DNA of 64,000 bases from Candidatus Sumerlaeaceae bacterium. GTDB taxonomy: Bacteria > Sumerlaeota > Sumerlaeia > Sumerlaeales > Sumerlaeaceae. This document shows positions 1 through 64,000 of the stretch, in pieces (the first letter of the stretch is position 1; the number at the start of each line of letters is the position of its first letter). The translations under genes were made by a program, and so were the position numbers. Location of the stretch: positions 103,800-167,799 of the forward strand of contig JBMFRB010000006.1 in assembly GCA_049968255.1 (NCBI GenBank). Direction: 5' to 3'. A model generated the notes under the pieces. It worked only from the letters and a program-made list of their open reading frames with translations, was not told the DNA's origin and did no database searches.

Positions 1-404
1 AGAAATACGCGCAGGACATTGTCGTCCTGCCAGCCACTAAAGCGGATGGGGCGGCCCATGAAATGGTTCGCGCGATACACGCGAAGGCCAACCACGTCGC
101 CCGGGTTTTCGAGAAATTCGAGGATTTCATCGCGCAAGGCCGGTGTGACACGCTCGTCGGCATCGAGAATCATGACCCAGCGATGTGTGGCTTGAGGAAT
201 GGCCCAGTTTTTTTGCGTGGCAGAATTGACATACTCATGTTGAAGAACGCGCGCTCCCATTTCTCGGGCGAGCTCGGGGGTGCGGTCGGTGCTAAAAGAG
301 TCCACCACGAGAATTTCGTCGGCCCACCGCACCGACTCGATGGCAGCGCGGATGTTTTTTTCCTCATTGTAGGCCGGAATGATAATCGAAATCTTTTCTC
401 GCAT
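1..404 (-). CDS. GT2 family glycosyltransferase (WaaE/KdtX-like), truncated by window edge
   Basis: Not in the ORF track because it has no stop in the window. The minus strand from ATG at 404 reads [18 protein letters not shown]...[15 protein letters not shown]...[10 protein letters not shown], a GT2 N-terminus with a DxD motif. Confidence 0.88.
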
Positions 405-485
405 GATCGTGCTCAATGCAGGCACCGAACGTTGGCTGATTCAATGCGCAAATTCGCACGCGCTCAGGCAGATTGACTCCGTTGC

Positions 486-532
486 AAAAAGCGAAAGCCT
501 TTGCGGCTGACAAAGCCGAAATCCGCAAAGGC
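486..532 (-). terminator. Probable intrinsic terminator after ftsZ
   Basis: Perfect 10-bp inverted repeat GCCTTTGCGG (497-506) / CCGCAAAGGC (523-532), followed on the minus strand by TTTCGCTTTTT, 25 nt after the ftsZ stop. Confidence 0.7.
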
Positions 533-557
533 GCGAGAGTAGCTCACCCCTGTGTGC

Positions 558-1907
558 CTAGAGCCCCCAGCGGCGTCGGTAATAGGCAGGGGCCTCTTTG
601 CTGTCTGGCGGGGGTGAGGGAGGCTCCGCCGGTGCTCCCTGCTCAGCACCAGGTTTGGCTGCTGCGGGCTGGACCGGCTCGCTCGGGCGTGGGAATGCAG
701 CGGAGCTTTCGGGTGCCGGCGCATTTTTTTCACCCACTCCGGCCTCCAGGCGAAAATCCGTTTTCTCTGCGGGAGAGGGGCTCTTCGGGCCAGCAAATGG
801 GGCTGCCTTTTCGGGCGGCTCAACGAACGAATAGGAGGGCGCTGGCGATGATATACGCGAAACCGATGGGGTGGCCGGCACTTCCGGTCGCGCGGGCTCG
901 ACGCGCGGACCTAAATGGCTAACGATACGATCGTCAGGTAAACCGCGGTCGAGACCTGTCGCGATGATTGTCACGCGGACCTCGTCTTTCATCTTTTCGT
1001 CAATCACAAGGCCGAAGATGATATTCGCATCGGGATCGGCTTCCTTGTGGATGATGTTACAAGCGTCGTTGACCTCTTGGAGCGTGAGATCGGGACCGCC
1101 TGTGAAACAGATAAGGATGCCGGTCGCGCCGCTAATATCGAGTCCATCCAGCAGTTTGTTTTCGCGTGCTTTTTCCACGGCTTCCACCGCACGGCGATCG
1201 CCTTTGCCGACGCCGATGCCAATGACAGCACCGCCCTTGCCCTGCATGATGGTGCGAACATCGGAGAATTCGACATTGATTTTTCCGGGGACGTTGATGA
1301 TCTCGCTGACGCTGGTCACGGCCATGGTGAGAATTTCGTTGGCCATGCGCAGCCCCTCCTCGAAACCGGTCTTGTTATCAGCGAGCGAGAGCAACCGGCT
1401 ATTGTTGACGACGGTGCAAGCATCAACAATTTCGCGGAGTTGAGAAAGTCCCATCTGCGCGTTTTTTGCGCGCTGACGGCCCTCAAATTCGAAGGGTAAT
1501 GTGACGACGGCCACGGTGAGGATGCCGAGGTCGCGGGCAATCCTTGCGACAACGGGTGCGGCGCCGGTGCCCGTGCCGCCACCTAGGCCAGCAGTAATGA
1601 AGACGATGTCCGCGCCAGCGAGAATCCGCTGGATCTCGTCGGCGGCCTCTTCAGCGGCTTGGCGTCCGATGTCGGGATTTGATCCAGCGCCGCGGCCACG
1701 GGTCAGCTCGCGCCCAATCTGAATTTTGTTAGGCGCCTTGGAAAGGCCGAGCGCCTGGACGTCGGTGTTCATGACATAGAACTCGACGCCTTGCAGGTTC
1801 GATTTGATCAGCTCATCAACGGCGTTAGAGCCCGCTCCCCCGATTCCAATAACCTTAATTTTTGCACCCTGCACGTAGTCAGTTTCGAACTCAAATGGCA
1901 TGGACAT
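558..1907 (-). CDS. ftsZ: Cell division GTPase FtsZ
   Basis: KIKVIGIGGAGSNAV, NTDVQAL, GAGSNP, tubulin signature GGGTGTG, PFEFEG, Pro/Ala-rich linker and C-terminal EAPAYYRRR core. Start moved to ATG 1907 (GAGGGA upstream). Confidence 0.96.
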   Translation of the reverse strand: MSMPFEFETDYVQGAKIKVIGIGGAGSNAVDELIKSNLQGVEFYVMNTDVQALGLSKAPNKIQIGRELTRGRGAGSNPDIGRQAAEEAADEIQRILAGADIVFITAGLGGGTGTGAAPVVARIARDLGILTVAVVTLPFEFEGRQRAKNAQMGLSQLREIVDACTVVNNSRLLSLADNKTGFEEGLRMANEILTMAVTSVSEIINVPGKINVEFSDVRTIMQGKGGAVIGIGVGKGDRRAVEAVEKARENKLLDGLDISGATGILICFTGGPDLTLQEVNDACNIIHKEADPDANIIFGLVIDEKMKDEVRVTIIATGLDRGLPDDRIVSHLGPRVEPARPEVPATPSVSRISSPAPSYSFVEPPEKAAPFAGPKSPSPAEKTDFRLEAGVGEKNAPAPESSAAFPRPSEPVQPAAAKPGAEQGAPAEPPSPPPDSKEAPAYYRRRWGL

Positions 1908-2112
1908 GGTTTCATCCCTCTTTTTGTTACGAAGAGCTGCGAAGACCTCTAGGGATCCGCGACAGTCTTCCGCGTACTTTTCTGTGTCTGTTTGGGAGTC
2001 CTCATGGCAATTTGCAAGATGTTTGGCCGAGGACGCTTTTTCTTTCAACAGCAGCAGCGGTGCAAAACTTCACCGGCAAACGTGCGAAGTGACGAGAGAC
2101 AAGGCTAATGGT

Positions 2113-3657
2113 TCAAGATGGGTTTTCCCAAAGCGTCGCACGCTCGCCCACAGCAAAACCTTGTTGCCAAGTGGTGAGAATGCTCCACTCACGCAGAAGC
2201 TGGGCTTTGTAATTGCGCCCATGGGAAACCGTGTCGAGCCAGTAGAGGGGTCCGTCTACGGTAATGACCCCTCCGCGGAAAGCAATCATCAGATGGAGGT
2301 TGAGCAGGAGGAAAATGAGAGTGAGTCCCGTGGGAGCGAATTGCGCCCGCGTGCGCTCAGCTAGCCAGTGGAGAACTTGGCCTGCGCCGAATGCAAAAAA
2401 CGGCGCGAACTCGAGGAAACCTCGCATTCCAAAAGATGCTCCCAGCCAGTAAACACGCCAGTTCCCGTAAATCCAGGCTGTGGCCAGAATTATGGCAAAA
2501 CTCACAAGTCCCCAACGCGGACACCGGCGGACGAAGAATGCAAGGCCGAGAGCGCACACAAGTAGCCACGGGTGCCAAAAAAACAGGCCGTGACGACGTC
2601 CGAACAAGACAGCCAAGAGGTGTGGAGGGATGAGATTGGCTTTGTAATCGTAGGGATTGGCTAGGCAGTTCCCATAGAGTGTCCACCATGCCAACATTTG
2701 TGGCACAAAGCCAAGGAGCACACCGCCTCCAGCCAGGGCGAATTCGCTAAGCACGGGCCAGCACAAATGCTGTGGGCCTGGTTGCTTCTTCGCCCGTGCT
2801 TGTGCCAGCGGGACAAATGTGAGCAAGAGGAGTGGGGCATTGGTCGCGCGCACGCTGAGGGCAAGCCCTACGATGAATCCCCAAAGCGCAGCCCATAAGT
2901 GTCGGCGCAACGGTGTTCTTTCATTTTCCCAAGCGGAGGTGGCTGCGACGGCGGCTGCAACGCAACCAAAGCTCGTTAGGTGCGACATCCCCGGTTGGTA
3001 CTGAAAATAAAAGAGTGCGGGACCAGCTGTAATGATGGAGAATGCCGCTAATTGAGCAGTGAGCCGTGGGAAAAATTTCTCCAAAACGCGCGCGGTGAGC
3101 CATAAGCCAAATGTGCCGTAGGCAATGTTGCCGGCAATGAAAGCGAAAGCATACCAGGGGGCAAAGGGCGATGGCATGGCCGGCAAAATTCGTGCGAAGG
3201 TAAGGACCACAGCAAGGAGATAAAAAAGTCCCATCCAAGGAAGCGCAGCTAGCCCAGTGCCGATATTGAACTGGTTTTGGGGTGGGCCAGAAGGCTGGGC
3301 CTTTAGCCATTCTGCGAAGGGAGGGCCAGCAAGGTCTTCGCCGAAAAGATGGACAAAAAACTCATAGTCATTTCTGAAATCGAGATCGCGGTCGAAGAAG
3401 AGAGACCGCGCGTAAGCAAAGTACGCCAGATCGTCAAATCCGGTGAGATAAGGCGTGCGTGGAACGGCACGCCTATAAGTGAAGTGGGCGTAATTGAAAG
3501 CAACAACGGCCAAAAAGAACAGAAGATAGTACAGGGCTGGGCTTGTCAAGAATGGTCGGCCAACTGTGCGTTCACGCTTAGGCTCATCCGTAGAATGCAG
3601 CGCTTGGCAGCTGATGGAGTTTTGAATTACATCGGCACTGGAATGAAGCTTACTCAT
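2113..3657 (-). CDS. Polytopic membrane glycosyltransferase, GT-C-like
   Basis: Many hydrophobic segments, acidic GFDDLAYFAYARS motif after the first TM, and a later FGMRGF motif. Start uncertain (3657, or up to 3762). Confidence 0.65.
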   Translation of the reverse strand: MSKLHSSADVIQNSISCQALHSTDEPKRERTVGRPFLTSPALYYLLFFLAVVAFNYAHFTYRRAVPRTPYLTGFDDLAYFAYARSLFFDRDLDFRNDYEFFVHLFGEDLAGPPFAEWLKAQPSGPPQNQFNIGTGLAALPWMGLFYLLAVVLTFARILPAMPSPFAPWYAFAFIAGNIAYGTFGLWLTARVLEKFFPRLTAQLAAFSIITAGPALFYFQYQPGMSHLTSFGCVAAAVAATSAWENERTPLRRHLWAALWGFIVGLALSVRATNAPLLLLTFVPLAQARAKKQPGPQHLCWPVLSEFALAGGGVLLGFVPQMLAWWTLYGNCLANPYDYKANLIPPHLLAVLFGRRHGLFFWHPWLLVCALGLAFFVRRCPRWGLVSFAIILATAWIYGNWRVYWLGASFGMRGFLEFAPFFAFGAGQVLHWLAERTRAQFAPTGLTLIFLLLNLHLMIAFRGGVITVDGPLYWLDTVSHGRNYKAQLLREWSILTTWQQGFAVGERATLWENPS

Positions 3658-3800
3658 ATAGAGAAGCGCTTGAGAATAGAAGATGGCGCGCTTTATATCA
3701 GCAAAGAAAGCAAAAAGAAGCAGGGCTCGGGTCCGGTGGTGGACGAATGCTTGGCTAATCATCAGCTCTTGAGGAGAACTGCCGAAGAACAGGGACGTTT

Positions 3801-5060
3801 ATGCGACTTCGATGCTCGTTTTGTGGTAAAGACCAACATGCGGTAAAGACACTTTTTCGGGGCATGCCAACGAAGGATACGTTGGCAAACGTCTTCATTT
3901 GCGACGACTGCGTGATGCAGTGCAGTGAACGGCTGCGCCAGGAGGAACTCTTGCGCGCAGAAGAAGCAGCGTTGCAGAACGTCAAGCGCCTTCCGTCGCC
4001 TCGCGAGATCAAACAGATTCTTGACCAGTACGTCATCTCCCAGGAGCGGACTAAGAAAATCCTCAGTGTGGCCGTCCACAATCACTACAAACGTATTATG
4101 TTTAATTACACGGCCGAGGACGTAGAGATTGAAAAAGCAAATATCCTGCTTATTGGGCCGACGGGTAGCGGGAAAACGTTGTTGGCCCAAACACTGGCAA
4201 AAATCCTCGATGTGCCATTCGCCATCGCCGATGCAACCACACTGACGCAAGCGGGTTACGTAGGGGAAGACGTCGAGAATATCCTGCTCAAACTATGGCA
4301 GAACGCGGGCCAAGACAAGGAACGGACGCAGCGTGGCATTGTCTACATTGACGAAATTGACAAGATCGCGCGTACGACGCAAAATGTTTCGATAACTCGC
4401 GATGTGAGCGGCGAAGGTGTGCAGCAAGCTCTCTTGAAGATTCTCGAAGGCACCGTGGCGAATGTGCCACCTGGCGGCGGACGCAAGCATCCGCACCAGG
4501 AATATATTACCATCGACACCACCAACATTCTTTTCATCTGTGGCGGGGCTTTTACAGGACTGGAAAAAATCATCGAGCATCGTGTTTCGGCCAAGAGCAT
4601 GGGCTTTGGAGCGGAAATTGTTTCGCGGCGCGATCGCGATATCGGAAAACTTTTAGCGCAGGTCACGCCGCAGGACCTTATGAAGTTCGGCTTCATTCCA
4701 GAGTTTATTGGGCGCCTACCGGTCGTGGCAACGCTTGAGAAGTTAGGCGAAAAAGAGCTTATTCAGATCCTCGTCGAGCCACGCAACGCCCTCGTGAAGC
4801 AGTACAAGAAATTTTTCGAGATGGAAGGGGTGGAGCTGACCATCACGCCGGATGCTCTCAAGACCATCGCCAGGCAAGCCCTCAAGATGGAAACAGGTGC
4901 GCGCGGCCTACGGGCGATTCTCGAAACGGTGATGTTGGATATCATGTTCGATTTGCCGTCGCGGGCCGCTGAGGTGGCGGAAGTAATCATTGACGCGGAC
5001 GTGATCGAGGGAAAGGCAGAGCCGCATTACGTGGCACGGCAAAAAAAGGAAAGTGCGTAA
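3801..5060 (+). CDS. clpX: ATP-dependent Clp protease ATPase subunit ClpX
   Basis: C4 zinc finger CSFC...CDDC, Walker [42 protein letters not shown] and an MGF ClpP-docking loop. Confidence 0.98.
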
Positions 5061-5130
5061 GGCTCACTGACTCAGCACGGACGAGTGCGGGCCGTATCAA
5101 TTGTGAAGAGAAGAAAGGGAAACGCGACCA

Positions 5131-6711
5131 ATGCCATACGATCCTCATGATGAGGCTTTACAAGAATTCCGCGTTGCCGTACCGGGTCATGCAATCCGCA
5201 ATGTCTCGGTCCCTCAGCTCGTTGAGTTTGCTATTGCTCACAAGGAAGGCCAACTGGCCTCCAATGGGGCGTTCAATGCCATCACGGCACCACGAACAGG
5301 ACGGTCGCCAAAGGACAAATTTATCGTGCGGAGTGGCGAGGCGGCCAATCTTGTTCACTGGGGGCCGAATACGCCTTTTGAGCCCGAGCATTTTGATGCA
5401 CTCTTTAGCCGGGCTGCGGAATACGTGCGCCAGCGGACCATGTACGTTTTCGATGGTTATTCCGGCGCCGATCCACGCTATCGCCTACCGATTCGCGTGA
5501 AAACCGAGCTAGCATGGCACAACCTTTTCGCACATCAGCTTTTCATCCGTCCGTCGCATGAGGAACTCAGGACTCATCGGCCGAGCTTCACGGTGATTGC
5601 AGTTCCTGCGTTCCGCGCGCGCCCCGAGCGCGATCATACGAACTCTGAAGCGTTTATTATCATCAATTATGAGAGGCGACTCGTCCTCATCGGAGGCACG
5701 CGTTATGCCGGCGAGATCAAGAAGAGTATGTTCACTGTGATGAACTATCTTTTACCTCGCCAAGGCGTGTTGCCAATGCACTGCTCGGCCAATGTGGGCG
5801 AGCGCGGCGACGTGGCGCTTTTCTTCGGACTTAGCGGGACAGGAAAAACCACTCTCAGCGCTGACCCGAAGCGCCGCCTGATCGGCGACGACGAGCACGG
5901 ATGGAGCGATGACGGCGTGTTCAACTTCGAGGGCGGGTGCTATGCGAAAGTCATCGGGCTGACGCGAGAAAAAGAGCCGCAGATTTACGATGCGATCCGT
6001 TTTGGGGCCGTTCTCGAAAACGTTGTGCTCGATGATGAACGCAATCCAGATTATACTGACAATTTTATTACGGAAAATACACGCTGTGCTTACCCCATTA
6101 ATTTCATCGAGAACGCGGTGATTCCTGGCATTGGGGGACACCCAAACCACGTCATCTTCCTGACCGCTGATGCGACAGGCGTCCTGCCGCCCGTGGCCAG
6201 GCTCAACGAGGCTCAGGCCATGTATCATTTCTTGAGCGGTTACACGTCGAAGCTTGCCGGCACAGAAACCGGCGTGAAAGAGCCGCAGTCGGTGTTCTCG
6301 AGCTGCTTTGGTGCACCCTTCCTCCCGTTGGCGCCCCATGTCTATGCAGAGATGCTGGGTGAGCGGCTTCGCAAGCACAAAGCGCAGTGCTGGCTGGTGA
6401 ATACTGGATGGATCGGCGGACCCTTCGGAGTGGGCCACCGCATTGATCTGCCTTACACGCGCTCAATTATCCATGCTATTTTGGATAATAAGCTAGCAGA
6501 TGTCGATTATAGCGAAGACGCGATGTTTGGCTTTGCTGTCCCAAAGACTGTGCCAGAGGTGCCGGCGGATATTCTGCTCCCACGCAATAGCTGGCCAGAT
6601 AAGGCAGCTTACGATGAGGCAGCAAAGAAGCTCGCTCAAACGTTCAAAACGAATTTCGAGCGCTTTTCTGGAATTAGCCCTGAAATTGTGGCTGGTGGGC
6701 CGCGCGTTTAG
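5131..6711 (+). CDS. pckA: Phosphoenolpyruvate carboxykinase (ATP)
   Basis: [52 protein letters not shown]. Confidence 0.98.
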
Positions 6712-6795
6712 GCGACGCCTCTTGCAGTGCACGGATAGCTATACCGCCTTTTGCTGACCACAGGCAAGGTCGCGGTTCCGGCTTAGTGGAAGAAT

Positions 6796-8007
6796 TCAGG
6801 GATAGACTTGTCGGTGGTTGACCTCGTGGCCTTGCGGCACAACGGCGCCGGGCTTGATGCGTGCGGCTTTGCCGATAAGTGTAAGGGGCCCACGGGCTGG
6901 GTCAGGTGGCTGAGGCAATGTGCCTTCTCCCACGCGGCAGCGTGCGCCGAAAACGGCGTCGCGATCGCTAATGACGTATTCAAGCTGGGCTCCCTCGCCA
7001 ACGATGCAGTCGTGCATGAGGATGCAGTGGCGTACTGTGGCGCCCCGCTCCACTTGCACACCGGGCGAGACAATGGAGTTTTCAACGGTGCCTTCGATGA
7101 GGCATTTCGGGCCGAGGAAAGAGTGCACGACGTTGGCAGCGCTTGTGATCCGTGTTGCCGGTGCCACACCGACATCCCGAAATTCAAGATTTGTAAGAAT
7201 CCCCCAGCTCTGAAGCTCCGCAAAGCGGTCGGCGTGGAGCATTCGCATTTGCGTGTCGAAATAGTCGATCACATTTTCCATGTAGTCCCACGTGCCAGGC
7301 ATGCAGTAAGCATAGGAGTTCAGTGTATGGACGCGTGGCTCAAGCACATGCTTAGCCAGGTTGTGGTTGGTGTCGCGAGCGTTCTCGCGAAGAAGCTCTT
7401 CGAGCACTTCGCGCCGGAAGACATACATGCCCGTGGATGTGCACGTGTCGGGCGGCACATCGGGTTTTTCGATGAAGCGCTCGATGCGTGAGTTCTCTCC
7501 CACGAAGACGTAGCCAAAGCGTGACCGGCGTTGTTCGGCAAGCAGATCGCACGTAATCATGGTGACGTCGGCACGCATGTCGCAGTGGAAATTGAGCACT
7601 GGCCGAAAATCGAGGTGATAGACATGCTCGCCACTGAGCACAACGATGTGCTCCGGATTACAGTCCTCGATGAAGTTCCAGTTCTGCCAAAGAGCATCAG
7701 CCGTGCCCTTGTACCACGCTGTGGTCTCGACGCCTACGAAGGGCGGCATGATTTTCAGGCAGCGACCGTAACCATAGAGATCCCAAGGCAGGCCGACGCC
7801 TACGTGCTCGATGAGCGACGCTGGGAGATATTGAATGACTAGACCGATTTGCTCGATGCCGGAGTTCTTGAGATTCGACAGCGTGAAGTCTATTATACGA
7901 TAATGAGAGGCGAACGTGAGTGCTCCTTTGGCGCGATTGCGCGTAAGCACACCATAGAGACCTGTTTTGCCTCCGGCGAGGACCAGCGCGACCACCTTCT
8001 TCATCAT
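6796..8007 (-). CDS. Glucose-1-phosphate adenylyltransferase family protein, GlgD-like degenerate subunit
   Basis: VLAGG...LTRNRAK...YRIIDFTLSN, WYKGTADA, FIEKP and C-terminal hexapeptide beta-helix repeats. Catalytic motifs are altered (see findings). Confidence 0.85.
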   Translation of the reverse strand: MMKKVVALVLAGGKTGLYGVLTRNRAKGALTFASHYRIIDFTLSNLKNSGIEQIGLVIQYLPASLIEHVGVGLPWDLYGYGRCLKIMPPFVGVETTAWYKGTADALWQNWNFIEDCNPEHIVVLSGEHVYHLDFRPVLNFHCDMRADVTMITCDLLAEQRRSRFGYVFVGENSRIERFIEKPDVPPDTCTSTGMYVFRREVLEELLRENARDTNHNLAKHVLEPRVHTLNSYAYCMPGTWDYMENVIDYFDTQMRMLHADRFAELQSWGILTNLEFRDVGVAPATRITSAANVVHSFLGPKCLIEGTVENSIVSPGVQVERGATVRHCILMHDCIVGEGAQLEYVISDRDAVFGARCRVGEGTLPQPPDPARGPLTLIGKAARIKPGAVVPQGHEVNHRQVYP

Positions 8008-8083
8008 TCTCCCTCCAACGCGGAAGAGCGGCTTCTTCGATTAGCGCACCCGAGCAGCTCTTCCTTTTTATCCGATGTCTAGT

Positions 8084-9412
8084 TTAGCCAGCAGCCGCCG
8101 ACAGTCTGCAAGGTTTTTGCGAGCGAAAAACGAGGCCCGTTAGCGTAAGATAGAGCGCTAGCGTTGGATAAAATTTGCTGCTCATGAGCAGGACGCCCCA
8201 GCCATGGCGAAAATGTTCGGCGTCAAACCGGATGGGAACCGCAGTGATGAGATAGCAGATAAGAGCGCCAAGCACCAAACCTTCAAAATGCAGCTCGATG
8301 CCCCGCGCAACGAGCCAGGATACGGGTAAAAGCAAAAGGATAAGATAGTGATCCCACAGAAGGGAGGGCAGCAGCAGACTGAGAAGCAACGCCATGAAGA
8401 AGAGCCCCTCCGTGGCAAGCGCGCTTGCCCTCGGATCACGTGCTAAGGTTCGACGGCTTGCGTGAAAAGCAGCGAAGACAAACAGCAGGAGCATCGTAAG
8501 GCTACCCGTGATCGTTAGCAAGTTAGCTAGCTTTTGGGAAGCGGAATACCAGCTCACGGTCACATGGTTTGCTTCCACGAAGAGATGTGTAAGAAGCGAG
8601 TTGAGGCTTTGATTCCAAGGGTCTTTCCAAAAGGTGGCGCCATAGTGCTGCCATGTGGACTTGCCGTACCCCATTTGCGCCAGCACGGGAAGAAACGCGA
8701 GGTGCATCCGCCAGCCAGCGATTGCTATCGAAACGAGGAGCAATGCGGCACATGTCGCCACCATGGCCAGCAGCGCTCTCCAGCGCTGGACAAGCAGGAG
8801 ATAAAGTGCAAAGAGTCCGGGCGCGAGCTTGAACATGGCGCCAAAACCAAGGACGGCACCGGCCAGCAAGTCGCGGGTCCGCTGAAGTGATATAAAACTA
8901 ACAACATAACATAATAATAGCACGATATTGAGTTGGCCTGCGGTAAAAGTCCGGCTGAGGGGATGAGAAATTGCTGCAAGGAGGGCGAGAACATTGAGCC
9001 AGCCAAGGGAGCCGATCAGGGGTTGGGTGAATGGGGTGAGGGTGCGGGCCCACAGGATAAGAGAGGCAAAAAGGAGCATGTGATTCGTGACAAACCAGAA
9101 ATGGGCGGCGGTGGGAAAGGAGAAAAACCTCAGGAAACCAAGCGCGATACCTGTGAATGGAAGGTAAACGTAAGGGTTTAGGGCGGCGGTTCCGAGGCCA
9201 TAGTCTTTTGCAACATCAAGCAGGGATTCTGCCGAATAGGGATCGCGGTGAGTCCAAATAGCCTGCGTTCCCAGATAAATATGTTTGAAGTCATTGCTGT
9301 GGAGATGCGTGAGAGGTTGCCAGACTTGGAAATACGCGTAGACCGCAAGAGCGGCCAGGAGCAGTGCGGGGCTATTCAAGAGTGTTCTGACAAATGTGGA
9401 GAGCATTGTCAT
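8084..9412 (-). CDS. GT87/DUF2029-like membrane glycosyltransferase
   Basis: NDFKHIY, NPYVYLPF, GQLNI, FKLAPG and WDHY motifs in a polytopic membrane protein. Overlaps the upstream gene by 4 nt. Confidence 0.8.
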   Translation of the reverse strand: MTMLSTFVRTLLNSPALLLAALAVYAYFQVWQPLTHLHSNDFKHIYLGTQAIWTHRDPYSAESLLDVAKDYGLGTAALNPYVYLPFTGIALGFLRFFSFPTAAHFWFVTNHMLLFASLILWARTLTPFTQPLIGSLGWLNVLALLAAISHPLSRTFTAGQLNIVLLLCYVVSFISLQRTRDLLAGAVLGFGAMFKLAPGLFALYLLLVQRWRALLAMVATCAALLLVSIAIAGWRMHLAFLPVLAQMGYGKSTWQHYGATFWKDPWNQSLNSLLTHLFVEANHVTVSWYSASQKLANLLTITGSLTMLLLFVFAAFHASRRTLARDPRASALATEGLFFMALLLSLLLPSLLWDHYLILLLLPVSWLVARGIELHFEGLVLGALICYLITAVPIRFDAEHFRHGWGVLLMSSKFYPTLALYLTLTGLVFRSQKPCRLSAAAG

Positions 9413-11616
9413 TGGGTGGTTCGCTCGTCAACTGAGAAAATTCGGAACACTGTTACACCGGGTGGAATTCGCACCCGCTGCGTACTGCAGTGCGAGAGAA
9501 GACTCTCGTAGAGCTGCCATTCGTGTGGCGAGAACCTTGGCTTCCAATAGCGGGCCAGCTGCGGGGCTAGCTCAGTATCGTTGACGAGAATCCAGGCAAT
9601 TCCACGGCGATGAAGCGCTTTGAGTAAGGCGGGAACATCAGTGGTTTTCTCCTCCCGCATTATGGCAAGAATGGCCGGGGTGTCGAACCAGTCGCTCCAA
9701 ATGCCCTCGAACGGTGCATAGAAAATTCTATGTTCGCCAATGAGGAGCACTTTTTCCCCCGTGCGCACGTGATCGCCAAGCCAACGGTATGCGCGATAGT
9801 AATTCAATGCCTCGGCCAGATACTCATCACGGGAAAGCGCCCCAGAAAGATACGCGCTCGTCGGTGGACGATGAATGGTGGTCACGTACTGGACGTTGTA
9901 GAGAAGCCCGTAAAACGCGGTTAGCGCGCACGCGATGAAGCCCGCGCGACGCGCCCAGCTCTGCATTGCTAAATGGGAAAGGCCAAAGGACGCTCCGAGA
10001 AAAAACAGAGCGGTTGGGGGACCGAGCATACGGTTGCTCTGATACGTGAAGAACCAGAGCGCGTAGAGGAGCAACGCAAACACAAAGATGAAGATGTGCC
10101 ATGTGCGCCCTGTGCGAGCACGGCAAAGAAGAAAACCGGGCGCGGCGAGCAGCAAGCCAACAAGCAGGTGGGCACTGAGGAAGTGGTGCTCGAAGGCTAT
10201 CCAGTGAAAGGTTGCAGCCAGGGGCGAAAGGAGAACATTTGCAGGAGTCTTTGAGATTCCTTTTTCCGCCATCTTTGCTGCGTAGAGGGAAACATTCGCG
10301 GGGCCGAATTCCCCGTACCCGAAAATCGAGCCAGCCAACGGATAGAGTGGATTTCCGGTGTAGGCGATGTTTTTCGCAAACCAAACAAACGAGGTCAGCA
10401 CCATGAGTGCGAGAGCGAAAAGAAAGTTCCGCACGAGTTTGCGAATGGGTCTTGGTTGAGAACGTTGAGCAGTGAGGTGAAGGCTCAGCACGGCAGGAAT
10501 CATCAAGGCTACGTAGGCTAGGCTCGTATACTTTGTGCCAAGGGCGGCGCCAAGGACAGAACCTAAAACAGCAAAATCAGACAGTCGGCCGCGTTCTAGT
10601 GCAAGATAGGCAGCAAAAATGCTGACAAGCCAGTAGAACGTGACCGCCTGATCAATGAAAGGCCAGGCGGCGACAATGGCATGGGCTGGCATCGTCCAGT
10701 AAAGCCACGTTGGAAGCCATGCGACGACTTGGCCAACAGACGAGCGGCTCCAACGGCGTGCGTGCGCGTGTAACATACGCGCTGTCATCGCGTACAACGT
10801 TCCGCCGGCTGCTAAAAAGAACGTGAAGTGAACGAGCTGGGCTTGCTCAGGCAAGCCGGCCGCAACCCCAAAAGCAAAGTGCATCTCGATGAGAAAGGGA
10901 AAGTTACTGAAGGCGTTAAGGGGGAGGTAAACAACACGCCCACGGCGAAGCCACTCCTGTATGGCTGCAAGATGATAGCGCATCCCATCGGACTGAATCG
11001 GTGGCGTGAGGGCGTACAGAAGCAAGAAAAATAGATAAATTGTTATTAACGTTGAGAGAGCAGTGAAGACTGGCGTTTTCCCCCCTAACCGCAAATGCGC
11101 CCATTTGCCTCGCCAACACGCACGTGCAGAGGGGACAAAAAACAGCCAGCCAACGAGAAGCATGGCTATAAACCCCCCGCTGCGGAAGCCCCCAGCCAGC
11201 CCCATCACTACTGTGGCTAGACCTAACCACAAAATGCCCAGAGAAAAGCGCAAAATTGTGCGCTCGTTGCGGGTGAGGTGATAGAGCAAAAAGCGTTGCC
11301 CCAGCCCACCCCAGCCTAGGACAGCGCCTAGCCACACGAAAAACAGTCCGATATTTTTCCATGTCTCAGCGCGGAGAAGAAACGCAGGCAACGCACTGAC
11401 AATTGCTGTTATCCCGTTAATGAGTTTACTAGGTGAGATAGCAGCATCCCATTGATTTGGGCTAGGCTGATCGGAGGGCCAATTGCACCAAATTGGCAAC
11501 GCGACAGCGACGACAAATGCTTGCACGACTAGTGTCGTGGCTATAAGATGTGTCGCACGCTGGCTCAAGCTCGGCGTCATGCTCCAGGTTTTTTTAGTTG
11601 GTTTTGGGACGCTCAC
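9409..11616 (-). CDS. Large polytopic membrane protein, GT-C-like glycosyltransferase
   Basis: More than 12 hydrophobic segments; DGMRYHL, GTKYT, GNPLYPL motifs; soluble C-terminal domain. Paralogous motifs occur at 44423-46354. Confidence 0.65.
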   Translation of the reverse strand: MSVPKPTKKTWSMTPSLSQRATHLIATTLVVQAFVVAVALPIWCNWPSDQPSPNQWDAAISPSKLINGITAIVSALPAFLLRAETWKNIGLFFVWLGAVLGWGGLGQRFLLYHLTRNERTILRFSLGILWLGLATVVMGLAGGFRSGGFIAMLLVGWLFFVPSARACWRGKWAHLRLGGKTPVFTALSTLITIYLFFLLLYALTPPIQSDGMRYHLAAIQEWLRRGRVVYLPLNAFSNFPFLIEMHFAFGVAAGLPEQAQLVHFTFFLAAGGTLYAMTARMLHAHARRWSRSSVGQVVAWLPTWLYWTMPAHAIVAAWPFIDQAVTFYWLVSIFAAYLALERGRLSDFAVLGSVLGAALGTKYTSLAYVALMIPAVLSLHLTAQRSQPRPIRKLVRNFLFALALMVLTSFVWFAKNIAYTGNPLYPLAGSIFGYGEFGPANVSLYAAKMAEKGISKTPANVLLSPLAATFHWIAFEHHFLSAHLLVGLLLAAPGFLLCRARTGRTWHIFIFVFALLLYALWFFTYQSNRMLGPPTALFFLGASFGLSHLAMQSWARRAGFIACALTAFYGLLYNVQYVTTIHRPPTSAYLSGALSRDEYLAEALNYYRAYRWLGDHVRTGEKVLLIGEHRIFYAPFEGIWSDWFDTPAILAIMREEKTTDVPALLKALHRRGIAWILVNDTELAPQLARYWKPRFSPHEWQLYESLLSHCSTQRVRIPPGVTVFRIFSVDERTTQ

Positions 11617-11630
11617 AAATCTCTTCGTGC

Positions 11631-13283
11631 CTACCAGCGAAATGCGTTCTCACAGGCCGTGTCCGGGTCGCGTCCTTTTCCTGGGCCGTACAGGATCTTG
11701 CCCGGAAGTGCACCCGTGAGTTTCCCCTCCTCGATAACGAAACGTCCGTTGACCATCACGTAATCGAATCCCTCAGCATATGCATGAGGCTGATCGAACG
11801 TTGTTTTCTCTTTTACGCGATCAAGATCGAAAACGACGAGATCGGCAGTCATGCCCGGCCTCAGAATACCGCGATCGAAGATGTGCATGCGCTGAGCGGC
11901 CAGCGAGGTCATCCGGCGCACAGCTTCTTCAAGATGCAGCAGCTTCAGCTCGCGGACGTAGCGCTGAAGGATCCGTGCGTTGTTGCCATAGCCGCGAGGA
12001 TGGGGGACGCCGACACCGAAGGCGCGCACACCAGAGTCCGACGCAAACGCGGTGTTGTGATGGCAAGCCACACGTTGGACATCGTCTTCGGCCATACTGT
12101 GGAAGACCATACTGGCGCCACCGCTGGTCATAATATCCACGACAACCTGCGCTTGCGCATGCCAAGAATCGCAACCGTAGCGCTCGCGTGCGAGTTCTAA
12201 CAGGTTCTTGCCATTGATTGATGGATCCGCCCGGCAGCTAGCCACGACGGCATAGCCGAGATCTTTCCGGCCGGACTTATCACGGCGCTCTTCGATGATC
12301 CCTGCGATGATTTTTTCGCGCGTAGCCGGATCTCGTAGACGCGACTGTACTTCCTCGCGCGTTCCTTCGACGGCCCAGTCGGGCAACATAGTCGAGATGC
12401 TCGTGGATGAGGCTGTGTAAACATATTGGTCGCACGCGACGTCAATACCGGAGTCCCGTGCTTTGTCCATCATGGCGAGTGTGATTGTGGTTTGGCCGAA
12501 ACGCATGGGTGCGACAATTTTGTGGTGCGAGACCTGAACGGGAATCTTCGCAGCGAGGCCGACTGTCAGAGCCTCATCCAAAGCGTTGATCACGTCGATT
12601 CCTTCGCTGCGCATGTGGGTGGCGTAGATGCCGCCGAAGCGAGCCACTTCCTTGGCTAGCTCAGTAATTTCCGGCGTTTTTGAGTAGATGCCTGGCGTGT
12701 AGATAAGGCCGGTGGAGAGACCGAGGGCGCCGTCTTTCATGGCTTCGCGGACGAGGCGCTTCATTTCGGCAAGTTCGGTGGTGCTAGGATCGCGTGCGAC
12801 GTTTTTCATTACGGCGAAGCGCACCGTATTGTGGCCAATGAGTGAGGCAACATTCACCCCGAGGCCGCGCAGCGACATCGATGTGAACGCTTCATCGAGA
12901 CGTAGATAGGAACTGCCGCAATTGCCCGTGATCACAGTGGTCACGCCCATACGCACGAAGTTCTCGGCCTGGGGCATCTTGAGGAGATCATCTTCGCAAT
13001 GCGTGTGCACGTCCACAAAACCGGGCGTGACGTAGCGCTCGTGGGCATCAATGACTAGCGGCGCTGTGGCGCAAGGATCCAACTTGCCGATTGTGGCGAT
13101 CTTCTCGCCCTTGATTGCCACATCGCCACGGAACCAAGGTGCAGCCGTGCCATCAATGATTCGGCCGTTGCGGATGATGATATCGTAGTGAGGCGGCGTG
13201 GCTAGGTCATTTGCGGAGAAAGCAGTCAGCGCAGCTTCAAATACGGCCGCCACTCCAAGTAGCCAGAGGGGATGTTTTGGCAT
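11631..13283 (-). CDS. N-acyl-D-amino-acid deacylase (amidohydrolase) with signal peptide
   Basis: PGFVDVHTH, GVTTVITGNCG, GLSTGLIY, THMRSE, SHHK, PHPRGYG. Start at 13283 after AGGAGG. Confidence 0.9.
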   Translation of the reverse strand: MPKHPLWLLGVAAVFEAALTAFSANDLATPPHYDIIIRNGRIIDGTAAPWFRGDVAIKGEKIATIGKLDPCATAPLVIDAHERYVTPGFVDVHTHCEDDLLKMPQAENFVRMGVTTVITGNCGSSYLRLDEAFTSMSLRGLGVNVASLIGHNTVRFAVMKNVARDPSTTELAEMKRLVREAMKDGALGLSTGLIYTPGIYSKTPEITELAKEVARFGGIYATHMRSEGIDVINALDEALTVGLAAKIPVQVSHHKIVAPMRFGQTTITLAMMDKARDSGIDVACDQYVYTASSTSISTMLPDWAVEGTREEVQSRLRDPATREKIIAGIIEERRDKSGRKDLGYAVVASCRADPSINGKNLLELARERYGCDSWHAQAQVVVDIMTSGGASMVFHSMAEDDVQRVACHHNTAFASDSGVRAFGVGVPHPRGYGNNARILQRYVRELKLLHLEEAVRRMTSLAAQRMHIFDRGILRPGMTADLVVFDLDRVKEKTTFDQPHAYAEGFDYVMVNGRFVIEEGKLTGALPGKILYGPGKGRDPDTACENAFRW

Positions 13284-13376
13284 GCTTATGGATCCTCCTA
13301 ACATTTCATTTTCACTGAAAAGTATCGGCTTGAGGCGTTGACACGTGTCACTGCCCGCACGATGCTTTGCGCCGCT

Positions 13377-14783
13377 ATGCAAAAGAGTTCATCCAGCCAA
13401 CCAACACTTGCCGAACTTTTTCGCAATGGCAATTTCGTGAAGTTCTGGGTTGGGCAGGTCATTTCGTATTTGGGTGACCGGGTCGACCAAATGGCGATGA
13501 TTGCTGTGGTGAGCGCGGGCGTGAAGGGGGCCATTGCTGCAGATCGCGCAAATATGATCACCTTCTGGGCCACCCTGCCGTACGTTTTTATGAGTTTTAT
13601 TGCGGGCCCTGTCGTTGATCGCTTTGATCGCCGACGCCTTATGATTGCGCTCGATATTTTTCGTGCGCTTGTTGTTGTGGCTCTGCCCTTCACAATTTCG
13701 CCTGAGCACGACGTGAGGGTCATCTATGCGCTGGTCCTTCTTATTGGATGTGCCACGGCGATCTTTGCTCCGGCAAAGAGCGCGTTTCTGCCGGAAATCG
13801 TTTCCGAGCGGCAATTGTTGCGTGCGAACTCTGTGACCGCTACCATGGGCACTCTAACGACGCTTTTCGGTACCATGATTGGCGGTGCTCTTGTGTCCGG
13901 TCTCTCGCGACTGAACGATATCGCGCACCACACGATTCCAGCACTCAGCGTCATTAAGATGCCTTTAGGAATCGCAGCTGCTTTCGTGATAGATTCTGCC
14001 AGTTATTTGGTGTCGGCTCTGCTGCTCTGGTTGATCGTGGTTCAGGCTCAGGAGCGGGACCAAGTTGCGAAGCGCCAGTCGGCCTTTCGTTCGGAAGATG
14101 GCTTCTTGCGCCGTGCCTTCGATGGGGTGATCTTCTTGGCGCGGCATCGCGTGCCCGCTGTAGCAGCTTTTATGGTTTCGTGGTTTTTCTTTATTGGAGG
14201 AGGTTATTTCACGCTGACGACTAAGCTCACGTACCTTCGGCTTGTGAAATCGGAAGCCAATGCCACGCTGCAGTTGGGTTTGGCTTACGGCGTTTTGGGG
14301 CTTGGTCTTGCGATCGGTGGAATTCTTGCAGGGCGAGTGGCGGCGCACTTGCATCTTCGCTATTTTTTGCCCGCGTGCTTTGTCACGGCGGCAGCCCTCA
14401 TGTTGCTGAATCTTTTGCCGCTGCCACCGGCGACACTCTACTGGGTGAATTTGGCTATTGGTCTGGCAGCAGGTGGGGTCGTGGTTTCGACGGAAACGGT
14501 CATGCAACGCGCTGTGCCTGACCAAATGCGTGGGCGCGTGTTTGCGTTCAACAATCTGGTGCTCAACATTCTACTTTTGAGCTCCATTCTCGCAGGGAGC
14601 ACGATATTGAAAGAGGGCGGGGAACTAGCGGCCCGCTTCGGCGGCGATGAGCAGCGACTTGCTCAGCTCGCGTTGATCTTGAGCGGGCTTGCGATGATTG
14701 GCGCAGGCGTCGGTGCAATAGGTTTTCCGCGCGGATTGTCGATCGCCACAGTGCGCCAAACTGATGCTTCGCAGGCCGACTAA
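13377..14783 (+). CDS. MFS transporter (DHA3/MefA-like)
   Basis: NFVKFWVGQVISYLGD, motif A GPVVDRFDRRRLM, QRAVPDQMRGRV, about 12 TM segments. Confidence 0.88.
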   Translation: MQKSSSSQPTLAELFRNGNFVKFWVGQVISYLGDRVDQMAMIAVVSAGVKGAIAADRANMITFWATLPYVFMSFIAGPVVDRFDRRRLMIALDIFRALVVVALPFTISPEHDVRVIYALVLLIGCATAIFAPAKSAFLPEIVSERQLLRANSVTATMGTLTTLFGTMIGGALVSGLSRLNDIAHHTIPALSVIKMPLGIAAAFVIDSASYLVSALLLWLIVVQAQERDQVAKRQSAFRSEDGFLRRAFDGVIFLARHRVPAVAAFMVSWFFFIGGGYFTLTTKLTYLRLVKSEANATLQLGLAYGVLGLGLAIGGILAGRVAAHLHLRYFLPACFVTAAALMLLNLLPLPPATLYWVNLAIGLAAGGVVVSTETVMQRAVPDQMRGRVFAFNNLVLNILLLSSILAGSTILKEGGELAARFGGDEQRLAQLALILSGLAMIGAGVGAIGFPRGLSIATVRQTDASQAD

Positions 14784-14833
14784 GTCGCGTGAATGCCGCG
14801 CGAGGCCATGAATCCTGAGCAAGTGCGACGCTT

Positions 14834-16417
14834 TTAGTAAAGTGGTTCCTTCGGGCGCGCCTGTTTGACAGAATCTGGCGGCTTTGCGCAACGTTCATAG
14901 AGAAGCAGCATGGACCAGATACGGCGTGCGAGGTCATGCGTGAGCTGGCCTTCGGTGAGTCGCCAAGTCCAGTTGCCTTCCGCGCGGCCAGGGAAATTCA
15001 TTCGTGCATCCGAATCAAGCCCCAGAAAGTCCTGGGCGGGTACAATTGCCGTGTTGGCAACTGACATGAAGCTGGCGCGGATAAGATCCCAATTGGCCGC
15101 ATTGCCGTCGGTGGCGAGATAGAGCTGCATGCACGTGCGCTCCTCGGGTTTTGAGCTGTGCCGCCACCAACCGATCGTCGTGTCGTTGTCATGTGTTCCG
15201 GTATAGACCACTGTGTTGGCGTCGTGATGATGCAGCATGAAGGGATTGTTGGGATCTGGGACAAAAGGATCTGTCGTGATGACCGACCAAGCAAACTGCA
15301 TGACACGCATCCCGGGAAAACCGAATTCTTTGCGAACGGCAACGACATCGGTTGTGATTTCGCCGAGGTCTTCTGCAATAATGGGAAGTGAGCCAAGATA
15401 GCGTTTGAGCACTTCAAAGAGTTTGCGGCCTGGCCCACGAACCCACTGACCAGTTTCTGCAGTGGGACTACCATAGGGCACGCTCCAATAGCCCATGAAA
15501 CCGCGAAAATGATCGAGGCGAACGATGTCCACGAGAGCAAAAATCGAGCGCATGCGATCCACCCACCACTCGAAGCCCTGGCGCTCCATGAGCTTCCAAT
15601 TGTAGATGGGATTGCCCCAGAGCTGGCCCGTGACACTGAAATAATCCGGCGGAACGCCGGCCACGTGGGTGGGAGTGCCGTGTTCATCCAGGAGGAAGAG
15701 CTCTTGGTGAGCCCACACGTCCGCGCTGTCGTAGGCGACATAGATGGGGGCGTCGCCGATCATCTCGATGCCACGGCGATGGCACTCGGCGCGAAGAGCA
15801 TCCCATTGGCGAAAGAAGAGAAATTGTGCGAAGCGATGATAGTCGATGAGCTCTGCAAATTGCTTGCGGGCTTTTTGCAGCGCTGATTTGCGGAATGAGC
15901 ACAACTCCGGTTCCCAAGTGTACCACGGCGCACCGCCATGGGAATCCTTGCACGCCATGAAGAGGGCAAAATCATCAAGCCACTTGGCAACATCCTGGCG
16001 TGCGGCAAACCGCACGAACTCTTCGCGAAGCCATGTGAATTTGTCGTCAAAGAACCGGCGAAATGCCTTTTGCAAAAGCTCACGCTTCCACTGAATCACC
16101 CAGCCATAGTCCACGCGATGCGCGGGAAATGGGGGAGGCGAGATTTCCTCGGGGGTCAACAGCCCCTCGGCCACAAGCTGCTCGGGACTGATGAGCAGGG
16201 GGTTCCCGGCAAAAGCCGAAAAACACTGGTAGGGGCTGTCGCCAAAACTTGTGGGCCCAAGCGGAAGAACTTGCCAATACGCAAGGCCCGCCGACTGCAT
16301 CCACTCAAGGAAGCGGTAAGCTTGCGGGCCAAGATCCCCAATTCCGAAGGGTCCCGGCAGGCTCGTCGGGTGCAACAGGATTCCAGCAAGACGCCGATCC
16401 AGCGGCATAAGATCCAT
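14834..16417 (-). CDS. malQ: 4-alpha-glucanotransferase (amylomaltase, GH77)
   Basis: GILLHPTSLP, WQVLPLGPT, GVPPDYFS.TGQLWGNP, RLDHFRG, IAEDLG, YTGTHDNDT. Confidence 0.97.
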   Translation of the reverse strand: MDLMPLDRRLAGILLHPTSLPGPFGIGDLGPQAYRFLEWMQSAGLAYWQVLPLGPTSFGDSPYQCFSAFAGNPLLISPEQLVAEGLLTPEEISPPPFPAHRVDYGWVIQWKRELLQKAFRRFFDDKFTWLREEFVRFAARQDVAKWLDDFALFMACKDSHGGAPWYTWEPELCSFRKSALQKARKQFAELIDYHRFAQFLFFRQWDALRAECHRRGIEMIGDAPIYVAYDSADVWAHQELFLLDEHGTPTHVAGVPPDYFSVTGQLWGNPIYNWKLMERQGFEWWVDRMRSIFALVDIVRLDHFRGFMGYWSVPYGSPTAETGQWVRGPGRKLFEVLKRYLGSLPIIAEDLGEITTDVVAVRKEFGFPGMRVMQFAWSVITTDPFVPDPNNPFMLHHHDANTVVYTGTHDNDTTIGWWRHSSKPEERTCMQLYLATDGNAANWDLIRASFMSVANTAIVPAQDFLGLDSDARMNFPGRAEGNWTWRLTEGQLTHDLARRIWSMLLLYERCAKPPDSVKQARPKEPLY

Positions 16418-16516
16418 CGCTCCTGAACGAAAATCAAGCGGCCCGTCATACGAGCCCGATTTGCGTAACAGCGCGAGGGGGAAGGTATTCTTGAACTTGC
16501 AGTGCGCCGCGCGATC

Positions 16517-16966
16517 TCAGGGGATATCGCGGCCCTCTGTGGTGAGAACAATGCGACCATGCTTGACGCCCTTGCTGGCAACGAGCTCATCCGCGAGCGC
16601 CCGCACACGGCCCGCCTCGCCACGAAGAATCACGACTTCAAGGCAATTGTCATTGTCGAGATGCACGTGCGTGGCTGAGACGACTAGGTCGGTGTGGTGA
16701 TGTTGCAAGTCACCGAGACGCTCTGACACTTGGTGGTTGTGGTGATCATAGACTAGCGTCACCGTAGCAGCCACCTTGCCTTTTGCGTCGCGCCATTGTT
16801 CCTCCACAAGTTTTGCTCGGATGAGATCGCGAATGGCCTCGCTCCGGTTTGCATACCCTTGTTTTGCAATAAGCTGATCGAACTTTGCGAGAAGTCTCGC
16901 ATCCATGGAAACCGTGTAGCGAGCCGCTCCCCGCTCGTTGGACTCTTTTTTCACCAAAGCACTCAC
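16517..16966 (-). CDS. nikR: Nickel-responsive regulator NikR
   Basis: Ribbon-helix-helix RYTVSMD...GYANRSEAIRDLIR, VYDHH, and Ni ligands QHHH, THVHL and NCLEV. Confidence 0.95.
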   Translation of the reverse strand: MSALVKKESNERGAARYTVSMDARLLAKFDQLIAKQGYANRSEAIRDLIRAKLVEEQWRDAKGKVAATVTLVYDHHNHQVSERLGDLQHHHTDLVVSATHVHLDNDNCLEVVILRGEAGRVRALADELVASKGVKHGRIVLTTEGRDIP

Positions 16967-17177
16967 CTCAGAGTTTCAACTTTTGTCGCTGACCACATCT
17001 ACTGTGTATGCTGCGCAAATCAGCGTTTTCAATTGTTCAGAGTATCGCCCGCTTCTGGACTGCCACATTTTCCTCATGCTCTACGGAAAGCTAACCGAAA
17101 ACGAAGGTTCAAGCTCGCGCGGGAGGCAGTATGCTTAGAGTTGAATAAAAATTGGTGGGATTTTGTTGCATTGCAGT

Positions 17178-17204
17178 GTCATACGATTTTTAAAAACGTG
17201 TGAA
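17178..17204. promoter_or_regulatory. Candidate NikR operator GTCATAC-N13-GTGTGAA
   Basis: 17179-17203 TCATACGATTTTTAAAAACGTGTGA is an inverted repeat with 10 of 12 symmetric pairs matching and an A/T core. It abuts the AAGGAG RBS of the prepilin gene, in the region divergent from nikR. Confidence 0.6.
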
Positions 17205-17219
17205 AGGAGATTGTTTTCG

Positions 17220-17852
17220 ATGTTCATGTCCCACCGCAGTACCTTCTCGTCGCGTTCCAGAGCATTCACGCTCATTGAGCTGCTTATTGTGGTCGCCATC
17301 ATTGCGATTCTTGCGGCCATTGCTGTGCCAAATTTCTTAGAAGCACAAGTGCGCTCGAAAGTGGCGCGCTGCAAGGCCGACATGCGGTCGATGGCTACAG
17401 CTGTAGAGTCGTACGCCGTGGACAACAACACGTATCCTCTCTACGGTCAGATCAAACCGGACAACTCGGTTTACGAGCCAGCAACAACCGTGGGTATGTA
17501 CGACAAAAATGAATTCCCGATGTATACCATCACCACGCCGATTGCCTATATCACGTCGCGTTTTGAGGATCCCTTTGCGACGAAAATTCCAGGACCCGAG
17601 CCATACATTCGCTACATCAACTATATCAACCTACCATATCACCTGTACACATTGAACAATCCAATGTCTGAAGCAGATAAGCAGGATATTCTCAACAAGT
17701 CCGGACAGTGGCGGATGATTGCTTGCGGGCCAGACGGCGACCGGGGCGCGGATGCGAAGCTCAACATTATTTATGATCCGACCAATGGGACAGTCAGCAA
17801 TGGCGACATCGTGCGAACGCAAAAGTACAGTGAAAGCGTGCCACGGCAGTGA
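17220..17852 (+). CDS. Type IV prepilin / GspG-like pseudopilin
   Basis: RA|FTLIELLIVVAIIAILAAIAVPNF N-methylation motif with E5; C-terminal CGPDGD and YDPTNGTVSNGDI; AAGGAG RBS before ATG 17220. Confidence 0.9.
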   Translation: MFMSHRSTFSSRSRAFTLIELLIVVAIIAILAAIAVPNFLEAQVRSKVARCKADMRSMATAVESYAVDNNTYPLYGQIKPDNSVYEPATTVGMYDKNEFPMYTITTPIAYITSRFEDPFATKIPGPEPYIRYINYINLPYHLYTLNNPMSEADKQDILNKSGQWRMIACGPDGDRGADAKLNIIYDPTNGTVSNGDIVRTQKYSESVPRQ

Positions 17853-17957
17853 GGCAACTGTGCTTGCGTGTGGCGCGTAAGCTCTGTATAAAGGCCATAG
17901 CCAAAATAGAGCTTGGGTTTGCTCTCGACGATATGCAACGGAGGAAGGACTTGGGCA

Positions 17958-18521
17958 ATGCACGATTCACCCTATGAACATAGTCATGGTTCGGCAGAAT
18001 TTTCCGTACGAGTCGTGCGGAAAGCAGCAAGCGGCCCTAACGTATGGAATCGAGGCAAGGAGCCAGCCGACTGGTGGCAAGAGCTCATCAATAGGCATGG
18101 TCACGTCGGACCTTGGAACGTCCTCGGCTATCGGATGGGTCGATACATCTTGCGTGAGCTAGGAACACCGTGGGGTAGTCACGAATACGTGATTACAGCT
18201 CACATTCCTCCGACGACACCTTATTCGTGTATTCTCGATGGCCTAGCCGTAGGTACGGGCAACAGTGAAGGGCGGCTCGACCTGTTGTGGGCGGAGGTTG
18301 CTCTGCCCGAGCTCACCCACGTTAGCGTGCGTCGCGCGTCGGATCGCAAACTGCTGCTCGTGTTTCTTCCGCGTCCTGAATATCTGGAGCGCATTAGCCA
18401 AGGAACGGTGCGTGACCTCGAGCAGCAGTCACGCGAGTGCGAAAAGCTCGCAGAGAGCGAACTTTTCGAAGTGCGCTGGTTGGAGCCAGCGCTACAGGGG
18501 CCTAGTTATTTGCGTTTATAG
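17958..18521 (+). CDS. FmdE-family metal-binding protein
   Basis: HGHVGPWNVLGYRMG...SCILDGL...GNSEG matches the FmdE pattern. His-rich N-terminus MHDSPYEHSHG; GGAGG RBS before ATG 17958. Confidence 0.75.
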   Translation: MHDSPYEHSHGSAEFSVRVVRKAASGPNVWNRGKEPADWWQELINRHGHVGPWNVLGYRMGRYILRELGTPWGSHEYVITAHIPPTTPYSCILDGLAVGTGNSEGRLDLLWAEVALPELTHVSVRRASDRKLLLVFLPRPEYLERISQGTVRDLEQQSRECEKLAESELFEVRWLEPALQGPSYLRL

Positions 18522-19075
18522 CGCCCCATCAGCATGCCCTCAGCGAGAATGTGGCCTTTCATGGCGTCGAGCAATTGGGCCTTTGTTAGGCCTGCGGGTT
18601 TGCCAAGAACAACATCGAGTGCGTAGACTTTGAAATAGTAACGGTGGGTGCCGCTGGGCGGACACGGCCCGCCATAGCCAAGGCGACGAAAATCGGTTAT
18701 CCCTTGCTTGGCTCCATTCGGAAGCTCGCCGACCTTTGGTAGGTTCTCGGGAAAGGTCGGCGAGCTGACGGGCCAGTCGTACAACACCCAGTGGACCCAG
18801 GTACCGCGCGGTGCATCGGGATCATCACTGATAAGGGCGAAGCTTTTTGCGCCCTGGGGAATTCCGTTGATCTGAAGTGGCGGCGACACATCAGCACCAT
18901 CGCAAGTATACTTGCTGGGAATCATTTCGCCTTCCGCGAACGCAGGGCTTGTGACTGTGAGTTTCATAGTTTGACCTCCGGTGGTTTCGGACGCGTTGAC
19001 TAGAATGGTGACGCAAAGCAAAGCGCCAACACACAGGGGGACCAGGATTTTCACGGGTGTGCGGCTGGCTCTCAT
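18506..19075 (-). CDS. YbhB/YbcL (PEBP / Raf kinase inhibitor-like) protein with signal peptide
   Basis: YTCDGADVSPPL, DDPDAP, WVHWV, YGGPCPPSGTHRY; AAGGAGG RBS. Confidence 0.93.
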   Translation of the reverse strand: MRASRTPVKILVPLCVGALLCVTILVNASETTGGQTMKLTVTSPAFAEGEMIPSKYTCDGADVSPPLQINGIPQGAKSFALISDDPDAPRGTWVHWVLYDWPVSSPTFPENLPKVGELPNGAKQGITDFRRLGYGGPCPPSGTHRYYFKVYALDVVLGKPAGLTKAQLLDAMKGHILAEGMLMGRYKRK

Positions 19076-19135
19076 TCAGAACCTCCTTCTGCGGGTTTTC
19101 TTACCGCAATTGAGTTTGACGAAACGCTTTCGATT

Positions 19136-19573
19136 TTGCAACCAAAAGGACTCGTGACGAAAACATTCATTCCCGTATGTCCGGTGTGCGATAAGCCCAT
19201 GGTAACGCTCGAATGGAAGGGCGTGGAAATTGACTACTGCCTTGCGTGCCAAGGAGTGTGGTTGGATCGGGGGGAGCTGCAAAACATTGTGGGGGACAAT
19301 GCGTCGGAGCTGGAGGAGCGGCTTCGCGGCAAGCGGCAGACGTCCCCGAAAAGTAAGTCGAAGCGGCTGTGTCCACGCTGCGATGGGCGGCTTGTCGAAT
19401 TTATGGTCGATACAGGTCAAGGCGAGCCATTGAGTCTGGATCGGTGTCCGCGCGACCACGGGTTTTGGTTCGACGGCAACGAATTGGAGACGTATCTTCG
19501 GAACGTCGTAATCAGCCAAAGCAATGCTGAGCGGCTCCGTTCTTTCTTGAAAGAGGTCTTCGGCCACGAGTAA
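19136..19573 (+). CDS. Double zf-TFIIB-type zinc ribbon protein
   Basis: CPVC...IDYCLACQGVWLDRGEL and CPRC...LDRCPRDHGFWFDGNEL. Start may be GTG 19154. Confidence 0.85.
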   Translation: MQPKGLVTKTFIPVCPVCDKPMVTLEWKGVEIDYCLACQGVWLDRGELQNIVGDNASELEERLRGKRQTSPKSKSKRLCPRCDGRLVEFMVDTGQGEPLSLDRCPRDHGFWFDGNELETYLRNVVISQSNAERLRSFLKEVFGHE

Positions 19574-19620
19574 CGAAGTGAGAAACGGTTACTCCATCAT
19601 CTTCTCAGGCGGAGGCTAAC

Positions 19621-20184
19621 ATGGGAGTCGTGACAGGAGTTCTCCTCGTTGTTCTGATCTTGGCGATTTTGTGGGTGATTGGGACTTACAACTCGCTCGT
19701 CGCCATGCGCACAGAAATTGACAATGCTTGGGCGCAGATTGACGTGCAATTGAAGCGCCGGTACGATCTCATTCCTAACCTCGTGGAAACGGTGAAGGGC
19801 TACGCAGCCCACGAGCGTGAGACGTTGGAAAAGGTCATCCAAGCACGCAATATGGCTATGCAAGCCCAGGGCGTGGCACAAAAAGCTGAAGCCGAGAATA
19901 TGCTGACGAGCACGCTACGTTCGATCTTCGCTCTGGCGGAAGCGTATCCGAATCTGAAAGCCAATGAAAACTTCCTGGCACTACAAGAGGAACTCAGCTC
20001 GACGGAGAATCGCATCGCGTTTGCACGCCAGTATTACAACGACAGCGTGATGCGTTACAATGCCCGCATCCAACAGTTTCCGGCAAACATCGTGGCGAAC
20101 ATGTTTGGCTTCGCGCGTCGGGACTTCTTTGAGGTACAGAATCCAGCTCAACGCGAGGCCCCCAGCGTGAAATTCACGGCGTGA
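19621..20184 (+). CDS. lemA: LemA family protein
   Basis: N-terminal TM, AWAQIDVQLKRRYDLIPNLV, EAYPNLKANENF, ENRIAFARQYYN. Confidence 0.95.
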   Translation: MGVVTGVLLVVLILAILWVIGTYNSLVAMRTEIDNAWAQIDVQLKRRYDLIPNLVETVKGYAAHERETLEKVIQARNMAMQAQGVAQKAEAENMLTSTLRSIFALAEAYPNLKANENFLALQEELSSTENRIAFARQYYNDSVMRYNARIQQFPANIVANMFGFARRDFFEVQNPAQREAPSVKFTA

Positions 20185-20217
20185 TGAGATCTCTGCCCGA
20201 GGCCAACGAGTAGAACT

Positions 20218-21762
20218 GTGTGGGAACAGATCGCGGCGAATAAACGACGTTCCGCTTTTCTGCTGACATTGCTATTTATCCTGATGATCGCCCTGGGGCT
20301 AGTCATCGGACTCATCTTTGCTCCGCCGAAAGACGAGAACGACCAGCAGTGGGCAGTGATCGGCTTTATTATCGGTGGGATAGTGTTCCTGATTCAGTAC
20401 TCCGTGTACGCGCTCTCGCCGCAGACGGTTGTCTTTAGTGGCTTCCAGGTTCAGGAGGTAAAAAAGGAGGACATTCCGCAACTGATCAACGTTGTGGAAG
20501 AGATGACGATCGCTTCTGGGCTGGGGAAGATGCCGCGCGTTTATCTCATCTTCGATCAAGCGCCAAACGCATTTGCCTTCGGACGTGGGGAGAAAGCGTC
20601 CGTGGCGGTGACGACGGGACTGCTGGAGATGCTCGACCGCGATGAGCTGCAAGGGGTGATCGCCCACGAGATTGGCCACATTCGCAACCGCGACATTGAT
20701 TTCATGACGCTGGCTGCTGTGATGCTCGGGACGATAATCGTTTTGAGCGAGATAGCTTATCGTGCGTTATACGTGGGTGCACGCATAGGGGGGCGATCGA
20801 GTTCACGATCATCGCGCCGTAGCAGCGGCGGGGCAGAAGCGATCATTTTGCTGGCAGCATTAGTTTTTATGGTGGTTGCGCCGCTCATCGCCCAACTCCT
20901 GTACTTCGCTAGCTCGCGGCGGCGCGAGTACCTTGCAGACGCCAGCGCGGCTATCTTCACGCGCTATCCGGAGGGACTGGCGCGGGCGCTGGAAAAAATC
21001 GCTTACTCTCCGCGGAAAATGGCTCAAGTGAATAAGGCTGTGGCCCCACTTTTCATCGTGAATCCTTTTAAGAGCCTCAACGCGGACAGCATCTTTTCCA
21101 CGCATCCTCCGGTCGAAAAGCGCATTAGGATTTTACGCAGTATGGCCGGTGCGTCGCTGACCGACTATCAGCAGGCTGCGCAACGGGTGCTTGGGCGCCC
21201 GATTCTTCGGAGCAGGAGCGCCGAGGAAAGCGCCTCGCAGTCGATGCGCGCTCCTCAGCATGTGGCCGAAACGATCGGTGCTGCTGCAGTTTTGGCCGCT
21301 TCCGATTTGCATCGGATGCTGGGTGGTTACCGGATGGTGACCTGCCCGTTGTGCGGATTGACGATCAAGGTGCCGCCAACTCATGAAGCTGAAACGATGA
21401 CATGCCCGCGCTGTGGGCATGTCATTGCGCTGCCGCCGCCGGGGGTGGTCGCTACCGACATCAGCAAGGTGGGCGGCAGCGGCCTAGGGCGGTGGGATCA
21501 AGCTGCAACGCGGAGTCATTCAATCGAGGAGACGAGCGTGCCCACAGTGGCAGCTGAAGCAGCTCCTGCGATCCCGCCAGCCCAAGATGTCATGCTTCCG
21601 GTAGCCAGGCAGCGAGGGCGCTGGCAAAAATTGGATTGTCCTATCTGCGGGCAAACGATTCAATTGAGTCCGGCTTTTTCCGCAAGATGGATCCGTTGCC
21701 CGAAATGTCACTCCAAGCTCATGTTTCCAAATGTAGAACTAGGGGCAAGCGCGTCGGCGTAA
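20218..21762 (+). CDS. htpX: HtpX-like M48 zinc protease with C-terminal zinc ribbons
   Basis: PNAFAFG, HEIGH (HExxH), SRRREYLADA, FSTHPP; extension with CPLC/CPRC and CPIC/CPKC pairs. Confidence 0.88.
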   Translation: MWEQIAANKRRSAFLLTLLFILMIALGLVIGLIFAPPKDENDQQWAVIGFIIGGIVFLIQYSVYALSPQTVVFSGFQVQEVKKEDIPQLINVVEEMTIASGLGKMPRVYLIFDQAPNAFAFGRGEKASVAVTTGLLEMLDRDELQGVIAHEIGHIRNRDIDFMTLAAVMLGTIIVLSEIAYRALYVGARIGGRSSSRSSRRSSGGAEAIILLAALVFMVVAPLIAQLLYFASSRRREYLADASAAIFTRYPEGLARALEKIAYSPRKMAQVNKAVAPLFIVNPFKSLNADSIFSTHPPVEKRIRILRSMAGASLTDYQQAAQRVLGRPILRSRSAEESASQSMRAPQHVAETIGAAAVLAASDLHRMLGGYRMVTCPLCGLTIKVPPTHEAETMTCPRCGHVIALPPPGVVATDISKVGGSGLGRWDQAATRSHSIEETSVPTVAAEAAPAIPPAQDVMLPVARQRGRWQKLDCPICGQTIQLSPAFSARWIRCPKCHSKLMFPNVELGASASA

Positions 21763-21832
21763 GCCCATGCGCCCGCGTCGGTGGGCGCGGTGCGCGCAAA
21801 TAACGGCAAGTCGGTGCCAGTAGCTTCTTGGC

Positions 21833-22798
21833 ATGAGACGGCAACCAAAACCACGAGCCGATACGGCGCGCTACTTTGAGGCTCTGTTTTATCGCTATCA
21901 CCGGCCTGAGCTGTTGGCAGCGGATCCGCTCAGTATTGTGCATCGGTTTGAGGATCCTGCCGACCGTGAAATTGCTGCCCTTTTGAGCGCTCTTCTCGCG
22001 TATGGAGGCGTGAAGCAGATCAATGGCTCCCTGAATAGTCTTTTCGGGTGTGTGTCGTGGAAACCTGCCAGGTTTCTCGAACATTTTGATTTTCGCGATG
22101 CATGCGTAGCGCTCGAAAATTTCAAATACCGCTTCAACGACGGCGAGGACATTGCGGCCCTTCTGTGGCTTGTCCGCAGGACGCAGGAAGAGTTTGGTTC
22201 GTTGGAAAACGCATTTCTTCGGTTCGACGGGGAGGAGGATTACGCTGGTGCGCTGATCGGCGTACTCAACCAATGGCTTGCCTGGTTACGTCGATCGCCG
22301 CGACTGCGTCGGCTGAAGGACAAGCGCTCTCTTGTGCACTTATTGGCCACGCCGGAGCGTGGGAGTGCCTGCAAGCGATGGTTCCTTTTTCTGCGCTGGG
22401 TGGTGCGCCCGCCCGATGGAGTGGATTTGGGACTGTGGCGGCGCTGCGACCCAGGCAAGTTACTCTACCCCGTCGATCGGCATGTTCTGCGCATTGCTAA
22501 CAACGTGGGAATTGTGCGTGCGACCTCTGCGACACTCAAGGTGGCTCGCGTCATCACTCATTTTTTCCGCACACTTGATGTGCGTGATCCTGTGCGCTTT
22601 GATTTCGCGCTTTGTCATTTGGGCATCGTGGGGGCTTGTCCTACCACGCCGGACATAGGTGCATGCAACACCTGCGAATTGGCATCGGTATGCCAATTGC
22701 GCTCACGCCTTGCGTCGCATGGGATGAAGCAGCATCTCAGCTCTCTCGAATTTGCTTCGCGCGCGCAAGAATTCGCGCCGAAACGCCGAGGACGTTGA
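21833..22798 (+). CDS. TIGR02757/DUF2400 family protein (HhH-GPD-related)
   Basis: DPLSIVHRF..PADREIAA..LAYG, SACKRW.LFLRWVVR, VDLGLW, PVDRHV, DPVRFDFAL; C-terminal Cys cluster. Confidence 0.85.
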   Translation: MRRQPKPRADTARYFEALFYRYHRPELLAADPLSIVHRFEDPADREIAALLSALLAYGGVKQINGSLNSLFGCVSWKPARFLEHFDFRDACVALENFKYRFNDGEDIAALLWLVRRTQEEFGSLENAFLRFDGEEDYAGALIGVLNQWLAWLRRSPRLRRLKDKRSLVHLLATPERGSACKRWFLFLRWVVRPPDGVDLGLWRRCDPGKLLYPVDRHVLRIANNVGIVRATSATLKVARVITHFFRTLDVRDPVRFDFALCHLGIVGACPTTPDIGACNTCELASVCQLRSRLASHGMKQHLSSLEFASRAQEFAPKRRGR

Positions 22799-23978
22799 GG
22801 AATCCCTCGGAATCAGCGTGGTTGAATTCGCCGACTTTTTCCATGGAGGCTGCTGTCTCGGAGTAGACGCAGTGTGGCACGTCCTTAGCTGCGGCGAAGG
22901 TTGCGTGTCCCTTGTAGAGGTGGAGCTCAATCGTGCCGGTGGCAAGGTGAGTGAACGCGCCCACAGCGGCTTTGGCTGCGGCGGAGCCCGGATCGAACCA
23001 ATACCCCTGATAAATCTGCTCTGCGAGATAGCTGGAGAGGAAATCAAACAGTCTCCGGGCGCGACGATCGAGCAGAAGTTGAAGCAGGTATTCGTAAGCT
23101 TTGCCGAGCACTTGCATGCCGGGAGTTTCGTAGACACCGCGCGATTTGATGCCCACAAAGCGGTTTTCCACAAGATGGAGCCCAATGCCTACAGCGTTAC
23201 GTCCGCCGGCCGCGTTTGCGTGCTGGAACGCTTCGAGAATGTTCACAGAGTGGCCATTAATGGCCACAGGCACACCTTCTTCAAAACGCACAGCAAACCG
23301 CTCAGGTTTGTCAGGCGCCGCCGTCGGAAGCACGCCGAATTCTGGTTCGATTGCGTGTGCGCCAACCTCAAGCGATTCAAGTTTCCCTGCCTCATGCGTT
23401 AGCCCCAACAGATTCGCGTCGGTGCTGTAGGGCTTGGCGTGGCTGGCTTTGATTGGAATGCCGCGTTGAAGACAAAAATCTATCATCTCTTTTCGCCCAC
23501 CGAAAGCTTTGAGGAAAGCGTCGTCGCGCCATGGAGCATAGACCTGAAAATCTGGCTCAAGCATATTGGTGACGATTTGGAAGCGGACCTGATCGTTGCC
23601 TCGCCCCGTTGCTCCATGGCTCAAAATTGTGATGCCGCGCTCACGCATGAAGCGCAGGAGAAGTTTTGTGGTGACGTGGCGCGCAATACCAGTGGTGTTC
23701 CAGTAATCGCCTTCATATTTAGCTTGTGCATGAATGACGGCGAGCCCCTCGCGCGCGAGCGCCTCACGGCCATCGAGAATGTGTGCTTCAGCTGCTCCGG
23801 AGGCCAACATGCGCTGCCGCACAAGTTCAAGGTCAGGATCGTCGGGCTGACCCAGGTCAAGTGTGACGCAGACCACACGGACTCCGTTATCGGTGAGCCA
23901 GCGCGTAATGGTGCAACTGTCGAGTCCGCCGGAGGCTGCAAATGCGATCGTTTTTCCACGCAGATCTTCAAGGCGCAT
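22737..23978 (-). CDS. argG: Argininosuccinate synthase
   Basis: ASGGLDS, HGATGRGNDQVRF, APWR, YSTDANL, VENRFVGIKSRGVYETPG. Confidence 0.96.
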   Translation of the reverse strand: MRLEDLRGKTIAFAASGGLDSCTITRWLTDNGVRVVCVTLDLGQPDDPDLELVRQRMLASGAAEAHILDGREALAREGLAVIHAQAKYEGDYWNTTGIARHVTTKLLLRFMRERGITILSHGATGRGNDQVRFQIVTNMLEPDFQVYAPWRDDAFLKAFGGRKEMIDFCLQRGIPIKASHAKPYSTDANLLGLTHEAGKLESLEVGAHAIEPEFGVLPTAAPDKPERFAVRFEEGVPVAINGHSVNILEAFQHANAAGGRNAVGIGLHLVENRFVGIKSRGVYETPGMQVLGKAYEYLLQLLLDRRARRLFDFLSSYLAEQIYQGYWFDPGSAAAKAAVGAFTHLATGTIELHLYKGHATFAAAKDVPHCVYSETAASMEKVGEFNHADSEGFLNVLGVSARILARAKQIRES

Positions 23979-24126
23979 AATTTCTCTCTGTCCTCTCCAA
24001 ACGGTTGCGAATGCTGCGAGTATTTGCGGCGGCGACGATGAAGGTTGAATTGTCTGGCGTTTGCCTGCCGATCACCGCTTTCTAACTTCGTGAAGCTTAA
24101 TTGTTCGGTCTCTCCTACGCTGGCAT

Positions 24127-24852
24127 TCAATTGTTTTCTTGATCAAAGGGATCACCAAGAAGCTCGCGAACAACTTCGCTGCAGATCTCTGGTTCGAAGC
24201 CGCGGCGGAGAAGAAACTGATAAAGCTTTGGGGTTGTAGTGGCGTCGCGCTTGTTTGGCTTTAGAGACGCAAGACGCTTTTGCGCTGCGGCGCGGGCCAA
24301 TTCACGCTGTTGCTCCGTCGGATAATTCGCGGCGAGCGCTGCATCCGCTAGCTCGTCCGTCACACCACGCGCACGCATCTCGTGCGCAATGGCTCGGGGA
24401 CCTTTTTTGGCCACTTTTTTCTGTGTCCGCACAAAAGCATTCGCGAATGCGGTGTCGTCGAGAAGGCCCAGCTCGCGCGCAATGCCCATGGCGTTTTCAA
24501 TGGCCGGATCGGAAAATCCTGCTCTCGCGAGATACTGACGTGCTTCGGCTGTGGTTTTTTTGCGGGTGGAGAGATACCGAATGAGGCGACGTCGTGCTGC
24601 CAGGGTCTCGTCCGCTTGACGTAGCTGCGCAAGCAACGCCTCATCCACGAACATTTGCGACTTGAGCTGAAAACGGACGATGATCTCAGGATCCACAGCA
24701 AGGGTGGTATTATCTTCAAAGATGACAGTGATCGGATCGCCCTTGCGTTTACCTGCCTGGAAACTGCGAATTTTCACACAACAAGTTTGTGGCAGAGGAA
24801 CCTGCGTTTCAATAGCTTCTTCCAATACAATGAGCATGAGGTGGCGACGCAA
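24127..24852 (-). CDS. recX: Regulatory protein RecX
   Basis: RYLSTRKKTTAE, GLLDDTAFA, KGPRAIAHEMRARGV, KLYQFLLRRGF; long-form N-terminal domain. Confidence 0.88.
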   Translation of the reverse strand: MRRHLMLIVLEEAIETQVPLPQTCCVKIRSFQAGKRKGDPITVIFEDNTTLAVDPEIIVRFQLKSQMFVDEALLAQLRQADETLAARRRLIRYLSTRKKTTAEARQYLARAGFSDPAIENAMGIARELGLLDDTAFANAFVRTQKKVAKKGPRAIAHEMRARGVTDELADAALAANYPTEQQRELARAAAQKRLASLKPNKRDATTTPKLYQFLLRRGFEPEICSEVVRELLGDPFDQENN

Positions 24853-24893
24853 AATCGCACGATTCTTTTAGGGAGCGAAAGGACGATACCGTC

Positions 24894-27800
24894 ATGGGCG
24901 GTAAACGTCGGGCTCAAAGCAAACGGGATGCCCGAGAGAACCGGCGTCAGCGGCTAAGATGGCGACTAGCGATCATGCTCGCAGCAGCACTGTGCCTTGT
25001 CGTGGCTTTGCTGGCGTCGGTGCCGGTGCGCTTCGAGGCGGTTCCTCAACGCCTTCAGAGCTTCGCGAAAAATCAACTTGGTATGGAGCTCACGCTCGAT
25101 GGGGCTGAGCTCTGGCTTTTGCCTCCGCGCATTGTCCTCGAACATCCGCGTCTGGTGCCGGCCCCCACTGGCCCAGGAGGCGAGGAACTAAGAGCGGAGC
25201 GCTTGGAGGTTTCACTCAATCCGCTGTGGTGGGGCTTTGGTTTTGGCAAGCCACTGCGCTCGCTGCTTCTTGTGAGGCCAGGTCCGTTACAAGTGCGCGC
25301 GGACGGCAGAGGCCTGCAGTGGCCCGCACCAGTGCAGACTCTTCTTGAACGTGTTTCGCAAAAAGGGGCTAAGGAACGCGCATTTGACGTCCCACTCTCC
25401 TTTGTCGAAGTTCGCGATGCCACACTGAGTGTTTTGCAAGGGATCGACCGGACAACTGCTCTCCCCGTTAGAAGGAAAAGACAATCTTACGAAACCACGC
25501 TTGCGGCAGTTTTGGTTTCGGCATTTCAAATGCGTGAACTGAGCGGGCAGCGTTACGCCCTGAGATGCCACGGTGAGATCACCGTGCGGCAGGCCCCATC
25601 GCCCTTCACAATTCGTGGGACGTTTTTGGGCAACAGCGAGTTTGCTGGCGAGTTGGAAAGCCCGGCTTTTCGTGCCTACTGGCCGATGGGTTTCCGCGGT
25701 TCGGTGGCCACAGAAGCACGCGAGATGCGGATGGACCTTCGCGTGCTGCGCCGCGATAGAGAGAGTGAATTCGTCGCCGATGCATCGGTGGGGGCGCTGG
25801 CTCTTGTCATGCCTAAGCACAGCATTGCGTATCAGGATGAAAACGTGCACGTGGCACTGCGGGGCTCGATCGACTGGGGGACGCACGAGCTGGTTCTCAT
25901 GAAAGGGAGTATTGAGAGTCCCCAGATCCAGTTCGAGGCGACAGGACGCAGTCAATGGGACGCGGGGCCGAGTTATGAAGCGAATTTATTAGGCTCACGC
26001 ATCGGTGCTCCTTATATTGAACTTCTGAATGGTCTTTTACCTCGTGGTTTTGAGCTCAACGCTGGTGAAGGATCGGTGCAGGCGAATCTGCACGTAAGTG
26101 GAGAAGGACCTCAGCTTCGTTCCGTGGTGGGAAAACTCACGTTTTCGTCCGTGACGTTGCAGACGCCCCACCTCCACCGGGCTGTGCGCGAGCTGAAAGG
26201 TGAGCTGGATTTCGAGCCGCAGCGATTAGTTTTCCATGAGCTGGCAGGGAAGCTGGGGCAGGCCACGCTTACCGTGGGGGGGGAACTCGTCGGAGATTAC
26301 GTGACTTCCCGAACGGGAACTCTCCACTTATCTTGGCAAAGCCGTGCTGATGCACGCGAGCTGGGTGAATTGGTTCAATCGGCAGGAACCTCCGTGGGGC
26401 ATACGTCCGAAACCATCATACCACTCGGGGGAATGATTCTCAGTGAGGGCGAGTTGACGCAGATCATCGAAGGCGACCCAAACTCATGGCCCGCGCCTAG
26501 TGTAAGCGGAAAGCTGATCGTGCAGAATCTGGGTTTTCGACACAAGGCACTGCCGGCAGCCGTGACCGAGATGAATGGCGAGCTGGAAATCGACAACGCT
26601 CGTGTCAGGTTTGTCAGTTTGCACGCGAAGCTTGGTGAGAGCCAGGTGGTGGTGTCGGGCGAACTTGCTGGCGATCGCTATTTTTGGCAGGATCCTGTGC
26701 TATCCGCGACGCTGGCAGTGGCTGCAAATGCCTCGGCTTGGGTGCAGAGCTTCGAACCAAACCTGCAAAGCCTCATCAATACCTATCGCCCGTCGGGGCA
26801 GCTCGCAGCAACGATTCAGTGCCTCGTGCCGCTAGCTTCGTGGCAGCGTGCTGAGATCACGGGTAGCGCGACCTTATCCCAGGGCGGCTTAGAAATTGCC
26901 ACGGATGACCTCGTTGCGAAGGTGGCGAATCTGAGCGCAGAAGCGGCATGGGATGGCAAGCGGTTCGCTCTAAGGAGCTTTCACGGTGAAGTTAACGGCA
27001 TTCGTGCTTCCGCAAGTGCCACTGTGGATGGGTCGAGGATTGCGCTGCAGCTGAAGGCGCAGGGGAGCCTAGAACAGGTGCAGGCCATGTTCCCGCGCAT
27101 GGAGCCGTTTGCTGAGATTCATGGGCCGGCTCTCTGCGATGCGAGTGTCGAAATTTTGGAGGGGCAAGCCGCCTCTGACAGTGCGGCACAACATCAATTA
27201 CTCAAGCTGATTGCCGGAGTGGGGCCACGAGTACTTCGGGCTTATCAAAATGCGCGGATTCACGTGAACGGGCAGGTTGTGGCGGGCAATTCCAGTCAAG
27301 GGGCTTCCTTCCGGCACCATGCGATGCCGCCGGCGCGCACACTTCCTTATGGCATAAGCGTGCCACGCGGCGAGATTACAGACATTCATGGAGTGTTGGC
27401 CCTCAAAGGGACAACGATCGAAGTGCCCGAGAATGCGCCACTTCGCTGCGCAATGGCGGACACGCCTAACTGTCGGCTATCGGGCACGATTGCTTTTATC
27501 CCGAATCATTATCCTTCTCTTAAGTTCCGGGTGGAGACAACTGATGAGGCGCGTTTCGATACTTGGCTCACAGGATGGGGTGCAGATTTTCACCCGCCTG
27601 CTCGACGTGGTGCGCCGCTAAAAGGGAAACGTTTCGAGCTTGGTGGAACCATCGTCGCGCCACGCGCAACTTACAAAGGAGAACACGTGGGACAATGCTC
27701 GGGAGAGCTCTCCTATGTTTATGTTTCTGGTGAGCCGCCGCGACGCACAGAATTTCGCAACGTCACCATTGAAGGTTTCGGCGGCATCATGCGAGGGTAC

Positions 27801-28418
27801 GGGCTCATCGAGTCGTGGCGCGACAAACCTGAAGAGTATCCCCGGTGGCAGGCAGAGGTGCAACTCGATCATGTTCGCATTCCACCGCTAAGTCGTTGGG
27901 TTTTTCGCGACCCTAAACTCGTCGAGGGTTCGCTGACTGGGCGCATCGAGCTGCAAGGCATGAAAACCGACGTTCAGCGCCTAAAAGGAAAAGGACGTGT
28001 GAATCTGCTCCAGGTGGAAGTGGGAAGACTACCATTTATTCTGAAACTCTTTCAGATGGTAAACCTCACCCAAACACGGGGGCTCTTCGAAAAAGCAGCG
28101 TACAATTCCAAACATGAGGCGCATTTTTTGATTTCCGATGGTGTGATGACATGGGACCGGGTGGAACTGGAAACCGAGGGACTGCTGCTTGAGCTTCGAG
28201 GGCGCTACTTCTTAGAGGATCATCGGATAGACGCTCAAGTACGCTTGAATCTTTTCGAGTCGTCACTGCTGGGGGCCATCCCCGTCGTGGGCGATCTGGC
28301 GCGCATGGCCGATCGCACACTTGGAAAAGTCATTGTCGCATTCCGGGTGAGCGGTCCTGCGGCTCAACCTTCTATCACGCCAATCCCTCTGCCATTGTTC
28401 CAGTCTCCGACCCCCTAG
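24894..28418 (+). CDS. AsmA-like / YhdP-TamB superfamily envelope protein
   Basis: 1174 aa with a single N-terminal TM, beta-strand-rich repeated segments and an AsmA_2-like C-terminus (LGAIPVVGDL...FRVSGPAAQP). Confidence 0.72.
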   Translation: MGGKRRAQSKRDARENRRQRLRWRLAIMLAAALCLVVALLASVPVRFEAVPQRLQSFAKNQLGMELTLDGAELWLLPPRIVLEHPRLVPAPTGPGGEELRAERLEVSLNPLWWGFGFGKPLRSLLLVRPGPLQVRADGRGLQWPAPVQTLLERVSQKGAKERAFDVPLSFVEVRDATLSVLQGIDRTTALPVRRKRQSYETTLAAVLVSAFQMRELSGQRYALRCHGEITVRQAPSPFTIRGTFLGNSEFAGELESPAFRAYWPMGFRGSVATEAREMRMDLRVLRRDRESEFVADASVGALALVMPKHSIAYQDENVHVALRGSIDWGTHELVLMKGSIESPQIQFEATGRSQWDAGPSYEANLLGSRIGAPYIELLNGLLPRGFELNAGEGSVQANLHVSGEGPQLRSVVGKLTFSSVTLQTPHLHRAVRELKGELDFEPQRLVFHELAGKLGQATLTVGGELVGDYVTSRTGTLHLSWQSRADARELGELVQSAGTSVGHTSETIIPLGGMILSEGELTQIIEGDPNSWPAPSVSGKLIVQNLGFRHKALPAAVTEMNGELEIDNARVRFVSLHAKLGESQVVVSGELAGDRYFWQDPVLSATLAVAANASAWVQSFEPNLQSLINTYRPSGQLAATIQCLVPLASWQRAEITGSATLSQGGLEIATDDLVAKVANLSAEAAWDGKRFALRSFHGEVNGIRASASATVDGSRIALQLKAQGSLEQVQAMFPRMEPFAEIHGPALCDASVEILEGQAASDSAAQHQLLKLIAGVGPRVLRAYQNARIHVNGQVVAGNSSQGASFRHHAMPPARTLPYGISVPRGEITDIHGVLALKGTTIEVPENAPLRCAMADTPNCRLSGTIAFIPNHYPSLKFRVETTDEARFDTWLTGWGADFHPPARRGAPLKGKRFELGGTIVAPRATYKGEHVGQCSGELSYVYVSGEPPRRTEFRNVTIEGFGGIMRGYGLIESWRDKPEEYPRWQAEVQLDHVRIPPLSRWVFRDPKLVEGSLTGRIELQGMKTDVQRLKGKGRVNLLQVEVGRLPFILKLFQMVNLTQTRGLFEKAAYNSKHEAHFLISDGVMTWDRVELETEGLLLELRGRYFLEDHRIDAQVRLNLFESSLLGAIPVVGDLARMADRTLGKVIVAFRVSGPAAQPSITPIPLPLFQSPTP

Positions 28419-28535
28419 GGCGCGCTGAATGTAAGCGAAACAGGTCGCGTAGACTGCGAGGATGCCTGGAGAATTTCCCATAGATACTTTCAGACAGTTT
28501 CAGGACGAGCAGCAATTTTTGCGCCGAGGTAGGCC

Positions 28536-29966
28536 ATGAGAAAGAGCATTCTCGTGGTGGGCGGTGGCGTGGCTGGCTTGGCATGTGCGGCTCGACTGCT
28601 GGAGATCGAGCCAACCTGCGAAGTGACAGTGGTAGAAGCAGAAGAGCGGGTGGGGGGCCTCGCTTCACTGTGGCGCTGTCGAGAATTCTCAGCAGATCTA
28701 GGCCCGCATCGTGTTTACACAGAGCTTCCGGAAATCGCCGCACTGCTCCCGAAGCTCGTGGCGACTGAAGATGAAATCCAGGTTGAGCGGCGAAGCCAAC
28801 TGTATCTCGATGGGCATTATTATGCTTACCCTGTACGCGCAGGGGAGATCTTGCGAGTGATGGGGGCTTTGCGGCTTGGATATTACGGCGCCTCTGCGGC
28901 GCTGGGACAAATGAAGGCGTTGATGGGCAAGCCGCGAAGCTATGCAGATGCAATGCAACGCGCGTTCGGAAGAGCGCTCTACAAAAAAATTATCGAACCA
29001 TACACGCGAAAGGTCTGGAAGACGCCTCCCGAGCAATTGAGCGAAGAGGTGGCGCGAGTGCGGGTAAGCGCCGGAAATACGAACAAAATCGTGAAGCGCC
29101 TCTTGCATCGCCGCGATACGCCATCGCGCCCCACGGCGCTTGACCGTTTCACCTATATTCGTGGGGGCGTGGAGGGACTTGTTCATGCACTTGAAAGCAA
29201 GGTGTTGAGCCGTGGTGGGACGATCGAAACGGGACTTTGTGCGACAGCGTTCGAGCTGGATCAGGGCGGAGTGAAATCCGTTTGCGCCGAAGCGACAAGT
29301 GAGGAGGCGTCCGATGCACTGTTCGAAGCGAGTGCGGTGGTGTCTACCATGCCCATCACAGACCTTGTGGCGACGCTGGGTGCGCGCCTTGGCGAAGGAG
29401 CAGAAGCGGCACGTCAGCTCGAGTACGTAGGCATGATTCTCGTCGGAGTGGCACTGGCCAAACCGCAAATGTCGCTAAACACTTGGATTTACTTCCCTGA
29501 GGAGCATCTGGTTTTCAATCGTGCCTATGAACCGCGCAATTTTGATCCAAGCATGGCGCCCTCGGATCGCACCTTTGTTGTGTTTGAAATCACGGCGCGG
29601 CTAGATTCGCTGTTGTGGCAGACACCTGACGCTGATTTGCGCGATTTAGTTGTGCACGATGCTATTAGGGCGGGGCTTTTTTCAAAAGAGGACGTTTTGG
29701 AAACGTTCTCGAGACGTCTTTCCTATGCTTATCCGATTTATACGTTGGACTTTCGCCGGTATCTCGAACGGGTTTGCCAAGCGCTGAGCCAAGTTCCCAA
29801 TCTTCTCACGACGGGGCGCCAGGGACTCTTTAACCATAACAACATGGACCACTCTATGCTCATGGGGATTCGAGCCGCGGAGTGTGTGGTTGAGAATTAT
29901 CCGATTGCTGCGAAGGCATGGTATGATCATTTGGAACAGTTTGCTCATTTCCGGATTGTGGACTGA
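28536..29966 (+). CDS. FAD-dependent oxidoreductase (HemY / UDP-galactopyranose mutase-like)
   Basis: VVGGGVAGL, VGGL, DLGPHR, YTRKVW, AYPIY, GRQGLFNHNNMDHSM. Confidence 0.85.
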   Translation: MRKSILVVGGGVAGLACAARLLEIEPTCEVTVVEAEERVGGLASLWRCREFSADLGPHRVYTELPEIAALLPKLVATEDEIQVERRSQLYLDGHYYAYPVRAGEILRVMGALRLGYYGASAALGQMKALMGKPRSYADAMQRAFGRALYKKIIEPYTRKVWKTPPEQLSEEVARVRVSAGNTNKIVKRLLHRRDTPSRPTALDRFTYIRGGVEGLVHALESKVLSRGGTIETGLCATAFELDQGGVKSVCAEATSEEASDALFEASAVVSTMPITDLVATLGARLGEGAEAARQLEYVGMILVGVALAKPQMSLNTWIYFPEEHLVFNRAYEPRNFDPSMAPSDRTFVVFEITARLDSLLWQTPDADLRDLVVHDAIRAGLFSKEDVLETFSRRLSYAYPIYTLDFRRYLERVCQALSQVPNLLTTGRQGLFNHNNMDHSMLMGIRAAECVVENYPIAAKAWYDHLEQFAHFRIVD

Positions 29967-29996
29967 GCACTGGGCGAGAAGGAGCGTGAGGCGGAT

Positions 29997-30302
29997 TTAG
30001 TCCGTGTCGCGCGGGAGAAGGGATGTCATTTCCTGCACCTGCTCAATCGTCCAACGATTTAGAAATTCGTGCAAGCGCACGAGTTGGCGTTCGTCGGGCT
30101 CAAAATCAATGATGCGACTGATTTGCCCACGTGCGTCAGGGATCTCAAAATGGAAAGTAGGAAGGGGAGCGCCCGCAGGGCCAAGAAAATAGGCCTCGAT
30201 GCGCTGGATGGCATCGCGCCGCGCATTGGCATCGAGTCCGATGCGAACGAAGCATTCGAACTCGTAGGTGAGATATTTTGCCTGCTCGCGGTCAATTTCC
30301 AT
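29997..30302 (-). CDS. Hypothetical protein, 101 aa
   Basis: Fills the gap downstream of larE on the same strand with natural globular composition. No motif recognised. Confidence 0.6.
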   Translation of the reverse strand: MEIDREQAKYLTYEFECFVRIGLDANARRDAIQRIEAYFLGPAGAPLPTFHFEIPDARGQISRIIDFEPDERQLVRLHEFLNRWTIEQVQEMTSLLPRDTD

Positions 30303-30344
30303 AGTCTAACGCTAGCGTAATCGGCCATCCAGTCGCAAGGTATT

Positions 30345-31229
30345 TTAGCTCCGGGATTCTCGAATGGGGGGGAAATGAGAGGGCATGGGCGCAGGAGCAT
30401 TGGCCAGAAGAGTCGCATTGAGACTGCCTGTGCGGTAGCCTAGCAGGTCGAGCGTTGTGTAAAGGAACCCGATGCGGCGAAATTCTTCAGCAATGCGTGG
30501 TGCCAAGCGATCGGTGAAAAGTCGCGGCATCTCCTCGGGAAGCAGTTCGATGCGCGCAATGGTATCGTGGTGCCGGACGCGCACTTGCGAGAACCCCAGA
30601 TCTTTAAGCAGTTGCTCGGCTGCGGCAATTTGTTCGAGCTTTTCGCGCGTGATGGGCGATCCATAAGGGACGCGCGAGGACAAGCATGCACCGGAAGGTT
30701 TATTCCAGGTGGGCAAATTGAGGGCCTGCGCCACTTCGCGGATCTCGTCCTTTGTCCAACCGTGTTCGAGCAACGGTGCCCACGTCCCGAGCTCATGGGC
30801 GGCTTGCATGCCGGGCCGATAGTCGCCGCGATCGTCCGCGTTTGTTCCCTCGACCACAGCCGCGCATCCCCATTTTTCGGCAAGTTCATGCAAGCGCACA
30901 AAAAGCTCGCGCTTACAAAAATAGCAGCGATTGACGGGGTTGCCGGCGTAATTTGGAATTGCGAGCTCGGAGTACTCGATGATGCGATGATTCCAGCCAC
31001 GTGTGCGTGCCAGCTCGCAAACAGCCTTAAATTCCTGGAGGGTGAGTGTTTCGCTTTTTGCGGTCACGGCGATGGCATGCTCAAATCCGAGCGCGCGATG
31101 GGCCACTTCTTGCAGGAGCGTCGAATCCACACCGCCCGATAGAGCGACGAGCACGCGCCGTCTTTGGCGAAATGCTTCCTCAAGGCGTTCGATTTTTTGG
31201 ACCAATTCAGGTCGCATTCTGCCTCTCAT
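30345..31229 (-). CDS. larE: LarE family ATP-dependent sulfur transferase (TIGR00268)
   Basis: PP-loop ALSGGVDS, RCYFCK, GTNADD..DYRPG, CLSSRVPYG, QVRVRHH, GYRTGSLN. Confidence 0.92.
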   Translation of the reverse strand: MRGRMRPELVQKIERLEEAFRQRRRVLVALSGGVDSTLLQEVAHRALGFEHAIAVTAKSETLTLQEFKAVCELARTRGWNHRIIEYSELAIPNYAGNPVNRCYFCKRELFVRLHELAEKWGCAAVVEGTNADDRGDYRPGMQAAHELGTWAPLLEHGWTKDEIREVAQALNLPTWNKPSGACLSSRVPYGSPITREKLEQIAAAEQLLKDLGFSQVRVRHHDTIARIELLPEEMPRLFTDRLAPRIAEEFRRIGFLYTTLDLLGYRTGSLNATLLANAPAPMPSHFPPIRESRS

Positions 31230-32439
31230 CTACTTGCAGTTCCGTGGCTTGTTCACGCGGCGTCACAATGGTCGTGGCTTGTGGCCGAACGCGCAGCCAT
31301 TCTAAGTACTCGCTGAGCGCAGCTTCGAGCTCGCTTAGTGTCTCGATATGCATGAGGCGTTCCCGGAACGTTCGCGCACCGTGCAACCCGCGCAAATACT
31401 GGACTGTGTGCTTGCGCATCTCGAGAATGCCACGCCGTTGGCCTTTTGCTGCGACCATCATGCGCGTGTGCTCCAAAACGAGCGAGAAACGCTGCTCGAT
31501 GCTCACATCAAGCAAGTAAGCAGGCACGCGTACGACTGTTCGGCCGTAGCTCTCCTCACACTCGACCATTTGATCCGTGGGAACCTGCTTTTCGGAAGCG
31601 ATGCGCCCCTCGCAAAAATCGCGCATGGCGCGCTCGCAAGCGCGAAGTAGCCAGGGATTGCCTATGAGGCCACGGCCAATCATGATGGCGTCGCAGCGCG
31701 TCTCGCGGATCATGCGCACAGCGTCGGCCGGCGAGGTGATGTCGCCATTGCCAATGACAGGAATGCTCACGGCCTGCTTGAGTTCTGCGATGAGTCGCCA
31801 GTCGGCCGGGCCGCGATACCCCTGCTGGCGAGTTCGAGCGTGCAATGCCACAGCATCGGCGCCTTCGGCTTCGCAAATGCGGGCCAGTTCTATCGCAAGG
31901 ATTTGGCCATCCTCCCAGCCAGCCCGCATTTTCACTGTGACGGGAATGCGGACTGCGCGACGTAGAGCACGAACAATGGCAGCGACGCGTTGCGGATCTT
32001 TCATCAGAGCGCTGCCGCAATTGTTGCCCGTGACCTTGCGAGCCGGACACCCCATATTGATATCCACAAGGGCTGCCCCTTGCTGCTCGATAATTTTTGC
32101 GGCTTCAGCGAGACGATCGGGCTCGCCGCCGAGTAACTGGACGGCAACTGGAGGGGCCTCGCCCCCAATGTCGAGAAGACTCCAGGTGCCCTTGTCGCCG
32201 CGTATGAGCCCTTCGGCGGAAATCATCTGCGTGTAGACAAGATGCGCTCCCATCCGGCGCAATATTTCGCGAAATGGGCGATCGGTGATGTTGCACATCG
32301 GTGCGGGGAGGACGCGGGTGCGTAGGCCGAGTGGCCCAATGTGCCACTCCCTGCTGGGGACGCATGAGGGGGGCCATGTGATCATCTCGTGAACCATGCT
32401 GCGATCTCCTGTGCTGGGGCGCGTGGCGCTTGCTTGCAC
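31207..32439 (-). CDS. dusB: tRNA-dihydrouridine synthase B
   Basis: APMCNITD, DINMGCP, GSALM, VTVKMR.GW, HARTRQQ.Y.G.ADW, IGNGDI, MIGRG..GNPW, EMRKH. Start uncertain. Confidence 0.9.
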   Translation of the reverse strand: MQASATRPSTGDRSMVHEMITWPPSCVPSREWHIGPLGLRTRVLPAPMCNITDRPFREILRRMGAHLVYTQMISAEGLIRGDKGTWSLLDIGGEAPPVAVQLLGGEPDRLAEAAKIIEQQGAALVDINMGCPARKVTGNNCGSALMKDPQRVAAIVRALRRAVRIPVTVKMRAGWEDGQILAIELARICEAEGADAVALHARTRQQGYRGPADWRLIAELKQAVSIPVIGNGDITSPADAVRMIRETRCDAIMIGRGLIGNPWLLRACERAMRDFCEGRIASEKQVPTDQMVECEESYGRTVVRVPAYLLDVSIEQRFSLVLEHTRMMVAAKGQRRGILEMRKHTVQYLRGLHGARTFRERLMHIETLSELEAALSEYLEWLRVRPQATTIVTPREQATELQVDERQNAT

Positions 32440-32464
32440 TGTCTAACACGATGGCCGCGCGAAA

Positions 32465-33574
32465 TTATTTATCGCCAGCGGATGCCCCTGCGGAAAGCGT
32501 GCGTTTGGCCATCTTGAGAAGCAGTCGCGCCGCAACGCGGTTGACAATCACAATGCTAAAAATAATCGCCGCCTCCATGATCTCGATGATATCTTTCGGG
32601 AGCTCACTGGCGGCGGCCACCTTACCATAGTTTAATACACCGAAAAGAAGTGCTGTGAAAATGACGCCGATGGGGTGATTGTTTGCAAGAAGCGCCACGG
32701 CGATGCCGAGAAAACCGAGCCCAGCAGAGAAGTTTTCTTCAAAATACCCTTTGTGACCGAGCACGAATCCGACGCCGACAAGCCCAGCGAGAGCTCCACT
32801 CAGAAACATCGTCACGATGATAACGCGTGCTGGCACAATGCCGGCTAGCCGCGCGGCCAGCGCGTTTTTCCCAACAGCACGGATTTCATAGCCAAGCTTT
32901 GTCCTGCGCAGCATCCACCACACGCCCAACGCGGCCACGAGTGCCAAAAACAATGATGCGTTGACAATTGACCCCTGAAATACCGGGAACCACACGGATA
33001 GGCGGGGAAGCCGGAGAAATTCTGGAAACGCAGGTGTGCGCACCGTGGCTGGAACGGCAAAACTATTCGGGTCGTAGCGTAGCAAGTAGTTGATCCACGC
33101 AAGGGCGACAAAATTTAGCATGATCGTTGTGATAACCTCGTGTGCACCCGTGAGAGCCTTGAGAACTCCAGGGATTGCGCCGTAGAGCCCTCCAGCGATC
33201 ATCGCGACAAGAACAAAAGCCACCATCCACACGAACCATGGAACCTTCTGGAGGATTTCCTTCGGAACGCCTTTCAGATAGTAGCCCACGATACCCAGGG
33301 CCATCGCGCCCAAGTAGAGTTGCCCCTCGGCGCCGATGTTGAACAGGCCAGCCCGGAATGCGACAGCAACTGCCAGACCGGTGAACGTGAGCAGAGTTGC
33401 CGTGTGCAGTACCTGACCAAGCCCGTACCAATCGCGCAAGCTCTCCTGAAAGATTGCACGAAATGTGGAAATCACGGGATAGCCTGTGAGTGCCAGAAAC
33501 GCCATCCCTGCGAGAACGGAAAGCAGGAGCGCGATAGCAGGTGCAAAAATGGCTCGCACAAGGAACTGTTTCAT
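32465..33574 (-). CDS. ABC transporter permease, CUT2 nucleoside/sugar family
   Basis: FRAGLFNIGAEGQ, HEVITTIMLN, GYEIRAVG.N..AAR.AGI, GFLGIAVALL. Confidence 0.92.
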   Translation of the reverse strand: MKQFLVRAIFAPAIALLLSVLAGMAFLALTGYPVISTFRAIFQESLRDWYGLGQVLHTATLLTFTGLAVAVAFRAGLFNIGAEGQLYLGAMALGIVGYYLKGVPKEILQKVPWFVWMVAFVLVAMIAGGLYGAIPGVLKALTGAHEVITTIMLNFVALAWINYLLRYDPNSFAVPATVRTPAFPEFLRLPRLSVWFPVFQGSIVNASLFLALVAALGVWWMLRRTKLGYEIRAVGKNALAARLAGIVPARVIIVTMFLSGALAGLVGVGFVLGHKGYFEENFSAGLGFLGIAVALLANNHPIGVIFTALLFGVLNYGKVAAASELPKDIIEIMEAAIIFSIVIVNRVAARLLLKMAKRTLSAGASAGDK

Positions 33575-33585
33575 CGGCTAAACTC

Positions 33586-35232
33586 CTAGGTTGCGGACTC
33601 TGGTTGAGCGGCTTTGGTGCTCCCGCCTGCCATAAAGATTCCGAGATCCTTTTCTTGAAGATTGTGATTGGGGGCTTCGAAAACAATGCGGCCGCCGTAA
33701 ATCACGAGCACGCGATCACTGAGCGCAAGGATTTCGCTGAGCTCGGCCGAAATCAGAAGGATGCCGACGCCAGCAGCACGCAGCTCGAGCAGCTTGTGGT
33801 GGATGAATTCTATGGCTCCGAGGTCAATCCCGCGGGTGGGATGCGCCGCGACGAGCAGGCTGGCGCCGCGCGTGAATTCTCGCGCCACGATGAGCTTCTG
33901 TTGATTGCCCCCACTGAGTTGATTGGCACGCAGACGAGGATTAGCAGGCCGGACATCAAAATCTTCGAGAAGCCGCTTGGCCGCTTCTTGATCGAATCGG
34001 TGCGCTTGTGACCAGTTGTGATGCCGACCCAGGAGGAGGTTCTCGCGCAAATCAAAATCGAGGATGAGGCCCTGGCGTTGACGGTCCCCGGGAATACACG
34101 CCATCCCGGCGGCGAACTTTTTGCGCGGTGACAGCACCGTAACATCACGTTGATTGATCAGGATCCGGCCTTCACTTGGCAGAGCAAGGCCGGTGAGGAC
34201 TTCCAGAAGCTCCTTCTGGCCGTTGCCTTCGACACCAGCAATGCCAACGATTTCGCCCGCTTTCACTTCCAGAGAGATATCGGCAAGCAAGGGGCGGCCC
34301 CGTGCGCTGCGCCGCAAAGAAACGTGTTCGAGACGAAGCGGTGTGGGCAGATCTCGTGGCTTAGGCACAACTGCATTCAGCACTGGCTGCTCTTGTGACA
34401 AAGTTTCGGGGCCCGCGTCTGACTGCGGGGTCGCACGGGGCAGGCGCCCGCTACGCGCTTTTTCAATGTCGCGTGCCAGTGTTGGCAGAATGACGTCGCG
34501 CCCAACCATGAGACGCGCAATTTCCTCGGGTGTGGTGGATGCTGTTTCCAGTGTTGCGACGACTCGGCCGGCACGCAGCACCGTCAGACGCTGGGATACG
34601 GCCATGACCTCGTGCAGCTTGTGAGTGATGATAATGAGCGTTTTCCCTGCGGCGGCGAGGGTGCGAATTGTGCTAAAGAGCGCCTCGACTTCCTGGGGAG
34701 TCAGCACAGCGGTGGGCTCGTCAAGAATCACGATTGAAGCATCGCGATAGAGGATTTTGAGTATTTCGACGCGCTGCTGTTCGCCGACGCTCAACGTCTC
34801 TACAACGGCGTTGGGATCGAGCGCCATATCGAAGCGACGAATGAGCTGAGCCACACGCGCCGCCGCTTCCGCCGGGATGTAAAGGCCCAAACGCACACGC
34901 TCGTCGCCGAGGATTACGTTCTCGGCAACGGTGAAGGGGGGGACAAGCATGAAGTGCTGATGGACCATTCCAATGCCTGCTGCGATGGCGTCGGCTGGTG
35001 AACGGAACTCGACGGTGCGGCCGTGCACACGGATCTCGCCAGAATCCGGCCGATAAAGTCCGTAGAGAATCTTCATCAGGGTGGATTTGCCGGCACCGTT
35101 TTCGCCAACGAGGGCATGCACTTCCCCGCGGCGCACGCGGAACGTGACGCGATCGTTCGCCACCACGCGCGCAAAGGAGTGCGTGATGTCGAGCATCTCG
35201 ACGGCCCATTGTGCATCAGGCTTGTCAGTCAT
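33586..35232 (-). CDS. ABC transporter ATP-binding protein, CUT2 double-domain
   Basis: GENGAGKST, GMVHQHF, LSVGEQQRVE, LDEPT, GVEGNGQ, LSGGNQQK. Start placed at ATG 35232. Confidence 0.93.
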   Translation of the reverse strand: MTDKPDAQWAVEMLDITHSFARVVANDRVTFRVRRGEVHALVGENGAGKSTLMKILYGLYRPDSGEIRVHGRTVEFRSPADAIAAGIGMVHQHFMLVPPFTVAENVILGDERVRLGLYIPAEAAARVAQLIRRFDMALDPNAVVETLSVGEQQRVEILKILYRDASIVILDEPTAVLTPQEVEALFSTIRTLAAAGKTLIIITHKLHEVMAVSQRLTVLRAGRVVATLETASTTPEEIARLMVGRDVILPTLARDIEKARSGRLPRATPQSDAGPETLSQEQPVLNAVVPKPRDLPTPLRLEHVSLRRSARGRPLLADISLEVKAGEIVGIAGVEGNGQKELLEVLTGLALPSEGRILINQRDVTVLSPRKKFAAGMACIPGDRQRQGLILDFDLRENLLLGRHHNWSQAHRFDQEAAKRLLEDFDVRPANPRLRANQLSGGNQQKLIVAREFTRGASLLVAAHPTRGIDLGAIEFIHHKLLELRAAGVGILLISAELSEILALSDRVLVIYGGRIVFEAPNHNLQEKDLGIFMAGGSTKAAQPESAT

Positions 35233-35369
35233 TGTGCGATTAGCTGCCAAACTTGTGGCGACGATGCCAAGAAAAACGTCTCCGTTTTTTGAAATGCGGC
35301 TCTTTTCCATGGAGTTGCGCATTCTCCGAATGTTATAAGCGACTTAGCAACTTCAAGGAGGGTGTAAAA

Positions 35370-36176
35370 GTGAAGGCGACCGATGTGAACTTCTTCGCTT
35401 GGTTGCTGAGCGGCCCTGTTGTGCCAGGGCTACTCATCATCGTGATTTATTTGGCGAAATGTATCAATGTGCTTAACGAGTACGAACGGGGCGTGGTGTT
35501 CCGCCTTGGGCGGTTGCTGCCGCAACCCAAGGGGCCGGGACTCGTGCTGATTTTTTGGCCAATCGATCGTATGGTGCGAGTGAGTCTTCGGATTGTGACT
35601 TTAGATGTGCCGCCGCAAGACATCATCACACGTGATAATGTTTCGGTGCATGTCAACGCGGTGATCTACTTCCAGGTCATAGATCCGGCGAAGGCGATCA
35701 TTTCGGTGGAAGATTATCTTTTTGCCACCTCGCAAATGGCGCAAACAACCCTGCGAAGCGTTCTCGGTCAGGTGGAATTAGATGACTTGCTTGCCGAAAG
35801 AGAAAAATTGAACATAGAACTTCAGGGGATCCTCGATCGGCAAACGGACGCATGGGGCGTGAAAGTGACTGCTGTCGAGATTAAGAAGGTGGACCTGCCT
35901 CAGGAAATGCAACGCGCAATGGCGCGGCAAGCGGAGGCGGAACGTGAGCGGCGTGCGAAAGTCATCAGCGCCGAAGGAGAATATCAAGCTGCGGAGAAAC
36001 TGGTGGCCGCGGCCGATATGATGTCGGCCCATCCGATGGCCATGCAAATGCGCTACCTGCAAACGCTCGTGGAAATTAGCGCCGAGAAAAGCTCGACGAT
36101 TGTCTTCCCATTCCCCATTGAGATGCTGCGCACGTTCGGATTGGAGAAGCCTAATCCACCAAAACAGCAGAGTTGA
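35370..36176 (+). CDS. SPFH / stomatin-like (slipin) protein
   Basis: [50 protein letters not shown]; AAGGAGG before GTG 35370. Confidence 0.93.
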
Positions 36177-36209
36177 CAGCGGATAATCGGTGCCACAACC
36201 GTCAGCCTT

Positions 36210-36725
36210 ATGACGATGGAAAAGGATTCGCCCTCGAAGGCTCGCGATGTTGTGGTGCGCCGGGCGATGCCCGCGGACGCGGCGACGATGTTGCGTCTCA
36301 TTCGGGCACTTGCCGAGTACGAGAAACTCGATCCGCCGGACAAAGGGGCAGAAGAACGGCTTGTCAGGGATGCCTTTTGCGAGAAGCCACGATTCGAGGT
36401 GTGGCTGGCAGAGGTGGGTGCCCAAGCCGCAGGCTATGCTTTTATTCTCGAGACTTACTCGACATTTCTGGCACGCCCCACACTCTACATCGAGGACATT
36501 TTCGTGTTGCCTGAGTATCGCGGTTCGGGGGTGGGGCACACGCTCTTTCGCAAATGCGTGGAGCTGGCCAAAGAACGAGGCTGCGGGCGTATCGAGTGGG
36601 TAACGCTCGATTGGAACGTGACAGCACAGAGCTTCTTTAAGCGTTATGGCGCCCAGCACCTTGCTGAGTGGTACTTTTTCCGACTGACGGCGGACAAATT
36701 CGACGAGATCCTGAAACGCCCCTGA
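36210..36725 (+). CDS. GNAT acetyltransferase (diamine acetyltransferase-like)
   Basis: LIRALAEYEKL, YSTF, LYIEDIFVLPEYRGSGVG, EWVTLDWN. Confidence 0.9.
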   Translation: MTMEKDSPSKARDVVVRRAMPADAATMLRLIRALAEYEKLDPPDKGAEERLVRDAFCEKPRFEVWLAEVGAQAAGYAFILETYSTFLARPTLYIEDIFVLPEYRGSGVGHTLFRKCVELAKERGCGRIEWVTLDWNVTAQSFFKRYGAQHLAEWYFFRLTADKFDEILKRP

Positions 36726-36734
36726 GCGAGGAGC

Positions 36735-36941
36735 CTAGCAGCCCCCGCCAACGATCGTGATGATTTCAATGGCATCGCCGTCGTGGAGCGGTGTGCTTTC
36801 GTGCTCAGCACGGCGAATGACGTCGCCATTGAGCATGACCGCCACCTGATCGCGCTGGATGCCAAGCGCCTTGAGCAGCTCGATGATGTTCGAGACGTTG
36901 TCAAAGCTCTGAGTTTTTCCGTTTACTGTAAGAGAAATCAT
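36735..36941 (-). CDS. thiS: ThiS-like sulfur carrier protein ending in GGG-C
   Basis: MISLTVNG...LLKALGI...VAVMLNGDVI...LHDGDAIEIITIVGGGC; GGAG RBS before ATG 36941; 68 aa. Confidence 0.85.
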   Translation of the reverse strand: MISLTVNGKTQSFDNVSNIIELLKALGIQRDQVAVMLNGDVIRRAEHESTPLHDGDAIEIITIVGGGC

Positions 36942-37256
36942 GTTGCTCTCCGCGGTCATTTCGGTGTCAATAGTATCGGTTGCGCCGAAGGTGCATTCAC
37001 TCCTGAAGGAATCGGCTGCCCCGCTCTCAAGGGTTTTGTGACTTTTTATTGACAATGAGTGTTCGGGCCGTTAGCAACAATCCGACAATTCAGGAATTTT
37101 AGGAATTCTAGCGGTTATTTTTGCGATCACGATAAGAAGAGAACGGATCCAGAAACGCAGAGGCGGCTGGATAGGCTGATGCGAGAACCGATGCTGATCG
37201 GGCCGGCGGTAGGCTCAGCCGGTGGAAAATGTGGACTGCGGAGGTAGTGGCTGCGA

Positions 37257-38366
37257 ATGATCCGGAGATTTTCGATCAAGCAAGTGGCCGAACGGACGGG
37301 TCTGGAAGAAGCCGAAATTCGGTACTATGAGAATGCTTTCAAAGAATTTCTCACCTTTACTGAGATGGGCCTCGACAAGAACGATTTTACCGAGGACCAC
37401 ATTGCAATTCTGACCCGCATCAAGGAGCTCATCTACAAGCGCGGATTCACGATCGAGGAGGTTAAACGGGAACTCAAAACCACGCTTAACGATATTCGTG
37501 CGAAAATCCCCGTGCCAGTACGAGGAAGTAATTATGCGCGGGTCATTGCGGTCACCAGCGGAAAAGGAGGGGTCGGAAAAACAAGCATCGTGGTGAACCT
37601 TGCGGTGACCATTGCTCAGACGGGGCGAAAGGTTGCAATTTTTGACGCGGATCTTGGCCTAGCCAACGTTCACATCCTCATGGGGATCAAACCACGATTC
37701 AATCTTGCGCACCTAATCCAGAATGATTTTCCGCTCGAAGACATTATCACGCGAGGGCCATTGGGAATTCAGATTATCAGTGGCGGGCAGGGTATTCGCG
37801 AGCTGGCGAATTTGACCGATGAACAGAGACGCGTCCTGCTGCGTCAACTCGATAAGCTCGAACAGGAGGTTGACGTGCTGCTGGTGGATACGGGCGCCGG
37901 CATCAGCGAAAACGTGTTGCGATTCGCGGCTTTTGCAGACGAGATCATCGCGGTGACGACCCCCAACATCGCAGCAAATGCTGATTGTTTCTCCATCATC
38001 AAGATACTGCTGGAGATGGAGCCGAACTCGAAAATCGGTTTGCTGACCAACATGGCAAGCGATTGCTATGAAGCCAAAAATGTTTTCAACAAGCTGCAGG
38101 CAGCAATGCGCAAGGTCCTCAATTATGAGCTGAACGATCTGGGATATCTCGTGACGAGCGAGCAGATGCGCGTGGCGACCGAGCAGCGTCGGCCAGTCGT
38201 CTTTGCCTATCCACATTCGGAAATCACGCACAATTTCCGCGCGATCGTGGACACAATTTTCAATACGCGTGTGTTTGTGAACGAACGTAAGGAATCGAGT
38301 TTTGCGGACCTGATGGGTGCTTTGAAACGCAGCATGACTAGCTCGCGGTCAGCGGTGGCTATCTGA
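37257..38366 (+). CDS. MerR-type HTH fused to a FlhG/MinD-family ATPase
   Basis: N-terminal FSIKQVAERTGL....IRYYE...IKELIYKRGFTI, then VTSGKGGVGKT, DADLGLANV, DTGAGI; GGAGG RBS. Confidence 0.88.
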   Translation: MIRRFSIKQVAERTGLEEAEIRYYENAFKEFLTFTEMGLDKNDFTEDHIAILTRIKELIYKRGFTIEEVKRELKTTLNDIRAKIPVPVRGSNYARVIAVTSGKGGVGKTSIVVNLAVTIAQTGRKVAIFDADLGLANVHILMGIKPRFNLAHLIQNDFPLEDIITRGPLGIQIISGGQGIRELANLTDEQRRVLLRQLDKLEQEVDVLLVDTGAGISENVLRFAAFADEIIAVTTPNIAANADCFSIIKILLEMEPNSKIGLLTNMASDCYEAKNVFNKLQAAMRKVLNYELNDLGYLVTSEQMRVATEQRRPVVFAYPHSEITHNFRAIVDTIFNTRVFVNERKESSFADLMGALKRSMTSSRSAVAI

Positions 38367-38398
38367 AAATGATGACGCATCAAAAAGGAGAAGCCGGA

Positions 38399-38521
38399 AT
38401 GATTTACCGAACTATGACGACATCGGAACGTTGGATTGCACGGCTCATCGTGGGAACAGCGGGGATTTGCTCGCTGCTCGTGGCCGTGTACGTTTCTTTG
38501 ACAGACATTGTCCACGTCTGA
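38399..38521 (+). CDS. Small single-TM protein, 40 aa (below ORF-track cutoff)
   Basis: AAGGAG at 38385-38390, 8 nt before ATG 38399. Reads MIYRTMTTSERWIARLIVGTAGICSLLVAVYVSLTDIVHV-stop. Confidence 0.6.
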   Translation: MIYRTMTTSERWIARLIVGTAGICSLLVAVYVSLTDIVHV

Positions 38522-38658
38522 GGCTGGCCCGCGGCAACAGGATAAGGCCACCCTTCGCGGATGCCTGCTGAGTGAAGGCCATTCTCGGCAGGCATCCGCT
38601 GAAAACAAGCACCAGGCGTCTTGGGCGAGGAGCGGGATCAAAGCGGGAGCACGCAGAA

Positions 38659-39540
38659 ATGAGCGAAAGCTACAATATCGTTGATTTAGTGGACCATGGG
38701 GCGAGCAGCGGAGCTGTGCAGTTCGAGGAAAGAACGGCCTATGTGCTGCGCCACTTCCATTTCCATGAGCACCCGTTCGGCGATAACGTGAATCCGAAGT
38801 TTTTCTTTCGCACGGAAGCGCACGAGGACGCCTATATCAAAATGAAGCGCTGTATCGAGGACCACGTGGCCGTGGGCTTGACAACAGCGCTTAGCGGGAC
38901 GGGCAAAACGCTGCTCACACAAATTCTTATTTCGGAGCTAAATCCAGCTCAGTATGAGACGATACTTGTCCTGGCCTATCCGGGGATGACGCGTTCGGGT
39001 TTGCTGCGCGAAGTGGCCACAGAGCTGGGGCTCGAGGCCTTGCCGGCACGGGCTCCCTTTCATCAACTGATGAGCGCTGTTCAGGAGCGCATTATGGCGC
39101 TGTATGCGGCCGGCAAGCAACTCGTCATCACGGTGGATGAGTGCCATTTCCTCGGACTGGATGCTTTGCAGGTCATTCGGACGTTATCGAATATGGAAGT
39201 GCCGGAGCGCAAGCTGGTCACACTTCTGCTTTTTGGCGAGGAATTTTTCCAACAGAAGCTAGCGCGGCCGGAGTTTGCCTCGATCGCAAATCGGATGTTT
39301 ATTCGTGCACGGTTGCGGCCACTCACAGCTGAAGAAACGGAGCAATACGTAAAATTCCGCTGTCTTGTGAGTGGCGGGCGCCCAGCGGTCTTTGCGTCAG
39401 ACGTCTATCCGCTGCTTCACGAGCTGTCGGCTGGAATCCCCCGCGACATCAATCGGCTCTGCCATACAGCGCTTTTCGAGGCAGCGCGGCGGGGGAAAGC
39501 GGTCGTGGATCGCCAGCTTTTAGCCGAAAATGTCAGTTGA
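38659..39540 (+). CDS. ExeA/GspA-like AAA+ ATPase
   Basis: HPF...PKFFF...H..A, Walker A SGTGKT, Walker B ITVDECH, LSNME, PLTAEET.QYV..R, GIPR.IN.LC. Start placed at ATG 38659. Confidence 0.88.
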   Translation: MSESYNIVDLVDHGASSGAVQFEERTAYVLRHFHFHEHPFGDNVNPKFFFRTEAHEDAYIKMKRCIEDHVAVGLTTALSGTGKTLLTQILISELNPAQYETILVLAYPGMTRSGLLREVATELGLEALPARAPFHQLMSAVQERIMALYAAGKQLVITVDECHFLGLDALQVIRTLSNMEVPERKLVTLLLFGEEFFQQKLARPEFASIANRMFIRARLRPLTAEETEQYVKFRCLVSGGRPAVFASDVYPLLHELSAGIPRDINRLCHTALFEAARRGKAVVDRQLLAENVS

Positions 39541-39660
39541 CCGAAAAGCGGCCAGTGCACGTGGGGCATAAGCCGTCGCATGAATTTTCCGTGACAGCGC
39601 AGCGGCAAGTGAGTTGTGCTTGCGTGTAGGTTTTGAGCCGCCACACTGACTCGCACTAAC

Positions 39661-41307
39661 GTGGAAAATCAGAGAAACACCGCGATTGTGAGCACGAACG
39701 GAACGGGATCTTCCGTTGATGTGTTTGCGCCACCGAATCGAAGGATTGGGCGTGAGACTCTGCTGCTTATTCTGCTTTGCTTGGCTGTTTCAGCTCTTTT
39801 GCGGTTTGTGGCGCTCGGGCGCCGTGACCTGTACGGCGATGAGTATTTTGGGCTCGACTACATCACGGCCCAGCGGCCAAACCTCTTGGATGAGATTTTC
39901 CGTGGGCATCTGCCGCTGTTTTACGAGCTTCTCCGAGCCTGGGGCAAGCTTGTGGGCACCGCGAGCGATGCCCTGCTGCGGGTACCGTCTGCGGTGTTTG
40001 CCTTCGGCGCATGCGTTGCATTTGTCGTTTTTGCATTCCGTTTTTTGCGGGGCTTGGCGTTCGTTCTCTGCCTTGTTGGCTTTGCTTTGAACCCCGCACT
40101 GGTGCACTCGGCTCACGATGTGTCGAGTTACGCTCTTTTGAGCCTGTTTGTGGTTGGTTCACATTATTACGCGATTCGTGCTCTGGATGAAAACGAGAAA
40201 CGCTATTGGGTAGGGTGGGCTATCACGAGTGCTTTGGGGGCACTCACTCATCCATTCTTCTGGTTTGTTATGTTGGGACAATTCTTTTTTGCTCTGATGC
40301 GGCCCAAAAAGACCCCGCGGAGTTTCGTCATTGTGGCTGCAGCAGGCACTCTCGCGATCATTGCTTTAATGCTTATCGGTGTCGTGTACGCGAAGAAGCA
40401 TTTTTCGGGATTTGATATTGATGCGCCATCGGTGGCGGATCTTTCGAGGGGGTTAGTGTCGGCCACACTGGGTGATTTCGCGCGCTACCAGTATGGCGGT
40501 CGGCTTTTTGTGCGCGCGATTCTTTACCTATTTGTTCTTGTGGCTCTGATCCTTAGCTGGGTTTATTATCGAGTGCGCCAGGCGGAGGCTGAGGCTCTGC
40601 CAGAGCACGTGATGTGGGTGGACGAAACGCAAGATGTGCTCGGGCACTGGACACGATTGAGTCTGGCATCGTTTCTTCTTTATCAGTGGGTCACATTTCT
40701 TGTGCCAGCCATCGCCATTATGCTAGTGGGCGGCTTCGCTTCGGGACACCTGTTACACGCAGCCTATTTTATTGTGAGCCTTCCACCGCTGTTGGTGCTT
40801 ATCGCCTGTGGCATAGATGCGGCCCCAGGCAGGCCGGGCACGATCGTGATGGGGCTGCTATTTGTGCTGGCCATGACGTTCTACAATTTCCTGGGGCTGA
40901 GCGACCCAGGCTATGGCCTCAAGGAGGCTGTTCGACGGATTCGCAAAGCGGACTATGCCGCGCAGCAAGATGCTTTCCTTGTCGTGAGTCCTGGTGGCCT
41001 GGAGCGAGGTTTGGCACGCTACATGGAGGGACTGGCCTTCTCTGAGTTACGCCCACCGTCCAATCCTGAACTGTGTGATAAGGTGCTCCAGGAAAAAACT
41101 AACGGAAAAGAACGGGCGTTCGTGCTCTATCACGACGACTTCCGTCGCATCGGGAAATCTGACCGATCGCTCGTGAGGGAATGGTTCGGCATTCGAAAAG
41201 ACAAGTGGGACACGAACAGCAAATGGACGCTCAGTGAAGCTGAGAAGACGGAGCTACGCCTGTACGTCCGAATAGATCCCACGAAGACGCCGCCGCGCAT
41301 TGATTGA
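39661..41307 (+). CDS. GT39/ArnT-like (PMT_2) membrane glycosyltransferase
   Basis: LRFVALG..LYGDE, HLPLFY.LL..W, LRVPSA, YALL motifs; multiple TM segments. Confidence 0.78.
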   Translation: MENQRNTAIVSTNGTGSSVDVFAPPNRRIGRETLLLILLCLAVSALLRFVALGRRDLYGDEYFGLDYITAQRPNLLDEIFRGHLPLFYELLRAWGKLVGTASDALLRVPSAVFAFGACVAFVVFAFRFLRGLAFVLCLVGFALNPALVHSAHDVSSYALLSLFVVGSHYYAIRALDENEKRYWVGWAITSALGALTHPFFWFVMLGQFFFALMRPKKTPRSFVIVAAAGTLAIIALMLIGVVYAKKHFSGFDIDAPSVADLSRGLVSATLGDFARYQYGGRLFVRAILYLFVLVALILSWVYYRVRQAEAEALPEHVMWVDETQDVLGHWTRLSLASFLLYQWVTFLVPAIAIMLVGGFASGHLLHAAYFIVSLPPLLVLIACGIDAAPGRPGTIVMGLLFVLAMTFYNFLGLSDPGYGLKEAVRRIRKADYAAQQDAFLVVSPGGLERGLARYMEGLAFSELRPPSNPELCDKVLQEKTNGKERAFVLYHDDFRRIGKSDRSLVREWFGIRKDKWDTNSKWTLSEAEKTELRLYVRIDPTKTPPRID

Positions 41308-41340
41308 TACGCTGTCGGCAAACGGTGCTGGAGTGGTAAC

Positions 41341-42321
41341 ATGTTACGATTACGGTGCATAGCCCGCCTTTGTTTTCTCCCCATCAGTGTGATGTTGCTC
41401 CATGCTGCTGCATGCGAAGCGGCCACGACTTCGCCACTGAGTTCTTTTCTCGTGCCATGGGGTGACAGGCCAGAGCAGCTTGGCCTGATCACCGGCAAAG
41501 AGGTTGAGAATGTAGGGCCGCTGACTTTTGCTCTTTCGCCTCAGGGCGAACTTTATGTCGCGGACACGGTCCATCGACAGATCAAGCGATGGCAGCCTGA
41601 TGGATCGTTTGACGGAGTCGTCATGGAACAAGTTCGTCCCACGGCAATGCGCTTTGATAGTCGGGGGCTGCTGCTTCTCCTCATTGGCCATAGAGTGGAG
41701 ATCTGCTCGTCGACAGGTCAGCACATTGGCGACCTCCTCGTGCCGGAAAACGTCCCCCTGGTTGAAGGATATGGCCAGGATGTGTGGGCGGAAAATGGGC
41801 TCATTTGTGTGAATGATCCTGACGAGAACGTCTACTGCTTCGATCCGGAAAAGGATTTAGCACCAACGACCGCTCCCTTGATTTTGGCCGGGAGGCCTGC
41901 AGGTGAAGGGAAGCGAATCCTGGTTTGCCGCAACGCGCAAGGCATTCAGGCTCGGCGGCTTATGGCCGCCAAGGCCAGAATGCTGGCGCAGGAAGCTGCA
42001 ATTCGGGGTGCTGGCGAAATCGTGATGAGTGCCCATGTCGCGCAACGCTACAGCGGAGCGCACATGGGTGCAGTTCTCTTTCGGGGGTTTTTGAAACGCG
42101 ATGATGCCTTCGTTTTCGAGACCGAGGAGATCGTGGGGCGTGATGTGCATCTCGTGATGAAAGCGTTACGCAATGGCAAGATCACGAGCTCGCTCGACTT
42201 GCCTAATCGCTACTTTACAACGGTTTACAAAAAGATCGCCCTGGCACCGGACGAGAGCGTTTGGCAAATGTTGCCCAGTGCTGACGGTGTGAAATTTCTG
42301 CGCTGGGAGGTGGGCCAATGA
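41341..42321 (+). CDS. Secreted protein with NHL/beta-propeller-like blades
   Basis: Signal peptide; GPLTFALSPQGELYVADTVHRQIKRW and PTAMRFDSRG repeats. ATGA overlap with the next gene. Confidence 0.7.
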   Translation: MLRLRCIARLCFLPISVMLLHAAACEAATTSPLSSFLVPWGDRPEQLGLITGKEVENVGPLTFALSPQGELYVADTVHRQIKRWQPDGSFDGVVMEQVRPTAMRFDSRGLLLLLIGHRVEICSSTGQHIGDLLVPENVPLVEGYGQDVWAENGLICVNDPDENVYCFDPEKDLAPTTAPLILAGRPAGEGKRILVCRNAQGIQARRLMAAKARMLAQEAAIRGAGEIVMSAHVAQRYSGAHMGAVLFRGFLKRDDAFVFETEEIVGRDVHLVMKALRNGKITSSLDLPNRYFTTVYKKIALAPDESVWQMLPSADGVKFLRWEVGQ

Positions 42322-43928
42322 GAGGGCGCGGAGAACTGCTGGCGGGAGTGTTCGCAGCGCTCGGAGTTCAACAAGTTTTGGCCGTCCCCGACACGATGGC
42401 TCGCGATCAAATTATTGAGATCGCTTATGAAGCTCAACTTTTGAAATGGTACTGCGAGACTTACAACATCTACTCGGGCGTGGCAAACGCCACGTGCCCA
42501 TACTCAGCTCCAGGTTGGCAGCAGGGGATTTCGTATAAATGGGGTGGGACCGACACACGCGACAGCTTCTGGAAAAACGTGGTCACAAACCACGGCTGGG
42601 CCGGCGACACAAACAGTGCGGCAATCGTCAGTGGAACTTATGGCGACGATTGCTCGGGCTACGCGTCGAATTGCTTGCGCTCGGGGCGCTACACGACAAG
42701 CTCGTTCCCGAGCATCTGCACGCAGGTGACCTACACGAGCATCGCACCGGGCGATCTTATGAACAACGCCGGCTCGCACGTGAGAATCTTCGAGAAGTAC
42801 ACGGGCACGAATCTCACAATGTTGCTCGAATGTACGACAGGTGTTTCGCCCGGACGCGTGACGCGGCGAGTGCTTGCGACGGATTCGAACTACGTGCCGC
42901 TGCGCTATAATTACGTCGTGGCATGGCCCTCTTTGACGAAGGTGGTGGCGGGCAGCGGTGGGAGCGCAACAGTCGAATTCCTTGGGGCAGCAACAACCGG
43001 TTTCCGCGTTTACACATCAACGGATGCCGCCACATGGAGCTTGGCGGCGAACGAGACGTTGCTGGGCCCGCAAAGCCAGCAGTGCACATTGAGCGGTCTC
43101 CAGCCGGGCACGACGTACTTTGTTCGGGTGACGGCAGTGAACGGCTCGACCGAGACCTCGCCTTCCCCGGTGTTGGCTATGCGAATTGCGCCAGCTGCGA
43201 AAAAAATTCTGCTCGTGAATGGTTACGATCGTTGGACCCGCAAGACCGAGTCGGGCGGCAATGCACACACATTTCTTGTTCGAGACGCCAAACCGCTGGC
43301 TACGCTCGGCTTTGCCTTCGACAGTGTTGACAACCTTCGCGTACTAGACCGCAGCATGTCGCTCAGTTCGTACGATGCCGTGTGGTGGTTGCTTGGTGAC
43401 GAGTCGAGCACCGATGATGCGCTGAGTTATCAGGAGCAACTGGCCCTGCAGGATTATCTCGAGGCAGGGGGCAATTTGTTCATTTCTGGGTCGGAACTTT
43501 TGTATGACCTTGTGGCAAAAGCGAATACGATCAACGATCTCGCCTTCGTCCAGAATTACCTGAAATGTGGTTATGCGAGCGATGGAACGGCTGGCAACGG
43601 CTATGCTTTTACGGGCGTGGCTGGCTCGGTTTTTCAGGGGCTTGCTGGCAGCTTTGACAACGGAAGCAGCGGCACGTTCAACGTGTACTATCCCGACGTA
43701 CTAACGCCGCAAGGGGCCTCCGTGGCGGTACTGCAATATGCGACCGGCGGCACAGCAGGGATCCAATACACGGGGACTGTCGGCAATGGGAGCAAGTCGG
43801 CAAAAATCTGTTTAGCTGGATTTCCGTTTGAGACGATTACGAGTGAAAGCGTTCGCTTCGAGTTTGCGAGACGTGTAGCCAATTTCTTCTTTGCTCCGAC
43901 AGAAGTCGGGAATTGGAAAGTTTATTGA
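42318..43928 (+). CDS. Secreted NlpC/P60-like + fibronectin type III + C-terminal alpha/beta domain protein
   Basis: YKWGG...GDDCSGYAS...PGDL....SHV catalytic pattern; FN3 LSGLQPGTTYFVRVTAVN; LQDYLEAGGNLFISG domain; ends VGNWKVY. Confidence 0.78.
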   Translation: MRGRGELLAGVFAALGVQQVLAVPDTMARDQIIEIAYEAQLLKWYCETYNIYSGVANATCPYSAPGWQQGISYKWGGTDTRDSFWKNVVTNHGWAGDTNSAAIVSGTYGDDCSGYASNCLRSGRYTTSSFPSICTQVTYTSIAPGDLMNNAGSHVRIFEKYTGTNLTMLLECTTGVSPGRVTRRVLATDSNYVPLRYNYVVAWPSLTKVVAGSGGSATVEFLGAATTGFRVYTSTDAATWSLAANETLLGPQSQQCTLSGLQPGTTYFVRVTAVNGSTETSPSPVLAMRIAPAAKKILLVNGYDRWTRKTESGGNAHTFLVRDAKPLATLGFAFDSVDNLRVLDRSMSLSSYDAVWWLLGDESSTDDALSYQEQLALQDYLEAGGNLFISGSELLYDLVAKANTINDLAFVQNYLKCGYASDGTAGNGYAFTGVAGSVFQGLAGSFDNGSSGTFNVYYPDVLTPQGASVAVLQYATGGTAGIQYTGTVGNGSKSAKICLAGFPFETITSESVRFEFARRVANFFFAPTEVGNWKVY

Positions 43929-43985
43929 GAGAGGTTTCTGGTGCACTCCTAGTGTGGTGCCTTCGCAGGAGAGACGACGCTGGAA

Positions 43986-44324
43986 ATGAAACTGCAGGAA
44001 TTTTGTGTCAATCATCCAACGAAAAAAGCGGTTCAGCACTGCAAGCAGTGCGGCCAACCGCTGTGCTCTGATTGCCGGCTTCTCCTGGCTGAAGGGACCT
44101 TTTGCAGTGACGGGTGCCATCGAGAATTTCTTGAGCTCCGGCAAAACATTCTCGACACAAGAGGACCGCGCCGCCACTTCTCGTTTATCGCGCTCCTCAA
44201 GCATCTTTTTCTTGCAGCAATTCTCATCGCTTTTATTGCTGGTGTCCTTTACTGGTGGTTAGGCACACTAGATCCGGCCGAAATGTGGCGCAAACTTTAT
44301 AACGATTTCCGACTCATGTTTTGA
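43986..44324 (+). CDS. B-box-type zinc finger membrane protein
   Basis: CVNHP...CKQC...CSDC...FCSDGC followed by one TM helix. Confidence 0.8.
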   Translation: MKLQEFCVNHPTKKAVQHCKQCGQPLCSDCRLLLAEGTFCSDGCHREFLELRQNILDTRGPRRHFSFIALLKHLFLAAILIAFIAGVLYWWLGTLDPAEMWRKLYNDFRLMF

Positions 44325-44422
44325 AGTTTGTGAGTGGCGCACTCGAGAGGCGACACGACGGGTGACACCAGCCACAGCGGAAGAGCGCAACCTAGATGAT
44401 CAACATGCTCCTTTTTCTTCCG

Positions 44423-46354
44423 TTACTGTTTCACACGGTAAAGACGAGCGGTGGTTTGTGGCGTCGAAAGGTTAACCGGTTCCAGGACAGTGGACCAAGC
44501 TGGCCACTGGGCCAGCTTCCTGGGCGAGACGATGACGTGTGTCACTCCCCTATCCGAAAGGAAAAGTCTCACGTCCTGCCCATCGGATACTCCGAGATTA
44601 GTCAGATGCCTGAAAAAATCTAAATCGTCGTCGACCCAAATGTATTTTCTATTCAGATAAAAGGGATAAGCACTGTCAGGAAATAACACGGTTGCGTGGG
44701 AAGGTAGTAATTGATTCGCTGCATCGTAAAGCCAGATATTCTCGAGCTGATAGGGCTTGGTGCTTAGATAAACAAGCCGTTCTTTGTGGCGCAGGATTGG
44801 CCGGTAAGGCCAATTGATTGTTTTGTAGTGCCCCCACTCGATTTGGCGTGCGGCGTAAATATACGATAACAGCATGATGCCCGCTAGCAGGGCAAATCGC
44901 TTCAGCGCAGGCGTCGCAAGCGAACTTTCTTCGAAATGGGCCACTCGCGCTGCGACGAAGACAAACGCTGCAGGAAAGCAGACAGAAAAGTACTTTATTG
45001 TTTCGCAGAAGCCCCTGCTCCAGAAAAACACAACCCACTGCAGGACGGCTATAACACCGATCGCACGCCAAAGTTTGTGGCGCGAGACAATCAAGCCCAG
45101 CCCAAGTGATGCGTGGAAGAGAACACCCGGCGACCTCGCCACCATGGCATAGGTCAATTTGTTGGGAATGTTGCGACACACCTCTGCAAAACCTTGGAGG
45201 GAGAGAGGGTACATCGTGTTGATTGCGAGGTTACGTCGCGTCAGAGCGAATTCAGGTTTGAGCGGCAAGAGGTCACGAAAAAGGGGGAAAAACGGATTGC
45301 CCGCACCGTAGAAAATACTGCGAACGCTCCAGACCAATAGTGGGATCGCAGCGATGCAGAGGAAGAGGAGAAAGTCTATGGCACCTTGCCAAACTTTTGC
45401 ACCTGACCGATGCTCCGCCGGCACTGAGCGCATGGGCATACCAAGAGTGTTGACCACCAGCACAGCCGCGACGGGCAAAAGCACATAACCAAGCACTGTT
45501 AGCTTCGTCACAACGCCCCAACCGAGGAGCCATGCGGCTGCGTTGCGTTGAGCCCGATGACGCGGGTGGTCGTCGTCGTAGCGAAGCGTGTCGAGTGCTG
45601 CGAGGACGCCAAGAGTGGCAAACATGGCCGCCATGAGATCAGAACCCGTGTTGATGGGCACAAACCAAACATAGGTGGCATAAGCGGTGGCGCAGAGAAA
45701 CCAGCCCCACAGTGCAGCCCGCCAGCCAAACCAGTCACGTGCGTAAGCTGCCACACCCGTAAAGGTGAGAAGGCCAAAAACCGCGTAGAGGATGGAACAG
45801 TCAATTTCATCCCCAATGGACAAGGCATAAGCGTAAAGCAGGGAACCATGCAGATTGTATCCCGACGGATAGACAGTTGGCCAGGCGTAGGGGGCGTGCC
45901 AATGCAGCCAAGCACGTGCGCATGATAGGTGATACCACAGTGAATCCTGCGAGGCATCGGGCGCCAATGCGCCGATCGTGACGTTGGCCAGGCATAAGGC
46001 GGACACCGTGATGATCAACCAGTGGTGGGAACTGAGTTGCCGCATGCTAAAGCCTAGTGGCAAGGAGGCGAAACGAAAAGAAAGTCGAGCACGCCACGCT
46101 ACTGCGACAAAAGCGGCGGTAGCCATGAAGAGAACTACTTGCAAAACCGTCGGCGAAAGGGCGCGCGTGAGGCCCAGCAAGAGGGCAACCAAACCGAGCA
46201 TGCCGAAACCATGGGCAATGGTCTGTACGACGGCGATGGAACGCGGCAGGAGCGACGCGCTGCTTCGCGTACAGAGCCAACCAACTCCAAAGGCTCCCGT
46301 GAGTATGACGATTGCTCTGCCTGCGTAAGCGAGCAGCAGTAAGAATGTTTCCAT
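44423..46354 (-). CDS. Polytopic membrane protein, GT-C-like glycosyltransferase
   Basis: DSLWYHL, VTKLT and GNPFFPL motifs parallel those at 9409-11616; many TM segments. Confidence 0.65.
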   Translation of the reverse strand: METFLLLLAYAGRAIVILTGAFGVGWLCTRSSASLLPRSIAVVQTIAHGFGMLGLVALLLGLTRALSPTVLQVVLFMATAAFVAVAWRARLSFRFASLPLGFSMRQLSSHHWLIITVSALCLANVTIGALAPDASQDSLWYHLSCARAWLHWHAPYAWPTVYPSGYNLHGSLLYAYALSIGDEIDCSILYAVFGLLTFTGVAAYARDWFGWRAALWGWFLCATAYATYVWFVPINTGSDLMAAMFATLGVLAALDTLRYDDDHPRHRAQRNAAAWLLGWGVVTKLTVLGYVLLPVAAVLVVNTLGMPMRSVPAEHRSGAKVWQGAIDFLLFLCIAAIPLLVWSVRSIFYGAGNPFFPLFRDLLPLKPEFALTRRNLAINTMYPLSLQGFAEVCRNIPNKLTYAMVARSPGVLFHASLGLGLIVSRHKLWRAIGVIAVLQWVVFFWSRGFCETIKYFSVCFPAAFVFVAARVAHFEESSLATPALKRFALLAGIMLLSYIYAARQIEWGHYKTINWPYRPILRHKERLVYLSTKPYQLENIWLYDAANQLLPSHATVLFPDSAYPFYLNRKYIWVDDDLDFFRHLTNLGVSDGQDVRLFLSDRGVTHVIVSPRKLAQWPAWSTVLEPVNLSTPQTTARLYRVKQ

Positions 46355-46412
46355 CGTATCTTTTCCGCTTGCTGCACCGCAGCAAAATGCTGTGGCAGTT
46401 CAGCAACTGCGC

Positions 46413-48263
46413 TCAGAAGAGATCCGGAATTTTTGTCATGTCGACTTCGACTTCGTCGGGCCGGGGTGGCACAGGTCGCGCTTTGATAAAGGGGCCGGTG
46501 ACCATTTCCTTGTAGCTTGCTCCTGGTCCTACCATAGGAAAGACGCTTGCGTCGGGATCAATGACGACTTCGAGCAGCGCTGGCCCATCGTACTCGACAA
46601 ATTCTTTCAGCATTTTGGGGACATTGTTTTTCTCGGTCACGCGTTTCGCAAACTCGAAGCCATCTGCCCGTGCCGCTTCGATGAAATCCTTCTTTCGAAG
46701 CGATTTGTCGCTGGCCATGAAACGCTTGCCAAAATACAAGCGCTGCCACTGACGGACCATGCCGTCGCCGTAGTTATTGAGGAGCAGGACTTTGACAGGC
46801 AGATTATAAGTGGTGACTGTCTCGAGTTCGCCGAGGTTCATCCGAAGGCTGCCGTCGCCATCAACGTCTATCACGAGTTTGCTGGGATTGGCGAATTGGG
46901 CGCCTATCGCGGCAGGCAGACCAAAGCCCATCGTGCCCATGCTGCCGGACGTCAGCCATGTGCGAGGAGTGTGGAAATCGAGATACTGGGCGCCCCACAT
47001 CTGGTGCTGGCCGACGCCAGTTGTAATGATCGCATTGCCCTGAATGATCTCGTTGAGCACTTCCATGACGTACTGGGGCTGGATGAGCGGCGAAGTGCGA
47101 TCATAGTTCAATGCATACTCGCGCTTGAGCATCGCAATGTGCTCATGCCATTTGCGTAAGTCTTTTTGGAAGTGTCGGCCGTACTCGACCAAATCCGCGA
47201 GCGCTCGCTTTAGCGGCCCGACGTGGCTCCACGTCACCGCTTTCACTTTGCCAATTTCCGCGGGATCTATGTCGAGGTGAGCTATGTCGCGAGCATTTGG
47301 TGCGAACTCGGCTACCTTACCGGCAACACGATCATCGAAGCGCGCCCCGACCGCGATGAGAAAATCGCAATCCTCTACGGCATAATTGGCGTAAGCGGTG
47401 CCGTGCATGCCGAGCATCTTGAGCGAGAGTTGAGCCCGCGTGTCTACGGCGCCGATTCCCATGAGAGTTGTCGTCACAGGGATGCCGAAACGCTCGCTGA
47501 ATCGACGGAGTTCAGCGGCTGCCGCGCCATTGATGACGCCTCCCCCTGCGTAAATGAGTGGCCGTTCAGAGCGCGCTAACATTTTAAAAAATTCTTTTGC
47601 CTGCTCTTTTGTGATACGCGCTTCTTCTAAGGCAGCCATCCGTTCGCGGTATCCGCGCAGCTCGAGCACTCCCTCGGCTTTGAAAACCCCGCTCCAGTTT
47701 TGGACATCCTTCGGCACATCGATCACCACGGGCCCTGGGCGGCCGGAGCGAGCGATTTCAAACGCCGTGCGCACCGTTGCTTCAAGTTCTTCTGGATCCT
47801 TGACGAGAAAGACATGTTTTGCACAGGCGCTCATGATGTTGAAAACTGGTGCTTCCTGGAACGCATCTGTGCCGATGGCACTACGGGGCACTTGGCCGCT
47901 GATCATGACGACCGGCACGGAGTCGGCCATGCAGTCGCGGATGGGAGTCACCGTATTTGTGGCACCCGGCCCCGAGGTGACAATGAACACCCCAACTTTA
48001 CCGCTTGACCGCGCGTAGCCAGCGGCCATGAACCCCGCGCCTTGCTCGTTTGCGGGAACGATGAATTGAATCGCGTCCCTACCGCCTTTCGCATGTTCTG
48101 CGTTGTAGCGAAAAATGGCATCGTAAGTGGGAAGGATAGCACCGCCACTATAACCGAAAACTGTGTCCACGCCTTCATCAGCGAGAATTTGGGCGATCAT
48201 TTCAGCGCCCGTCATCGTTTTGCCAGCAAGAGGATGCTTCTTAGCTCGGGGCTTTGTCGTCAT
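46413..48263 (-). CDS. ilvB: Acetolactate synthase large subunit
   Basis: FGYSGGAILP, EQGAGFMA.GYAR, TSGPGATN, DAFQE, GMHG, RFDDR, GQHQMW, TPP motif GDGS...NN. Confidence 0.95.
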   Translation of the reverse strand: MTTKPRAKKHPLAGKTMTGAEMIAQILADEGVDTVFGYSGGAILPTYDAIFRYNAEHAKGGRDAIQFIVPANEQGAGFMAAGYARSSGKVGVFIVTSGPGATNTVTPIRDCMADSVPVVMISGQVPRSAIGTDAFQEAPVFNIMSACAKHVFLVKDPEELEATVRTAFEIARSGRPGPVVIDVPKDVQNWSGVFKAEGVLELRGYRERMAALEEARITKEQAKEFFKMLARSERPLIYAGGGVINGAAAAELRRFSERFGIPVTTTLMGIGAVDTRAQLSLKMLGMHGTAYANYAVEDCDFLIAVGARFDDRVAGKVAEFAPNARDIAHLDIDPAEIGKVKAVTWSHVGPLKRALADLVEYGRHFQKDLRKWHEHIAMLKREYALNYDRTSPLIQPQYVMEVLNEIIQGNAIITTGVGQHQMWGAQYLDFHTPRTWLTSGSMGTMGFGLPAAIGAQFANPSKLVIDVDGDGSLRMNLGELETVTTYNLPVKVLLLNNYGDGMVRQWQRLYFGKRFMASDKSLRKKDFIEAARADGFEFAKRVTEKNNVPKMLKEFVEYDGPALLEVVIDPDASVFPMVGPGASYKEMVTGPFIKARPVPPRPDEVEVDMTKIPDLF

Positions 48264-48439
48264 TGTCGCAAACTCATTCGTTGTGAGAATCAACTTTTCG
48301 GGCTTCTGCCCTCTAGCTGCATTCTGTTGGATGGATTAGTTCGGAGCGAACACAAGACTTCAACTTGAAATTCTGGCGCTCGAGACATGAAGCTACAAAA
48401 GCTGCGGGCAAGCATGCACAGCAAAGGAGGGTGCAAACT

Positions 48440-48706
48440 ATGTTGCGCGTTGAGAAACTTCTTGTGGTGGCGATTGTCGTAGCGTTAGCGGATTTTGCGG
48501 TTCGGATCGCGGGCATCGGCGCCATGCGGCATTTCCCTCAAGATCTGGAAATTGTTTCCCATGCACAAGCGCAGGCGCCGATTATTGGGGTTTCGCTTCT
48601 GCCGCGGTATGTGATCACCACGAACCAGAATGGCAATCTGATCTACGTTTGGGAGGATCAGGGCAAGGGCTACGAAGCCAAGACTTATTATGCCTCGCCA
48701 CGTTGA
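48440..48706 (+). CDS. Small exported or membrane-anchored hypothetical protein
   Basis: AAGGAGG RBS before ATG 48440, N-terminal hydrophobic helix, C-terminal beta-rich YVITTNQNGNLIYVW. Confidence 0.7.
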   Translation: MLRVEKLLVVAIVVALADFAVRIAGIGAMRHFPQDLEIVSHAQAQAPIIGVSLLPRYVITTNQNGNLIYVWEDQGKGYEAKTYYASPR

Positions 48707-48732
48707 GGGCCGAAAATGGGGCAAGGCCCACG

Positions 48733-49524
48733 TCACTGAAAGGAAAGGCGCTGGACGGCGGTGCGGGCAACACGCCAGAGGAAGATGACGTTGCCAAAGA
48801 GGTAGCGGCGCCAGAGGCGGCGTGGCTCGAGCAGGAGTCGGAAAAACCATTCGAGTCCTGCTTTGCGCATCCACAGCGGTGCACGCCAGCGATAGCCGGA
48901 ATAGTACTCGAAAAGGGCGCCGACGCACCAGATTGTTCGCGCCCCCAATTGGTGGCGGTGTTGCCATGCCCAACGTTCTTGGCGAGGCACCCCCATTCCT
49001 ACGATGAGGATATCGGGTGCGGCATTGCGTACATCGGCAATCACTTGCGCGTCTTCGGCGTCAGAGAAAAAGCCATGGTGGGTCCCGCAGATGTCGAGCT
49101 CGGGCACTTGCGTCTTTAATCGGCCTGCGGCGCCCGCTGCCACACCGGGCGCCGAACCGAGCAGAAACACACGCAATCCATGTCGGGCAGCGCGCTGGCA
49201 AAACTGGATGAAGAAGTCCCCGGCATTCACACGTTCAGGGACAGGGTCGCCGATCCAACGCGATGCCCAGACCAGAGCCTGGCCGTCGGCGTAAACGAGA
49301 TCGGCGTCGCAAAGAATTTGCCGATAGTCGGCCCATTGCTGCGACAAGTTTGAGCAGTAGGCATTAAGATACGTCACAAAAAAGGGGGGAAGGGTGGGGT
49401 GCTGGCGTCGTTTAGAGGTCTCGGAGACTACAAGCTCGACGAACTCTTCCGTGGTGATGGCGCAGAGGGGGACGCCAAGAAAATTGGCCCGACGGAACGT
49501 TTTGTGGTTAGCGATTTTCTGCAT
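48733..49524 (-). CDS. WecG/TagA/CpsF family glycosyltransferase
   Basis: YADGQALVWA, ERVNAGD, VFLLG, HHGFF, VGMGVPRQE, GLEWFFRL..EPRRLWRRY. Start overlaps the lptB end. Confidence 0.92.
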   Translation of the reverse strand: MQKIANHKTFRRANFLGVPLCAITTEEFVELVVSETSKRRQHPTLPPFFVTYLNAYCSNLSQQWADYRQILCDADLVYADGQALVWASRWIGDPVPERVNAGDFFIQFCQRAARHGLRVFLLGSAPGVAAGAAGRLKTQVPELDICGTHHGFFSDAEDAQVIADVRNAAPDILIVGMGVPRQERWAWQHRHQLGARTIWCVGALFEYYSGYRWRAPLWMRKAGLEWFFRLLLEPRRLWRRYLFGNVIFLWRVARTAVQRLSFQ

Positions 49525-50362
49525 GGGAAGCTGGCTCGCGTGGCGATTCACCTTCCAGTGGCGAAAGTTGGGCTTTCTTTGTGAGCTCGCGTTTGCGTGC
49601 TTCAACGTGTGATGTGTCTATGTAGAATCGCTCGCCCAAATAGTATTTTCGTGCTTCGGGGCTGTTGACAAGCTCTTCGGCATTTCCGGAGAGCATGACG
49701 CGACCTTCGAAGATGATGTAGGAGCGATCTGTCACGCTCAGAGTTTCACGCACATTGTGATCGGTGATGAGGATCCCGAGGCCGCGCGCCTGCATGTGGA
49801 AAATGATGTCCTGCAATTCCTCCACAGCTTTGGGATCGACGCCGGAAAAGGGTTCATCGAGAAGGATGAAGTCGGGTTCGTGCACGAGAGCGCGGGCAAT
49901 TTCCACGCGACGACGCTCGCCACCTGAGAGTGTGTAGGCACGACTCTTTGCTAGGTGAGCAATGCCTAGCTCTTCAAGGAGCAGTTGCAGGCGCTCGCGC
50001 TGCTGGGCACGACTGAGGGTAGTGGTTTCGAGAATTGCAGCGATGTTTTCTTCAACAGTGAGCTTGCGGAAAATGGACATGTCCTGGGCCAGGTAGCCAA
50101 TGCCAAGGCGCGCCCGCCGATGCATAGGTAGTTCTGTGATATCTAGATCCCCGAGGTAGATGCGGCCTGAAGTGGGACGGAGAAAGCCCACAATCATGTT
50201 GAACGTTGTGGATTTGCCTGCACCGTTGGCGCCAAGCAGCCCCACGATTTCACCTTTGCGCAGTTCGATGGAAACGCCATCAACAACGCGGCGTCCACTG
50301 AATTCCTTCACAAGTTCTTTCGTCCGAAGATGAGGCAATTCTGGCCTTCCTTCCTCAGCCAA
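49508..50362 (-). CDS. lptB: LPS export ABC ATPase LptB
   Basis: GANGAGKST, LPMHRRARLGIGYL.Q, LSGGERRRVEIARAL, LDEPFSGVDP, ITDHNVRETL, YLGE.F. Confidence 0.95.
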   Translation of the reverse strand: MAEEGRPELPHLRTKELVKEFSGRRVVDGVSIELRKGEIVGLLGANGAGKSTTFNMIVGFLRPTSGRIYLGDLDITELPMHRRARLGIGYLAQDMSIFRKLTVEENIAAILETTTLSRAQQRERLQLLLEELGIAHLAKSRAYTLSGGERRRVEIARALVHEPDFILLDEPFSGVDPKAVEELQDIIFHMQARGLGILITDHNVRETLSVTDRSYIIFEGRVMLSGNAEELVNSPEARKYYLGERFYIDTSHVEARKRELTKKAQLSPLEGESPREPASHAENR

Positions 50363-50451
50363 GCTTCAGCCACTTTAAGTGGGCACACACTGACCAACTC
50401 GAATTCCATTGTTGATTCAGACCTTCTGTCCATGGAAAACGAACGCACTCG

Positions 50452-50985
50452 ATGGGCAGCATATTCACACCATACCGTAAACGCATCTCCGCGATCCGCT
50501 GGGTGGTGTCCACTGTTGTCGTGTTTGCGCTGGTGTGGATTTGGGCACTTTTCCTGCGCGGCGATTTGAGAAGTTTCAAGTTAATCTCGGCGAGCATGGA
50601 GCCAACACTGTGGGTAGGCGACTACGTGCTGACGCGGCCAGCAGAATCTGTCGACAAGCTGCGGGGAAGTGTCATTGCGTTCGAAGACCCGACTCAGCGC
50701 GGAGAAATCGTGACGAAGCGAGTCGTGGGGTTACCAGGCGATCGGGTCACTGTGGTTGGCCCGAGCGTGATTGTGAATCACTCAGTTATCCCCATGCCAT
50801 GGAAGCGCGTACGCGCAGCAGGGATCACGAGCTTGGTGGTTCCGCGGGACCACGTGTTCGTTCTAGGTGACAACCGTGCGAACAGTGTGGACAGCCTCGA
50901 CTATGGACCGGTGCCGGCCGATCGCATCGTCGGAGTCGTTTTCTTCCGCTATTGGCCCTGGACCAGAATTGGCCGCGTCAAATGA
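50452..50985 (+). CDS. lepB: Signal peptidase I
   Basis: One TM, SASMEPTL (catalytic Ser), TKRVVGLPGD (catalytic Lys), GDNRANSVDS. Confidence 0.92.
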   Translation: MGSIFTPYRKRISAIRWVVSTVVVFALVWIWALFLRGDLRSFKLISASMEPTLWVGDYVLTRPAESVDKLRGSVIAFEDPTQRGEIVTKRVVGLPGDRVTVVGPSVIVNHSVIPMPWKRVRAAGITSLVVPRDHVFVLGDNRANSVDSLDYGPVPADRIVGVVFFRYWPWTRIGRVK

Positions 50986-51221
50986 CGTTCCTCTGGTCGT
51001 GAGGTGCGCACGGGTCTCCGTCCTATCAGTCCCAAACGCGACGCCATGAGCTGCCCGTACAAATGAGGCGCTGCCAGGTTGATATGCTCATCGAGCGAAG
51101 CCCTCGAGGGGCGGCGCAAAGTCTGAAGCTCGGCCCCGCAACGCGTAGCGAGGTGTTTTTTCGCTGTGGGTCAAACGATCCGATCTCACGCCATAGGCAT
51201 AATCGCATGAAAAGGAGGCCA

Positions 51222-52229
51222 TTAGAGACCGGCACTGACAAGATCGTGGAGGTGGATCATGCCGATAGGGCGATAGTCGCTGTCGAGTACAGGGAGGACG
51301 AAGATCTTTCGTGGGCCGTCTTCCATCATGTTGAGTGCCTGAGCAGCCAGTGTGTCCGCAAAAACGTACATTGGGCTGCGAGTCATGAGCGATTCAACCC
51401 TGCGGTCGAGCACCTCGGCCACGGTGGGGGTGCCCTGTTGGGCCTCGCGTTGGAAAATACGGCGGAGATCGCCGTCGGTGATGATGCCGACAAGTCGGCC
51501 GTCGTCGTCCACGACACTGACGGCGCCACACTGTTTTGACGTGATTTCGGCCATAGCCTGTTCAAAGCGCGCGCGATAATGGATGACGGGGTTGCGGTCG
51601 GGTTTCATCACATCGGTCACTTTGAGCAGGAGGCGCTTGCCGAGGGTGCCGCTGGGATGACGCAGGGCAAAGTCCTCGGCATGGAAACCGCGCCGTTCGA
51701 GGAGGACGACCGCAAGAGCATCGCCCATGGCCATGGCAACGGTCGTGCTTGTCGTGGGTGCGAGATTGAGGGGGCAGACCTCGCGTTCGACCCCGATATC
51801 GAGGACCAGATCTGCGTGGCGCGCAAGCTCGCTTTGAAGGTTGCCCGTCATCGCAATAAGGAAATTGTGGTTGCGCTTAAAGTAGGGAAGACAGCCGAGA
51901 ATTTCTTCCGTATTGCCGCTGTTACTCACGGCGATGACAAGGTCATCAGGACTAATCATGCCGAGATCGCCATGGCGGCCTTCCGCAGGATGCATGAAGA
52001 AGGCCGGTGTGCCAGTACTGGCAAGCGTGGCTGCAATTTTCCGGGCAACGATGCCGTGCTTGCCCATGCCAGTGAGCACAACTCGGCCACTGCAGGCCAG
52101 AATTTGCTCGACCGCTCTATCGAAACGGTCGTCAAGGCGATCGGCCACTACGTGTAAAGCTCGCGCTTCCTCGCACAGGACTGCTTTAGCGCGCAGGTGC
52201 GGCTTCATCAGATCTTTCTCGTGATTCAT
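51222..52229 (-). CDS. kdsD: Arabinose-5-phosphate isomerase KdsD/KpsF (SIS + two CBS domains)
   Basis: TGMGK.G..ARKIAATLASTGTP, HPAE..HGDLG, CPLNLAPTTST, HPSGTLG, ITDGDLRR. Confidence 0.93.
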   Translation of the reverse strand: MNHEKDLMKPHLRAKAVLCEEARALHVVADRLDDRFDRAVEQILACSGRVVLTGMGKHGIVARKIAATLASTGTPAFFMHPAEGRHGDLGMISPDDLVIAVSNSGNTEEILGCLPYFKRNHNFLIAMTGNLQSELARHADLVLDIGVEREVCPLNLAPTTSTTVAMAMGDALAVVLLERRGFHAEDFALRHPSGTLGKRLLLKVTDVMKPDRNPVIHYRARFEQAMAEITSKQCGAVSVVDDDGRLVGIITDGDLRRIFQREAQQGTPTVAEVLDRRVESLMTRSPMYVFADTLAAQALNMMEDGPRKIFVLPVLDSDYRPIGMIHLHDLVSAGL

Positions 52230-52479
52230 AGCTCCTCAGCTCGTTCGCAAAAGACTGGGTCGTCAAGTGCAAGTGATGATCGGAGAAATCGGTCCACGTC
52301 GAGAACATCTTTGTTTCGGCCGAACCTTGATGTGTAATTCAGTTCACTTCAAATGTGTAAGCGCTTACCCATTGCACAGGATTGGCAACCGCGAGCAAGG
52401 TTGGCACTTCCCTCGTGGAGTGCAGCTCAACCTATGAAATTATAGAACTTACTTCTTCCATTGCGACACGTGATTGCCT

Positions 52480-52495
52480 TGGCATGCAGTTCGCT
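52480..52495 (+). promoter_or_regulatory. Sigma-54 (-24/-12) promoter candidate for the pilin genes
   Basis: TGGCAT-GCAGT-TCGCT with GG (52481-2) and GC (52493-4) exactly 10 nt apart, about 50 nt before the pilin ATG. Consensus is TGGCAC-N5-TTGCW. Confidence 0.65.
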
Positions 52496-52542
52496 TCACC
52501 AGTGGCGAGTAGCTTGAAATCAAATTGAAAGGAGTCAGAACA

Positions 52543-52929
52543 ATGAAGTACTCAGCCCGCAAGGGTTTCACCCTCGTGGAAATCATGATCGTTGTCGCCA
52601 TTATCGGGATCATCATTGCAATCGCGGTCCCTGCGTTCCTGCGCGCTCGTGAGAATTCGCGCGGTCAAGCCTGCCAGGAAAACCTGTCGAAGATTGACGG
52701 CGCAAAAGAGCAGTATGCTCTGGAGTTCCGTCTGTCCAACGGCGGGACGGTCACAATGGCGGAATTGATTGATCCGCCTGGAGCGACGGCTGGAAATAAA
52801 GAAGGATATTTGAAGGCAGAGCCCAAGTGCCCCTCTGGCGGTACCTATACGGTAAACCCGATTGGGACGAACCCGACGTGCTCCATCGGCTCGAGCAACG
52901 CGCCGTTCACTCCGCACGTTCTGCCGTAA
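52543..52929 (+). CDS. Type IV pilin, probable major pilin
   Basis: RKG|FTLVEIMIVVAIIGIIIAIAVP, C-terminal CPSGGTY...PTCS; AAGGAG RBS. Confidence 0.92.
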   Translation: MKYSARKGFTLVEIMIVVAIIGIIIAIAVPAFLRARENSRGQACQENLSKIDGAKEQYALEFRLSNGGTVTMAELIDPPGATAGNKEGYLKAEPKCPSGGTYTVNPIGTNPTCSIGSSNAPFTPHVLP

Positions 52930-52988
52930 GGTGAGAGGAAGGCTAGCACAAAAAGGCACTTAGAGTTCACCGAGGGGGTGGATCTTTG

Positions 52989-53029
52989 TGGCGGTAGAGG
53001 GGCGGATGTTCCTCTACCGCCAGTGTTTT
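52989..53029 (+). terminator. Hairpin / terminator between the tandem pilin genes
   Basis: Perfect 12-bp stem TGGCGGTAGAGG (52989-53000) / CCTCTACCGCCA (53011-53022) followed by GTGTTTT. Confidence 0.75.
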
Positions 53030-53051
53030 ACTAGCGAAGGGTCGGAACGCC

Positions 53052-53450
53052 ATGCTCTTAGGGACAAAACAATGGTCACGCGGCTTGACCCTCATCGAGG
53101 TTGTGATTGTGCTGGCGATTATTGCCATTATTGTTGCGATTGCGGCGCCTACGTGGCTTCGCCAGCGCGAAAATGCCCGTGGGATTGCCTGTCAGGAGAA
53201 TCTGGTAAAGATCTCCCAAGCCAAAGAGCAATATGCTATGGAGTTTCGGCTTTCAAACGGAGGTACGCTCGTGTATCCAGACGACCTCGTTTCGCCACCT
53301 GGAACAACCGGTTCTAACCAAGGTTTTCTCAAAGTAGTTCCGCGCTGCCCAGCCGACGGTATCTACGCGGCTAATCCTATTGGGGTGGACCCCACCTGCT
53401 CGATTGGCAGCTCCGTCGCTCCCTATGTGCCCCATATCATTCCCCACTAA
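53052..53450 (+). CDS. Type IV pilin, paralog of the upstream pilin
   Basis: RG|LTLIEVVIVLAIIAII; shares ACQENL, AKEQYA.EFRLSNGG and NPIG..PTCSIGSS with 52543-52929. Confidence 0.9.
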   Translation: MLLGTKQWSRGLTLIEVVIVLAIIAIIVAIAAPTWLRQRENARGIACQENLVKISQAKEQYAMEFRLSNGGTLVYPDDLVSPPGTTGSNQGFLKVVPRCPADGIYAANPIGVDPTCSIGSSVAPYVPHIIPH

Positions 53451-54540
53451 GAGGCCTGAAAAATCCGAGCTCTCCTGGAAAAGAGCTTTTCTGCTCTCAA
53501 CCATAATGCTCCTCGTATCATAATCCGGCAAAGTGCATACTCTGTGAGTGGAGAAGCACATGAGCCTCTTGTTCTCCAAGCCGGTTTCAACGCGCCCTCG
53601 CATGCTCTCGCATTTTCGACGGAAACCGCAAGCTGAGCCGACCAGTCGAGATGCCCGGCGGCCAACAGGTTCGGAATGAAAGCGCCCGACAAATTTAAGA
53701 GCTGAAATCATTTTTCGTCTGGCCGATGGCCATGAGACGTATCGAGTGCTAGCGTAAGATTTTGCGCAGGCCGGGAATCGCTGTTGCTAAACGAAGACAT
53801 GTTCTGAAACAAATCAGACTCAAGGTTCGACGAAGATTGCGATGGACCAACGCAAGGAAGTTTTGACCCTAGGCGCCGAAGCGGGATTCCTTTCCGCGCT
53901 AGCTTCCACTCCCCTAGCCTGGGCTTCTGCAGGATTAACATCCGCGGAGAAACCTGTTGTCAGCTGCATCAAGGCGAAAGACCGAAATGCACAAACTTCC
54001 CCAAAGAAGTTTGAGAAGCTCGCGGCGACGAAAAAGCAGCAAGCGCAAAGTCCAAGTTCGCCAAAGGCACGACGGCGGCAATGAAGTTTCTACTCGTCCC
54101 GCTGAGAGTCCCTTGAAGGTCGGCGAGGGCTTCCTGATTTAGCCCCCAAATGTCCGTGTGACAGACATCTATTATCAATGTAGTTATGGAGAGACAACCT
54201 TGCTGTAAAGAAGCGAATAGCCGTGCCCGCCCCCTGAGCCGCTGAAGCAAAAGTGGAGTTTGCCAAAGCGTAACCAGCGATCCATAGGCCCCTTTGACCG
54301 ATGAGCTTATTCTTAACTGGCGGGATTGCGCTGAAGTCCAGAGCGCGTCGCAAAAGAGCTTGCGCAATTTGAATGAGTAGAGGCAGGGACCCAGCGAGGC
54401 TTGACACGCTAGGCGCATCGCCACGATAAATTGCGACGGTGCCGGACACGAAGGCTGACATTGGGGTTATGGGCGCATCGGGGCCGAAGACTGCCGCCCA
54501 CCTCTCTACGTTTCCAGAGGCAACTACAGTCAGTAGGGGT

Positions 54541-56124
54541 ATGCGCACCTCTTTGGCGCATGCAACGCTTTGGCTGGCTGTCCTGGTGGCTTATGCTCCA
54601 GTTCTAACCGGGGCTCAACACATCTGGGACGATGAAGCGTTTCTGGGAAATCCATTGTTGCTGAGCCTGAGCGGACTTTTTCGCGTGTGGTTTGACCCTC
54701 GCTCCAACACGTTAGAAGAACATTATTGGCCCGTCACATACACGGTGGCTTATCTCCTTCGCACGGTCTGGGGCTCAAGTCCTGGGGCTTTTCACATCGT
54801 GAACGTTTTGATCCACGCGGGGAACGCATCGCTGGTGTATTCGATCGGCCGGCGGGTGCTTGCTCATCACGCCTTCTGGGGCGCCCTGCTGTTTGCCCTG
54901 CATCCCCTACAGGTCGAATCTGTTGCGTGGATTGTTGAGCTCAAAAACGTTCTGTCGTTTTTCTTGGCCGCGAGTTCATTTCTTGTGTTTCTCTCGCTCG
55001 AAAAGAAACAGACGGGGAAACGGTTGGGCATGGCACTTGGGTGGTCGCTGTTTGTCGCGGCCATGCTTTCAAAAAGCGCTGTGATCACGTGGCCACTTTG
55101 TGCCGGTCTCATCTTGTGGTGTTTGCCCCCCGGCCTTACGAAAACGCGAATCCAGTTCCTGGCGGGTCTGATAGTCGCCGCACTGGCAGTGGGTGCATTT
55201 GATATGTGGTACGCTTCTGCTAGCAAAAGCGCCGTTCCGCGCTTTTCCATCGCGGAGCGTGTCGCTATCTCAGGGACTGGGCTGCTGCATTACTTGCGCA
55301 CCTGGCTGTGGCCCAGCAGCCTCTGCGCAACTTATGCGAAATGGCCCCTAACGCCGCTCGCTTTGACGGTAGCGGTTTGTGTGGGGATCGTGATGGCAGG
55401 GGCTGTCGTTGCGCTCGCACGAAGAGCGTTTCATTCACGAGCGGCGCGGATGGCTTTGGCTTGGCTGGTAGGAACGCTCGCGCTGCTGGCCCCAACGCTT
55501 GGCCTGATTCCGTTCAGCTATCAGCGGCAGTCCTTTGTAGCCGATCGCTTCGCTTATCACGCCAGCGCCATCTTTCTGCCGGGTGTGGTCGCCATCATGG
55601 CTGCTGCATGGGCACGGATGCGATTACCGGCGCGAATAGGCAAAATTGCACTCGTAGTGATCTCTTGTGCGTTGGCCATTTCAACCTTGCACCGCGCTGC
55701 TCTTTATCGAGACGTGGAGTATCTCGCGATCGACACCGCTGAAAAGAATCCTCACGCATGGACGGCTCGCTACTATTTGGGCGATGCCCTCGCACGGCGT
55801 GGTGATTTCGAGAAGGCAATGCGCGAATTTTCGAGCGTGTTCTGGGGCACGCTAGAGACTTTTGGGCGCGACGAAGAGAATCTGCTCCAGCAGCAACTTA
55901 CAAAAGCTGACGCGCAGGATCTGAGAACCCATTATAATCGGGGCCTTTTAGCCGCCCGACGCGGTCGCACCGCCGAAGCGAAAGCCTGTTTTGAGAAAGC
56001 AAGCATTTTGCCCTTGCTACGCGGCCAGGCTGTTCTGGCTATCGCAGCCATTGAACTAAAAAATGGAGAAACCACCAACGCGCTGCGGCGGATACGCGAG
56101 CTCTACGGAGGCGCAACAAGATGA
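54541..56124 (+). CDS. TMTC-like GT-C glycosyltransferase with C-terminal TPRs
   Basis: WDD, HYWPVTY, HPLQVESVAWI.E.K, SK..., ADRFAY, then TPR-like helices. Start placed at ATG 54541 (track: 54439). Confidence 0.82.
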   Translation: MRTSLAHATLWLAVLVAYAPVLTGAQHIWDDEAFLGNPLLLSLSGLFRVWFDPRSNTLEEHYWPVTYTVAYLLRTVWGSSPGAFHIVNVLIHAGNASLVYSIGRRVLAHHAFWGALLFALHPLQVESVAWIVELKNVLSFFLAASSFLVFLSLEKKQTGKRLGMALGWSLFVAAMLSKSAVITWPLCAGLILWCLPPGLTKTRIQFLAGLIVAALAVGAFDMWYASASKSAVPRFSIAERVAISGTGLLHYLRTWLWPSSLCATYAKWPLTPLALTVAVCVGIVMAGAVVALARRAFHSRAARMALAWLVGTLALLAPTLGLIPFSYQRQSFVADRFAYHASAIFLPGVVAIMAAAWARMRLPARIGKIALVVISCALAISTLHRAALYRDVEYLAIDTAEKNPHAWTARYYLGDALARRGDFEKAMREFSSVFWGTLETFGRDEENLLQQQLTKADAQDLRTHYNRGLLAARRGRTAEAKACFEKASILPLLRGQAVLAIAAIELKNGETTNALRRIRELYGGATR

Positions 56125-57770
56125 GCATGCCAAGCCCCGCGACCTCGCCCAGGCACAGTCCGCTGTTGAGCGCGTTGCTCCGGTGGGGACCACCGCTGAC
56201 CCTCGTCATTCTCGCGATAGCGGCTCACGCAGTGTCGCTGGGCGGGGGCTTTTTCTGGGATGATTACAGCTTGGCACAGGGAGACCTCCTCAATCGCCCG
56301 CTTGCAGAGTTCTGGAAATATCCGCCCACAATAGCACTTGAAGAACATTATTGGCCAGTGACTTATACAGGATTCTGGCTGCTGCATAAGCTTAGCGGCC
56401 TTGATCCGTTCACGTTTCGTTTCGCGAACATTTTACTCCATGCGGCTAATGTGCTTTTGGTGTTTCTGTTGCTGCGCCAACTGCGAATTGGCAGTGCGTG
56501 GTTGGGTGCGGCGCTTTTTGCTGTGCATCCCGTACACGTGGAGAGTGTGGCTTGGATTATCGAGCTAAAGGATGTCTTGTCTGCTTTCTGGCTACTGCTG
56601 GCAACGGTCGCATTCGTTCAACAGAACTCTTTGCAATCGCCTGCGTTGCGTGCAGTTGGCTTGATAGCGGCGGGCACCCTTTATGTGTTAGCAGTGTGGA
56701 GCAAGACGGTGGCGATTGGGTGGCCAGTTGCCATGGGAGTTCTCTTGGCTGCATACCTGCCTGACCGAATCAAAAAACATGACATTGCCTTGACGGTCTA
56801 CGTTTTCCTCGGAGCGATTCTGCTGTGGCTCGACTTGAGGGTGACCGCTCGTGTGGCTCATGCCACGATTTCACTCTCAGCAGTCGAACGCCTCGAACTG
56901 GTAGGACGGACTTTTTGGTGGTATGTGGCTAAGCTCATCTGGCCCGTTCCTCTGCTTGCCCTTTATCCGCGTTGGCAACTCGGCGGCAGTAGTTTTACGC
57001 ACTTTTGGCCGAGCGTGGCCTTGTTCGCGGCAGCAGGCGGTGCGACAATTTGCTGGTTTCGTTTGCCAAGCGCTCGCCCGCTCGTGGCATGGCTGGTATG
57101 GTTCGTCATTTTTCTTGGGCCGACATTAGGAATCATCCCCCACAGCTTCATGGTTCATTCCTTCGTTGCGGACCGTTACCTCTATCTGGCGTCCATGGCA
57201 CCGTGTGCTTTGGCGGCGATGGGATACACATATGTTTCAAAACGCTACGCTGGCCAGCGCTTACTAAGGTTGAAACTCGCTGGGTTTGCAGCAGTTGTTC
57301 TCACAATTTATTTTTCGCTTAGCATGATGCATTCGGCACTTTATGCGCAACCGACGAAACTTCTCCGACACACACTGGCGCATAATCCCAACGCCGCCAA
57401 TCTCCTGGTGATGCTGGGTGCGACGCTTGCGCAACGCGGTGAGCTAGAGGAGTCTGCCCAGTGTTTCCGTAAAGCGAAGACGTTGGCTCCCGACGAACTC
57501 GCGGCGCGAGCCAATCTTGCGGTGATAAGCTGGCAGCTGGGTGACGTAGAAACCGCGCTGGAGGAGACTTCGGCTGTTCTTGGTGTTTTGCCCCGTCACT
57601 CATTGAGCTGGTCCGTGTATGCGGCTGCTCTGGCGGCAAAAGGCAAGACCGAGGAAGCCCAACGAGCGGCACGCCGTGCCCTCGAGCTCAATCCGGAGCA
57701 ACAGTTGGCGCGCAAGGTCCTGCAAGGCGAAATCACAACTGCACCTTTGCCGAAACGGCGCAAAAACTAG
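56121..57770 (+). CDS. TMTC-like GT-C glycosyltransferase with C-terminal TPRs, second copy
   Basis: FWDD, LEEHYWPVTY, HPVHVESVAWI.ELKD, ADRYLY, TPRs; ATGA-coupled to the first copy. Confidence 0.85.
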   Translation: MSMPSPATSPRHSPLLSALLRWGPPLTLVILAIAAHAVSLGGGFFWDDYSLAQGDLLNRPLAEFWKYPPTIALEEHYWPVTYTGFWLLHKLSGLDPFTFRFANILLHAANVLLVFLLLRQLRIGSAWLGAALFAVHPVHVESVAWIIELKDVLSAFWLLLATVAFVQQNSLQSPALRAVGLIAAGTLYVLAVWSKTVAIGWPVAMGVLLAAYLPDRIKKHDIALTVYVFLGAILLWLDLRVTARVAHATISLSAVERLELVGRTFWWYVAKLIWPVPLLALYPRWQLGGSSFTHFWPSVALFAAAGGATICWFRLPSARPLVAWLVWFVIFLGPTLGIIPHSFMVHSFVADRYLYLASMAPCALAAMGYTYVSKRYAGQRLLRLKLAGFAAVVLTIYFSLSMMHSALYAQPTKLLRHTLAHNPNAANLLVMLGATLAQRGELEESAQCFRKAKTLAPDELAARANLAVISWQLGDVETALEETSAVLGVLPRHSLSWSVYAAALAAKGKTEEAQRAARRALELNPEQQLARKVLQGEITTAPLPKRRKN

Positions 57771-58558
57771 TTGCGAAAAAGAAGCATCTTGAGGGTCTCA
57801 TACACGGTGCGAAGCAGAGGCAGTTTGCTGCGGCCACGCTTGCGGTCGTAGCGCAACACGAATGGGACCTCCGTCATCCGCTTGGTAAGAGTGCTGAGAT
57901 GAACCAGGAGTTCGTCGGTGCAGGCAAACCCTTTGCGCGTGACAATACGTTCCCCATACTTGTCGTAGGCTGCGCGCAAAAGCGCCGCACGATATGCGCG
58001 ATAGCCGCATGTGTAATCGGTGACATCGGGAAGACGCAAAAAAACGCGAAACAACCAACGGGCGCCACGGCTGAGAAGTCTTCGCTGCCAAGGCACGCCT
58101 AGCTCTTGGCTACCATCGCGAAATCGTGAAGCAATGACAACATCATAAGGGCCGTCCCACAGTTTTTTCACCATGTTTGGCACGTAGGCAGGATCGTGTG
58201 TGTTGTCCGCATCCATAAACACAATAGCGTCGTCTGGGGTTGCGACGCGTTCAAGGGCTGCCACAATAAGCGTGCGAATTGCGGCGCCCAGCCCACGATT
58301 GCCTTCATGGGCAATCCGTTCTAAGGGAAGAGATTTTTGCAGATCGGCGAGCACCTGGGCCGTATGATCCGTCGAGCCGTCGTCAACAACGACGACACGG
58401 TAGTGAAGTCCTTCATTAGCGAAGATTTGTGCTGCCGCTTCGATGAGCGGCCGGAGATTATCGCCTTCATTGTAGGCTGGTAACGCCAAAATCACCTGCG
58501 GGCGCCGCACAGCACCCGAAACGGGATCGTAGTGGTGGGGACGCGCCGTCGGGTTCAC
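57767..58558 (-). CDS. GT2 polyprenol-phosphate glycosyltransferase (DPM1/Ppm1-like)
   Basis: LPAYNE, VVDDGSTD, NRGLG.A, MDADNTH.P, VIASRF, DYTCGYRAY, RSK. GTG 58558 overlaps the upstream TGA. Confidence 0.88.
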   Translation of the reverse strand: MNPTARPHHYDPVSGAVRRPQVILALPAYNEGDNLRPLIEAAAQIFANEGLHYRVVVVDDGSTDHTAQVLADLQKSLPLERIAHEGNRGLGAAIRTLIVAALERVATPDDAIVFMDADNTHDPAYVPNMVKKLWDGPYDVVIASRFRDGSQELGVPWQRRLLSRGARWLFRVFLRLPDVTDYTCGYRAYRAALLRAAYDKYGERIVTRKGFACTDELLVHLSTLTKRMTEVPFVLRYDRKRGRSKLPLLRTVYETLKMLLFRN

Positions 58559-59877
58559 TCGCCAAACACTGCCTGAATGATCTCGGCGCGATGCGCTTTC
58601 ACAATTTCTTCCGCCGCACAAAGAATGCGATACCAGTCCATCTCGGAAATGTAGAGCTGGGGCATCGGATCGAGTCCTTGAGCATGAGGTGACTCCCACA
58701 GCGGCAGGCGCACCACGCGGATGCGCGGCGTGGCGTTGTACATGAGGAAGGCCAGGGTTTGAGAGCGGCTGCCCTGAATGAAGTTTGCATGTTCGGCATA
58801 TTTAGCCGATCCTACATAGCCGTTGGGGTCTTTGAGCCGTTTGGGCACCAATGGTGCAGAGGCATCAAGCGCAATAACGACGAGCCTCGAGTTTTCACGT
58901 GCGGCACGCGCCATGAATAATTGCACGAGGCTGTCCACACCGCTGTTGTCCGAAACGCCACCATCGGCGATGTGAACGTAGCCGCCCGTTGCATAGTTGC
59001 GGATGGTGAGTGGCCCGGGGAGAACAGGGAATGCGCTGGATGCTGCAACAGCGCTGGCGATGCGAAAGCTCGATATGTCCGAATTAATCCCGTCGAAGCC
59101 CAACGCACGGTAGCTTGGCGAGGTCATGGCAGTGGCAAGGATTCCAAGGATGGGGTCGTTTTGGAAGAGCTGCGGTCTCACGCTAAAATTCTTCGCGACC
59201 TCAAGGTTTGTGAACACAAACCGCTCTCCGGTGTCGAGAACGGTTCCGTTAATGAGCGTGACCGGAGCTTCGCCTGCTGCCTCGCGGCGCGCAAGATCGC
59301 CAAATGTTTGACCGAGGAACAGATGCTCGTCGAAGGTATTCGCGAGCGTCTGGGCAAACCGGTAGCGCGTGTAGTATTTGAGGACCCCTTCCCAAGGATG
59401 GCTAAGGTAATGAGCCCAGCCACGCATCCAGAAATCTACTGTCATGTGCGACTTAAACTGGCGGAAGAACGCTTCCTTCTCCTGAGGATTGCGGAAACGC
59501 GAAGGCTTGTAGAGTGCGTAATAGGCAGCTGCCATGCTTCCCGCAGAGACGCCAGAAATCACTTCAGCTCGTTCGAGGACGGACTGTGATTCGGCCCGCG
59601 GCAGATAGGCCAATTGCTCCATGGCACCGGCCGCAAAGACTGCTGAGCGTGTGCCACCGCCGCTAATGGCGATGCAGACGTTGACCGGTTTGTTCATTAC
59701 GGGTGGCTGAGGCGGTCGCTTGTAGCCCGGTGCGTTGTCGAAGACGAAAAAGGGGATGGTTCCAAAGTGCCAGCGAAACTGATCGAGTCGGTCGCCAAGC
59801 ATGACACAGCCGGCCAGCAGCGACGCAATCGTCAGTGCCGCCGCGAATTTGGGTAACGTTGTCGCATGCATCTTCAC
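58555..59877 (-). CDS. Patatin-like phospholipase, predicted lipoprotein
   Basis: Lipobox LLAG-C, oxyanion ISGGGTRS, nucleophile GVSAG, ASSAFP, catalytic DGG. Confidence 0.87.
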   Translation of the reverse strand: MKMHATTLPKFAAALTIASLLAGCVMLGDRLDQFRWHFGTIPFFVFDNAPGYKRPPQPPVMNKPVNVCIAISGGGTRSAVFAAGAMEQLAYLPRAESQSVLERAEVISGVSAGSMAAAYYALYKPSRFRNPQEKEAFFRQFKSHMTVDFWMRGWAHYLSHPWEGVLKYYTRYRFAQTLANTFDEHLFLGQTFGDLARREAAGEAPVTLINGTVLDTGERFVFTNLEVAKNFSVRPQLFQNDPILGILATAMTSPSYRALGFDGINSDISSFRIASAVAASSAFPVLPGPLTIRNYATGGYVHIADGGVSDNSGVDSLVQLFMARAARENSRLVVIALDASAPLVPKRLKDPNGYVGSAKYAEHANFIQGSRSQTLAFLMYNATPRIRVVRLPLWESPHAQGLDPMPQLYISEMDWYRILCAAEEIVKAHRAEIIQAVFGE

Positions 59878-60121
59878 AGGGGCAAAACCCTTTTTTCGCT
59901 AGAGTCACTCACACAAGTTGTTTCTGACATGTAGCAAGAGACTTCCCTAACGCAAACGGAAAAAGTTCGCAGCTAAACCCGCTCTCAGGACAAATAGGGA
60001 TCGCATGAAGAAATTTGCTTGCGTCGCACTGAGAATTCACGTCGCTCGTGGGTGTTAGCAAAACCCGACTGAACGCTGCGCCGCGGGCGCGAATTGCATT
60101 TTCCAGGAGAAGGCACCAATC

Positions 60122-61582
60122 GTGGGTAACGAGAAACAGTTTGTTCAAGAGATCACACCGAAATCTCAGGATTTTTCTGAGTGGTACGTGGATGTGGTCC
60201 GCAAGGCCGAGCTTGCGGATTATACGACGATCAAAGGCTGCATGGTCATCAAACCCTACGGTTTTGCCCTTTGGGAAAACCTCCGCGACGCTTTGGATAA
60301 GCGGATTAAGGCCACGGGCCACAAGAATGCCTATTTCCCTCTGTTTGTGCCGGAGTCGCTGCTGAAGAAGGAGGCGGCCCATGTGGAGGGATTTGCGCCG
60401 GAAGTGGCGTGGGTCACCCATGGCGGGAACGAACCGCTTGAGGAGCGGCTCGCTATTCGTCCGACTTCCGAAGCCATCATCTGTTCGATTTATGCAAAGT
60501 GGGTGCAGAGCTACCGCGATCTTCCTATTCTCATCAACCAGTGGGCGAACGTCGTGCGCTGGGAGAAGGTGACACGCTTGTTTCTTCGAACAACGGAATT
60601 CTTGTGGCAGGAGGGGCACACTTGTCACCGCACGATGGAAGAGGCGCAGGAAGAAACTCTCTTGATGCTGCGCGTTTATCAGGAGTTCGCAGAAACCGAG
60701 CTGGCTATGCCAGTGATTGCGGGACAAAAGACCGAAAATGAGAAATTCCCTGGCGCGCTATACACCTATTCGATCGAAGCCATGATGGGCGATGGTAAGG
60801 CACTGCAGGCGGGCACATCGCACAACCTCGGCCAGCACTTTTCGAAGATGTTTGAGATCATGTTTGAGGACGAGGACCACGTGCGCAAATTTGTTTGGCA
60901 GACTTCCTGGGGCGTGAGCACGCGACTCGTGGGCGGTGTGATCATGACGCACGGTGATGATCATGGGCTGATTCTCCCTCCGCGAATCGCACCAACGCAG
61001 GTGATCGTGATTCCAATTTTCCAGGCAGCCACGCGGGATGCCGTGGTGGCAAAAGCCACCGAGCTGCAGCAGCAGCTCAGCAAAATTTGCCGCTGCGACA
61101 TTGATGCGCGCGATCAGTACACGCCTGGCTGGAAGTTCAATGAGTACGAATTGCGCGGGGTCCCGCTGCGGCTCGAGTTGGGGCCAAAAGATTTAGCAAA
61201 AGAGCAATGTGTGCTAGTGCGGCGCGACACCCGGGAGAAGTTGTTCTGCCCGCTCAGCGAACTGGAAAACCGCATTCCTGCGCTTCTTGCGCAGATCCAA
61301 AAGGACATGCTTGAGCGCGCTCGTGTTTTCCGGGACGAAAATACCCGCACCGTGACCAATTACGAGGAGTTCAGGCAGGTGATGGAAGACAAGCGAGGAT
61401 TTATTTTCGCGCCTTGGTGCGGGGATGGCGAGTGTGAGCTCAAGGTGAAGGAGGAGACGAAAGCGACTATCCGGTGCCTGCCCCTGGACGATGATAATCG
61501 CGTGGTGGAAGCCACGGAAGGCGTCTGCGTGCGGTGTGGCGCACCGGCCAAATACAACGTGTACTTCGCACGTGCATACTAG
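60122..61582 (+). CDS. proS: Proline--tRNA ligase, archaeal/eukaryote-like type
   Basis: DFSEWY, IKGCMV, RPTSE, QWANVVRWE, FLRTTEFLWQEGHT, QAGTSHNLGQ, SWGVSTR, C-terminal Zn domain ending ARAY. Confidence 0.97.
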   Translation: MGNEKQFVQEITPKSQDFSEWYVDVVRKAELADYTTIKGCMVIKPYGFALWENLRDALDKRIKATGHKNAYFPLFVPESLLKKEAAHVEGFAPEVAWVTHGGNEPLEERLAIRPTSEAIICSIYAKWVQSYRDLPILINQWANVVRWEKVTRLFLRTTEFLWQEGHTCHRTMEEAQEETLLMLRVYQEFAETELAMPVIAGQKTENEKFPGALYTYSIEAMMGDGKALQAGTSHNLGQHFSKMFEIMFEDEDHVRKFVWQTSWGVSTRLVGGVIMTHGDDHGLILPPRIAPTQVIVIPIFQAATRDAVVAKATELQQQLSKICRCDIDARDQYTPGWKFNEYELRGVPLRLELGPKDLAKEQCVLVRRDTREKLFCPLSELENRIPALLAQIQKDMLERARVFRDENTRTVTNYEEFRQVMEDKRGFIFAPWCGDGECELKVKEETKATIRCLPLDDDNRVVEATEGVCVRCGAPAKYNVYFARAY

Positions 61583-62758
61583 GTGAGCATAAAGGCACCG
61601 GCGATGGCGGAGAGACCAGCACATCCCTGGCGGGTGTTGGAACTTGCCTCCACCTCGGACATGGGCGGCACTGAACGCATGATCCTGTTCTTGGTCGAGC
61701 ATCTTGACCGCGAGCAATTTGAACCTTTCGTGGGATGCATGCAAGGCAAGGGGGAGCTCCTCCGACGGGCTCAGGCAGCTGGTGTGCCAGCATGTCACTT
61801 CGGTCGCCAGAACAGGCTTTCGGCGCGGGGAGCGTGGGAGCTCTTGCGCTTCCTCCGGCGCCACAAAATTGACCTTGTGCAGACCTACGGGCTACGCGCG
61901 GACACCATCGGGCGTGTCGTTGCTAAACTGGCGGGCGTGCCCGTCATTGTTTCGAGTATCCGCTCCATTGATCCCTGGCGGCGGTGGTGGCATGTCTGGC
62001 TCGACCGCCTGACCGCACCGCTCGTTGATAAATTTATATCAAACAGCGAGGCGGGCCGTCAGGCCACAATCCAGCGAGAGAAATTTGCCCCTTCGCGCAT
62101 TGAGGTCATTTACAGCGGCATTCCTGCCCGCGAGATTCCGTTCGGGCGGCGCGAAGAAATTCGGGCGAATCTTGGCGTAGGTTGCGCCGCTTATCCTGTG
62201 GTTGGCATTTTAGCAAATTTACGAGAAATGAAAGGACACCGCGACGTCATTGAGGCGCTGCCCAAAATCCTTGCCGAGTTCCCACAGACGATTTTTCTCT
62301 TTGCCGGACGCGACGATAGTGACGGCGCTATCGAGCGCACGGCCCAGCAGAAAGGAGTGGCTCACGCTATTCGCTTCCTTGGCTACGTGGAAGACACTCC
62401 GACTCTCCTGGCTGCGATAGACATCTTCTGTCTCCCAAGTCATTGGGAGGGACTGCCAGCTGCAGTGCTCGAAGCAATGCACGCGGGCCTGCCCATTGTC
62501 ACGACGCGCGTGGGGGGCATTCCAGAGCTCGTCCGCCACGGGCACGAAGCTCTGCTCATCGAGCCAAGAAACCCGCAACAACTTGCGGGTGCCATTTGCG
62601 AGCTGGCCCGCAATCGCGAGTTAGCTGCGCAATTATCAGAAGCAGCGAAGGCGCGCGCCGTGGCCGAATTTTCGATCGAGGCTATGGTGAAAAAAACGGC
62701 GGAGATTTACCACACACTGTTGCAGCAAAAGACGGGCGCGCCACATGCACGGCGATGA
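61583..62758 (+). CDS. GT4 family glycosyltransferase
   Basis: MGGTER, NSEA, KGH, LPSHWEGLP...LEAM..G.PIV.T.VGG.PE. Confidence 0.92.
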   Translation: MSIKAPAMAERPAHPWRVLELASTSDMGGTERMILFLVEHLDREQFEPFVGCMQGKGELLRRAQAAGVPACHFGRQNRLSARGAWELLRFLRRHKIDLVQTYGLRADTIGRVVAKLAGVPVIVSSIRSIDPWRRWWHVWLDRLTAPLVDKFISNSEAGRQATIQREKFAPSRIEVIYSGIPAREIPFGRREEIRANLGVGCAAYPVVGILANLREMKGHRDVIEALPKILAEFPQTIFLFAGRDDSDGAIERTAQQKGVAHAIRFLGYVEDTPTLLAAIDIFCLPSHWEGLPAAVLEAMHAGLPIVTTRVGGIPELVRHGHEALLIEPRNPQQLAGAICELARNRELAAQLSEAAKARAVAEFSIEAMVKKTAEIYHTLLQQKTGAPHARR

Positions 62759-62851
62759 GGGTTGCGGGCATGCGGATGCGCTGAGGCACCAGCTGCGCAG
62801 CTGCGTTCGGGGCAAGCTGAACATGAGAATAATATGGAGGAAGGCTTACCG

Positions 62852-63166
62852 ATGCTTGCTGAGTTCTCAATCGCTCCCCTATTGGGCCATGAAGAACATC
62901 TATCTGGGCCGGTGGCCGAAATGCTGAAGATTGTGGACGAGAGCGGCCTGCCATACGAACTTCACGCCATGGGCACAATCATCGAAGGCGAATGGAATGA
63001 AGTCATGCCCGTGATTGAGAAGTGCTATCGCTACATGAGCGAACGCTTCCCACGGGTGAGTGTGATCATCAAAATTGACGATGCACGGGGCAGGACGGGA
63101 CGGTTGCGCGGCAAGGTTGAGAGTGTGGAGCGGCTCGTCGGCAAGGCGCTACGTCGGGCGTCGTAG
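62852..63166 (+). CDS. MTH1187/YkoF-like thiamine-binding protein
   Basis: MLAEFSIAP...LS..VA......SGLPY..HAMGT.IEGEW.EV...RV...IKIDD...KV.SV; GGAGG RBS. Confidence 0.88.
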   Translation: MLAEFSIAPLLGHEEHLSGPVAEMLKIVDESGLPYELHAMGTIIEGEWNEVMPVIEKCYRYMSERFPRVSVIIKIDDARGRTGRLRGKVESVERLVGKALRRAS

Positions 63167-63308
63167 CCGGTGCTGTCGTTGCCAGCTTTGGAGGGACGAG
63201 ATGGGTCCCCTTCTGTGCCCGAGCGCAATTCTCTTTGACTAAGAGAAAGAAAAGTCTCCAGCTTGTGTTGAAGACGGAATGATCTCAGAAGAGAGGCGGT
63301 CGCCTGCA

Positions 63309-63596
63309 ATGACAAAACAGGAAGTAGCAAATCTGTTATGCAAGAAAACCGGTTTGAGCCAGAAACAGGGGCGGGAGGCCGTGGAAATTTTTCTTTCCGC
63401 GATTAAGGATGCGCTCAAGGCAGGTGAAAAAGTTTCGCTTGTGGATTTCGGCACCTTCCAACTCAAGGCGCGGCGAGCTCGTCGCGCACGCAAGCCCGGA
63501 ACAGGCGAGCAGTTTGTCGTGCCCCCCAAAGCGGTGGTCATTTTCAAGCCTGGAAGAAAGTTCCGGGAACTGGTGGCAAAAACGACAAGCTCGTAA
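63309..63596 (+). CDS. hup: HU family DNA-binding protein
   Basis: MTKQEV...KTGLS...AV...I..AL..GEKVSL..FGTF....R.AR..R.P.TG...P......FKPG. Confidence 0.92.
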   Translation: MTKQEVANLLCKKTGLSQKQGREAVEIFLSAIKDALKAGEKVSLVDFGTFQLKARRARRARKPGTGEQFVVPPKAVVIFKPGRKFRELVAKTTSS

Positions 63597-63911
63597 AGGA
63601 TCTTGCTTGCTGCTGGCCCGACGAAGAGCGCCGGCAAGTTGCTACGACTGGCACACATTTTTAGGGGGCTAAGCCAGGAGCCTTTCTTCGTCGTCAGCGA
63701 GAAATAATGATGAATCCGCAGAGGAAAATTGGCAGCCCCTTTTCGCTCTGCAACTTTACGGCGTGTCAAGGTTCCATCATTTTCCTGTTCGTGAGGCCCG
63801 ACGACCTTTTGCTTTCCCTGGCCCCTGCGCCCTGTTTGTCCCGGGAAGAAGCGACAAAACTTGTGCGACGATCGACTCCGGAAGCACCGACCGCTGAGCG
63901 ACAATGTAGTA

Positions 63912-64000
63912 ATGCTGACGCACATCTTCGATGACGTGAACGTGCCGCACGTGATAGAGACGCTCCAGCTGTTTGGCTTCGACATAGGGCATGACAAAGA
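63912..64000 (+). CDS. Possible start of a gene truncated by the window edge
   Basis: Open frame MLTHIFDDVNVPHVIETLQLFGFDIGHDK running off the end. Too short to assign. Confidence 0.3.
   Translation, partial: MLTHIFDDVNVPHVIETLQLFGFDIGHDK

Follow-up and report, generated by a model that had tools for sequence, protein, structure and literature searches.

The gene divergent from nikR in this Candidatus Sumerlaeaceae genome encodes a type IV pilin-like protein. Its sequence and setting are best explained, in our judgment, if it is a nickel-dedicated member of a nutrient-specific pilin family that operates within a NikR-repressed nickel-acquisition regulon and serves uptake across the envelope, a reading that we hold to be probable overall. 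The NikR-linked pilin would then probably belong to an undescribed nickel uptake route. The window analyzed is a 64,000-nucleotide stretch of contig JBMFRB010000006.1, whose numbering is used throughout. Within it, nikR, encoding the nickel-responsive repressor, occupies positions 16517..16966 on the minus strand (probable start GTG 16954) and is present as one copy in the genome. A divergent intergenic region (16967..17219) separates it from the prepilin gene (17220..17852, plus strand, start at 17220 or 17226), which is followed on the same strand by a gene for a single-domain FmdE-family protein (17958..18521). The latter two genes are likely co-transcribed across the 105-nt gap between them. 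Residues His89, His100, His102 and Cys108 of NikR (counted from 16966) align with the nickel-ligand positions of solved NikR proteins, and we take them to be nickel ligands here. A preliminary description of this DNA had claimed an intact nikR divergent from prepilin-like and FmdE-family genes, with neither a nickel transporter gene nor a TonB receptor gene adjacent. All three genes are intact, and coordinates, strands and family matches agree with it, as the nikR product exceeds the cut-offs of NF003381 (191.5 bits, cut-off 105), NikR_C (PF08753; 106.7 bits, cut-off 22) and the RHH domain PF01402 (32.6 bits, cut-off 20.5) and matches PDB 2bj1 at an E-value of 2.5e-41, the last gene matches PF02663 (47.1, cut-off 22.9), and the flanking genes encode a 4-alpha-glucanotransferase and a YbhB/PEBP protein.

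Comparative genomics shows that the pilin gene is led by a conserved operator, which is very probably that of NikR. The intergenic region contains a single operator-like site, GTCATAC-N13-GTGTGAA with an AT-rich spacer (17178..17204), that abuts the pilin ribosome-binding site AGGAG read from the sequence (17205..17209, plus strand), where an operator-like palindrome had been proposed. A 6-of-7 palindrome appears in 170 of 200 shuffles of the nikR-pilin intergenic DNA, so the bare palindrome was dropped as evidence, and the case for the operator rests on conservation. When scored with a matrix trained without sites from this genus, the site is the best in the 3.1 Mb genome (36.0 bits), as compared to top scores of 13.0-23.4 bits for 12 shuffled matrices in this genome and at most 12.5 bits for the leaders of its other 21 pilin paralogues. 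The site that this genome has on contig C7 scores 19.9 bits, a value that alone lies inside the shuffled-matrix range. We surveyed 75 Sumerlaeota genomes, 36 with nikR and 39 without. Two operator patterns match 16 and 14 of these genomes, and their union matches 27 of the 36 nikR-bearing and 0 of the 39 nikR-lacking genomes, counts that overstate independence since the genomes are akin to one another. The predicted operators are 27-28 bp inverted repeats with 13-14 bp spacers at nickel-gene promoters, found only in nikR-bearing genomes, and those of G021 and G071 are identical to the reversed NikR box GTAACAC-N13-GTGTTAC given in the available part of PMC545781. The half-sites also covary with the repressor: where the DNA-reading strand of NikR contains Thr, as in the local R-Y-T-V-S, 39 of 46 half-sites (12 genomes) have C at base 3, as compared to 2 of 18 (8 genomes) where it contains Gly. 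Being the genome-best match, confined to nikR-bearing genomes and consistent with the published box, the palindrome can thus be retained as a predicted NikR operator. A TTGAC or TTGCA sequence sits 27-29 nt upstream of the operator in 10 of 13 loci, so the operator would overlie the transcription start. A sigma-70 promoter scan of 16967..17219 found no consensus promoter, an Rfam scan of the window returned nothing, and the E. coli-type box orientation (consensus from the available part of PMC545781) is absent from the intergenic DNA.

The operator lies ~210 nt from nikR, yet contacts the ribosome-binding site of the pilin gene. It tracks the pilin, not nikR, both where the two genes are unlinked (G016, G063, G071, G067, G021 and G023-G025) and where they are in tandem (G057 and G001). 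The same motif is found upstream of a canonical nickel target, the cbiM operon in G011, and upstream of an Fe-only hydrogenase in G007, a type of NikR target predicted in the part of PMC545781 available to us. A pattern match in G056 (contig C196) was rejected for want of a plausible target and for a score below 14 bits; G017 carries the full cassette and has no site above 8 bits.

Regulon membership and operon position are likewise established by comparison. An operator-led pilin operon is present in 25 of the 36 nikR-bearing genomes, spanning 11 families, with 13 of the 25 having supplied training sites for the matrix; the nikR-linked neighborhood is therefore conserved in relatives, and by chance a pilin on the same strand would fall within 2 kb in ~1% of cases. 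The pilin gene directly precedes genes for a ZnuA-like substrate-binding protein (SBP), an ATPase, an ABC-3 permease and a methyltransferase in G007, G026-G029, G067 and G071, and a gene for an ECF S component in G001, G021 and G023-G025. The earlier suggestion that the pilin occupies the place of an uptake gene thus gains from relatives in which the pilin gene shares an operon with metal ABC or ECF importers. A secretin gene heads the operator-led unit of G018, with a cbiM-like fragment behind it, and close homologues of this secretin occur in only 5 other genomes. CbiM-type importers also lie beside nikR in G023-G025 and G070. In the genome under study no canonical nickel importer (CbiM, NicO or NikA-type) is under the operator; CbiM and NicO were not found in this 95.75% complete assembly, and its two SBP_bac_5 genes are outside the top operator matches. 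Pilins closely related to the local clade but lacking an operator are found in nikR-lacking G045 and G036, and a sister clade is located in Fe-only hydrogenase operons. Of the 75 genomes, 9 encode a further protein, X, which adjoins a clade-B pilin in every case that the contig allows; this genome lacks it. The model of X, built from 8 sequences, is of low quality (pLDDT 59.5), and its tandem OB-fold matches are all weak. The same cassette occurs in a Planctomycetota-titled record (L225), where the pilin has a different N-terminal helix type.

The pilin is a class III prepilin of an expanded GspG-like family in Sumerlaeota. It contains the prepilin N-methylation motif (PF07963, 33.7, cut-off 21.2; TIGR02532, 30.4, cut-off 16.3) and the features of the type IV pilin superfamily, namely a class III signal peptide with predicted Ala/Phe cleavage at 17265, Phe1, Glu5, a hydrophobic helix and a pilin fold; the residue at position -1 is Ala instead of Gly. 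The helix and Glu5 are nearly invariant across 71 sequences. In the predicted structure (pLDDT 93.9) the helix spans residues 4-55 and the top structural matches are all pilins, the closest being the GspG/EpsG major pseudopilins (Z 8.4; 102 residues superposed with an rmsd of 2.7), and the fold is of the GspG type with ~80 extra residues; a Foldseek search with the pilin yielded no match at E <= 0.001. Like GspG, EpsG and PulG (PDB 3fu1, 3gn9, 4lw9 and 1t92), the protein has a class III helix, Glu5, the core fold (Z 7.4-8.4) and a Gly-Pro-Asp loop near its C-terminus. However, it contains ~196 residues as compared to 115-135, scores below the GspG cut-offs (TIGR01710, 47.6 against 88.85; PF08334, 18.5 against 21), is encoded outside the gsp cluster and has ~20 close paralogues in this genome, most of which adjoin unrelated genes. 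By eye, a gsp-like cluster is located on contig C1 and a separate canonical GspG-like gene on C2. A Pfam scan for the SBP_bac_10 (DUF1559) domain of PVC H-X9-DG pilins gave no match at E <= 0.1. The invariant head residues are Asp80 (17502-17504) and His126 (17640-17642, mature numbering), and no His/Cys cluster or other clear metal cluster was found in the head beyond this conserved pair; capture of nickel or a metallophore by the pilin itself within a pilus or type II secretion-like apparatus, as the preliminary description suggested, is speculative. Nickel-linked pilins form three groups instead of one clade (AU test p = 0.015, with a quick tree and with 10 near-duplicates taken out of the 67 rows to leave 57), which led us to reject a single origin, and no single conserved nickel-binding design is therefore seen.

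The FmdE-family protein is a weak profile match to PDB 2glz (E 0.0012) and lacks the zinc finger. It retains three of the four ligands of the His-His-Cys-Cys metal site (His47, His49 and Cys91), and the Cys19/20 position is Gly in 34 of 34 aligned members. The preliminary description cast it as a cytoplasmic metal acceptor. A cytoplasmic location suits the form encoded here, as the signal peptide is absent in this lineage, but one is present in 25 of 35 homologues, so the ancestral form was exported and was not a cytoplasmic acceptor. The protein is an optional partner of operator-led pilins, located directly downstream in 7 of the 14 that belong to the clade of the local pilin.

Scarcity of TonB receptors and presence of type IV machinery are also evident from the comparison. 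Two known systems, the TonB-dependent nickel receptors repressed by NikR and BtuB-BtuFCD controlled by a cobalamin riboswitch, resemble this one in that a nutrient-repressed envelope gene stands ahead of a periplasmic binding protein and an inner-membrane importer. At this locus, however, the envelope gene encodes a pilin, not a β-barrel, and neither the TonB barrel (PF00593) nor the plug (PF07715) was found in the genome. Omp85 is present, and the one TonB_C match lies within a cluster resembling TolQ/R or ExbB/D (labels by eye). The genome encodes three secretins, 16 PF00437 ATPases and a prepilin peptidase. Barrel matches occur in 12 of the 75 genomes, including two of the 25 with an operator-led pilin (G007 and G067) and four with a B12-linked pilin (G007, G011, G038 and G046); given these, and the CbiM-type importers noted above, replacement of TonB receptors by pilins is not strict. 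The B12 parallel is a separate one: a pilin lies within 3.5 kb at 16 of 40 cobalamin-riboswitch loci (~2% expected), and these pilins form one separate clade (17 rows, support 100). They precede BtuF/C/D-like genes in G046 and G034 and a BtuF-like gene in G035, and in B12 operons the partners of the pilin are secreted proteins. Nickel demand follows nikR, as NiFe hydrogenase is found in 33 of the 36 nikR genomes and 4 of the 39 others.

We infer that NikR represses the pilin gene and that the pilin functions in uptake. The locus would be a split remnant of the regulon: with plentiful nickel, Ni-NikR on the operator over the pilin leader would block transcription, and with scarce nickel the pilin, the FmdE-like protein and a ZnuA-like ABC importer, relocated to contig C7 in this genome, would be made. 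Filament assembly, the bound species and secretin passage are more speculative. After processing by prepilin peptidase the pilin would most likely be built by the shared type IV machinery into a short pilus or pseudopilus, where it might capture a nickel complex or dock an exported nickel-binding partner and help nickel pass a secretin and reach the periplasmic binding protein, the job of TonB-dependent receptors elsewhere. The FmdE-like protein would be a metal-binding accessory, exported ancestrally and cytoplasmic here. We extend this only tentatively to a broader scheme, in which Sumerlaeota would import scarce micronutrients by pilus, with the interchangeable pilins of an expanded family each switched on by a sensor of its own (NikR in the case of nickel, a riboswitch in that of B12 and a ROK repressor in that of a sugar). 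A common type IV machine would assemble these pilins, which would carry or dock the substrate as it is retracted through a secretin, the local pilin being the nickel subunit. At issue is how bacteria with an outer membrane and without TonB receptors obtain trace nickel or B12, and what role belongs to the large orphan pilin families that Sumerlaeota share with further uncultured phyla; both questions become testable with a pilin clade linked to a defined operator, metal and importer. Should the metal be carried by the pilus itself, trace-metal import would join the tasks of type IV filaments and offer a functional alternative to TonB transport.

Traffic in the opposite direction is conceivable, though rather unlikely: the pilin would be a cargo-specific alternative major pseudopilin of a type II secretion system (T2SS) that secretes or displays a co-encoded nickel scavenger, OB-fold protein X in one clade and the exported FmdE form in another, with nickel entering via porins. 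The pseudopilin-like fold, the gsp-like cluster on C1, which appears full by eye, the adjacency of X to clade-B pilins, the signal peptides of FmdE homologues and the secreted partners in B12 operons are consistent with export. However, this genome lacks X and its FmdE has no signal peptide, and the pilins of G057, G063, G067, G071 and G021 have no exported partner except the importer's binding protein; such partnerless pilins are still kept, with heads 55-95% identical among f1 relatives. We assign a lower probability to a nickel-repressed pilin that never polymerizes and acts as an anchored periplasmic or inner-membrane accessory, handing nickel to the importer as proposed for NikK, NikL and NikN of NikMQO systems (available part of PMC545781). 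Its position directly before an SBP or S component in many operons and the Ala before Phe1 agree with this idea, whereas the near-invariant helix and Glu5 are as filament packing expects, the different helix type in L225 suggests a fit to the host machinery, and the G018 secretin is under the same operator.

It is improbable that the NikR-controlled pilin has a non-uptake role, such as mineral adhesion or reduction or motility, or that the cassette imports cobalt, a tetrapyrrole or another substrate gated by NikR. PilA1 aids growth of Synechocystis on iron oxides (PMC4144903, as far as its available text goes), the ZnuA-like and vitamin-type importer families are not nickel-specific, and nikR-lacking G045 has related pilins with an S component and a methyltransferase. 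Nonetheless, a pilin placed between the promoter and importer genes of three types, together with the independent B12 parallel, fits uptake better than adhesion, and nikR goes with NiFe hydrogenase. Least credible is a chance neighborhood, in which a scattered paralogue came to lie by nikR, with a palindrome that reflects noise or serves nikR autoregulation. Genomes hold 21 to 97 prepilin-motif genes, and bare palindromes are common in shuffles, but the operator goes with the pilin when the genes are unlinked or in tandem and touches its ribosome-binding site far from nikR, and out-of-sample loci already contradict this explanation.

Nickel uptake by a dedicated pilin has partial precedents. 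The delta-proteobacterial NikR regulons described in the available part of Rodionov et al. 2004 (PMC545781) comprise nik(MN)QO or nikKMLQO. They share with ours the repressor, a 7-N13-7 operator with an AC-N13-GT core, and control of a nickel importer and Fe-only hydrogenase, but here the first regulated gene encodes a pilin-like protein, the importers are ZnuA-like/ABC-3 or a vitamin-type ECF S component on its own, and the half-site has shifted to (G/T)TCA(C/T)AC together with Thr in the NikR strand. Type IV filament subunits serve import in the Sulfolobus bindosome, whose sugar-binding proteins have class III signal peptides, and in competence (pseudo)pili, which take up DNA by retraction (PMC4471445, available portion); here, in contrast, a trace metal would be imported, the head folds as a pilin and not as an SBP, and control lies with a metal sensor. 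Pilins are also tied to nutrient acquisition at the Akkermansia MUL2 locus (PMC13174399) and in PilA1 (PMC4144903), where the available text proposes attachment or mineral reduction and presents no dedicated paralogue in a metal-sensor regulon. The literature searched gave no description of a NikR-controlled pilin or of pilin-based nickel uptake, which subscription journals and RegPrecise-type tables may hold, nor of a DUF1559 pilin in uptake, a Sumerlaea pilin or a cobalamin-riboswitch pilin, and nickel, NikR and TonB do not occur in the main text of PMC8092238 on Sumerlaeota. Compared with FmdE proteins as described in the available part of PMC2954224 (PF02663; PDB 2glz), the local protein retains the His-x-His and distal Cys of the Zn/Ni site and the tendency to adjoin metal transporters, and differs in having Gly for the second Cys, no zinc finger, a mostly exported subfamily and a position outside an fmd operon. 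Its N-terminus, Met-His-Asp, is accompanied by a His-rich stretch, and the Met-His start resembles, as a resemblance only, the nickel-binding N-terminus of NikM (available part of PMC3945884).

The preliminary description proposed that nikR, together with a divergent prepilin-fmdE unit and an operator-like palindrome, constitutes a candidate nickel-regulated pilin module, and profile scores bear out its three genes, all of which are intact. The nikR gene (16517-16966, minus strand, probable start at 16954) clears the family cut-offs for NikR and occurs once in the genome of the window (G000), the prepilin (17220-17852) has Phe1 and Glu5 along with a class III signal, and the FmdE-family gene (17958-18521) encodes a single-domain protein. 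A YbhB/PEBP gene (18506-19075) abuts fmdE with a 16-nt overlap. A confident model of the pilin (pLDDT 93.9, built from 71 sequences) has a fold like that of the major pseudopilins GspG/EpsG, with 102 of 196 residues aligned at Z 8.4 and rmsd 2.7, but the pilin's family scores fall below the GspG cut-offs; a family profile scan found no DUF1559 domain in it. One named homologue is BRCON_0248 of Ca. Sumerlaea chitinivorans (cluster representative 74% identical in the head), and Atlas and named records likewise indicate Sumerlaeota/BRC1. Prepilin-motif genes are so numerous (~20 close paralogues of the pilin in G000, and 21-97 such genes in each of the 75 phylum genomes) that the position beside nikR had to be weighed against chance; the expectation for finding a pilin on the same strand within 2 kb is ~1%. 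One paralogue (G000:C10:60048-60800; L086:6073-6798) is split over two reading frames and is either a pseudogene or an assembly error, and the window also holds a tandem pair of PilA-like pilins of another family, without adjoining assembly genes (52543-53450).

The nikR-pilin-fmdE neighbourhood is conserved, as the synteny check proposed in the preliminary description revealed. nikR is present in 36 of the 75 phylum genomes, and the surrounding DNA was inspected in all 36, several on short contigs. The divergent nikR/pilin-fmdE arrangement recurs in G055, G056, G066 and G059, while in G064 and four genomes of a single family (f11) nikR is divergent from a gene for a secreted protein, X, that is followed by the pilin. 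The f11 operons run on past the pilin into genes for a ZnuA-like binding protein, an ABC ATPase and an ABC-3 permease, and most include a methyltransferase; G007 has the order pilin, binding protein, ATPase, permease, methyltransferase, nikR, and in G057 and G001 the pilin lies downstream of nikR in tandem. Other nikR genes adjoin CbiM-type importers (G023-G025, G070, G072) or unrelated genes. Outside the phylum, searches with X returned a record titled Omnitrophota (L224) that contains two sites, X and a pilin, and one titled Planctomycetota (L225) that contains a methyltransferase, a weak site, X bearing a dockerin-like tail, a pilin with a frameshift, a ZnuA-like binding protein, an ATPase and a permease.

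The palindrome, GTCATAC-N13-GTGTGAA, occupies positions 17178-17204, ahead of the pilin RBS, and is by itself weak evidence, as 170 of 200 shuffles also yield one. Using a matrix trained without this genus it is the best-ranked site of G000 (36.0 bits); 12 column-shuffled matrices reached top scores of 13.0-23.4 bits, and the leaders of the other 21 paralogue positions scanned no more than 12.5 bits. All 13 pilin-operon leaders examined at first carry this 7-N13-7 element just ahead of the gene for the pilin or X, and four carry it twice. Two exact patterns match 16 and 14 of the 75 genomes, their union covering 27 of the 36 nikR genomes and none of the 39 that lack nikR; reversed control patterns match 4 and 3 genomes. 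Passages of Rodionov et al. (PMC545781) give delta-proteobacterial NikR boxes as GTGTTAC-N13/14-GTAACAC, plus the reversed GTAACAC-N13-GTGTTAC, and the sites of G021 and G071 exactly equal the reversed form. Position 3 of the half-site is C in 39 of 46 half-sites with the DNA-reading strand R-x-T and in 2 of 18 with R-x-G (kin are not independent in these counts, though each strand state spans several families); at the sequence level the half-site changes along with the DNA-reading strand of NikR. A -35-like TTGAC or TTGCA is positioned 27-29 nt upstream of the site in 10 of the 13 loci inspected (it is absent in G055 and not evident in G000), a spacing at which the site would cover the point where transcription starts, as for a repressor. 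In every comparative test run the palindrome thus behaves as a predicted NikR operator, and we consider it highly probable that it is one and that the pilin belongs to the regulon.

Among ten new, out-of-sample pattern loci, the site leads a pilin operon in four (G006, G021, G063, G071), X at a contig end in G005, a ZnuA-like operon in G057, Fe-only hydrogenase in G007, a secretin and then a cbiM-like fragment in G018, and ECF-type genes (assigned partly by eye) in G019; the pattern locus of G056 has no plausible target. The second pattern added four loci, at which the site leads a pilin, ECF S component and methyltransferase in three (G023-G025) and a cbiM operon in G011; G067, G030, G070, G003 and G058 came from searches with the binding protein and with the pilin head. 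Operator-led pilins are present in 25 of the 36 nikR genomes, spanning 11 families, and also in G058 (66% complete, nikR not found); G017 has the cassette but no detectable site, and the G002 pilin lies near a contig end. The ZnuA-like operon of G000, on contig C7, has a weak site (19.9 bits) that is not significant alone, and its counterparts in G056, G057, G063, G064, G066 and G006 score 22-30 bits. In G018 the operator overlaps a good promoter and its 502-aa secretin has close homologues in five other genomes (L119:6359-8285). A 30.5-bit operator in G006 stands before a minor-pilin-like operon of three genes that diverges from nikR (L048:2599-5705), and two operators lie between a YbhB/PEBP gene and the Fe-only hydrogenase in G007 (L118:603-3225).

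Cobalamin riboswitches, which normally lead btuB, offer an independent test of the predicted link between pilins and uptake across the envelope. They gave 107 matches in 71 of the 75 genomes, and we inspected 40 loci, over up to 8 kb, that were best-scoring and spread over families, leaving out four already known to have a pilin. A pilin in the same direction lies within 3.5 kb at 16 of the 40, against ~2% expected. The B12-linked pilins form one clade (support 100), and BtuF-, ATPase- and BtuC-like genes come immediately after the pilin in G046 and G034. The G000 paralogue on contig C4 is a member of this clade; at its locus (G000:C4:188980-190682; L096) a riboswitch is followed by a 272-aa probably secreted protein without a Pfam match, the pilin, and larB/larC-like nickel-pincer genes. 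A second riboswitch (G000:C1:222093-223621; L165) leads a lone 368-aa secreted protein, also without a Pfam match, whose homologues in relatives are the first genes of B12 pilin operons. The paralogue on contig C9 is located within a ROK-regulated sugar ABC operon and is possibly a sugar-specific pilin; the run (L089:2306-11374) comprises a sugar ABC transporter, ROK repressor, pilin paralogue, oxidoreductase and GHMP kinase. Most other G000 paralogues have no obvious uptake context.

The nickel-linked pilins fall into three groups of 11, 8 and 2 rows in the tree, and do not make up a single clade. Asp80 and His126 are kept in at least 16 of 17 aligned members of the window's group. Since these 17 members contain no His/Cys cluster, it is doubtful that the pilin binds free nickel directly with high affinity, and a nickel complex or partner protein would be as likely a ligand. 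Of the 14 operator-led pilins in the first group, 7 have FmdE directly downstream. In passages of PMC2954224 most FmdE genes adjoin metal transporters and the Zn/Ni site has four ligands, three of which the window's protein retains. Its proposed cytoplasmic location agrees with the lack of a signal peptide in the nine closest homologues, itself included (eight begin Met-His-Asp), whereas a hydropathy rule finds one in 25 of 35 homologues, so that the proposal does not extend to the family at large. A second, canonical FmdE with a zinc finger adjoins a chromate-transporter-family gene (G000:C5:108939-109352; L054) and is unrelated to the nickel locus. X, which matches DUF5689 weakly and probably contains two OB folds, is found in 9 of the 75 genomes, only with the second pilin group; in G006 it is tandemly duplicated in a single 525-aa chain (L117:4659-6236). 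Secretion of X is compatible with a pilin that helps to export or surface-display a co-encoded protein, a role we regard as unlikely.

G000 encodes Omp85, and a profile search found no TonB barrel or plug in it; barrels match in 12 of the 75 genomes, one each. Replacement of a TonB receptor by a pilin is only a tendency, as some B12- and nickel-pilin genomes have one barrel. G000 has genes for HypF, a nickel-insertion protein and two large subunits of NiFe hydrogenase, but CbiM and NicO were not found in this genome. From gene context, the pilin cassette very probably serves nickel acquisition in some form, and we favor, with reserve, a pilin that is built into a filament and serves there in capture or import. 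Besides a prepilin peptidase, G000 encodes three secretins and 16 PF00437 ATPases, and carriage of the metal by retraction through a secretin is a tentative extension of the filament reading. By match length, seven of the ATPases are full-length and PilB/GspE-like and the other nine are shorter and PilT-like, an unusually large motor set for three secretins. The pilin could also be a membrane-anchored, non-polymerising accessory, a reading that appears even less probable than export. Relative to known NikR regulons the regulatory logic is the same, and what is new is that a pilin stands where an outer-membrane receptor would be. The nearest described import uses of type IV subunits, in passages of PMC4471445, are the archaeal bindosome and competence pili, and PMC13174399 and PMC4144903 tie pilins to glycan and iron acquisition via attachment or reduction. 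As the preliminary description held, no NikR-controlled pilin was found in the literature searched, which omits most subscription journals; pilus-mediated import, if true, would be categorically new. Counter to a strict nickel role, near pilin relatives in G045 and G036, which lack nikR, have no operator, although their methyltransferase neighbour is kept, and a sister pilin clade occurs within Fe-only hydrogenase operons. The sister-clade loci, inside or at the end of these operons, are in G000 (contig C18, L081), G055 (L242), G035 (L243) and G044 (L245).
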